DNA of 32,486 nucleotides from an uncultured bacterium (GTDB lineage Bacteria; Pseudomonadota; Gammaproteobacteria; Ga0077536): positions 1 through 32,486 of the forward strand of contig CAXGUU010000002.1 in NCBI GenBank assembly GCA_964012875.1, in the 5' to 3' direction. How positions within the stretch are numbered: the stretch's first letter is position 1; each line of letters begins with the position of its first letter. The notes below the pieces were generated by a model that was not told the origin of the DNA, did not search any database, and saw nothing but the letters and a program-made list of their open reading frames with translations. Positions 1 through 32,486 of the stretch are shown in pieces. The position numbers and the translations under genes were made by a program.

Positions 1-1004
1 ACCACCATCAGGAAATCCGTGATCGCCAGGTCAACACCAAATACATTTGCAATAAACACCGTGGCAACGCCCTGCATAATGGCCGTGCCATCCATGTTGA
101 TAGTCGCACCCAGTGGGACCGTGAACGAGGCCACGGAATTATCGATACCAAGACGGAATTCCACGGTCCGCAGCGTAATCGGAATGGTCGCGCCAGAGCT
201 CGCTGTTGAAAACGCGAAGGTCGCCGGATCGCGCATCTTGCGCAGAAAGACAAGCGGGTTCAGGCCGGCCAGCGTGCGCAACAGAAGCGGATACACAATC
301 AGGGCATGCAGCGCGAGCGCGGCCGTCAGGGTCAGGAAATAACCGATCAGGGGGACGATCAGATCCATACCCTGGGTCGCAAACGTACGGGCGATCAGAG
401 CAAAAACGCCATAGGGCGCCAGACGCATGACGATTTCGACCATCTTCATGATCACGACGTCGAGATCACGAAACAGATTCAGCACATGCATACCGCGCTC
501 CCCCGACATCGTGATCGCGATCCCGAACATCAGAGCAAACACAATGATTTGCAGCATGTTGCCGTCGGCCATCGCCGCCACCGGGTTCGACGGCACAATG
601 TTGATCAAAACTTCAGACAACGGCGGCGCCTCCCGGCCACCAAATTCGACCGGTGAATCGCCCATGTCAAAACCTGAACCCGGGCCGACTGAAACTGCGA
701 GCGTGAGCGCGATGGTAATTGCCAGCATCGTTGTCAGCAGATACAGGCTGATGGCCTTGATACTCATTCTGCCGAGTGCGTTGAGATCTCCCAGCGCCGT
801 AATACCGACCACCAGCGAAACCAGCACCAGCGGGACCACCAGCATTTTCAGCGCCGCGATGAAAATTGCGCCGACGGTGTAAAACAGTCCATCGACAACA
901 TAGCGCTCGATGAATACAACATCCATTGCGCTCACATTCAGGATCACGCCGAGGATCGCGCCGATGATCATCGCGATCATGATTTGACGGGTCAGATTTT
1001 GCAT
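1..1004 (-). CDS. Dicarboxylate/amino acid:cation symporter (DAACS, GltP/DctA family); 3' end runs off the window
   Basis: Absent from the ORF track because it is open to the window edge. My reverse-strand translation from the ATG (complement of 1002-1004) reads MQNLTRQIMIAMIIGAILGV... and continues to position 1. It carries the family motifs FSTASSGATIPITL and PLGATINMDGTAIMQG and many hydrophobic helices. Confidence 0.85.
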   Translation of the reverse strand, partial: MQNLTRQIMIAMIIGAILGVILNVSAMDVVFIERYVVDGLFYTVGAIFIAALKMLVVPLVLVSLVVGITALGDLNALGRMSIKAISLYLLTTMLAITIALTLAVSVGPGSGFDMGDSPVEFGGREAPPLSEVLINIVPSNPVAAMADGNMLQIIVFALMFGIAITMSGERGMHVLNLFRDLDVVIMKMVEIVMRLAPYGVFALIARTFATQGMDLIVPLIGYFLTLTAALALHALIVYPLLLRTLAGLNPLVFLRKMRDPATFAFSTASSGATIPITLRTVEFRLGIDNSVASFTVPLGATINMDGTAIMQGVATVFIANVFGVDLAITDFLMV

Positions 1005-1023
1005 CTTGCGTTACCGGCCGCTT

Positions 1024-1887
1024 CTAATCCTTGAAGCCGATTGCCCGTCTGGTTGCTTCGGGCAGGCCGGTGGGGTCAATCAAAAAGTCGTACACCTTCG
1101 ACCAGTGCGTATGCGCCAGCTGGTGCAGGTGAAAAGCATTCTGCATGGCCACTTTTCTGCCCTGCGCATCCTGCGCACCGTTGATGGCCTTTTTCGTCAT
1201 CTTCAGCGCGAAGCGCGACTTGGCGGCGATCTTTCTCGCCATCTCGAGCGTTGCGTCCTCGAGCGCGTCCCGCGCCACGACCTTGTTGACCATGCCGAGT
1301 TGCAGGGCTTCGGCCGCCGTAATTTCGTCAGAAGTAAACAACATTTCCTTGGCTTTACGTGCGCCCACTTCCCAAAAATGATGGAAGTACTCAACGCCAC
1401 CGACGCCGAAGGATACGGTCGGATCAACGAAAATCGCATCGTCTGTCGCAATGATCAGATCGCAGGGCCAGGCCAGCATGAGCCCCCCGGCAATGCACTT
1501 GCCCTGCACCGCGGCAATCGTCGGTTTCGGAATATTGCGCCAACGTTCACTGAACCCTATGTAGATTTCTTCTTCGCGACTCATCTGCGCCTCCGCACCC
1601 TGGCAGGTGAAACCGCACATGGTGCCGACTGTTTCAAAGTCGCTCATGCGCTGATAGGGCTCTTTTTCGGCGAGATCGTGACCCGATGAGAAATGTTTAC
1701 CATTGGCGGCAAGCACAATGACACGGACGTCCTCGTCGTGCGCACCACGATCAAACGCGTCGTTTAACTCGTAGAGAAACTGGGTATCCTGCGCATTCGC
1801 CGTTTCCGGGCGATTGAGTGTGATGCGCGCGATACCGTCTTCGACGTTGTCGTACTCTATATAATGCGGTTCGGTCTTGGTGTCCAA
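1024..1887 (-). CDS. Enoyl-CoA hydratase/isomerase (crotonase) family protein
   Basis: 287-aa ORF. Crotonase-type segments are ARITLNRPETANA, VIVLAANGKHFSSGHDL and AAVQGKCIAGGLMLAWPCDLIIA. It ends 19 nt upstream of the DAACS start, so the two are probably co-transcribed. Confidence 0.9.
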   Translation of the reverse strand: MDTKTEPHYIEYDNVEDGIARITLNRPETANAQDTQFLYELNDAFDRGAHDEDVRVIVLAANGKHFSSGHDLAEKEPYQRMSDFETVGTMCGFTCQGAEAQMSREEEIYIGFSERWRNIPKPTIAAVQGKCIAGGLMLAWPCDLIIATDDAIFVDPTVSFGVGGVEYFHHFWEVGARKAKEMLFTSDEITAAEALQLGMVNKVVARDALEDATLEMARKIAAKSRFALKMTKKAINGAQDAQGRKVAMQNAFHLHQLAHTHWSKVYDFLIDPTGLPEATRRAIGFKD

Positions 1888-1988
1888 AATCTTTTCTCCT
1901 TGTGCTGTCTGGCACAGTCATTGGAAATGGCCGTCGCGCGAGCGGCTGTGTTGCGTATTTCGCGGTGCGTGCCTCACAGCAGCGTCGT

Positions 1989-3881
1989 TCAGGGTGTACC
2001 GGATCTGAAAGCCAGTAATACATTACCGGGCAGGCCACCCCATTTGCTGTAGCCCGATACGGTGTAAATCCAGCCGCCGGCCACAATGGGTCCGGTCGCG
2101 TCAAGCGCGCCGCCGCGTCCACTGGCACCGTTCACGGTTTCAAACTGGCGCGCGGTATTGAACGACCACAACACCTCGCCCGAATCAACATCGAACGCCC
2201 GCAGGTCACCACTCATGGAACCTGAAAACACCACGCCGGGGATAACGGTTACGGCCGCCGTTTGCGCCGGACTGCATTGCGGGCGGTCGCCACATTCGAT
2301 GCCCGGCGCCTCCCACAGCACTTCACCGCTGGCGAGATCGAGCGCGACCAGACCGCCGCCGGCATTGCGGTCGAGGGTAATGTCGGGATCCATCAGGTCC
2401 GGGTTTTCCCAATCGATATCGGCGATGGCGACATACAGGCGCTGGTCATCGACGGCGGGGCCCCACTCGATACCGCCGAGAATGCCGCCCTTGGCGATCT
2501 GCCGTTGCCACAGCAGGCGTCCGCCATCGTCCGGATCAAATGCGTGAACGACGCCGGACTTCTGCGCCCCGATCAAAATTTCCTTGCCGCTTTTAAGGCG
2601 CGCCAGAATGGGGGAACTGCCAAAATCAAAGTCCGGCCCGCTGTCCGCAGGGCAATTCACGGGGTTGTCCGTATTGCACGACATGTTCCACGCGTCACCC
2701 GCCAACCCCTGGAAGCTCCAGACCAGGCGGCCCGTATCGGTGCTGATCGCGAGGATGGCATCAGAGGTCTCCGTCGGCGGATTCGAATAATTCTCCCCGG
2801 TGCCGACATAGGCAAGGTGCCGCCCCTCGTCCCAGGTCGGTGCAGACCAGATTGTCGCGCCCGCCGGACCGAGTGTTTTCACACCATCGGGATTTACTCC
2901 GGTCACTTTCGCTTCCGGCACGGCGAAGTATTTCCAGTTCTGATGCCCGGTCGCCGGGTTCAACGAAGTCACGCTACCACGGAACTCACAGCACTCGAAC
3001 TCCGGATCGGCCGCAAGGTAGGACTCAGTTGAGGTCATGGGTACCAGCAGCTGACCGCCGGCAAGCTGCATTGATCCCATGATGCGTGCCGCCGGGTGCG
3101 ACTCCACGCGCACTTGCCACAACTCGTTGCCGCTGGCGGCATCAACGCCGTAACTGGTACCACCAAGATCGCTGAAATAGGCACCCAGGCGCTCACCATC
3201 GTTCCCGCGGTAAGGCGCAATCAGTACCGAACTTTTGACCGGCGCGCCCGCATCGAAGGTCCAGTACACGCAACCAGACTGTGCATCGAGGGCATACACA
3301 CGGCCACTCCGACTACCGACAAACAAACGCCCTCCGCTCAGGGTCGGCTGTGATTCAGCAATAGTCTCGCCGGGAAACGCAAACGCCCAGGCGAGTTCAA
3401 GTTTCGGCACCGATTGTTTGTCGAGCCCGGCGTCGGCAGCGGACTGAAAGCGCTGATTAGCCGGGCCGTTACCCCAGCCATGCCACTGCGGACCAGAGTG
3501 CTGCTGCTCGGCTGACCAGGTGCGGTCGTTGCAGTTTCGGGCAGGATCAGGCGACCAATCAGCTGAATAGGATTTTCCGGTCAGGTATTCCGCAACCGCA
3601 ACGCGTTCCGGGCCGTTTAAGTTAAAGGTACCGACCACGCGCATGGTGCCGGTCTCCAACGCCTTTACGATCGCCTGCGGGGAACGTTCAGCCAGCGTAG
3701 TTTTGCTCGGCATGCGTGGCGCGACCGTTTCATGACAGCTGGCGCATTCTTTGTGGTAGACAGTTTCGCCGTCTCGGGTTGCGGCGGCGACGCAGATTGA
3801 ACCAAGCGTTATTCCGCAAACCAAAAGCACGCTCAACGACTTCGACACAGATCGTCGCAGAAAGACTTTCGTCGAATGCAT
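1989..3881 (-). CDS. Cytochrome c-fused PQQ-dependent dehydrogenase, 8-bladed beta-propeller type (polyvinyl-alcohol dehydrogenase-like architecture)
   Basis: Heme c motif CASCH lies near the N-terminus, after a signal-like peptide (MHSTKVFLRRSVSKSLSVLLVCGITLGSICVAAA). This is followed by repeated propeller W motifs (GCVYWTFD, NELWQVRV, GRLVWSFQ, GRLLWQRQ, GEVLWEAP, GEVLWSFN). I chose the start at Met25 of the track ORF (3881) because it gives a proper signal peptide; 3953 is the alternative. Confidence 0.8.
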   Translation of the reverse strand: MHSTKVFLRRSVSKSLSVLLVCGITLGSICVAAATRDGETVYHKECASCHETVAPRMPSKTTLAERSPQAIVKALETGTMRVVGTFNLNGPERVAVAEYLTGKSYSADWSPDPARNCNDRTWSAEQQHSGPQWHGWGNGPANQRFQSAADAGLDKQSVPKLELAWAFAFPGETIAESQPTLSGGRLFVGSRSGRVYALDAQSGCVYWTFDAGAPVKSSVLIAPYRGNDGERLGAYFSDLGGTSYGVDAASGNELWQVRVESHPAARIMGSMQLAGGQLLVPMTSTESYLAADPEFECCEFRGSVTSLNPATGHQNWKYFAVPEAKVTGVNPDGVKTLGPAGATIWSAPTWDEGRHLAYVGTGENYSNPPTETSDAILAISTDTGRLVWSFQGLAGDAWNMSCNTDNPVNCPADSGPDFDFGSSPILARLKSGKEILIGAQKSGVVHAFDPDDGGRLLWQRQIAKGGILGGIEWGPAVDDQRLYVAIADIDWENPDLMDPDITLDRNAGGGLVALDLASGEVLWEAPGIECGDRPQCSPAQTAAVTVIPGVVFSGSMSGDLRAFDVDSGEVLWSFNTARQFETVNGASGRGGALDATGPIVAGGWIYTVSGYSKWGGLPGNVLLAFRSGTP

Positions 3882-3977
3882 CGGATTCAATCGGCCGGAG
3901 CAGGCGTATGCAGTGGGGAGCGAAGCAGAAGTAATTTGCATGTCAATGCGCATTCCGGCGCGGCGCTGCCGGGCCGA

Positions 3978-5144
3978 TTAAAGAAAAGCGAGATTCTGCT
4001 GGGCTGCCAGCACGGGCACCTCGTCCAGCCCCAGCTCACGACGCACAATATTTGCGCCACGGACCATCGCGATCATCTTGAAATAAGCATGCTTCCGACT
4101 AATACCTTGACGACCGAACCCGCAATCACTGGAGAGAATCAAGCGTTCTGGATCAATCACTGTGATCGCCTTACGGATGTCTGCGGCAATTTCTTCGGGT
4201 GTTTCGATTTGAAGCGTACGGTGAGAAATGACCCCAAGCGCGATTTTCTTATCTTTGCTGATCGCTGACGCGACTTCATTTAACTCGAGGAAATTGGCGT
4301 ATTTCATTTCGAAGGTAATAACGTCAACATCGATCTGCTCCAGATAGGGCAAAACCGGAGCGTAGCGTGAGTCATAACCGAGGTTTTGTGCGAACGGGTT
4401 ACCCCAGCAGGTATGTGCCCATACTTCAGTCTTATCGCGTAACCCGGCGACTTCGCGATTAAAGGCCTCAACATACACATCGCCGGGAACTTCCCAATCG
4501 ACATCTTCCACAAAGTGAAAGCAGGGCTCCTCGATTTGAATGACCGGACAGCCCGCGTCCGCCAGTGCATGCCATTCCTGGTTCTTCGCCGCAGATAGTG
4601 CCATCACCGTCTCGGCGCGATCAGCGTAGTACTCGTTAACCACCAACATATCTACCAACTGAGCCGAGCAGGCACCAAACTTGACCGGTTTATGCGACAG
4701 GCCCTGCGCAATTTTCCAGGTGAAATCGTAGTCTAGGGTGCCCCGGTCAACGGGTCCTGTGACACGCGGCGGCAGCCGCGTGACCATGATTTCATGAAAA
4801 ATATCTCCGGCTTGTTCTTCACGCGGGGACCCTCCGAACGGAAGCGAGCGCAATGCTGCATCTTCAATGCCGCCCATTCGATCGTATATGTAGCCAAACC
4901 ACGCACGTCCGCCGATATCCATGTCGAAACGCATATCGCCATCGGTGACGATGTCAAGACCGGCAGCGTGTTGATCGGCAAGACAACAGGCGACGGCGTC
5001 GTGATACTGCTCGTGAAATTTGAAGTCGCCCAGATAAGCGCTCGACATAGCTCTACCTTGCAGGTTTTCCAAAAACCAATGAGGCCGCGGCAATGAGCCG
5101 GTAATAGTAGTTTGCAAAGCCTTGTCCCGACTCACCGTTAGCAT
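3978..5144 (-). CDS. Cobalamin-independent methionine synthase C-terminal-domain-like (MetE/UROD-fold) Zn-dependent alkyltransferase family protein
   Basis: Single-domain MetE-like protein of 388 aa. The N-terminus has TITGSLPRPHWF. Putative Zn ligands sit in VWAHTCWGN (H-x-C) and ILSSDCGFGRQG. The start at 5144 is preceded by AGGAGG 8 nt upstream; the longer track ORF (to 5246) has no such site. Confidence 0.8.
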   Translation of the reverse strand: MLTVSRDKALQTTITGSLPRPHWFLENLQGRAMSSAYLGDFKFHEQYHDAVACCLADQHAAGLDIVTDGDMRFDMDIGGRAWFGYIYDRMGGIEDAALRSLPFGGSPREEQAGDIFHEIMVTRLPPRVTGPVDRGTLDYDFTWKIAQGLSHKPVKFGACSAQLVDMLVVNEYYADRAETVMALSAAKNQEWHALADAGCPVIQIEEPCFHFVEDVDWEVPGDVYVEAFNREVAGLRDKTEVWAHTCWGNPFAQNLGYDSRYAPVLPYLEQIDVDVITFEMKYANFLELNEVASAISKDKKIALGVISHRTLQIETPEEIAADIRKAITVIDPERLILSSDCGFGRQGISRKHAYFKMIAMVRGANIVRRELGLDEVPVLAAQQNLAFL

Positions 5145-5471
5145 CGTTCTTATCCTCCTGTATCCAAGTACTATTGGATATCTTATCGCTCGACCTGCGC
5201 AAGCGGCGTTCAAATCATCCGCCTGCCGGGAAAAAACTGCTTCCACCGATTAATCGAGCCGTCCTAGAATGCACGCCACAGGGTTTATCTTGAAAAACGA
5301 TTGTTCGTGGCGGGCGGTACTTCAGAAAGCGGTTCTCACGACACGAATCAGTGACCCTCGCGAAACAGAAGGCAGCGTTGCCAGCAGACTGCACCACCAT
5401 TTTCAAAAATTTTCCCTGCTAACTTCCGAGCAAGTGAGCTCGTTTCTCAGCTCAATCTGAAGGAAAACCGT

Positions 5472-7115
5472 ATGGCAATTGACGTCGAGAATTTCAGGCA
5501 ACGACGCAACGACGAGCGCTGGAACCGGATGGCCGTGGGCGACATCATCGAACGGATGACCTATAACGAGCCCGACAAGATTGCGCTCATCACAACGCCG
5601 GACGCCACGGTTAATCCAGACTACGGCCGCGTCACCTACGCTGAAGCGAATTCGATCATCAATCGCGTGGCCAATGCGCTGCTCTCTCGCGGTCTTGCGC
5701 CGGCGACCCGTATCGCAATGCTCTGCAACAACTCCAACGAAGCATGGCTGACCAAGCTTGGCATCGCCAAAGCCGGCATGGTCGCAGCGCCCATAAATGT
5801 GATGATGGCGCCGGATGTAATCGGGGAATGCCTGCTGCATGTCGACGCCAGACTCGCCATCGTCGATGAAGACCTGTGGCAGGCGTTGAAAGAAACTTTA
5901 GCGCCTGTCGGAATTGAACCCATCATGTCGATTGGCAGCGGTGCTGCGGGCGCAGCACCGAGTTTCGAAACCTTTATCAACGGCCAGCAGGCAGAAGCGC
6001 CGGACGTCACCATTCACGGCGATGACATTTGGGAAATATTATTCACATCAGGCACAACCGCGCGACCCAAGGCCGTCATGATTTCGCACACCTATACCTA
6101 CATGACTGCCTACAGCCACATGCTGACCATGACCCGTGGAATCAACCATGAAAGCGAAATCCGACTGGCGACATTTACGCCGATGGTGTTTCATATCGGC
6201 GATCACATTTGCGTATTCGGACCACTCGTGTGCGGTGGTACGGCGATTGTCGGGCGTAAACCTGAGGGCCCGCTCATGGCGGAAACCTGTACCAGGGAAC
6301 GGGTCACCTGCCTCTTTGGTGGCTCACCCCAGTTTGTTGAGAGCGTGGTGCGCGCAGTGGAGGAAACGCCGTTTGCGTACGACCTTTCGAGCATTACCGT
6401 CATGTTCTTCGGCTGGGCGCCCATGGCGCCGGGCTCGCTGGCCTCGTTTCGCAAGCTGTGTTCAGACAGTGTAAAAATCTACGAGATCATCGGCCAGACT
6501 GAAGCGGTCGCCTGCCATCGCTTTTTCGTCGATCGCCATACTGACCTCTATTTACGCGAAGCACCGGCGATCAATCACGTCGGCAAACCGAGTCCCATCA
6601 TGGCCTCAACCGTATTTGACGATGAGGACAAGGATCTGCGTGGGCAGAAAGGTGTTGCCGGCGAAGCCGTATATCGCTCGCCAGCCATGTTCTCCGGCTA
6701 CTACCGCGACGAGGCCGCAACCCGGGAAGCCGTCAAGAACGACTGGTTCCACAGCGGCGACAGCTTTGAATTCCACGATGAAGACATTCGCATTATGGTC
6801 GATCGCTACAAGGACATCGTGAAATCCGGGGGGGAGAATGTTTCCAGCATCCGGGTTGAAGCCGTACTGCAACAACACCCCGCTGTGAACCGCGCGGCCG
6901 TGGTCGGGCTGCCCGATGATCGCTGGGGTGAGGCTGTGGTCGCCTGCGTCATCCCGGAACCGGGCGTCGAATTTGACGTCCAGGCGATCATCGCCTTTGC
7001 GCGCGAACGACTGGCTGGTTTCGAGACACCGAAACGCCTTGAACGGGTTGACGAATTTCCGACCACTGTCGGGGGTAAGATTCTGAAGTACAAACTTCGG
7101 CAGGCTCTCGGCTAG
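5472..7115 (+). CDS. AMP-dependent acyl-CoA synthetase/ligase (ANL superfamily)
   Basis: AMP-binding motif LFTSGTTARPKAVMISH, plus WFHSGDSFEF and DRYKDIVKSGGENVSS near the C-terminus. An AAGGA Shine-Dalgarno lies about 9 nt upstream of the ATG. Confidence 0.9.
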   Translation: MAIDVENFRQRRNDERWNRMAVGDIIERMTYNEPDKIALITTPDATVNPDYGRVTYAEANSIINRVANALLSRGLAPATRIAMLCNNSNEAWLTKLGIAKAGMVAAPINVMMAPDVIGECLLHVDARLAIVDEDLWQALKETLAPVGIEPIMSIGSGAAGAAPSFETFINGQQAEAPDVTIHGDDIWEILFTSGTTARPKAVMISHTYTYMTAYSHMLTMTRGINHESEIRLATFTPMVFHIGDHICVFGPLVCGGTAIVGRKPEGPLMAETCTRERVTCLFGGSPQFVESVVRAVEETPFAYDLSSITVMFFGWAPMAPGSLASFRKLCSDSVKIYEIIGQTEAVACHRFFVDRHTDLYLREAPAINHVGKPSPIMASTVFDDEDKDLRGQKGVAGEAVYRSPAMFSGYYRDEAATREAVKNDWFHSGDSFEFHDEDIRIMVDRYKDIVKSGGENVSSIRVEAVLQQHPAVNRAAVVGLPDDRWGEAVVACVIPEPGVEFDVQAIIAFARERLAGFETPKRLERVDEFPTTVGGKILKYKLRQALG

Positions 7116-7199
7116 GATGCTTCACATTTGCCATGGTGCCGGCACAGAGTTCCCTGTCGGTTTTGTGCGCTTGCACTCGGAGCGCCGTGTGAATTTGTA

Positions 7200-7472
7200 A
7201 TGAGTTCGTCCCAGTGCTGGTTTGTGTACATCGTGCAGTGCGCCGACGACACGCTGTACACCGGGGTCACGACGGCGCTGGAGCGGCGCGTGGCGCAGCA
7301 CAACGCCGGCACCGGAGCTCGTTATACGCGCCAGCGGCGACCCGTCAGCCTGCTGTATTACGAACGTGCTGCCAATCGCAGCCTGGCGCAAACACGGGAA
7401 GCGGCGATCAAACGCCTTTCGGCGAGTCACAAACGCGCCCTCGCCACACGAGACCAAACGACGTTTTCGTAA
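7200..7472 (+). CDS. GIY-YIG nuclease superfamily protein (small YhbQ/UPF0213-like)
   Basis: [31 protein letters not shown]...YYE matches the GIY-YIG core. The start is taken at the internal ATG 7200, giving 90 aa, the typical size; the track ORF begins at 7128. Confidence 0.75.
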
Positions 7473-7511
7473 GCAGCCTGAAAACCGCGGTCTGACCCCT
7501 GCCCCTCTGCA

Positions 7512-7982
7512 TTAATCAGGCAACGCAATCATTGCGAACATTGCCGGTTCATCGCTGACCACGTGCGAATCGTGGCCACGGCCGCGGGTATCCTCAAGCA
7601 ACAGAATGTCACCTCTTTTAAACATGCGTTTCTCGCCGGACTCCACTTCGACGGTGATCGCACCCGCCAGCATAATCACGTATTGACGCCGCGGAGTCGG
7701 GTGCCAATCAGTAACCCAGCTTCGATCGGCGGTGGTCAATAGGAAGGTTTTGGCCTCAGTCACCGGGGATACGCCGATAGGCCCCGAGGGAGGCGCGAAT
7801 GCCTTGACCTCGAATGCCATTGTGTCATCTGCAAAATAGGACCGATCGTCGTCGTCCATAGCAATCCGGGTGATCGCCACCGAATCGCGTGGCGCTTTCG
7901 CCTTGACTACTTCGTCGGCAATGACTGCGAGTGGCAAGTTGATCAAAACAGTTACGCTGACAAACAGGCAAAGTCGTTTCAT
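7512..7982 (-). CDS. Secreted cupin-domain protein
   Basis: Signal-like N-terminus MKRLCLFVSVTVLINLPLAVIA. The C-terminal beta-barrel-like segment WHPTPRRQYVIMLAGAITVEVESGEKRMFKRGDILLLEDTRGRGH is cupin-like. GGAG lies 8 nt upstream of ATG 7982. Confidence 0.6.
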   Translation of the reverse strand: MKRLCLFVSVTVLINLPLAVIADEVVKAKAPRDSVAITRIAMDDDDRSYFADDTMAFEVKAFAPPSGPIGVSPVTEAKTFLLTTADRSWVTDWHPTPRRQYVIMLAGAITVEVESGEKRMFKRGDILLLEDTRGRGHDSHVVSDEPAMFAMIALPD

Positions 7983-8084
7983 TTGTGTCTCCAGTGGATC
8001 AGGCATACGCATTCGATATGCTCTAAATCATAACGAAATTGATACGAATCGCATTTTTCCAGGCCCAATTTTCGCCGCACACAC

Positions 8085-9299
8085 CTAGTGGTGCTTTGCC
8101 GCCAAATCGGCATGATGTGGAAATGCGACCTGTGCGAAGAGCGACATCAGCATGAACAGGAACAGCATTAGGGCAAGGTAACGTGCATCGCCAAGATCGA
8201 GCAGTCCGACGAGGTAGCCGGAAAATCCGCCGAAGAATTGCTGCATAACCCCCGCGACCGCCGCTGCCGCACCGGCCAGGGCCGGCACCACGCTGACCGT
8301 GCCGGCAAGCGTCGACGGCATGAGCAAACCGTGACCGAAGCCGAGGCCGAACAGCGGCAAGGTCACCGCAAGGGCAGAGTGGATGCCGTTTATTGCGAGC
8401 AGCCACGCGAGTCCGATACCCAACAAGGTCACGATCTGCCCGGCATACATCAGCCGCTTTTCGGGTACCCGCCGAATGAGCCGAGTCGTCATGAAATTTC
8501 CAGCAATGTAGGACAGCGGCACAATGGCGATGTACCAGCCAACCTCCGCCGGTCCAACACCGTAATTAGCGAGTACGACGGGAAAACCCGCTAGAAAAAC
8601 GTAGAACGAACCGGTGCACATCGACAGGATCATGCAGAGTCCCAAAAATTCCGGGACCCTGATTACTTGGCCATAGGCGCTCAGCATGTCCTTGAGCCAA
8701 TGTGGCCGGTCATGATGCTCGTCGGCCGCACGTGGCAGCAACACCGCATTGGAGACCGCCAGCACAAGGGCCAGTGCCGCGGCAACGGCGAACGTGGCCC
8801 GCCAGCCGAACAGTACGTGCAACCGGCCACCGAGTATGGTCGCGAAGGGCGGGCATAGGCCCATCACCATGCCAACATAGGCCATGACCCACGGCTTGTC
8901 AGGCCCGGCGAAGAAATCCTGCACCATGGCGCGCCCCACCACGATACCCGCAGAGACGCCCGCACCCTGCACTAGGCGCGCGCCGATCAGCATGGTCAGG
9001 CTCTGACTCACCATCGCGAGAAGCGAGCCTACGACCGCGACTGACAATCCGAACACGATCACACGCCGGCGTCCATAGATGTCGGACAAAGGGCCGTAAA
9101 ACAGCTGGGCGCCTCCGAATCCGATGACGAAGGCGCTGAAACTCAGCTGCACCTGCGCCTGGCTCGCCCCGAAAACCCCACTCCATTCTGCCATTGACGG
9201 CAGGCACACCGTCATCGCAAACAATCCGAGCGCGATCGAGCCCAGCAAATTTGCGATCAACAGACGGCTGGCGGCCTGCGGTGGCGAGGTAGACGACAT
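8085..9299 (-). CDS. MFS transporter, Bcr/CflA-like drug/metabolite efflux family
   Basis: About 12 hydrophobic helices and MFS motif A GPLSDIYGRRRVI. The start at ATG 9299 (MSSTSPPQAASRLL...) puts TM1 at the usual distance. The longer track ORF (to 9446) would read through the intergenic inverted repeat. Confidence 0.85.
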   Translation of the reverse strand: MSSTSPPQAASRLLIANLLGSIALGLFAMTVCLPSMAEWSGVFGASQAQVQLSFSAFVIGFGGAQLFYGPLSDIYGRRRVIVFGLSVAVVGSLLAMVSQSLTMLIGARLVQGAGVSAGIVVGRAMVQDFFAGPDKPWVMAYVGMVMGLCPPFATILGGRLHVLFGWRATFAVAAALALVLAVSNAVLLPRAADEHHDRPHWLKDMLSAYGQVIRVPEFLGLCMILSMCTGSFYVFLAGFPVVLANYGVGPAEVGWYIAIVPLSYIAGNFMTTRLIRRVPEKRLMYAGQIVTLLGIGLAWLLAINGIHSALAVTLPLFGLGFGHGLLMPSTLAGTVSVVPALAGAAAAVAGVMQQFFGGFSGYLVGLLDLGDARYLALMLFLFMLMSLFAQVAFPHHADLAAKHH

Positions 9300-9302
9300 G
9301 TC

Positions 9303-9387
9303 GGGGACAGTATATTTAATTTGGAAGCTCCGATTGGCGCCTTTTCGGGCGCAAGGATAATCGAGCTGAATTAAATATACTGTCCCC
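9303..9387. repeat. Perfect 19-bp inverted repeat (GGGGACAGTATATTTAATT / AATTAAATATACTGTCCCC) with a 47-nt spacer, in a divergent promoter region
   Basis: The arms at 9303-9321 and 9369-9387 are exact reverse complements. The spacer contains a small GC hairpin (GCGCC-ttttcg-GGCGC). Each arm, read toward its flanking gene, contains a TATACT -10-like hexamer. A third GTCCCCAAC copy lies at about 9400-9408. Confidence 0.9.
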
Positions 9388-9412
9388 CAACTTATTCCGT
9401 CCCCAACAATGG

Positions 9413-9916
9413 ATGACCAGCGACATGAACGAACTGCAATCCGCAATCCTCGATATCACCCATGTCTACAGCATTTATGCCCGCGCTATCGACGAAAAAC
9501 GATTTGATTTGCTGTCGCAGGTATTCAGCGCTGACGCCGAGCTGCACTACATCGTGGGTCCGCACGAATTTCGCTCAAACGGCGCGGAGTCCGGTAATGC
9601 CTTCGGCGAATTTTTGAAACTGTGTTACTGGACGAATCACTTGATCGGCGCGCCGGCAGTGGAGCTTGACGGCGACAGAGCCTGGGCGACGGCCCGCGTG
9701 CAGGCCACCCACCTGCAGGAACGCGACAATGGCGCTATGTCGCGCTGGTTCCTGCGCGGCTCCTATCACGACCAGTTTGAACGCCGCGACGGCAACTGGA
9801 TCATCGTCAACCGCTACTGCCACACGCCGGACGACGAAGGCGAATTCCTCGCCGAAGGGGTCAAGAGGTTTGCTGCGATTGGCTGGACCGAAGCAGCGAA
9901 GGTCCGGGCGGCCTGA
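9413..9916 (+). CDS. SnoaL-like / NTF2-fold protein
   Basis: 167-aa ORF. The N-terminal LQSAILDITHVYSIYARAIDEKRFDLLSQVFSADAEL pattern and the later W/Y-rich cone segments are typical of SnoaL_4/NTF2-like proteins. Confidence 0.7.
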   Translation: MTSDMNELQSAILDITHVYSIYARAIDEKRFDLLSQVFSADAELHYIVGPHEFRSNGAESGNAFGEFLKLCYWTNHLIGAPAVELDGDRAWATARVQATHLQERDNGAMSRWFLRGSYHDQFERRDGNWIIVNRYCHTPDDEGEFLAEGVKRFAAIGWTEAAKVRAA

Positions 9917-9927
9917 TCACCAGTCCC

Positions 9928-10737
9928 ATGGCCCTCGACCCAGCACTCGAGCCATTCCGGGAATATCCTATCGAACCCGGTTTCGCCTACCCGGAGCAGA
10001 TCATTTCGATCGACGTTGCAGAGCAACGTCGTTTGCACGGGTATTGCGATATCGAACCAGGGCTGTTCGAGAATACCGCCGACCCGTCGCTGGTCAGTCG
10101 ACTGCCAATCGTGATGCTGTCGAATACGATTGTTGTGCAACGGCCGCGGTGGGGTCAGGTCCACACGGTACAACGCATTGACCAACGCCGACCTGTTGCA
10201 ACCGGCGAAGCTCTGAATCTGCATGGGACGATCGACCACTGCGTCCCCCATCCCCGCGGCGAGATCATGAAAAGTACCTGGCGCTATATCGATGCCGGCG
10301 GCGAAACGGTGCTTGTTGTCCGTCCCGACGTCTTGATGATCGATCCTGACGGCGGTAGCGAAACCGCGAAAAGACCGGGCGTCGCAGAAGCGGGTGCCGA
10401 ATCGTCACTGCTGTGGTCTAAAACCTGTACGCCGGAGAAAACGGTCTGCTACTGCGAAGGCACGTTCAACCCGATTCATGACGATCCCAAGGTCGCGAAC
10501 AGCTTCGGCTTTCGCGCCCCCATCATTGCCGGCACCCAAACCATGAGCTTTCTGTTAGAGCCGATTTATCGTCGAGCGGCTGTCGATGTGCTCGACGTCG
10601 CCATCCAGTTCAGGCGACCTGTATTCTGGGATGATGTGCTTGGAATCGAGGCGGTCGAAAATACACAAGGCTATTCCCACATTCGTGCCAGCAATGCCGA
10701 CGGCAAGGTTGTTGCTGACTGTACCATCGAACCCTGA
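9928..10737 (+). CDS. MaoC-like (R)-hydratase family protein, double-hotdog size
   Basis: 269-aa ORF. The C-terminal half carries the MaoC hydratase motif FNPIHDDPKVANSFGFRAPIIAGTQTMSF. Confidence 0.7.
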   Translation: MALDPALEPFREYPIEPGFAYPEQIISIDVAEQRRLHGYCDIEPGLFENTADPSLVSRLPIVMLSNTIVVQRPRWGQVHTVQRIDQRRPVATGEALNLHGTIDHCVPHPRGEIMKSTWRYIDAGGETVLVVRPDVLMIDPDGGSETAKRPGVAEAGAESSLLWSKTCTPEKTVCYCEGTFNPIHDDPKVANSFGFRAPIIAGTQTMSFLLEPIYRRAAVDVLDVAIQFRRPVFWDDVLGIEAVENTQGYSHIRASNADGKVVADCTIEP

Positions 10738-10756
10738 CTGACGCCGCATTTAAAGC

Positions 10757-10980
10757 GTGCGGCCGGAACCCGAGGATATTTGCTTCTTGCCCGCGGTCGA
10801 GCTGGCCCGCTGTCTGCGCGCGCGTGAACTGTCGGTCGTTGAAATCACGCGCGCCTTCTGTGAGCGCATCGAGACCTCTAACGCCCGCGTCAACGCGTAT
10901 GTGACAACATGCCTGGACACGGCACTGGAGGCGGCAAAATCCAGCGACCAGCGGATTGCCGTGGGCGCATCGTCGTCCGT
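10757..10980 (+). pseudogene. N-terminal remnant (about 75 codons) of an amidase-signature (GatA-like) amidase
   Basis: ICFLPAVELARCLRARELSVVEITRAFCERIETSNARVNAYVTTCLDTALEAAKSSDQRIAVG matches the canonical amidase N-terminus. The following GPLHGVP / GGSS catalytic core is missing. Similarity ends at the stop codon of the convergent kinase gene (10982). Confidence 0.65.
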
Positions 10981-10981
10981 T

Positions 10982-11995
10982 TTAAGCCGCGCCGAAGCGA
11001 GTCACGTAGTCCCTCGCCAGCGGCACACTGGCGGCAGTGAATTCGACTCCTAGTTCCTGCGCTAGGTCAGTGTCGGAATGCGATCCGATCCAGGCGATGA
11101 TCAACAGCCGCCGCAGCATGAGGAAAGTGGGTATTTCGGCGACCTCTGCCTCACTTAACGGGGCTACCGTTCGGTAACCGCCGACCCAGGCCTCGATCAA
11201 CGCATCCAGCTGCTCGTGCGTCTCCATGAAACTAAGCGCCGTCGCAATGTCGTAGAGAAACCAGCCAAGACCGGCATCATCAAAATCAATTACCCGTGTG
11301 TCATCGCCGGTTTCTAGCAAATTGGCCAAACGCAAATCCGCGTGGATCAGGCCGAACCGATCAGGCCCGTTACCAAATCGCGCCAGGCGCCCGCGCACGG
11401 TCTCATCAGCCTGCTGCAACAGCGCCACGATGTCGTCGTCGAGACCCATGCCGTCCTGCCAGCGTCCCCAGTTGGGCGTGTCGCCCAGACTGTGTTCGTA
11501 GTCCCACACCAGCCGCTCGAAATATGCGGGACGCTGCCAGCTGCGGGCGTGAAGATGCATGCGGGCAGCGACTGCGCCGAGGCGTTTGAACGGTTCGATG
11601 AGTGCCGATTCGTCCGGCTCGTCCCCGGCAATAAACTCGAACATCACCACCATCCGTGACTCGTTCAACTCGGGCGTCTCAACAAGCTTTATCAACTCCC
11701 CATCGAACGCCGGTACCGCTTGCGGTGTTTCAACGCCCGCGTCGGATTTGAGCGCTTTCATCCAAGCCAGCTCCGTGCGGACACCATCAATGGTGTGGTA
11801 GTCGGTCCGGTGTACGCGCAGAATCAGCGGTGGCTCGTCATCGCCGACATCGACCCGGTAGGTCGCATTCTCGGAAATATTAAGCAGGGTCAGCGGCGCG
11901 GACGATAACCCCCACAACGGCAAGGCACGCTCGGCGACACTGTCAAGGTGCGCCAGGCGTTGTTTGTCATCTAGCGATTCGAAGGTCGCAGTCAT
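10982..11995 (-). CDS. APH-fold phosphotransferase (aminoglycoside phosphotransferase / hydroxylysine kinase / amino-alcohol kinase family)
   Basis: Catalytic loop LIHADLRLANLL (HxDxxxxN) and IDFDDAG (DFD metal-binding motif). The start at ATG 11995 (MTATFESL...) has AAGGA about 7 nt upstream. Confidence 0.85.
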   Translation of the reverse strand: MTATFESLDDKQRLAHLDSVAERALPLWGLSSAPLTLLNISENATYRVDVGDDEPPLILRVHRTDYHTIDGVRTELAWMKALKSDAGVETPQAVPAFDGELIKLVETPELNESRMVVMFEFIAGDEPDESALIEPFKRLGAVAARMHLHARSWQRPAYFERLVWDYEHSLGDTPNWGRWQDGMGLDDDIVALLQQADETVRGRLARFGNGPDRFGLIHADLRLANLLETGDDTRVIDFDDAGLGWFLYDIATALSFMETHEQLDALIEAWVGGYRTVAPLSEAEVAEIPTFLMLRRLLIIAWIGSHSDTDLAQELGVEFTAASVPLARDYVTRFGAA

Positions 11996-12130
11996 GAAAA
12001 ATCCTTTCCCGATCCCGACTCCGAATAGTAATCCGAATAACGCGGCCACGCCTGCTGAACCATCAGGCGTCTACGTCGGTTCGGCAGTATTCGATATGCT
12101 GACGATACGATTGTTCTGGAGTGAGACCAT

Positions 12131-12898
12131 ATGTTGACACCGATCCGAGGGCGTAAAGTGATCGTGACGGGCGCGAGCAAAGGCATCGGCAAGGGCATCG
12201 CGCGCGTCTTCGCACGGCACGGTGCTAGAGTGGTCTTGGTCTCCCGCAACCAGGCTGATGTTGCGGCAGCCTGCGCCGACATTGAAGGTGACTGCGTACC
12301 CGTCAGCGCTGACATTTCGACCTGGGCAGGCGCACAGACGCTGGCCGCGCGAGCGGCCGAGGCAATGGGCGGGATCGATATCGTGTGCGCCAACGCCGGC
12401 ATCTTTCCGCAAACGAAAATTGAGGAGATGGAACCTGACGAATGGGATGCCGTGCTCACGACCAACGTCAAGGGAAGTTTCATGATGGTCAAAGCCTGCC
12501 TGCCGTGGCTGAAGGACTCCGAACAAGGCCGCGTCATCCTCACCTCATCGATTACCGGCCCCATCACAGGCTATCCGGGATGGAGCCATTACGGTGCGAG
12601 CAAAGCGGCACAGATTGGTTTCATGCGCACTGCCTGCATCGAACTCGCACGCGACCAAATCACCATCAACGCCATTCTGCCGGGCAATATCGTGACCGAA
12701 GGTCTCGACGGACTTGGAGACGGCTACCTGAACACCATGGCTGCGAGCATTCCACTGAACGCACTGGGTGATGTCGAGGATATCGGTAACACGGCACTGT
12801 TTCTTGCCAGCAAGGAGGCGGGCTACATTACCGGCCAAAGCATTGTTGTCGACGGCGGGCAGACCCAGCCGGAAACGCTCGAAGCACTGGACGCGTAA
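12131..12898 (+). CDS. Short-chain dehydrogenase/reductase (classical SDR)
   Basis: VIVTGASKGIGKGIA (TGxxxGxG), CANAGIF (NAG) and YGASKAA (YxxxK). GGAG lies upstream of the ATG. Confidence 0.9.
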   Translation: MLTPIRGRKVIVTGASKGIGKGIARVFARHGARVVLVSRNQADVAAACADIEGDCVPVSADISTWAGAQTLAARAAEAMGGIDIVCANAGIFPQTKIEEMEPDEWDAVLTTNVKGSFMMVKACLPWLKDSEQGRVILTSSITGPITGYPGWSHYGASKAAQIGFMRTACIELARDQITINAILPGNIVTEGLDGLGDGYLNTMAASIPLNALGDVEDIGNTALFLASKEAGYITGQSIVVDGGQTQPETLEALDA

Positions 12899-12902
12899 CG
12901 AT

Positions 12903-14186
12903 ATGGCACATACCGACCTGCTTGACCGCCGCTATCGAATACTCGGTGAGGGTGCGCCTTTATTCTACGATGAGCCACTGCATATCGTGCGCGGCGAGGG
13001 CGTCTGGCTCTATGACAACGAAGGCCGGCGCTACCTCGATTGTTACAACAACGTGCCGCATGTCGGTCACTGCCGCCCCGAGGTTGTCGCCGCACTCAGC
13101 AAGCAGGCCGCAACGCTCAATGTCCACAATCGCTATCTGCACGAAACGGTACTCGAATACGGAGAGCGACTGCTGTCAATGCTTGACCCGAGCATAGACA
13201 GGATCATGTTTATGTGCACGGGCTCGGAAGCCAATGATCAGGCCTTACGCATTGCCCGTCTGTGCAGCGGCGGTGAAGGTATCGTCTGCACCAACCTCAC
13301 CTATCACGGCAACACTACGGCCGTTGATCAAATCTCGCCCTTGTTTTACGGCAAGGTTTCGCCCTTCCCCAACGTGCGCGCAATACCCTTTCCGGACAGC
13401 TATCGAGCGCCCGGAAACCTGAGCGGAGAAGCCCTCACCGCGCATTATTTGAGCGAACTCGACGCCGCAATCGATGATCTCAAACGTAGTGGCCAGGGTT
13501 TCGCCGGTCTCATCGTGTGTTCGATCTTCGCCAATGAAGGTCTGCCCGATGTCCCGTCCGGCTTCCTGCAGCAGGCCCGCGAGCGCGTTCACCAGGCTGG
13601 AGGGTATCTGATCGCCGACGAAGTCCAGGCTGGCTTTGGCCGTACGGGGAGCATGTGGGGCCACGAAATCGCCGCTGTCGTGCCTGATATCGTCACCATG
13701 GGTAAACCGATGGGCAACGGTTACCCGCTGGCCGCACTGGCGGCTCGATCTGAGCTCATCGACGCCTTTCGATCGAAGGTCATGTACTTCAACACCTTCG
13801 CCAGCGCCCCAGTCGCGAGCGCCGTGGGCCAGGCGGTGCTCGACGTGATGGAAACCGATGACCTCATTCGCCATGCCGGGCGAATGGGACACTACATGAA
13901 AGCGGGTTTTGAACGCCTCGCCGAATCTCACGAAATCATCGGCGACATCCGCGGACATGGCTTGTGGGTTGGGGTCGAGCTGGTCAGCGACCGCGAGGAA
14001 AAAACACCTGCGACCGAGGCAACGAAAGTGGTCGTCAACAAGATGAAATCGCGCGGTATTTTGATGAATCGCATCGGCGAATTCGACAACGTGCTCAAGA
14101 TGCGACCACCGCTGCCATTTGCCGATGCAGAAGCCGATTACCTGCTCCATGAAATCGACCAGGTGTTTGGCGAGATCGTTACCTGA
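12903..14186 (+). CDS. Class-III aminotransferase-fold PLP enzyme, AGXT2L/phospho-lyase-like subgroup
   Basis: GSEANDQALRIAR, ADEVQAGFGRTG and the PLP-lysine segment DIVTMGKPMGNGYPLAA, which I recall as close to the ethanolamine-phosphate / 5-phosphohydroxylysine phospho-lyase signature DIVTMGKPMGNG. ATG 12903 lies 4 nt after the SDR stop. Confidence 0.88.
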   Translation: MAHTDLLDRRYRILGEGAPLFYDEPLHIVRGEGVWLYDNEGRRYLDCYNNVPHVGHCRPEVVAALSKQAATLNVHNRYLHETVLEYGERLLSMLDPSIDRIMFMCTGSEANDQALRIARLCSGGEGIVCTNLTYHGNTTAVDQISPLFYGKVSPFPNVRAIPFPDSYRAPGNLSGEALTAHYLSELDAAIDDLKRSGQGFAGLIVCSIFANEGLPDVPSGFLQQARERVHQAGGYLIADEVQAGFGRTGSMWGHEIAAVVPDIVTMGKPMGNGYPLAALAARSELIDAFRSKVMYFNTFASAPVASAVGQAVLDVMETDDLIRHAGRMGHYMKAGFERLAESHEIIGDIRGHGLWVGVELVSDREEKTPATEATKVVVNKMKSRGILMNRIGEFDNVLKMRPPLPFADAEADYLLHEIDQVFGEIVT

Positions 14187-14218
14187 GACAAGCTAAGAGG
14201 GATATAAGGAAGCGCACC

Positions 14219-15127
14219 ATGACGACTTACACCGTAATTCAGCTCACCGAAGGCATGAACGTCAGTCAGCTCAATGATTTTGCCGGGCGCATCGAAGCCC
14301 TGGGCTATGACGGCCTGTGGGTGCCCGAACTGGATGGCCGGGAACCGGTCGCTTTATCGGGCCATCTCCTAGCCAACACCACAACGCTCAATATCGGCAT
14401 CGGCATTGCGAATGTGTACGTGCGCGATTTTGTCGCCGCCGCACAGGTGCGCCAGACCTTGGCGGAGCTGTCGGGCGGCCGCTTCTGGCTTGGACTCGGG
14501 GTGTCGCACCCGTTGTTGGTCGAGCCGCGCGGTCACACTTTTCTCCCGCCGACCCAGGCGCTCGGTAACTACCTGCGCGGTATTCACGCGACCGAACCTT
14601 CAGGACCGAAACCGGCATCACCGGGGCCGATTGTGTGCGCCGCCCATGGCCCGAACCTGCTGGCGATTTCCCGTGACCTTGCAGACGGTGCTTTCTGTCT
14701 TAACCAGCCGCCGCAGCACACGGCCCGGGCGCGCGAAATCCTTGGCGCCGACAAACGGCTCTGCATCGTTGTGCGTACCGTCCTTGAACCCAATGTCGAG
14801 GCGGCCCGGCAAATGGCCCGTCAGGCGCTCGATTTCTACATCAAACTGCCGGCCTATCACCGGACCTGGAAAGCTGCAGGCTATGACGAATCGGATTTCG
14901 ACAACGGCGGGAGCGACCGCCTGATCGACGCCATTTTTGCACTGGGCGATGAAAAAGCGATCGAGCGCCGTATTCAGTCGCATATCGATGCCGGCGCGTC
15001 TGAAATCTGCTTTTACCCTGTCAACCCGGCAGAAAACATGCAGGCCGACCAGGTTGGCGGCCTTGAACCGGCATGGACCATCCTCGAAGCCTTCGCCCCC
15101 GGACGCAGAGGCCCAGTAACACGGTGA
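14219..15127 (+). CDS. Luciferase-like monooxygenase (LLM) class flavin/F420-dependent oxidoreductase
   Basis: 302-aa ORF. TIM-barrel LLM pattern: GYDGLWVPE, LNIGIGIANVY, GRFWLGLGVSH. AAGGAAG Shine-Dalgarno lies 7 nt upstream. Confidence 0.8.
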   Translation: MTTYTVIQLTEGMNVSQLNDFAGRIEALGYDGLWVPELDGREPVALSGHLLANTTTLNIGIGIANVYVRDFVAAAQVRQTLAELSGGRFWLGLGVSHPLLVEPRGHTFLPPTQALGNYLRGIHATEPSGPKPASPGPIVCAAHGPNLLAISRDLADGAFCLNQPPQHTARAREILGADKRLCIVVRTVLEPNVEAARQMARQALDFYIKLPAYHRTWKAAGYDESDFDNGGSDRLIDAIFALGDEKAIERRIQSHIDAGASEICFYPVNPAENMQADQVGGLEPAWTILEAFAPGRRGPVTR

Positions 15128-16236
15128 ACAGCAAACTTTGTGACATGTTCGGTATCGAAGTGCCGATCTTTGCCTTCTCACACTGCCGCGACGTGGTTGC
15201 TGAAGTCTCGAAAGCCGGCGGTTTTGGCGTCCTCGGCATGGCCCGCATGCACCCCGACCGGGTAGAGCGGGAACTGAACTGGATCGACGAACAGGTCGAT
15301 GGCAAACCCTATGGCATCGATGTACTGATGCCGTCCAGTTTCGAAGACAGCAGCGCCCGCAAGTTCGATCCCGATGAACTCTTCCCGCCGGAGCACGTCG
15401 CCTTCGTGCGCGACATGCTGGACAAAGCCGGTATACCACCGCTACCACCGGAGGAAGAGGATGCGATCAAGAATGAAATCGTGGCCGGCATCAATTTCAC
15501 ACCGGCCGAAAGCCTGGCGATGGCGGAAGCCGCCATGCGCCACCCGATCAAAGCCATCGTCAATGCGCTCGGTACACCGCCACCACAATTGCTCGAACGC
15601 GCGCAGGCCACGGGCATCAAGGTGGGCGCGCTCGCGGGGAAACCGCGCCACGCGGTCAAACACAAGAACGCCGGTTGCGATTTTGTCGTTGCGGTGGGTA
15701 CTGAAGCGGGCGGCCATACCGGTGAAATTTCGTCACTTGTTCTCTGGCCGAGCGTCGTTGATGCCGTTGCACCGCTACCGGTACTGGGTGCTGGCGGTGT
15801 CAGCGGCGGGCGCCACCTCGCCGCAGCCTTTGCTCTTGGCTGCGACGGTGTGTGGTGCGGATCGCTCTGGTTGAAGACGATCGAAAGCGAAGTGATTCCC
15901 GAAATAAAGGCAAAAATGTTCGTCGCTGAAGCAACAGACGCCGTGCTCACCAAAACGGTGACCGGGAAACCGTGCCGGACACTGCGCAATGCGTTCTCTG
16001 AAGCGTGGGACATGCCGGGCGCGCCACCGACCTTGCCGGCGCCAACCCAGAACTATTTATGGTGGCGCGAAGGCCGCACACGTGTCGAGCGCGTCCGCGC
16101 TCAGGATTTTCTGACCTACCCGGTCGGCCAGGCAGTGGGGACAATAAGCGAGGAAACCTCAGTGCGGGAGGTGTTTTACGACCTTATGACAGAGCTGCTG
16201 GACGCGCGCGAGCGGCTTAACCGTATTGTCGACTAG
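15124..16236 (+). CDS. Nitronate monooxygenase (2-nitropropane dioxygenase / FabK-like) family FMN oxidoreductase
   Basis: MFGIEVPIFAFSH, AGGFGVLG and VAVGTEAGGHTG motifs. GTG 15124 overlaps the upstream TGA (GTGA), which suggests translational coupling. ATG 15145 is the alternative start. Confidence 0.85.
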   Translation: MNSKLCDMFGIEVPIFAFSHCRDVVAEVSKAGGFGVLGMARMHPDRVERELNWIDEQVDGKPYGIDVLMPSSFEDSSARKFDPDELFPPEHVAFVRDMLDKAGIPPLPPEEEDAIKNEIVAGINFTPAESLAMAEAAMRHPIKAIVNALGTPPPQLLERAQATGIKVGALAGKPRHAVKHKNAGCDFVVAVGTEAGGHTGEISSLVLWPSVVDAVAPLPVLGAGGVSGGRHLAAAFALGCDGVWCGSLWLKTIESEVIPEIKAKMFVAEATDAVLTKTVTGKPCRTLRNAFSEAWDMPGAPPTLPAPTQNYLWWREGRTRVERVRAQDFLTYPVGQAVGTISEETSVREVFYDLMTELLDARERLNRIVD

Positions 16237-16240
16237 GCTG

Positions 16241-16270
16241 CAAAAGAAAAAGGGCGGCAGAGCCGCCCTT
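16241..16270 (-). terminator. Rho-independent terminator between convergent genes
   Basis: GGGCGGC-aga-GCCGCCC stem (16252-16258 / 16262-16268). On the minus strand it is followed by TTTTTCTTTTG, 20 nt past the CMD-family stop. On the plus strand the U-tract is poor. Confidence 0.65.
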
Positions 16271-16289
16271 GATCATTGGGCCTAAGTGG

Positions 16290-16865
16290 TCAGCCGGCAC
16301 TCTTGGCGCCGTCCTCGAAATTCACTTCACACGGCGCGCCGACACTGTCGAGCCCGGTGGCGTAAACAAGCCGGCCGTAGCCCGTGAAGATCGCCATGCG
16401 CCATCCGAGCGCCATGATTTCACGCTGACTGTAGTGTTGTTTCAGTTCTTCAAACAACGCGTCGCTGACCGACTTGTGATCACCAGCTATGACGCTGGCG
16501 AACCTGAGTGCCGCTTTCTCCGCGTCATTAAACAAATCGCTGTTTTCGAATTCAGGCAACGCCTTGATCATTGCGTCTGTGAGACCCTGATCCTTCGCCG
16601 AAGCATACACGGCCGTCATTCACAGATTGCATTGATTGATTTGCGCGATTTTGTGACGAATGAGTTCAGTGAGTTTCACACTCAGGCCGTCACTGTCCGC
16701 CATAATGTGATCGTAGTAGAACTTAACAAAGTTGCGATACAGATCCGGCGTTTGCGCAAATACCTGGATCCATTCTGAACCGCCGAGCGCGGCGTCGGAT
16801 TCATGCATGGTTTTCTGCAGATCCGGATGCACCGCCTCGTACGGCACCTTATCGATGCGTAGCAT
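16290..16865 (-). CDS. AhpD-like / carboxymuconolactone decarboxylase (CMD, COG2128-type) family protein interrupted by in-frame TGA (16620-16622) at the second Cys of CxxC; candidate selenoprotein, or else a pseudogene
   Basis: Track ORFs 16620-16865 and 16290-16619 are in the same frame and adjacent: ...IRHKIAQINQCNL-TGA-MTAVYASAKDQGLTDAMIKALPEFENSDLFNDAEKAALRFA. This aligns with the family pattern SQxNxCxYCxxxHxxxxxxxGxT...W..S..F...E.AAL. A strong GGAGG Shine-Dalgarno precedes ATG 16865 only; none precedes the internal ATG. Confidence 0.6.
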
Positions 16866-16954
16866 GTGTTACCTCCCAGGGACCAGTCCCGTCCCTGATT
16901 TATATACCGCAGCAGGACGACTTTAAACCCCGGGAGCGAATGCCTCTCGGTCGC

Positions 16955-16984
16955 AAAAAAAAGAGCCGGCAATTGCCGACTCTT
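16955..16984 (-). terminator. Rho-independent terminator of the LLM gene 17005-17853
   Basis: The minus strand reads AAGAGTCGGCAATTGCCGGCTCTTTTTTTTTG. This is a stem of about 10 bp with one mismatch followed by a run of 8 T, 20 nt after the stop. Confidence 0.75.
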
Positions 16985-17004
16985 CGGATCCGAGAAACTC
17001 GCGA

Positions 17005-17853
17005 TCAGTTAACGAATTTCGCGTAGCTGTCCAGAATGGGCAGCACGGTTTCGGGGCTTTCGGGCGGCAAGGGCAGGATAGCGCGCTTGAAGCCCATGTC
17101 TGCCAGCGGGTTGATGTGATCAGCTTCCGGGGCCATGGCGAAGAACATCGACAGCTCGACGCTTTCAGGGTCGCGACCAATCTCCTTACAGGCCTCGGTG
17201 ATCTGGATCATGCCACCTTCAAAGTCGTATAGGCCCCCCAAGGGCATCCAGCCGTCACAAAATTCGGCCACATGCTTGGCCGTCTTGGGTCCGGCGGCGC
17301 CGCCCATCAAAATCTTCGGATGCGGTTTCTGGGTGGGCTTCGGCCACGCCCAGGATTCCTCGAACGTGGTTTTGTCGCTCGAATAGCTGGCCTCGTCCTT
17401 GGTCCACAGTTCTTTCATCAACTTGATATTGTCCGCGAGGATACCGCGACGCTTTTTGTAATCGAGACCATGGTTACGCATTTCCTCAACACACCAGCCG
17501 TAACCGATCCCGAATTCGAACCGGCCGCCTGAGATCATGTCGAGACTCGCAACCTCTTTCGCCAGCCAAATCGGATCGCGTTGCGCAACCAGGGTGATGC
17601 CCGTACCGAGTCGCAGATTAGTAGTCACCGCCGCCGCGGCCGTGAGCGCGACGAACTGGTCATGGGTACGCCAGTACTCTTCAGGTAGCGGTCCCAGGTT
17701 CGGGTTACCGCCCCAGGGTGTTTCCCGGCTGGTCGGAATATGGCTGTGCTCCGGAAACCACAGCGATTCGAAACCACGCTCCTCGCAGGCCCGCGCCAAC
17801 TCCATCGGCTGAATCGCCTTGTCGGTCGGGAACATAATGACACCAATATCCAT
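17005..17853 (-). CDS. LLM class oxidoreductase, Rv2161c-like (annotated family: probable F420-dependent)
   Basis: MDIGVIMFPTD...GFESLWFPEHSHIPTSRETPWGG...LRLGTGITLVAQRDPIWLAKEVASLDMISGGRFEFGIGYGW...DGWMPLG matches the pattern I recall for the mycobacterial Rv2161c-type LLM subfamily. GGAG lies upstream of the ATG. Confidence 0.85.
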   Translation of the reverse strand: MDIGVIMFPTDKAIQPMELARACEERGFESLWFPEHSHIPTSRETPWGGNPNLGPLPEEYWRTHDQFVALTAAAAVTTNLRLGTGITLVAQRDPIWLAKEVASLDMISGGRFEFGIGYGWCVEEMRNHGLDYKKRRGILADNIKLMKELWTKDEASYSSDKTTFEESWAWPKPTQKPHPKILMGGAAGPKTAKHVAEFCDGWMPLGGLYDFEGGMIQITEACKEIGRDPESVELSMFFAMAPEADHINPLADMGFKRAILPLPPESPETVLPILDSYAKFVN

Positions 17854-18014
17854 TTAACTACTCCTTCAAATCGAAATGTTTGCGCGAAGGTCGCGCGGGT
17901 AACCCGGCACAGGTCCGTCGTCGCTCCTAACGCCTGCCCAGGTTGGGTTGGAAGCTGCTGAACAAATCGTGCTGATGCCTTGTGGAAAGCAGACGCGCGA
18001 TTTACTCAGCAGTT

Positions 18015-18431
18015 TCATGAATTGTCTTTCCACCATTGCTGGTAGGCTTCATCCGGCGCAATCAATCTCGATTTCGCCGCACCTATCTGTTCCTTATTAT
18101 GGTCGAACACGGCGATTTCGAATTCGAGCATTTCGCCGCGTTTACGCGTGACCTCGAGCCTCACGCTGATTTCTTCGCCCGGCAGTACGGGCTTGCGAAA
18201 GCGCTCCGGGGTAAACGTGAGCCCGAGGCTGCCGTCACCTGGAAACTCGGAACCGAACATACCGGTAATCGAGATCTGGATAAGGCCGCCGGGTACGATG
18301 ATGTCGGACGCATCCGGGAAACGCAGGCGCGCGGCCTCGACGTTGTGATGAATCGCGTTGTAGTCCCCGCACAGCTCACAATAGTCGGCGACCTGCTGGT
18401 GCGTGAACACGAAACTCGCTTCATGCGTCAT
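18015..18431 (-). CDS. MaoC-like single-hotdog (R)-specific enoyl-CoA hydratase family protein
   Basis: FTHQQVADYCELCGDYNAIHHNVEAARLRFPDASDIIVPGGL is the MaoC/PhaJ hydratase motif. The start at 18431 gives 138 aa, the typical size; 18476 is the alternative. Confidence 0.75.
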   Translation of the reverse strand: MTHEASFVFTHQQVADYCELCGDYNAIHHNVEAARLRFPDASDIIVPGGLIQISITGMFGSEFPGDGSLGLTFTPERFRKPVLPGEEISVRLEVTRKRGEMLEFEIAVFDHNKEQIGAAKSRLIAPDEAYQQWWKDNS

Positions 18432-18590
18432 ACCGACGTCGAGCGACGCCGCGGTCAAACAATGCGTACGAGCCATATGGCCGGTCCCTGGTGTTATTCT
18501 GAGCCGATAGCGGCACCCCTCTGCCGCCGCGGCGCGCGTGATTCTATCGCGAAACGCCGATAAATCACGTTGGCGACCAGAGGGGCGATA

Positions 18591-19244
18591 ATGCCCGCAT
18601 CAGCCCCGCGTCCCAGCCATGGATCAAGCGCCATCGATTCCATTCTCGCCGCCATCGTGTTCAGCCTCAGCGCCGGCTTCAGCGCGGGCCTGTCACCGGG
18701 CCCGCTGTCAACCCTTGTTGTGAGCTTTGCCCTGCGGGGCGGCTTTGCTGCGGGCGCGCGGGTTGCGCTGGCGCCTCTGGTGACAGATGTCCCGATCATC
18801 GGCTTGTCCCTGGCAGTGGTGGTGACGGTATCCGATACCAATACAGCATTCATGGTGCTCGGTGGTATTGGCGGCACTTACCTGATCTACCTCGGATTCC
18901 TCACCTGGCGCTCGCGGGCACCGCTCACCGATGTCCCGGACAACCGGCAACAGGCGCTACGCGCCGGTGTCATCGTCAATTTCCTGAATCCGCACCCATG
19001 GCTGTTCTGGGTTACCGTCGGCGGACCGTACGTGATTGAGCAGCAGGATGAGCCCACCCTGCTCGTAATATTCCTCGGCGGCTTCTATCTGGCACTGCTG
19101 AGTTCGAAACTCGCGCTGGCCGGCGTCGTCGCCCGCACCGGCCGTTTACTCAGTAGCCCGCTGTACGGCGCTATCATGCGCGTACTCGGATTGATCCTGG
19201 TGGCGTTTGGCGTTCACCTGCTGGCTCGTGCCATCAACCCGTGA
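18591..19244 (+). CDS. LysE/RhtB family amino-acid/metabolite exporter
   Basis: About 6 hydrophobic helices and the N-terminal LSPGP motif. 217 aa from ATG 18591, with GAGGGG 7 nt upstream. The track ORF starts at TTG 18570. Confidence 0.8.
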   Translation: MPASAPRPSHGSSAIDSILAAIVFSLSAGFSAGLSPGPLSTLVVSFALRGGFAAGARVALAPLVTDVPIIGLSLAVVVTVSDTNTAFMVLGGIGGTYLIYLGFLTWRSRAPLTDVPDNRQQALRAGVIVNFLNPHPWLFWVTVGGPYVIEQQDEPTLLVIFLGGFYLALLSSKLALAGVVARTGRLLSSPLYGAIMRVLGLILVAFGVHLLARAINP

Positions 19245-19649
19245 TAGACGACGGTCTGAACCACTTCGGGCCGATCACGGAGCCTATAACGGGCTAAGAT
19301 ACCTGCGCGCGGGCTGAGTCTCCCGGCTTTTGCCCGGTAGCAACTGCACTGTCGAAACGCCACTATGACCGGGCGGTTGGGCTGACGTCCTCGTTAAAGA
19401 CGCCGCGGCCCCCGGTCAATCCGTCAAACCATCGAGCTCGAATGAACAACATTTATCTGCATCGGGCCATGGTCCCGATTATTCTGTTTTTACTGCTCTG
19501 GCCAATGTCGCGTGGCTCATCGATATCGCGTTCACCCCGGCGCTCTGTGCAGGTCTGTCGCGCGACGGCAGGCACGGGTCTGAAGACCGCTTGACACCAC
19601 AATGAACGAGAAGACATCGTGGCCACAGTAGCGTTACGGAACTGATTCC

Positions 19650-20531
19650 ATGTCGAACTTCAAACCTGCAATCCATGGGTTCACCAGCATTGCCCGTCGA
19701 TTCTGTGCCCGGCTGCTGCCACTCGTGTTGGCAGCGCTGTCAGCCCAGGCGACGGAACCATCGGCATTCGACGCGGAATACGCGGCAACGCTGATCTGGG
19801 AAGCGCGCCAACGCGGCGATTATTTTCCCGATCTCTATCGACTTAACCCCGATTTGAGCGAAGCCCGCCTGTATGAGGTTCAAGACGCCCTTGTACGTCG
19901 GCAACTCGCGGCCGGCGATCAAATCGCGGGATTCAAAGGCGGCTTCGTGCCGTCTGCGCCCGTCGGCGGCGTAATTGGTACGAGCGGACTGCTTAAGAAT
20001 CGCGCGTCCATCCGTCACGGCGAATTTCGCCTGCTGATCATTGAGGCCGAAATCGCCTTTCGATTCTGCCAGCCAGTGACCATACCGCTGCAGGATATCG
20101 CCGCGCTGAAGGAACACGTCTGTGCGGTGTTGCCGGCAATGGAAATCGCCGACGGTGCAATACGCGACTTCAGCGATGTCAGAAAGGACTTCACGCATTT
20201 GCGAAATGCACTGCTGGCGGTCAACGTCGCCGCTCGTCAAATCATGCTCGGCGAACCCACGGACGCAACGGCAGTCAACCTCGCCGAACTCCCCGTGTCG
20301 ATGCGCTCGCAGGACACGCCGCTCGGTGACAGAAACCTCGAGAACACGCCCGACCTATGGGCAAACGTGTTGTGGGTCGTGAATGACTATGTGCTGAAAC
20401 GCGGTTACATCATCGAACCGGGGCAGATCATCATTCCCGGGAACCTGACGGGCATACACGCGGTCACGACCGGTCACTATATCGGCGATTTCGGCGCACT
20501 CGGTCGAATCGAGCTGACCGTCACCCCTTAA
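19650..20531 (+). CDS. 2-keto-4-pentenoate hydratase / FAH-fold hydratase-decarboxylase-like protein with apparent signal peptide
   Basis: The layout resembles COG3971 hydratases: IAGFKGGF, IIEAEIAFRF, LPAMEIADGAI, IIIPGNLTG, GDFGALGRIELT. The N-terminus ARLLPLVLAALSAQATEP looks like a Sec signal. Confidence 0.55.
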   Translation: MSNFKPAIHGFTSIARRFCARLLPLVLAALSAQATEPSAFDAEYAATLIWEARQRGDYFPDLYRLNPDLSEARLYEVQDALVRRQLAAGDQIAGFKGGFVPSAPVGGVIGTSGLLKNRASIRHGEFRLLIIEAEIAFRFCQPVTIPLQDIAALKEHVCAVLPAMEIADGAIRDFSDVRKDFTHLRNALLAVNVAARQIMLGEPTDATAVNLAELPVSMRSQDTPLGDRNLENTPDLWANVLWVVNDYVLKRGYIIEPGQIIIPGNLTGIHAVTTGHYIGDFGALGRIELTVTP

Positions 20532-20534
20532 CGA

Positions 20535-20566
20535 AGCGCTGAACCGGTCATGACTGATTCAGCGCT
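20535..20566. terminator. Near-perfect 32-nt palindrome between convergent genes (possible bidirectional terminator or hairpin)
   Basis: AGCGCTGAACCGGTCA|TGACTGATTCAGCGCT. The outer 9 bp are perfect (20535-20543 / 20558-20566) and the inner half has 2 mismatches. There is no clear U-tract on either strand. Confidence 0.4.
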
Positions 20567-20579
20567 GCCCTGAATCAAT

Positions 20580-21461
20580 TCATCGTTTCAGACGCTGGGT
20601 CAGCTCCGCGACGCAATCCAGATCGTGTGCCGCACCATGCCCGTGACGTCCCCCGATAAAGTAATGGAGCTGTGAGTAGCCACGCTCAATGACCCGCCTG
20701 GCACCATCATAGTCGTCCGGCGCGTCGACCAGGGCCACGGTAAGTTCATCAAAATCCCGTCCCGCGTCTGCGCAAGCCACCTTGAGATCACTTACGGCAT
20801 CACCGTCATAGCTACCGTTGACGGTGATCCAGCCGTCGGCGTAACGCGCCACTCGCTTCGGCACCGACTTCGAATTCGACCCGATCCATACCGGCGGGCC
20901 CAGCGCACGATGGCAGGCAATACCCGGGCGGGAGCCGTCGAGGGCGACGAAATCACCGGCATAGGCAGGCAACTCGGCAGCCCAGATCTGTTTCATGGCT
21001 TCCACACGCTCGCGCACCACCTGCCATCGTTTAGCGAAAGGGCTGCCGAAGTCTTCCATCGACTCGCGGATGAACCCGCCGGCAACACCCAGCACAAGCC
21101 GACCGCCGGACAGATGATCGAGCGCAGCGGCCGCGTTTGCCGTCAACCAGGGATCGCGTTGTGTCATCAGGCACACGCCCGTGCCCAACGATATCTTTGC
21201 CGTCACGGCCGCACAGGCACCCAGACTCGCAAACGGGTCATGGAAGTGCGCGAGTCGTTCAATACCGTCGAACTGGCGAATCGTCCCCGGCCGCTCGAGC
21301 GGCACGTGGCTGTTTTCCGGCACGAAAAAGGCATCTATGTCGCGGGCTTCGGCCGCAGCCGCAAACTCATGTGGCAGTCCAGCCTCGTTATGGGCGAGCA
21401 AGCACACGCCAATAGCTATACCCGTCACCTGTTTAAGGACCAGTCCATGCGAGGAATTCAC
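20580..21461 (-). CDS. LLM class flavin/F420-dependent oxidoreductase
   Basis: 293-aa ORF with an LLM pattern: FFVPENSHVP, ISLGTGVCLMTQRDPWLTANAAAALDHLSGGRLVLGVAGG, DGWITV. GTG 21428 is a possible alternative start. Confidence 0.8.
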   Translation of the reverse strand: MNSSHGLVLKQVTGIAIGVCLLAHNEAGLPHEFAAAAEARDIDAFFVPENSHVPLERPGTIRQFDGIERLAHFHDPFASLGACAAVTAKISLGTGVCLMTQRDPWLTANAAAALDHLSGGRLVLGVAGGFIRESMEDFGSPFAKRWQVVRERVEAMKQIWAAELPAYAGDFVALDGSRPGIACHRALGPPVWIGSNSKSVPKRVARYADGWITVNGSYDGDAVSDLKVACADAGRDFDELTVALVDAPDDYDGARRVIERGYSQLHYFIGGRHGHGAAHDLDCVAELTQRLKR

Positions 21462-21673
21462 TCATGGCCCAAGTATTACGCAAACAACCCTCGGCAGTCT
21501 CTAAATCACGCCCACCTCATGGCCGCGATCGTCGCCCGAAACATGCGTTTAACACACCGATACCGCGGCGACACATGCTGGATACCTGCTCGCCCTAAGC
21601 CCTGTTCCAACGTTTGCAGAGGACGGTCGAACCGGCCCAACAAAGTTAAAACCAACCGCAGAAGGAAGACCTC

Positions 21674-21901
21674 ATGAAATCCATCGCTTCAGACAAATTT
21701 GCCGCCGTTTTCGTTGCTGTCCTTGCCATCGCTGCATCCGGCGTTTGCCCCAAGGTCCGGGCCATCCCGGTCTTCCCGCCGTCTGACGTGTCACAAACCG
21801 CGGCGTTCCGGGTGTCGACCGCCGGGGCGGCGACATTCAAATCACCAGGCTGGTGTCGCACAGCGGTGGCGCAGGCGACAACCACGGCGTCGCCGCAATA
21901 G
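21674..21901 (+). CDS. Hypothetical small secreted protein (75 aa, two Cys)
   Basis: AAGGAAG Shine-Dalgarno 8 nt upstream and a signal-like FAAVFVAVLAIAASG segment. No recognisable family. Confidence 0.35.
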   Translation: MKSIASDKFAAVFVAVLAIAASGVCPKVRAIPVFPPSDVSQTAAFRVSTAGAATFKSPGWCRTAVAQATTTASPQ

Positions 21902-22110
21902 ATAACTACGCCTGCTACCGGGATGCCAACGGGCTGCTGCCCGCAGCTACAGCATAGGGAGCCCGCATCATGCAGACCCTTTTCATTGCCCGATAGCGAC
22001 GCGAGGGAAACCGGAATCGTCCGCGGACACGGTGTAAAACATTCGTGACCCGACTTCTTGCGCTAACATGCGCTCACCCAATCGCCTACCCATTTGGTCC
22101 CCTTGTCCTG

Positions 22111-22848
22111 ATGTCCGACCCTGTTGTATTCACCGCTGCCGATGGAACCGAACTCAAGCTGTCAGACCTGTCCGATACCTCGGACCAGGCTTCCAGGAAC
22201 ACCACCAACATCAGCGAAGACGCAGTCACCGCGTTTAACTCGGGCGTTGACTGTGGCAAGAACAACGACCTTACCGGTGCCCAGAGGAATTTTGCGCGGG
22301 CGATCGAGCTTGAACCGCAGTGGCCCTATCCGCGTTACCAGCAGGCGTTCACCCACTTGCTGCAGGGCGATCATGCGGCCGCGCTCGCCAGTTACCGACT
22401 TGTCGACCAGCTCGAACCACGCGGGTTCTTCACCTCCAAAACCGCATTAAACACGCTCGAGCGGGAGCGGGATGGCGAATTCCCGGAGGGCCTTTACCTG
22501 TATTTCGTCAGTCACGAATGGCAGGAAGAGGACGACGATAAGCGGGAGGTACTGGAAGATATTCTCGAGCGCGCCAACAATTTTTCACCCGCCTACCAAA
22601 AGCTCGCGAATCTGACCGCCGATCACGATGCGCGCCTGGCGCTCATCGACACGGGCCTCAGTCATCAGCCCGATGTCGAAACGCTGGGTATGCTGTTGCT
22701 AAACAAGGCCGCGATTACCAACCTGAACGGCGATGAAGCGCTCGCGGTCAGGATCCTGGGTGAGCTTATCGTAGCCAACATCACCACCTCCAACGTCATC
22801 GCAATCGCCAAGGCGGCGCTCTTCAGCCTCGCCCAGTCAAAGCCATAA
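22111..22848 (+). CDS. Hypothetical protein with TPR-like repeat
   Basis: GAQRNFARAIELEPQWPYPRYQQAFTHLLQGDHAAALASYRLVDQLEP has TPR character. The start is uncertain: ATG 22111 versus GTG 22045. Confidence 0.5.
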   Translation: MSDPVVFTAADGTELKLSDLSDTSDQASRNTTNISEDAVTAFNSGVDCGKNNDLTGAQRNFARAIELEPQWPYPRYQQAFTHLLQGDHAAALASYRLVDQLEPRGFFTSKTALNTLERERDGEFPEGLYLYFVSHEWQEEDDDKREVLEDILERANNFSPAYQKLANLTADHDARLALIDTGLSHQPDVETLGMLLLNKAAITNLNGDEALAVRILGELIVANITTSNVIAIAKAALFSLAQSKP

Positions 22849-22910
22849 CGACCCCGTGGTCTCTGTGCCTTGCACCGGACGCTGGCGATTTCGGGAATCC
22901 GCCTGTCGAC

Positions 22911-23960
22911 TCAGCCGAGCGGTGGCGTTGGCCATGCGGCCGGCAACTTCGTCGCCATCCAGTGCGTCAGTGCATTGGCAACGTCAACCGGTTTTTCCTG
23001 CGCCATCCAATGGCCTGAATTGACGGTGCGCTCAGTTAAATCAATGCACTTTTCGCGCATGGGTTCAGGCAAACGGGAATCGACGCATTCACATACGTAG
23101 TCATAAGCCGCGACCAGAAACAACACCGGCATATCGATCCGCCCGCCGTTGACGACTGATTTGGCGTACTCCGCGTTACGTCTGTGGTTCATGTAAAACG
23201 AACAACTGCCACGAAAACCTGTGTGTTTCAGCGCGGTGACGTAGGCCGCCAGGTCCGCTTCGGAAATGACATCATCATCGCGAGGAAAATCGGGCGCCTC
23301 GTCAAGACCGCCGAACCACCCCCCTTCATTGCGTACACAGGCCGTGATCGCCGGCTTTCCGCGATCATCCGGACTCCACTTGCGAAACAGCGCCTTAATC
23401 GTCGTTTCCGGATTGTTATCGAACACTTCGACGGCGCGCTCAAAGTTTTCCTCGTAGAAGCGCTGGTACTCCCACTGTCCCGCAGGGTATTGCGCTTCCG
23501 GGTAGATTGAACGATCGACCAGCTCAATGGCACTGTCGATCCCCTGATCGAGCACAGCATAAGGGACACATAAATTAGCGACACCAAAACAGCGCTCAGG
23601 ATGATGGCTCGCCACGCTCCAGATTACCGGCGCACCCCAGTCATGACCGACCCAGACCGCGCGTTCGTGCCCCAGATGATCGAGCAGATTGATCAGATCG
23701 CCAACGTGCTTTTCCATGCGGTAATCAGCCTGCTCCGGATAAACACTGGAGCGGCCGTGGCCACGCAGGTCGGGCGCGATTGCATGGAAGCCGAGGCCGC
23801 CGAGTACCGGCAACAAATGGCGCCAGCTATGTCCCAGTTCAGGCCAGCCGTGGGCAAAGATGATGGGCGTACCATCTTCCGGGCCGGCGGCGTGGAAAAA
23901 CATGCTATGGCCGGCGAGGTCGACCGTGTGATCGCTAACTGTCCGATGTGTAGTGGGCAC
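22911..23960 (-). CDS. Alpha/beta hydrolase, epoxide hydrolase-type
   Basis: HGWPE oxyanion motif (HGXP), DLRGHGRS, and the nucleophile elbow VGHDWGAPV with Asp. GTG start with GGAGGAG 7-8 nt upstream, 2 nt after the upstream SDR stop. Confidence 0.85.
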   Translation of the reverse strand: MPTTHRTVSDHTVDLAGHSMFFHAAGPEDGTPIIFAHGWPELGHSWRHLLPVLGGLGFHAIAPDLRGHGRSSVYPEQADYRMEKHVGDLINLLDHLGHERAVWVGHDWGAPVIWSVASHHPERCFGVANLCVPYAVLDQGIDSAIELVDRSIYPEAQYPAGQWEYQRFYEENFERAVEVFDNNPETTIKALFRKWSPDDRGKPAITACVRNEGGWFGGLDEAPDFPRDDDVISEADLAAYVTALKHTGFRGSCSFYMNHRRNAEYAKSVVNGGRIDMPVLFLVAAYDYVCECVDSRLPEPMREKCIDLTERTVNSGHWMAQEKPVDVANALTHWMATKLPAAWPTPPLG

Positions 23961-23962
23961 TA

Positions 23963-24748
23963 TTATGCTCCTCCGCGCTCGGCTTTATCGTCATATTTCT
24001 GCTTGAGTCGTCGCATACCGCCGAGCCAGCGATTGTAATCGTTGGTCTTGCGCCGCATGTAGGTCTCGACTTCGGGATGCGGTAACATCAAAAACGTTTC
24101 GCGCTCCATACCCTCGATCACGCAATCGGCCAGTTGCTGTGGCTCAATCATGCCGTCGACACTGGCTACCGTCCCATCGCGCCCGACTGTCATTGCCGTA
24201 CGCACCGATTGCGGACACAAGACTGAAACACGCACACCTTGTGGGCCGTAAGTGATCGAGAGATATTCGGCAAACCCGATGGCCGCATGCTTCGTTGTCG
24301 AGTAGGTGGCGGAATTGATGTGTGATAAAAGCCCCGCCGCCGAGGAGGTGTTGATCAGATAACCTTCGCCCCGGGCCGCCATCTTTTTAACCACCGCGCG
24401 CGCGGCATAGACGTGTGCGAGCACGTGAACCTCCCAGTTCAGCAGCCAGTCAGCGTCTGATGACGACTCATCGCCGGCACGAAACACCCCGGCATTCGAC
24501 ATGAAGACATCAACCGCACCATGGCGGCTTTCGCTGTACTCAACCAACCGCTGGATTGCTGATTCGTCGCCGACATCAGCAACAAAAGCGTCCGCACCAA
24601 TCTCGTCGGCGGTCGCGCGCAGCGTCTCGGCTTGCAGATCCGCAATGACCACCGCCTGCGCCCCATCAGTCACAAATCGCTCGGCGACGGCGCGACCTAT
24701 GCCACTCGCGCCGCCCGTTACGATAGCCACCCGGTTCTTAATGTTCAT
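23963..24748 (-). CDS. Short-chain dehydrogenase/reductase (classical SDR)
   Basis: VAIVTGGASGIGRAVA, SNAGVF and YSTTKHA (YxxxK). The start at ATG 24748 (MNIKNRVAIVTGG) gives 261 aa; the track ORF extension to 24892 is unlikely. Confidence 0.9.
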   Translation of the reverse strand: MNIKNRVAIVTGGASGIGRAVAERFVTDGAQAVVIADLQAETLRATADEIGADAFVADVGDESAIQRLVEYSESRHGAVDVFMSNAGVFRAGDESSSDADWLLNWEVHVLAHVYAARAVVKKMAARGEGYLINTSSAAGLLSHINSATYSTTKHAAIGFAEYLSITYGPQGVRVSVLCPQSVRTAMTVGRDGTVASVDGMIEPQQLADCVIEGMERETFLMLPHPEVETYMRRKTNDYNRWLGGMRRLKQKYDDKAERGGA

Positions 24749-24794
24749 GTGCACCAGTATGCCACGCCACCGCGCTAGTGAACTCATCGATCCG

Positions 24795-25079
24795 CTTACC
24801 GGACGCCCATGGCAATTGCCACATGACGTTTTGACCGAAGGCGTTGCACGCACCAGCGCACGACCCGACGGGCGTGCGTTTCTGACATTCACGCCGCTGG
24901 CTGGTTACAGCGATGTCGTGAAAATTTTTTTAGGTGAAGAGCATCCCGACCGCGCACTGGTCAGAATGACAAACGATGACGTTGATCACATCAGCGAGGT
25001 CGATAAACAAAAACTGCGGGACGCTTACCCCGAGCATGAAAGACAGGCGCCAGCAGGCGCACATGCACTTCAGTTCACG
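24795..25079 (+). pseudogene. Remnant of a phage/GTA-type terminase large subunit gene (about 95 codons, no start, degenerate 3' end)
   Basis: The intergenic reading frame gives HDVLTEGVARTSARPDGRAFLTFTPLAGYSDVVKIFLGEEHPDRALVRMTNDDVDHISEVDKQKLRDAYPEHER. From memory this resembles the nuclease-domain region of COG5565/Terminase_6-type large terminases (TFTPLxGxSxVV ... D.A.H.S.E ... YPxHER). Identification is from memory only. Confidence 0.35.
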
Positions 25080-25186
25080 ATGATTCGCCGACGGCGATAC
25101 CGTAGAATTTCAGACCGACAGGCCATCGGCGAGCTCTGCGAGCCAATGCGGCTGACGACCATTGGTACGACCTGCGGAGATCTCAG

Positions 25187-25609
25187 ATGTCATTTCTTGC
25201 CGACTCGGCACTACAGGAAAAGCTGGTCAATGCCCTGAATCAAAACGAATCGTTCGGCACCCAGGCCGCGGTATTCGACGGCTCCATTCAGATTGAAGTC
25301 GATGAAGATTGCCTGTGGCTGAAAGTCTATAAAGGCAAGGTTATCGATCATCAGGCTGGTCCCTCTCCGTTCGGCTATACCTTCAAACTGGCCGGCAGTG
25401 AGCAGTCCTGGAACTACCTTCTGAGCGGCGCGCGTAAATGGGCCGACCTGACCTTTCCGGGGAAGCGCTACTTCGACGACGACCCCACGTTGTCGCGGGT
25501 CGGCGAACTCGCAACCGAAATCAGCGTCGAAGGCAATCTGGTGGAGGCGGGCCGCCTGACCGAGGCGACTTTTGAACTGGCCTACACGCTGAAATCCGTC
25601 GCTGTCTGA
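25187..25609 (+). CDS. SCP2-like / small alpha-beta fold hypothetical protein
   Basis: 140-aa ORF with GGAG 9 nt upstream. The pattern (FDGSIQIEVDEDCLWLKVYKGKV..., later GNLVEAGRLTEATFEL) loosely resembles SCP2 sterol-carrier-like domains. It lies 34 nt upstream of the hydrolase gene. Confidence 0.45.
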   Translation: MSFLADSALQEKLVNALNQNESFGTQAAVFDGSIQIEVDEDCLWLKVYKGKVIDHQAGPSPFGYTFKLAGSEQSWNYLLSGARKWADLTFPGKRYFDDDPTLSRVGELATEISVEGNLVEAGRLTEATFELAYTLKSVAV

Positions 25610-25643
25610 AGTCAGCTATCCAGTAAGAAGGGAGAACACCAGC

Positions 25644-26483
25644 ATGGCTACGCCTGAAGATATTCGCGGCAACTATGTCAACGTCAATGGCACGCGTACG
25701 TTCTACGATGACATCGGCGAGGGCCGGCCTCTCGTGTGCATCCACACCGCGGGCGCGAGTTCACTGGAATATCGCTACATTCTGCCACTCTACGCCGAAA
25801 TGGGCTTTCATGCCTACGCCCTCGATCTGCCCGGACATTCGCGCTCCTATCCGGTGAACTGGAAACAACACCGGAGCATTCACGAACACGCCGAGTTTGT
25901 TCATGCCTTCGTCAAAACGCTCGGGCTGAGCAAGCCCATCATCAGCGGCTGTTCGATTGGTGGCGATGTCACCTTCGACTATGCAGTCAATCACTGGCAC
26001 GAAATGGCAGCTGGCATCCCGATGGAGGGTGCGGGCCGCTCACCCACTTTTCCGAAGCCAAGCCACCTCGTTCATCCCGCCTGGGGGCCGGGCTGGCAGG
26101 ACATGATGGAGCGGGCGGCGATTGAATCACTGGGACGTGAAACAAGCGACGAACTGGTACAGGAATTGCGTTGGCAGCATCGCAACGCCCAGGTGAGCGC
26201 AGTCGGCGACCTCGAGGGCTGGTCGCAACATGACGTGCTGGCGCGCTTGCCGGAAATCAAGATACCGATGCTCGTCATTCGTGGTGAGGACGACTTCTGG
26301 GTCCCGAAGGAACTAGTCGATGAATCAGTGGCGGCAATGCCCCAGGCTGAAGGTCTGCATCTCGACGGTATTGGCCACTATCCAATGTTCGAAGATGCGC
26401 CACGCATCGCCGACATCGTGCAGGATTTCTGTCAGCGGCACGGGCTTCTGAACACAGCGACCGCCGCGAAAAGCGCCGGCTGA
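25644..26483 (+). CDS. Alpha/beta hydrolase (serine esterase/lipase/C-C hydrolase type)
   Basis: VCIHTAGAS, ALDLPGHSRS, the nucleophile elbow ISGCSIGGDV (GxSxG) and a C-terminal GHYPMFE histidine motif. AAGGGAGAA Shine-Dalgarno upstream. Confidence 0.85.
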   Translation: MATPEDIRGNYVNVNGTRTFYDDIGEGRPLVCIHTAGASSLEYRYILPLYAEMGFHAYALDLPGHSRSYPVNWKQHRSIHEHAEFVHAFVKTLGLSKPIISGCSIGGDVTFDYAVNHWHEMAAGIPMEGAGRSPTFPKPSHLVHPAWGPGWQDMMERAAIESLGRETSDELVQELRWQHRNAQVSAVGDLEGWSQHDVLARLPEIKIPMLVIRGEDDFWVPKELVDESVAAMPQAEGLHLDGIGHYPMFEDAPRIADIVQDFCQRHGLLNTATAAKSAG

Positions 26484-26657
26484 CCGTCGTCTTGCTTACC
26501 CGCCTCGACTAGGTCTTAAACGCAGGACGGATAGCTGATATTACGAAAGCGCAGTACAGCGAAATAAACCTGCGCACGTTGGATCGAGTCATCGCAGACT
26601 CGCCCGTCGTGCGGGCGAATACGGTCACGCGCCAAATTTCGCGCGGAACGCTCATGT

Positions 26658-27425
26658 CTATACCGGGCGCCAGCGCATACCGGCGAGCAGGTAGCACCCA
26701 TCCGGCAGCGATTCCCCCAGTTCCGTGAGCCGCGCGGCTAAGCCGCCGTCTTTACCGGCCACCACATCGATGCCCGCCAGGCCTTCGGGCCGGCCATCGT
26801 TGGCCCTGACGAAGCGTATGTCAGCATTTTCCAGCGGTAATACAAATCCCTGGTCCTGGCTCACAAGGTCAATTTCTGCGATTTCAGCCCACTTTTCCGC
26901 CAGAGATAGCGGGTCGTCGGACTGGATTTCGACCGCGCGAATACTTTCGATCAGGTCCGTGTTGCGGCATTCACGCCAGTCCGGCCCGGCCGGGGCCCAA
27001 GGTCCATCGACTGCCCCGGCGTCGGACCCAAGCTGTTGATCAATCTCAAAAAAGGAGCCACCTGTATCGCGCGGATGAAGCTGCATGTTGATGAAATTCT
27101 CAATCTCAAACTGGTGTGCGATACGGACGCCCAGGGCTTCCGCCCGGGCGCGCCGTGGGGCGTGGTCATCACATTGCGTGATGACCATGTAGCCGCCGTC
27201 ACCGCCGCGACGTTCTAGGTAACGCCCGGCAGCGGTGCCCGGGCGCGTTGGGGCCACCACCTCCAGAAATTGGTTTCCTATTGGAAACAACACGTTATGT
27301 AAGCCGAATTCACCGACGGCCGGGTCCCTGAAGCACGGTTTCAGGCCAAAAGCCTCTGTCAGCGTGCGCTCTACTCGTTCCAGTTCAGTCGCGACCAGGG
27401 CGACCTGGCGAAGTCGTAACCACAT
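26658..27425 (-). CDS. VOC (glyoxalase/bleomycin-resistance/dioxygenase) family protein
   Basis: 255-aa ORF with AAGGAG 9 nt upstream. LRQVALVATELERVERTLTEAFGLKPCFRDPAVGEFGLHNVLFPIGNQFLEVVAP is typical of glyoxalase-like domain proteins. Confidence 0.65.
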   Translation of the reverse strand: MWLRLRQVALVATELERVERTLTEAFGLKPCFRDPAVGEFGLHNVLFPIGNQFLEVVAPTRPGTAAGRYLERRGGDGGYMVITQCDDHAPRRARAEALGVRIAHQFEIENFINMQLHPRDTGGSFFEIDQQLGSDAGAVDGPWAPAGPDWRECRNTDLIESIRAVEIQSDDPLSLAEKWAEIAEIDLVSQDQGFVLPLENADIRFVRANDGRPEGLAGIDVVAGKDGGLAARLTELGESLPDGCYLLAGMRWRPV

Positions 27426-27564
27426 CTATGCTATCTCCTTAAAACTGTGGGACTCGCTCTGGCAACGGCGAGCCAACGAAACCGTGACCGAACGCCCGAG
27501 TACCATACCGGCGCCCCTTCAGGTAAATTTGAGTATGACGTATCAGGTTATGGGGAGATTATCG

Positions 27565-29394
<1,830 letters not shown>

Positions 29395-29420
29395 TCGCTG
29401 AGGACGAAAACACGCGGCGA

Positions 29421-30503
29421 TTACCGCACTATGAGTTCCTGGGCACGGGCGGCATCTTCCCGTGCCCGCTCCGGGCTGCCGAACAACTGCCGGTTCAAGC
29501 CGATGCGCTTGAACCAGTAGTGCAGTCCAAGCAGGTCAGTAAAGCCGACACCACCGTGTACTTCGGTCGCGGTTTTAGCCACGAAGGTGCCAACTTCCGA
29601 CACGTGGGCCTTGGTCTGGCAAGCGTAGAGGTGTGCCTCCCCGGGTAGCGATTGCAGCGCATGAGCCGCGTACCAGACCATCGCACGACAAGGCTCGAGT
29701 TCAGCCGCCATTTCAGCACATAAATGCTTCACCGCCTGGAACGAAGCAATGACGCGACCAAACTGCTCACGCTGCCCGGCATAAGCGACCGCGGCATCCA
29801 GCATGTATTGAGCGGCGCCGAGTGTATCGGCGGCAGACATGACGCGCATCACGTCAATCAAGCCATTCAGTACATGACTGTCGTCGGCGACAATCGCCAA
29901 CGGCGCGACACCGGAGAACACGAGTTCTCCTAGTGGGCGGGTCTTGTCGATAGAAATCAGGGGGATCTTTTCCAATCCCAAGGCGTCGTTGGCGATGAGT
30001 ATCACGCTTTGATCAGTAGTCGCGACCAGGAAAGCGTCTGCATAGATATCAGTGACGAACAGACAACGGCCGTGCAACTGCCCATCAATAAACCCAACGC
30101 CTGCATTCTCGCGAGTGCCTGTGTGCTCTGCGATCCCGACGCCCACAGTTTTCGACCCCGCAGCAATCTGCGGCAACCATTCAGCCTGTAGCTCGGTGGG
30201 TCCGTGAGAAAGTGCGAAAGGTGCCGCCACACAACTGCCGGCGAACGGTACTGGTGCGACAAAAGCGGAAAGTATCTCGATCACCAACGCTGCATCAACG
30301 AAACCGAGGCCGCTACCGCCATGCCGTTCGTCAACCATGAGGCCGGTTATGCCGAGCTCCGCAAGCTGCAGCCATAACTCGCTGTGGTCGAATTCATCGG
30401 CGCTCACGATCGAGCGTACGGTGTCTAGCGTGCAGCAATCGTCAAGCACGCGCCGCAGGCTTTCGCCCATCAGGAGCTGGTCTTCCGATAGTCCGAATTC
30501 CAT
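29421..30503 (-). CDS. Acyl-CoA dehydrogenase-fold protein lacking the canonical FAD-contact motif (beta-type subunit candidate)
   Basis: ACAD-like N- and C-terminal helical domains (QREQFGRVIASFQAVKH, TEVHGGVGFT). The middle domain reads GIAEHTGTRENAGV instead of the E-x-x-x-GSD...T-x-A motif. Its ATG directly abuts the upstream ACAD stop (TAAATG). Confidence 0.85.
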   Translation of the reverse strand: MEFGLSEDQLLMGESLRRVLDDCCTLDTVRSIVSADEFDHSELWLQLAELGITGLMVDERHGGSGLGFVDAALVIEILSAFVAPVPFAGSCVAAPFALSHGPTELQAEWLPQIAAGSKTVGVGIAEHTGTRENAGVGFIDGQLHGRCLFVTDIYADAFLVATTDQSVILIANDALGLEKIPLISIDKTRPLGELVFSGVAPLAIVADDSHVLNGLIDVMRVMSAADTLGAAQYMLDAAVAYAGQREQFGRVIASFQAVKHLCAEMAAELEPCRAMVWYAAHALQSLPGEAHLYACQTKAHVSEVGTFVAKTATEVHGGVGFTDLLGLHYWFKRIGLNRQLFGSPERAREDAARAQELIVR

Positions 30504-31709
30504 TTATTGAACACCCGTAGCTTTGGGCTCGCGCGGCATACCGAGGCCGCGTTCGGCGATGATGTTCTTCTGTATCTGCGACGTACCCCCGCCAATGATG
30601 AGGCCCAGGAAGTACATATAGTGTTGTTGCCACATGCCATTGTCGCGCAGTCGCGGACTGCCGCGGTAAAGGGTGCCAAGTTCGCCGAGCACGTCGATCG
30701 CGAGTTGCTCGAGTTCGTGCCGAAGCTCCGTTCCCTGGAGTTTCACGACCATCCCCGCCAGCACAGCCGGCACGTCGTTGAGCCGGGCGGACAACAAGCG
30801 CAGGTCGTTGCAACGTAGCGCCAGCATGCGCCCCTGCAACTTCATCAAACGCTCACGAAAAACAGCGCTTTCGCTCAGGGCTAGCCCGTCGATGGTTTCA
30901 GTTTGCATCAGTTCGAGCAAGGCGTTAAACCGGGTTAGCGTCACGTTCGGATTACCAAGCATGCCCCGTTCGTGGCCGAGCAACGCATTCGCGACCCGCC
31001 AGCCATCACCCGGCTTGGCAACAATATTCGAAGCAGGTATCCGTACGTCGGTAAAAAACACCTCATTAAAACTGGCGTCCCCCGTCATCGTCGTCAGCGG
31101 CCGTACTTCGATACCCGGCGTTGTCATCGGCAGCAGCAGAAAACTGATACCACGGTGTTTGGGTGCATCCGGCTCCGTCCGCACCAGACAGAACATCCAG
31201 TCAGCCAAATGCGCGGTCGACGTCCAGATTTTCTGGCCATTGATGACCCAGTCATCGCCGTCCAGCACCGCATGGGTCTTCAGACTCGCCAGATCGCTAC
31301 CGGCATTGGGTTCCGAGTAGCCCTGGCACCAGATGATTTCGCCGTAAAGTGTCGGCCGAATAAATTGTTCGCGCTGCTCCGCGGTGCCAAACTCGAGCAG
31401 GGTGGGAATCAACATCATGATGCCCTGTCCAACGATGCCGGGCGACAGGCGTGCGTTGGCAAACTCTTCGGCGATGATGCGCGACTCAAGAATATCGGGG
31501 CTCGCACCGAAGCCGCCGTACTCCTTGGGAATTGTGCGGCCGGCATAGCCGTGCTCGATCAGCAGCTGCTGCCATTGAAGTAACACCGGATCGCGCAGGT
31601 CCATGCCGCGTGACTCGGTCCCACGCGGGGCCTGCGCCCTGTGCGCGTGAATGAAATCCCGCACCTCTTGCCGGAATGATTCGTACTGGGGGCCAAACGA
31701 CAAGTCCAT
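30504..31709 (-). CDS. Acyl-CoA dehydrogenase (canonical FAD-binding subunit)
   Basis: WCQGYSEPNAGSDLASLKTHAVLDGDDWVINGQKIWTSTAH (FAD/substrate middle domain) and C-terminal GGGTSQIQKNIIAERGLG. Confidence 0.9.
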   Translation of the reverse strand: MDLSFGPQYESFRQEVRDFIHAHRAQAPRGTESRGMDLRDPVLLQWQQLLIEHGYAGRTIPKEYGGFGASPDILESRIIAEEFANARLSPGIVGQGIMMLIPTLLEFGTAEQREQFIRPTLYGEIIWCQGYSEPNAGSDLASLKTHAVLDGDDWVINGQKIWTSTAHLADWMFCLVRTEPDAPKHRGISFLLLPMTTPGIEVRPLTTMTGDASFNEVFFTDVRIPASNIVAKPGDGWRVANALLGHERGMLGNPNVTLTRFNALLELMQTETIDGLALSESAVFRERLMKLQGRMLALRCNDLRLLSARLNDVPAVLAGMVVKLQGTELRHELEQLAIDVLGELGTLYRGSPRLRDNGMWQQHYMYFLGLIIGGGTSQIQKNIIAERGLGMPREPKATGVQ

Positions 31710-31934
31710 TCAGATTAGCCTGACTATCGGGTTGCCCGCAGTCTACTCGAATCCGGGCCATTCGATGAACGCCGTTTTTGGAAACCATCAGTCTCGATCA
31801 ACATCGCCGATTCGGCCGCTGACAGTCGGTCCACTGATCCGAATCAAAATTACGACCTAACATGGGGTTTTGTCGCCTTCCGACGACGATACAAAGCGGC
31901 TACATTGCAACGACTAATTTGAGCGCCCGAAAAC

Positions 31935-32486
31935 GTGCCTGCCCTTTATCCGCCCTCCGCAGAAACGGCTCTTAGTTCCGCCCCTCCCTCGGCGGCACTC
32001 ACGTTCGACGACGGCGAGATACGCACCGACGTCGCACTGAAACGCCTTTCCCGTTGGCAATTGAGCGAGATGAAAACACACACCGAAGGCGTACAGCAGG
32101 ACGCCGATAACGAAAACCTTCATCATTTTCGAATCGCCGTGCGTAAAACCCGGACCCCGCTCACTGAAATCAAGTCTGTACTGCCACCTCGTTACGAAGC
32201 ACTGTTCAAGCGCGAATTCGCGTGACTCGGTCAAGACACAGGCCGGGGCCATGATCTTGACGTCTATCTCGATTCTTTCGATACCATCGCGGCTCTCGTA
32301 GGCAGCAAGCGAAAGGGAGCACTCGAGCCGCTTGCCGCTTCGCGCGCACATTGCTGAACAACGCGCCCTGGAGCATGCACGCGTCGTAGACACCCTGCAC
32401 GGTGCGCGCTATACAGCGCTGCTCGAAAACTGGACGAACTATCTGGAACAACCGGTTCCACAGCACGTGGGTCCGCTGAACGCGAT
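31935..32486 (+). pseudogene. CHAD-domain protein with in-frame TGA (32223-32225) at a conserved Trp position; 3' end runs off the window
   Basis: NLHHFRIAVRKTRTPLTEIKSVLPPRYEALFKREFA-TGA-LGQDTGRGHDLDVYLDSF... continues open in the same frame to the window end. It matches the CHAD pattern vHxlRVaxRRxRaxl...l..El.WL...lG..RDlDV. The GTG 31935 start is tentative. Confidence 0.6.

Follow-up and report, generated by a model that had tools for sequence, protein, structure and literature searches.

The closest described systems to the locus analysed here are the RMM1/AAUM locus of Mycobacterium smegmatis (structures 6CI8/6CI9 and 6EF6) and the RMM locus on plasmid pRHL2 of Rhodococcus jostii RHA1. 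Both hold the same three enzyme families, a short-chain dehydrogenase (SDR), an APH-fold kinase and a class-III-fold PLP enzyme. The chemistry inferred for our locus matches theirs: ketone reduction, phosphorylation and a PLP-dependent elimination that yields propionaldehyde. An amino-alcohol kinase/phospho-lyase route was reportedly shown biochemically by Turner and co-workers in the 1970s in Pseudomonas sp. NCIB 8858. That route is said to run from aminoacetone through 1-aminopropan-2-ol and its O-phosphate to propionaldehyde, the same sequence as proposed here, in a Gram-negative organism that, like our host, uses no microcompartment; the likeness is one of reactions. The class-III-fold phospho-lyases A1RDF1 of Arthrobacter (5G4I/5G4J), human ETNPPL (6TOR) and PHYKPL are, like the enzyme of our locus, partnered with a kinase, as Veiga-da-Cunha et al. 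reportedly showed in 2012 for vertebrate and bacterial enzymes. Two further gene sets bear comparison. Plasmid At of Agrobacterium fabrum C58 carries the same three genes with no shell genes (ATU_RS25115, phosphotransferase; ATU_RS25110, aminotransferase-family protein; ATU_RS25105, 'FabG'), a trio that is to our knowledge uncharacterised. A pair of a lyase gene followed by a kinase gene occurs in Pseudomonas, Halomonas, rhizobia and Rhodobacterales, sometimes with an SDR gene upstream (Woeseiaceae, Steroidobacterales).

The window, a contiguous stretch of 32,486 nucleotides from an uncultured marine gammaproteobacterium, contains an APH-fold kinase gene that is transcribed away from four genes on the opposite strand:

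10982..11995, minus strand: APH-fold kinase gene; its ATG at 11995 fits the homologues
11996..12130: divergent intergenic region of 135 nt between the two divergent start codons, a presumed promoter region
12131..12898, plus strand: SDR gene (adh_short, adh_short_C2)
12903..14186, plus strand: class-III-fold PLP enzyme gene (PF00202, Aminotran_3)
14219..15127, plus strand: LLM (luciferase-like) gene (PF00296, Bac_luciferase)
15124..16236, plus strand: NMO gene (PF03060, NMO)
16250..16270: hairpin, rich in GC, between the NMO gene and a minus-strand AhpD-like gene convergent to it

We consider it likely that positions 10982-14186 form a self-contained, shell-less catabolic cassette for a small amino alcohol or amino ketone, and that the LLM and NMO genes lie outside this route. 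The trio is most likely just one more instance of an already known pathway.

The four plus-strand genes are tightly packed. The SDR stop codon TAA is separated by 'cgat' from the ATG of the PLP enzyme gene, a gap of 4 nt, and a 32-nt gap with AGAGGG/AAGGAAG ribosome-binding-like motifs separates the PLP enzyme and LLM genes. The NMO GTG start overlaps the LLM TGA stop as GTGA, so the two genes are translationally coupled. No terminator-like site was found between the SDR, PLP, LLM and NMO genes. The hairpin downstream of NMO, which combines a 9-bp stem, seven of whose pairs are G-C, with a minus-strand T-run, likely marks the end of the operon. In an independent seawater metagenome, a single contig of 4099 nt, about 97.5% identical, covers positions 12780-16877 unbroken, showing that the gene junctions are not an assembly artefact. 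The original prediction had described the gene order, the gap lengths, the GTGA overlap and the motifs of kinase and PLP enzyme, and all of these are confirmed. The 135-nt intergenic region is weakly conserved in comparison with five syntenic relatives and contains no match to the sigma-70 consensus. A longer GTG frame of the kinase gene reaches 12049 but is probably unused.

The kinase matches PF01636 (APH) with 85.8 bits. Its best solved relative is the aminopropanol kinase of M. smegmatis (6EF6; 293 bits over residues 19-335), whereas the next-best structure, amicoumacin kinase, reaches only 68 bits. The alignment shows that the motifs GLIHADLRLAN (HxDxxxxN) and VIDFDD (DFD) are conserved and, judged by eye, that about half of the aligned residues are identical to those of the M. 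smegmatis kinase. In a midpoint-rooted tree, a group made up of the window kinase and five relatives has as its sister the kinases of the RHA1 RMM locus, C58 and L006 (SH-aLRT 95%). Together these form an APK-type group with 99% support, apart from the kinases of the lyase-kinase pairs. From this similarity, the kinase is most likely an amino-alcohol kinase, specifically an (S)-1-amino-2-propanol kinase, although its specificity could have shifted at a distance of roughly half identity. The SDR is full-length similar to 6CI8/6CI9 (291 bits) and to 3PK0 (301 bits), with FabG structures as the next class at 155 bits, and contains both TGASKGIG (TGxxxGxG) and YGASK (YxxxK). It also scores above the cut-off of NF004202, a model named 'FabG'. 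Its closest matches suggest that it is most likely an aminoacetone reductase / 1-amino-2-propanol dehydrogenase. Both enzymes are specifically nearest to those of RMM1/AAUM and RHA1.

The PLP enzyme had been predicted to be a phospho-lyase rather than a transaminase, and it indeed groups with phospho-lyases. Its best structural matches are the phospholyase 5G4I (394 bits) and ETNPPL 6TOR (335 bits), to which it aligns over the full length, followed by dialkylglycine decarboxylase at 213 bits, with other classes no higher. It carries PDIVTMGKPMGNG, and the same motif is aligned in A1RDF1 and ETNPPL, where the lysine motif (V/I)VTMGKPMGNG is identical. The Schiff-base lysine lies in the conserved TMGKPMGNG context, and T265, G267, K268, P269, G271 and G273 do not vary among 16 relatives. 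We predict that the enzyme eliminates ammonia and phosphate from an amino-alcohol O-phosphate. As an alternative, it could be a true transaminase that converts, for example, aminoacetone to methylglyoxal, while the kinase acts on something else. Such a transaminase step was speculated for RMM loci by Axen et al. 2014 (PMC4207490), and Pfam and NCBIfam go no further than naming the protein a class-III or aspartate-family aminotransferase. However, no class other than the phospho-lyases scores above 213 bits, and the clade of the window enzyme is split from the class-III transaminases of its own genome, which are at most 31% identical, with 100% SH-aLRT support. Given also that an APH kinase adjoins the lyase almost universally, we regard a transaminase as highly improbable.

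Within the phospho-lyases, the tree puts the window enzyme closest to those from the lyase-kinase pairs widespread in proteobacteria, to which it is 47-58% identical. Its identity to the lyases of RHA1 and C58 is only 43%, and it falls in a proteobacterial sub-lineage other than that of RHA1. This placement, and the action of the best characterised relatives (5G4I, 6TOR) on O-phosphoethanolamine, would fit a cassette that breaks down ethanolamine, or some other primary amino alcohol, by way of O-phosphoethanolamine to acetaldehyde and leaves aminopropanol untouched. We find this rather unlikely. Kinase and SDR are each specifically most similar to an aminopropanol kinase and dehydrogenase, and the breakdown of ethanolamine would not call for a dehydrogenase, although one is a strictly conserved member of the cassette. 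In addition, an AU test did not reject a single clade of lyases that adjoin APK-type kinases (p = 0.064). We consider aminoacetone and (S)-1-amino-2-propanol the most likely substrates of the cassette. The probable lyase substrate would then be aminopropanol phosphate, in contrast to the phosphoethanolamine or phosphohydroxylysine of A1RDF1, ETNPPL and PHYKPL, whose genes also differ from the window lyase gene in that the latter is embedded with an SDR gene.

The genetic linkage of the three genes extends beyond this genome. Among 24 genomes of the same family, kinase and lyase occur in an identical set of seven, and neither occurs in the other 17. Five of the seven carriers have the identical divergent layout (63-73% identity) amid unrelated flanking genes. 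A kinase homologue was located within 5 kb of the lyase in all six family loci and in 72 of 80 wider loci (78/86 in total). Kinase and lyase are strictly co-conserved, and the catalytic motifs are intact in kinase, SDR and lyase. The proposed trio of the aminoacetone / 1-amino-2-propanol type holds, in a shell-less form. Across the family, 23 of 81 species genomes contain the three-gene cassette without a microcompartment. The route therefore travels as a three-gene unit, and the known carriers of the small-amino-alcohol kinase/phospho-lyase route now include a marine lineage of gammaproteobacteria. The C58 kinase belongs to the same APK-type clade, but identity to the window proteins is only 43-46%, the kinase gene precedes the lyase gene with the SDR gene convergent, and PotD/PotF-type ABC transporters flank the trio. 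In the lyase-kinase pairs the genes are co-directional, and their kinases are only 28-37% identical to the window kinase and form a separate clade. Pipeline names such as 'FabG', 'phosphotransferase' and 'aspartate aminotransferase family protein' hide the pathway in such genomes.

Compared with the RMM and RHA1 loci, the window has a divergent layout and a gammaproteobacterial host, and it lacks their shell proteins (both BMC-H/T and BMC-P), locus-encoded acylating aldehyde dehydrogenase, GntR regulator and permease. None of the larger ORFs of the window contains a domain of BMC shells or aldehyde dehydrogenases, and PF00171 (aldehyde dehydrogenase) is not found in the window, in line with the predicted absence of both functions. 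PF00936 (BMC-H/T) had no match in the whole 3.2-Mb, 88%-complete MAG, and no transporter or regulator is linked to the cassette within the window. At least three full-length aldehyde dehydrogenases are encoded elsewhere in the genome, on contigs C18, C27, C75 and others. The family assignments and the genetic linkage are direct results, and the nearest characterised enzymes serve to infer substrates, stereochemistry and products. On this basis, the SDR would use NAD(P)H to reduce aminoacetone to 1-amino-2-propanol, and the divergently transcribed kinase would phosphorylate the hydroxyl group with ATP. The PLP enzyme would then remove phosphate and ammonia to give propionaldehyde, which may be oxidised by an aldehyde dehydrogenase from another part of the genome. 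This locus leaves knowledge of the pathway itself unchanged.

The sole unusual element is the flavoenzyme extension, which fails comparative testing. The original prediction is supported in part, for the core trio; it also saw in LLM and NMO an extension of the operon that pointed to a different amino-alcohol substrate or a different fate of the carbonyl product, and this half is not supported. The junction is real and has no terminator. LLM and NMO are probably co-transcribed with the SDR and lyase genes from the same promoter, and since this packing makes co-expression possible, some functional tie is conceivable. The arrangement with the trio was nevertheless seen in this genome only and is not part of a conserved module. 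Neither gene was detected within 5 kb of the lyase in any of 86 loci (6 family and 80 wider), LLM and NMO stood beside the trio in none of eight metagenome loci that hold LLM orthologues, and among 22 family genomes that carry the lyase, none had an NMO match closer to it than 100 kb.

The orthologues of both enzymes point elsewhere, to genomes that often lack the trio. The LLM is F420-type and TIGR03620-like (210.9 bits, just below the cut-off of 219.8), and its orthologues (64-74% identity) were found without lyase or NMO; in one genome (G007), such an orthologue lies near orthologues of the right-hand neighbours at 17005-18476. The NMO is an NMO/FabK-like FMN oxidoreductase (122 bits to FabK structures). 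Its orthologues (65-80% identity) occur in 24 family genomes, never near the lyase, and adjoin acyl-CoA dehydrogenase, enoyl-CoA hydratase, CoA-transferase or SDR genes. The 3.2-Mb genome has about 95 LLM matches, and because luciferase-like genes make up about 3% of its genes, an LLM next door is expected fairly often. These contexts and this abundance speak against LLM and NMO as a sign of another substrate or carbonyl fate. Functionally, both would be part of this genome's LLM-rich, acyl-CoA-type gene background rather than of the amino-alcohol route.

Bacterial luciferases are known to oxidise aldehydes. All five genes could be read as one extended pathway, in which LLM and NMO handle the aldehyde or fit another amino alcohol and replace the aldehyde dehydrogenase of microcompartment loci. 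Oxidation or reduction of the aldehyde would fall to the LLM, and reduced flavin would be provided or regenerated by the NMO/FabK-like enzyme. The 32-nt gap, the GTGA overlap and the missing terminator agree with this, as do the presence of the junctions in independent metagenome contigs and the window's want of an aldehyde dehydrogenase. Furthermore, cofD and cofE are present in the genome, making an F420-type cofactor plausible. Set against the absence of conservation in the 86 lyase loci, the eight LLM-orthologue loci and the 22 family genomes, the trio-less, acyl-CoA-type settings of the orthologues and the LLM share of roughly 3%, such a pathway appears very unlikely. We see an equally slim, if anything slimmer, chance that LLM and NMO came to stand behind the lyase to provide a flavin- or F420-dependent route for the aldehyde, a very recent operon innovation of a single lineage. 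If true, they would take the place of the NAD/CoA-dependent aldehyde dehydrogenase on which all known amino-alcohol and microcompartment pathways rely. LLM-NMO pairs do recur: in genome G091, an LLM gene directly precedes the closest NMO orthologue, an observation that is uninformative on the trio.

The region comprises a kinase gene facing four plus-strand genes. An ORF map and Pfam agree with the original prediction on the five families, the gene order, the 4-nt and 32-nt gaps and the GTGA overlap:

10982..11995, minus strand: APH-fold kinase (Pfam); homologues back the ATG at 11995 as its start
12131..12898, plus strand: SDR (ORF map, Pfam)
12903..14186, plus strand: PLP enzyme, after a 4-nt gap 3' of the SDR (Pfam)
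14219..15127, plus strand: luciferase-like oxidoreductase (LLM), after a 32-nt gap with Shine-Dalgarno-like motifs before the start (Pfam)
15124..16236, plus strand: NMO-family gene, whose GTG start overlaps the LLM stop as GTGA (Pfam)
16250-16270: GC-rich hairpin 3' of the NMO gene, towards a convergent AhpD-like gene

No terminator-like site was found between the four plus-strand genes. Positions 12780-16877 are covered unbroken by one contig of 4099 nt (~97.5% identical) from an independent seawater metagenome. Three additional runs, from three other studies, yielded contigs that cross the lyase/LLM and/or LLM/NMO junctions. Since independent metagenome contigs span the same junctions, the arrangement is not an artefact of this MAG's assembly. 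The window makes up one whole contig of the MAG (3.2 Mb, 384 contigs, 88% complete). Its nearest homologues carry gammaproteobacterial names, and the stretch is present in seawater metagenomes.

Comparison with solved structures bore out the SDR, kinase and phospho-lyase trio named in the original prediction, both by score margins and by intact motifs. The kinase matched 6EF6, which we take to be the Mycobacterium smegmatis (S)-1-amino-2-propanol kinase (the PDB title is generic), at 293 bits over nearly its full length, versus 68 bits for amicoumacin kinase, and it keeps HxDxxxxN and DFD. The SDR scored 301 bits to 3PK0 and 291 bits to 6CI8/6CI9, presumably the M. smegmatis aminopropanol dehydrogenase (again under a generic PDB title), versus 155 for FabG structures; it retains the glycine motif and YxxxK. 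The PLP enzyme, which has the TMGKPMGNG lysine motif, was closest to the Arthrobacter phospholyase 5G4I (394 bits) and human ethanolamine-phosphate phospho-lyase 6TOR (335 bits), followed by dialkylglycine decarboxylase (213 bits) and transaminases (≤176). Its placement relative to ETNPPL, PHYKPL and A1RDF1 is based on this ranking of PDB scores. The genome also has five class-III paralogues (≤31% identical), and a lyase tree split the lyase clade from them with 100% support. Score gap and split both argue for a phospho-lyase rather than a transaminase, as predicted.

Routine annotation hides the pathway, because NCBIfam names the SDR 'FabG' and places the lyase nearest to fused kinase-aminotransferase models. 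The SDR exceeds the cut-off of NF004202, '3-oxoacyl-ACP reductase FabG' (388 vs 333 bits), and the nearest models to the lyase are the C-terminal halves of PRK06148 and PRK06149. The SDR homologue on the pAt plasmid of Agrobacterium fabrum C58 (ATU_RS25105) is likewise annotated fabG. The FabG naming of this aminopropanol-dehydrogenase-like subfamily is probably a systematic misnaming.

The kinase and the lyase of the operon proved to be co-conserved in related genomes: both occur in the same seven of 24 other genomes of the family, and neither occurs in the remaining 17. Across the family, 22 of 80 other species genomes carry the lyase. Five carriers share an identical divergent layout of kinase versus SDR and lyase (63-73% identity), with flanks that differ in all five (an amidase, a cupin, a peptidase, a GST-like gene and others). 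A sixth has a co-directional lyase-kinase-SDR order adjoining an amino-acid permease. Given the scattered carriers, the shared trio and the unlike flanks, we regard the trio as a patchily distributed three-gene cassette. Searching genome contigs gave lyases of ≤58% identity among the matches listed, closer ones being found by a genome-level search; metagenomic homologues reach up to 83%. In a genome of another family (G031), an APK-type (aminopropanol kinase) gene with 44% identity lies at C15:33107-34084, and there was no lyase match at E ≤ 1e-60.

The trees of the two enzymes, which compared the window with the loci of Rhodococcus RHA1 (L104) and C58 (L105) and 80 wider-taxon lyase loci (L008-L087), conflict. 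With 95-99% support, the window kinase falls together with those of RHA1 and C58 and outside the kinases of the very widespread lyase-kinase pairs (pair type) of Pseudomonas, rhizobia and Rhodobacterales. The window lyase falls within the gammaproteobacterial pair-type group (Pseudomonas/Woeseiaceae), with the lyases of RHA1 and C58 in basal positions. This pattern suggests a recombined cassette, in which the kinase and SDR would come from the RMM lineage and the lyase from the pair-type lineage. An AU test failed to reject a single lyase clade (p = 0.064), so we do not put the mosaic cassette forward as a claim.

The RHA1 plasmid locus combines shell genes, an aldehyde dehydrogenase, the lyase, the kinase, a GntR regulator and a permease. 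In contrast, none of these accessory genes were found in the window, whose domain search upheld the predicted lack of shell proteins and aldehyde dehydrogenase at the locus. PF00936 had no match in the whole MAG (88% complete), and no transporter or regulator linked to the trio was found in the window. The C58 pAt trio is shell-less too, with PotF-type ABC transporters on its flanks. A Burkholderia aminoacetone-responsive regulator (PMC4349456) belongs to a different locus. In the RHA1 locus (pRHL2 400544-407474), four shell/hypothetical proteins are listed twice with identical accessions, one block adjoining the lyase and the other the aldehyde dehydrogenase, which points to a recent tandem duplication of the shell block.

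The three enzymes belong to the families named above, have intact catalytic motifs and are strictly linked as kinase, lyase and SDR. Their substrates would most likely be aminoacetone and (S)-1-amino-2-propanol, and the product would be propionaldehyde, presumably oxidised by unlinked aldehyde dehydrogenases; at least three full-length ones lie on other contigs of the genome. Because the characterised relatives of the lyase act on phosphoethanolamine, ethanolamine or another primary amino alcohol could be the substrate instead, but this is unlikely, as the conserved SDR and APK-type kinase favour the aminopropanol route.

The LLM and NMO genes, predicted to extend the trio, were not conserved beside it. 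No homologues of either were found within 5 kb of the lyase in six family loci or 80 loci from other taxa, and the lyase contigs of the 22 lyase-bearing family genomes contained no NMO match within 100 kb. LLM orthologues (64-74% identity) at eight metagenome loci had no lyase upstream and no NMO downstream. The best orthologues of LLM (G007, G013) and of NMO (G091, G088; 79-80%) belong to genomes without the lyase. The flavoenzyme extension is therefore a genome-specific juxtaposition, absent beside the lyase in all loci and genomes compared.

The LLM orthologue of G007 is 1.7 kb away from MaoC (62%) and second LLM (79%) orthologues of window positions 17005-18476, which are followed by an orthologue (82%) of the window enoyl-CoA hydratase at 1024-1887. 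Since G007 keeps LLM near the window's right-hand neighbours, LLM is part of the resident neighbourhood and the trio a piece set beside it. NMO orthologues adjoin acyl-CoA dehydrogenase (ACAD), enoyl-CoA hydratase (ECH), family-III CoA-transferase, SDR or Rieske genes. G091 (L106:7001-10679) has an ACAD, a different LLM and, immediately after, the NMO orthologue, all in one direction. The only other NMO gene of the window's genome is on C31, in a cluster at 7429-12552 (L095) with the order ECH, NMO paralogue, SDR, ACAD and LLM paralogue, 2.4 kb from the latter. Paralogue pairs ≤10 kb apart also occur in G004, G007 and G017. This recurrent closeness may reflect a functional partnership unrelated to amino alcohols. 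LLM and NMO are most simply read as a pair of their own, tied to acyl-CoA-type catabolism. In this genome, the trio operon probably reads through into them.

An LLM neighbour by chance would not be rare, because the 3.2-Mb genome has ~95 PF00296 matches, including the window copies at 14219-15127, 17005-17853 and 20580-21461. In G014 (L005:8259-9569), a luciferase-like monooxygenase of 436 aa, from another subfamily, adjoins the 3' side of the lyase convergently, probably by coincidence, as LLMs are so numerous. Two neighbouring genes at C18:914-2584 pass the cut-offs for cofD and cofE, and a search of the MAG (88% complete) found neither cofG nor cofH, the FO-synthase genes. Judging by its gene content, this genome can apparently build the F420 tail.

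Six aligned divergent kinase/SDR intergenic regions had no conserved operator in common, and the window's tandem 8-mers do not recur in the relatives. An AGCATnCCGG ... CCGGnATGCT inverted repeat occurs in the kinase/SDR intergenic regions of three relatives (L001:6119-6222, L002:9028-9123 and L004:7061-7171). It is a possible candidate operator, not evident in the window.

Beside the kinase in G004 lies an amidase that, on comparison, is not orthologous to the amidase fragment in the window. Seawater metagenome contigs (four runs, four studies; ~97-98% identical strain) contain 1169 extra bases between 10966 and 10955. Within window 10757-10984, 12 nt are common at the insert junction (10955-10966), and two contigs bridge the insert. 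Past 10966 the amidase frame goes on as R-P-R-G-P-M-E-G-L-P, a GPxxGxP amidase motif. As the metagenome contigs continue its frame, the 'truncated amidase' is intact in the population. The window's copy reflects either a short-repeat deletion or a mis-assembly of the MAG.

What the first reader, a model, noticed from the sequence alone, without database searches (positions are those of the whole stretch)
16290..16865. AhpD/CMD-family gene with in-frame TGA exactly at the resolving Cys of CxxC: candidate selenoprotein (C-N-L-U)
Two adjacent same-frame ORFs (81 aa and 109 aa) together form one full-length AhpD-like protein of about 191 aa. The only interruption is TGA at 16620-16622. Aligned to the family core (N-x-C-x-Y-C-x-x-x-H-x7-G-x-T), the TGA falls on the second redox Cys. 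The downstream G and T anchors (QGLT) and the later ...S.LF...E.AAL segment stay in register. Only the first ORF has a Shine-Dalgarno (GGAGG 7 nt before ATG 16865); the internal ATG directly follows the TGA and has no SD. A Cys-to-Sec swap in thiol-redox motifs is the classic signature of bacterial selenoproteins, and I recall AhpD-like/CMD selenoproteins from marine selenoproteome surveys. Two caveats apply. The conserved His (+4 from the second Cys) is Val here. By eye I find only a weak 4-bp GC stem (GCCG-UGUAUGCUU-CGGC, 16597-16613) starting about 10 nt after the UGA, which is not a convincing SECIS.
Basis: partly seen in the sequence, partly recalled or inferred. Interest (0 to 1): 0.7.

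Follow-up and report, generated by a model that had tools for sequence, protein, structure and literature searches.

The report
AhpD-like selenoprotein gene with conserved SECIS
The two adjacent small ORFs are almost certainly one gene for an AhpD/CMD-type redox protein whose in-frame TGA encodes selenocysteine; this kind of selenoprotein has been known from ocean metagenomes since 2005, so it is a real but fairly ordinary find that public annotation routinely cuts in half.

Summary
On the minus strand, ATG 16865 to stop 16290 is one 191-codon frame broken only by TGA at 16622-16620. The joined product is a CMD/AhpD-fold protein with C79-N-L-U82. The same column is TGA in 58 of 58 readable homologous loci (41-100% identity), never TAA, TAG or a Cys codon. 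Both halves are equally conserved, and the codon after TGA is often not a start. The only full-length relative has Cys there. A hairpin begins 13 nt after the UGA and places a GGC loop 20 nt after it. It meets the published bacterial SECIS criteria, is fixed at synonymous sites, and shows compensatory changes in 6 of 7 pairs. Pseudogene, split gene, sequencing error and altered genetic code are all rejected. CxxU AhpD-like selenoproteins are well known. This clade is distinct in lacking the relay His and Tyr, and it reaches no curated selenoprotein model. No selA, selB, selD or tRNA-Sec lies in the window or in 515 kb of related loci, so the host's Sec machinery remains untested. I rate it a new member of a known kind, of modest interest.

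The parts
16290..16865 (-). Complete selenoprotein coding sequence: 190 residues plus the terminal TGA at 16292-16290. CMD/AhpD fold with a C79-N-L-U82 redox motif.
   Evidence: Pfam PF02627 and the PA0269 alignment both span the internal TGA. Homologs are conserved on both sides.
16872..16877 (-). Shine-Dalgarno sequence GGGAGG, 6 nt upstream of ATG 16865-16863.
   Evidence: Read directly.
16629..16631 (-). TGC codon for Cys79, the first residue of the CxxU motif.
   Evidence: Invariant in 52 distinct clade proteins.
16620..16622 (-). In-frame UGA (codon 82), read as selenocysteine.
   Evidence: TGA at this column in 58 of 58 loci. Cys (TGC) in the full-length relative P0001/L074.
16588..16609 (-). 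Bacterial SECIS-type hairpin. The upper stem pairs 16606-16600 with 16596-16590 and has one G.G mismatch in this copy. The apical loop GGC is at 16599-16597. U16607 is bulged, and 16609-16608 form two lower pairs with 16589-16588. The loop begins 20 nt after the UGA.
   Evidence: 91.4% of cells paired, 6 of 7 pairs with compensatory changes, 0 of 500 shuffles. One search shows the synonymous-site constraint. The criteria are in PMC13188914.
16250..16270 (-). Intrinsic terminator (9-bp GC-rich stem followed by a T tract), 20 nt after the final stop codon.
16960..16985 (-). Intrinsic terminator of the upstream luciferase-like monooxygenase gene. It sets the target apart as its own transcription unit.
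   Evidence: One search identifies the upstream gene.

Best explanation
This is a single monocistronic gene for a roughly 190-residue AhpD/CMD-fold thiol-selenol oxidoreductase. Codon 82 (UGA) is recoded to selenocysteine. The hairpin just downstream of the UGA (7-bp stem, GGC loop, bulged U below the stem) would act as the bacterial SECIS. It would recruit SelB-GTP-Sec-tRNASec to the ribosome paused at the UGA, so that Sec is inserted and translation continues to the true stop at 16290. In the protein, Sec82 occupies the position of the exposed, attacking Cys of the AhpD CxxC motif (Cys133 in M. tuberculosis AhpD, Cys51 in PA0269). Cys79 would resolve the mixed selenenylsulfide formed with the substrate, most plausibly an oxidised peroxiredoxin-type partner or a peroxide. 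What is shown here: one reading frame, a conserved TGA, Cys in a homolog, a conserved and covarying hairpin that meets the published criteria, and the CMD fold. What is inferred: actual Sec insertion, SelB dependence, and the redox partner and chemistry.
For: (1) TGA sits at the CxxC column in 58 of 58 readable loci spanning 41-100% identity, each with a single in-frame stop. The loci were collected with N-terminal peptide patterns that are blind to that column. (2) 45 of 46 database homologs are fragments cut at that codon. The one full-length relative, P0001, has C-H-L-C. (3) Both halves are equally conserved, 61% and 59% mean identity over 41 loci. Pfam CMD and the PDB alignments span the UGA. 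(4) The codon after the UGA is ATG, ATA, ATT, AGG, CAA or CTG, so there is no conserved restart. (5) In the hairpin, 91.4% of cells pair against 33-57% with slid partners. Six of seven pairs have double changes, 24 cells against 4.3 +/- 1.7 in shuffles, and 0 of 500 shuffles reach the covariation score. RNAalifold finds the same core. (6) Synonymous sites are fixed: Arg AGG 45/45 against 10% elsewhere in the same genes, Ser TCG 45/46 against 23%, Tyr TAT 46/47 against 36%, Ala GCC 41/43 against 30%. (7) The published bSECIS constraints are met: 3-nt loop starting GG, 20-nt spacing, MFE -13.3 kcal/mol. (8) TGA is the normal terminator of 11 of 24 window genes, and the target holds the only internal TGA. 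(9) The same gene with its TGA occurs in five independent assemblies. (10) Terminators flank the whole unit and none lies between the halves. (11) One family member (L062) sits next to an AhpC/TSA gene with its own in-frame TGA at W-U-P-Y-C and its own hairpin. Four loci carry tandem Sec-type paralogs. Carriers of the family therefore hold several Sec-type genes. (12) CxxU AhpD-like selenoproteins are an established family.
Against: No selA, selB or selD homolog and no tRNA-Sec was found in the 32-kb window or in about 515 kb of related loci. The rest of the source genome could not be searched, so the Sec-decoding trait of this organism is not shown. The window's own hairpin has a G.G mismatch in the stem, and its folding z-score is unremarkable (-1.3). 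No curated NCBIfam (seleno)protein model reaches its cutoff. There is no experimental evidence of selenium incorporation. The biochemical partner is unknown, and the gene neighbourhood is not conserved.
Confidence: 0.88

Rival explanations
1. The gene is a pseudogene. A nonsense mutation (TGC/TGT to TGA) inactivated a Cys-type AhpD-like gene and the two ORFs are its remains.
For: The gene is split by a stop, and the active-site His is absent. A few relatives do look decayed: L061 has an extra TAG, and L067 and L070 are frameshifted.
Against: The same TGA occurs in 58 of 58 loci down to 41% identity, with no other stop and equal conservation of both halves. The RNA hairpin is under selection at synonymous sites. 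The gene keeps its Shine-Dalgarno and its terminator. The missing His is a trait of the whole clade.
Confidence: 0.02
2. These are two separate small genes, translationally coupled through the overlapping stop-start UGA-AUG, that make an 81-aa and a 109-aa polypeptide which assemble into a split AhpD-like protein.
For: In the window the TGA is followed at once by ATG. Gene callers annotate the C-terminal piece as a protein in many records.
Against: In more than half of the distinct homologs the codon after the TGA is ATA, ATT, AGG, CAA or CTG, which are not start codons here. There is no Shine-Dalgarno before the internal ATG. The break would fall inside the CxxC active-site helix, and the Cys-form relative is one chain. 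The stop is always TGA, which a stop-restart mechanism does not require.
Confidence: 0.03
3. The UGA is recoded, but not to selenocysteine. It could be read as Cys by a SelB/tRNASec-derived system, or by near-cognate read-through as Trp or Cys.
For: The Sec machinery was not found in the sequence available. The Cys form P0001 keeps an intact hairpin. From my own knowledge, tRNASec-like tRNAs that insert Cys at UGA have been described in some bacteria.
Against: The architecture (CxxU, a SECIS that meets the consensus, a neighbouring Prx-like UxxC gene) is the standard selenoprotein signature. The family belongs to a group repeatedly catalogued as Sec-containing. Near-cognate read-through would not need a conserved hairpin at a fixed distance.
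Confidence: 0.05
4. The TGA is a sequencing or assembly error, or the organism uses a genetic code in which TGA is a sense codon.
For: None beyond the bare presence of an in-frame stop.
Against: Five independent assemblies carry the identical gene with its TGA. 58 loci from different samples carry it. TGA terminates 11 of 24 genes in the window, including this gene itself just before a terminator.
Confidence: 0.01

Closest known systems
AhpD-like / CMD-like CxxU selenoproteins of marine metagenomes (Zhang, Fomenko and Gladyshev 2005, PMC1088965; Zhang and Gladyshev 2008, PMC2398784: 'AhpD-like 1' COG2128, 'AhpD-like 2' PF02627, 'CMD domain-containing protein'; listed in the 2026 review PMC13188914)
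   Same: Same fold (PF02627). Sec at the second position of the CxxC motif (CxxU). SECIS hairpin immediately 3' of the UGA with G in the apical loop. Marine bacterial origin. Cys-containing homologs exist. One member lies next to a Prx-like UxxC selenoprotein gene, as reported for GOS reads.
   Different: The published sequences read CEYU-IRAH and CFYU-TSAH, with Tyr at x2 and His at +4. This clade is always C-x-L-U and never has His at +3 or +4. Its signatures GGSEWIQ and YASAR are absent from the held supplements, although the GOS files were truncated. TIGR01926, the model the review uses for 'AhpD-like', scores 49.2 against a cutoff of 81.8. Within 41% identity or more the clade is almost entirely Sec: 58 TGA loci against one Cys protein.
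NCBIfam NF053654 'YciW-related (seleno)protein' (also NF041047 GSU3128 family and NF041238 AhpD_rel_CFYUT)
   Same: NF053654 is the best-scoring curated model, and the alignment is nearly full length (residues 1-153 of the protein on model positions 1-152 of 179). It is also a selenoprotein family of the AhpD superfamily.
   Different: The score is 69.8 bits against a cutoff of 310, and the other two models score 22 and 15 bits. The same holds for P0001 and the L001 protein. The window protein is not a member of any of these equivalogs, so NCBI's annotation pipeline has no model that would join the two halves.
AhpD of Mycobacterium tuberculosis and PA0269 of Pseudomonas aeruginosa (PDB 2ijc/2o4d; PMC3141380)
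   Same: All-helical AhpD-like fold. The catalytic helix-turn-helix carries Glu 12 residues before the first Cys (E67, invariant) and the C-x-x-C/U motif at the start of the second helix. Sequence match to PA0269 has E 1.6e-8 over residues 39-171.
   Different: Sec replaces Cys51/Cys133. The relay residues Tyr50/His132 and His55/His137 are Leu81 and Val86. The PA0269 paper calls His55 invariant in the solved family members. The protein has an extra N-terminal segment of about 40 residues with an invariant GGSE motif, and a conserved C-terminal Cys179. No ahpC lies next to it in the window.
Consensus bacterial SECIS element (bSECIS model; E. coli fdhF as prototype)
   Same: A hairpin inside the coding region directly after the UGA. 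Small apical loop starting GG. 20 nt between the UGA and the loop (allowed range 16-37). 7-bp upper stem in most homologs. MFE below -7.5 kcal/mol. A bulged U below the upper stem, which from my own knowledge is also a feature of the fdhF element.
   Different: The loop is a triloop (GGC) at the lower limit of the model. In the window copy the stem has a G.G mismatch. SelB binding has not been tested. Rfam has no matching model.

Membership tests
Bacterial selenoprotein gene (Sec-UGA recoding) | The in-frame UGA aligns with Cys in homologs | tested here: met
   P0001 has C-H-L-C with TGC at the column. The distant relatives L005 and L006 have CQYC and CRYC. PA0269 Cys51 aligns there.
Bacterial selenoprotein gene (Sec-UGA recoding) | The UGA and the reading frame on both sides are conserved among diverged homologs | tested here: met
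   58 of 58 loci have TGA with a single in-frame stop. The N-half is 61% and the C-half 59% identical to the window on average.
Bacterial selenoprotein gene (Sec-UGA recoding) | A bSECIS hairpin downstream of the UGA that meets the consensus (3-9 nt loop, 4-16 bp stem, G in the first two loop positions, 16-37 nt spacing, MFE <= -7.5 kcal/mol) | tested here: met
   Loop GGC, stem of 4+2 bp in the window and 7 bp in most homologs, spacing 20 nt, MFE -13.3 kcal/mol. Covariation and synonymous-site constraint support it.
Bacterial selenoprotein gene (Sec-UGA recoding) | The genome encodes selA, selB, selC (tRNA-Sec) and selD | not testable with these tools
   None was found in the window or in 515 kb of related loci. 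Indirect support comes from second Sec-type genes next to family members.
Bacterial selenoprotein gene (Sec-UGA recoding) | Selenium is incorporated at the UGA position | not testable with these tools
   This needs 75Se labelling or mass spectrometry.
CMD/AhpD-like superfamily (Pfam PF02627) | Score at or above the Pfam gathering threshold | tested here: met
   42.3 bits against 23, E 7.5e-11, residues 40-123 spanning the UGA.
AhpD-like peroxidase-related family (PA0269 / MtAhpD type) | CxxC at the start of the second helix of the catalytic hairpin, with Glu 12 residues upstream | tested here: met
   E67, C79 and U82 are invariant in 52 clade proteins and align to Glu36, Cys48 and Cys51 of PA0269. 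Sec stands in for the second Cys.
AhpD-like peroxidase-related family (PA0269 / MtAhpD type) | Proton-relay His four residues after the second Cys (His55/His137), described as invariant | tested here: not met
   The residue is Val86 in the window and V, L, F, D or R across the clade, never His. The x2 position is always Leu, not Tyr or His.
AhpD-like peroxidase-related family (PA0269 / MtAhpD type) | Reduces AhpC or shows hydroperoxidase activity | not testable with these tools
   There is no biochemical data. The only hint is an adjacent AhpC/TSA gene in one relative (L062).
TIGR01926 peroxidase-related enzyme (the 'AhpD-like' entry in the 2026 review) | Score at or above the curated cutoff (81.8 bits) | tested here: not met
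   49.2 bits. Relatives score 36-52 bits.
NF053654 YciW-related (seleno)protein | Score at or above the curated cutoff (310 bits) | tested here: not met
   69.8 bits. Relatives score 54-93 bits.

The most novel reading that the evidence does not exclude
This may be a distinct, almost obligately Sec-containing clade of the AhpD superfamily in which selenocysteine has made the family's proton relay dispensable. The relay residues Tyr/His at x2 and His at +4 are replaced by Leu and an aliphatic residue in every member, while Glu67 and Cys79 are kept. If so, it is a natural experiment showing that the low pKa of the selenol can replace an enzyme's thiol-activating machinery. The rare Cys revertant (P0001, with its SECIS still intact) would then be expected to be nearly inactive.
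Probability: 0.3. Interest if true: 0.45.

Novelty: new member of a known kind. Interest (0 to 1): 0.3.

Why it matters
Practically, the gene and dozens of relatives are deposited as 81-aa and roughly 96-112-aa 'hypothetical protein' or 'alkylhydroperoxidase family enzyme' fragments, because no curated model covers this clade. A family model with U at position 82 would correct the annotation. It would also add a marker of selenium use in marine and other Gammaproteobacteria. Scientifically, the clade offers a clean comparative case for Sec-against-Cys catalysis in the AhpD fold (relay residues lost, Sec almost fixed). It also offers an unusually well-constrained bacterial SECIS (7-bp stem, GGC triloop, bulged U) that imposes the peptide YASAR on the protein. 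Neither point overturns current understanding.

Tried and rejected
(2) The long lower stem CUGUGA/UCACAG in the window's own MFE fold is window-specific and not conserved. (3) Rfam gave no hit at gathering thresholds for the whole window, and only a chance sRNA hit (E 1.7) in a permissive scan of 16480-16720. (4) ARAGORN found no tRNA-Sec in the window or in 35 loci. (5) tblastn with E. coli SelA, SelB and SelD against the window and all loci found nothing. (6) Conserved-neighbourhood analysis showed that the flanking luciferase-like monooxygenase, NMO and MaoC genes recur only in same-species contigs, so no operon logic emerges. (7) A scan of the window for other TGA-interrupted frames gave 57 candidates, all but the target being out-of-frame, Arg-rich noise. 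(8) The CxxU/UxxC candidates in L007/L008 (TSCAT*NRGD) and L010 were rejected because their upstream 'halves' are non-coding-like. The L055 candidate (SCFY*TETV) had no Pfam hit and is left unresolved. (9) String searches of the supplements of the Sargasso and GOS papers did not find this clade's signatures. The GOS files are truncated, so that absence is not conclusive. (10) I did not run a structure prediction, because the tool returns no coordinates and the sequence-level PDB and Pfam matches already fix the fold.

Full report
**1. The observation**

On the minus strand, ATG 16865-16863 opens a frame that runs to TGA 16292-16290. Its only interruption is TGA at 16622-16620. A GGGAGG Shine-Dalgarno lies at 16877-16872, 6 nt before the ATG. 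The internal ATG right after the TGA has none. The motif around the stop is N77-Q-C79-N-L-[TGA]-M-T-A-V86. With Cys in place of the stop, the 191-residue product matches Pfam CMD (PF02627) at E 7.5e-11, 42.3 bits against a cutoff of 23, over residues 40-123, that is, across the stop. Its best solved relative is the AhpD-like protein PA0269 (2ijc/2o4d, E 1.6e-8, residues 39-171), with INQCNL[stop] aligned on INGCAYC. Intrinsic terminators lie at 16985-16960, after the upstream luciferase-like monooxygenase gene, and at 16270-16250, 20 nt after the final stop. None lies between the two halves. Every factual element of the finding is therefore present.

**2. Is the TGA real and conserved?**

The identical gene, TGA included, occurs in five independent metagenome assemblies. 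In a search of 5.8 billion proteins, 45 of 46 relatives were fragments. Forty-four were pieces of about 105-135 aa that begin at the residue after this TGA. One (P0046) was an N-terminal piece that ends ...HNQCFL. The only full-length hit, P0001 (183 aa, 58% identity), reads ...HNDCHLCQSVVYASA, so it has Cys at the TGA column.

I then fetched DNA. Four close loci came from species-representative genomes, all Gammaproteobacteria or Proteobacteria MAGs. A further 57 came from metagenomes, collected with two N-terminal peptide patterns that are blind to the codon in question. In all 58 loci where the column could be read (41-100% protein identity) the codon is TGA. It is never TAA, TAG, TGC or TGT. 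All but one locus have exactly one in-frame stop; the exception is L061, treated as a decayed copy in section 7.

The codon after the TGA is ATG in some lineages but ATA, ATT, AGG, CAA or CTG in others, so a conserved restart is excluded. The two halves are equally conserved, with mean identity to the window of 61% and 59% over 41 loci. Within the window, TGA is the ordinary terminator of 11 of 24 Pfam-supported genes, and the target holds the only internal TGA. Sequencing error, pseudogene, split gene and altered genetic code are thus all rejected.

**3. The RNA element**

Downstream of the UGA the nucleotide block TAT GCC TCG GCG AGG CA is almost invariant, including its synonymous positions (48 distinct loci):

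| Codon in the block | At this position | Same amino acid elsewhere in these genes |
|---|---|---|
| Arg AGG | 45/45 | 10% |
| Ser TCG | 45/46 | 23% |
| Tyr TAT | 46/47 | 36% |
| Ala GCC | 41/43 | 30% |

The block folds as a 7-bp stem with a GGC triloop. In the window it is A16606-UGCUUC-16600 / GGC / G16596-AAGGAU-16590, with one G.G mismatch. Below it lie a bulged U16607 and two further pairs, 16609-16608 with 16589-16588.

On 42 distinct sequences, 88.6% of cells pair, against 34-60% when the partners are slid. Five of nine pairs have changes on both sides. RNAalifold predicts the same core on its own. A tandem paralog found in four loci has the hairpin UCGCGCU-GGC-AGCGCGA at the same distance, and L066 has UUGCCCU-GGC-AGGGCAA. 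With these added, 91.4% of cells pair. Six of seven pairs carry compensatory double changes, 24 cells against 4.3 +/- 1.7 in shuffles. None of 500 shuffles reaches the covariation score.

The published bacterial SECIS model asks for a 3-9 nt apical loop on a 4-16 bp stem, G in the first two loop positions (usually G followed by G or U), 16-37 nt between the UGA and the loop, and MFE of -7.5 kcal/mol or lower (PMC13188914). The window has a GGC loop, 20 nt of spacing and an MFE of -13.3 kcal/mol. Single-sequence z-scores are unremarkable (about -1.3), so the case rests on comparative evidence.

**4. The Sec machinery**

The window is a block of catabolic and oxidoreductase genes: enoyl-CoA hydratase, PQQ dehydrogenase, acyl-CoA ligase and dehydrogenases, luciferase-like monooxygenases, NMO, SDRs, hydrolases and a flavin monooxygenase. 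It contains no sel gene, no tRNA and no Rfam family. ARAGORN on 35 loci found no tRNA-Sec. tblastn with E. coli SelA, SelB and SelD against about 515 kb of loci plus the window found nothing. The rest of the source genome could not be reached, so this defining feature remains untested.

There is indirect support. In L062 the AhpD-like gene is followed by an AhpC/TSA gene (PF00578, E 2e-24) with its own in-frame TGA at FFRGHW-U-PYC and its own hairpin. L050, L051, L052 and L056 carry two tandem Sec-type CMD genes. Carriers of the family therefore hold several Sec-type genes.

**5. How it most likely works**

Shown here: one transcription unit, one reading frame, a conserved UGA, and a conserved, covarying SECIS-type hairpin. 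Inferred: SelB-GTP-Sec-tRNASec binds the hairpin as the ribosome reaches the UGA, Sec is inserted, and translation continues.

The AhpD proton relay is Glu36/Cys48/Tyr50/Cys51/His55 in PA0269, equivalent to Glu118/Cys130/His132/Cys133/His137 in M. tuberculosis AhpD (PMC3141380). Through the alignment these map to E67, C79, L81, U82 and V86. In M. tuberculosis AhpD it is Cys133, the second Cys, that is exposed and forms the mixed disulfide with AhpC, while Cys130 is partly buried (PMC6626918).

Across 52 distinct clade proteins E67, R70, N77, C79, L81 and U82 are invariant, and C179 is at least 95% conserved. Position +4 is V, L, F, D or R, and position +3 is A or V; neither is ever His. My inference is a selenol-based thiol-disulfide or peroxide oxidoreductase. 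Sec82 attacks the substrate and Cys79 resolves the selenenylsulfide. The thiol-activating relay is dispensable because a selenol is already ionised at neutral pH. The physiological partner is unknown. The gene neighbourhood is not conserved, and the only hint is the peroxiredoxin-fold neighbour in L062.

**6. Comparison with what is known**

[quoted passage not shown] They are listed in the 2026 review under TIGR01926, PF02627, NF041047 and NF041238. The window protein belongs to that kind.

It is not the same subfamily as the published examples, which read CEYU-IRAH and CFYU-TSAH and keep Tyr and His. Its signatures GGSEWIQ and YASAR are absent from the held supplements, although the GOS files are truncated. 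No curated NCBIfam selenoprotein model reaches its cutoff: NF053654 scores 69.8 against 310, and TIGR01926 scores 49.2 against 81.8. Public records accordingly annotate the family as 96-112-aa hypothetical or 'alkylhydroperoxidase family' fragments. A distant CMD clade (L007-L011, 26-27% identity, GCKY-U-TAH) also has TGA at the same column, with a different hairpin. This shows that Sec at this column recurs across the superfamily.

**7. Other observations**

The Cys form P0001 (L074) keeps the hairpin sequence intact after its TGC. This suggests a recent Sec-to-Cys switch or a base-call difference. L067 and L070 share a +1 frameshift at KLT|ELV, and L061 has an extra TAG and a broken stem pair. 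These look like decayed or low-quality copies.

**8. Verdict**

It is a new, mis-annotated member of a long-known kind of selenoprotein. It belongs to a clade with two mildly interesting traits: the loss of the relay His and Tyr, and a very tightly constrained SECIS. Interest is 0.3.

Noticed in passing
L050 619-1228 (TGA at 863), L051 about 69-672 (TGA 352), L052 (TGA 5654), L056 5418-5970 (TGA 5662): A second Sec-type CMD gene lies immediately upstream of the main homolog, forming a tandem pair. It reads ...NxCHL-U-KGARFALAARQG (PF02627, E 7.9e-12). Its hairpin UCGCGCU-GGC-AGCGCGA has the same shape, loop and distance as the main clade, but 5 of the 7 stem pairs are changed on both sides.
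   Followed up: partly
L062, TGA at 1170 (ORF to 1535), just downstream of the AhpD-like gene at 215-745: An AhpC/TSA peroxiredoxin-fold gene (PF00578, E 2e-24) has an in-frame TGA at FFRGHW-U-PYC. A 7-bp hairpin with the loop AGUUG starts 9 nt after the UGA. This is a Prx-like UxxC selenoprotein next to the AhpD-like one, echoing the neighbouring gene pair reported from GOS.
   Followed up: partly
L074 55-606 (protein P0001): The only Cys-form relative (TGC at the Sec column) still carries the intact hairpin sequence TATGCCTCGGCGAGGCA. This is either a very recent Sec-to-Cys conversion with a fossil SECIS, or a base-call difference in a single Logan contig.
   Followed up: partly
L067 365-914, L070 184-730, L061 386-910: L067 and L070 share a +1 frameshift at the same place (KLT|ELV) yet keep the TGA. 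L067's hairpin is intact, while L070's has a G-to-A change. L070 also has Ser in place of the first Cys. L061 has an extra in-frame TAG just after the hairpin and a broken stem pair. All three are probably decaying or low-quality copies.
   Followed up: partly
L007-L011 (for example L007 10001-10441, TGA at 10151): A distant CMD clade (26-27% identity) from unclassified-bacterium and Nitrospinota MAGs reads GCKY-TGA-TAH. The stop is at the same column, the His is retained, and the hairpin is different (CACGUUC-GGUC-GAGCGUG). It also fails every NCBIfam (seleno)protein cutoff.
   Followed up: partly
L055, minus strand, TGA at 619: An open frame of 104 plus 187 codons is interrupted by TGA at ...QHASCFY-TGA-TETVSAV, a CxxU-like motif that resembles 'AhpD-like 2' (CFYU-T). 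The joined protein has no Pfam hit, so its status is unresolved.
   Followed up: partly
window 17005-17853 (-), 20580-21461 (-), 14219-15127 (+): Three luciferase-like (LLM) flavin monooxygenase genes lie within 8 kb. Around the selenoprotein gene there are also an NMO, a flavin-containing monooxygenase and two acyl-CoA dehydrogenases. This is an oxygenase-rich catabolic island. The link to the selenoprotein is not conserved in other lineages.
   Followed up: partly
window 16290-16865 (-), residue C179 (codon at 16331-16329): A third Cys near the C-terminus (G-x-x-C-P/E) is at least 95% conserved across the clade. It could be an additional redox or resolving residue. Its position relative to the active site could not be assessed.
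   Followed up: no
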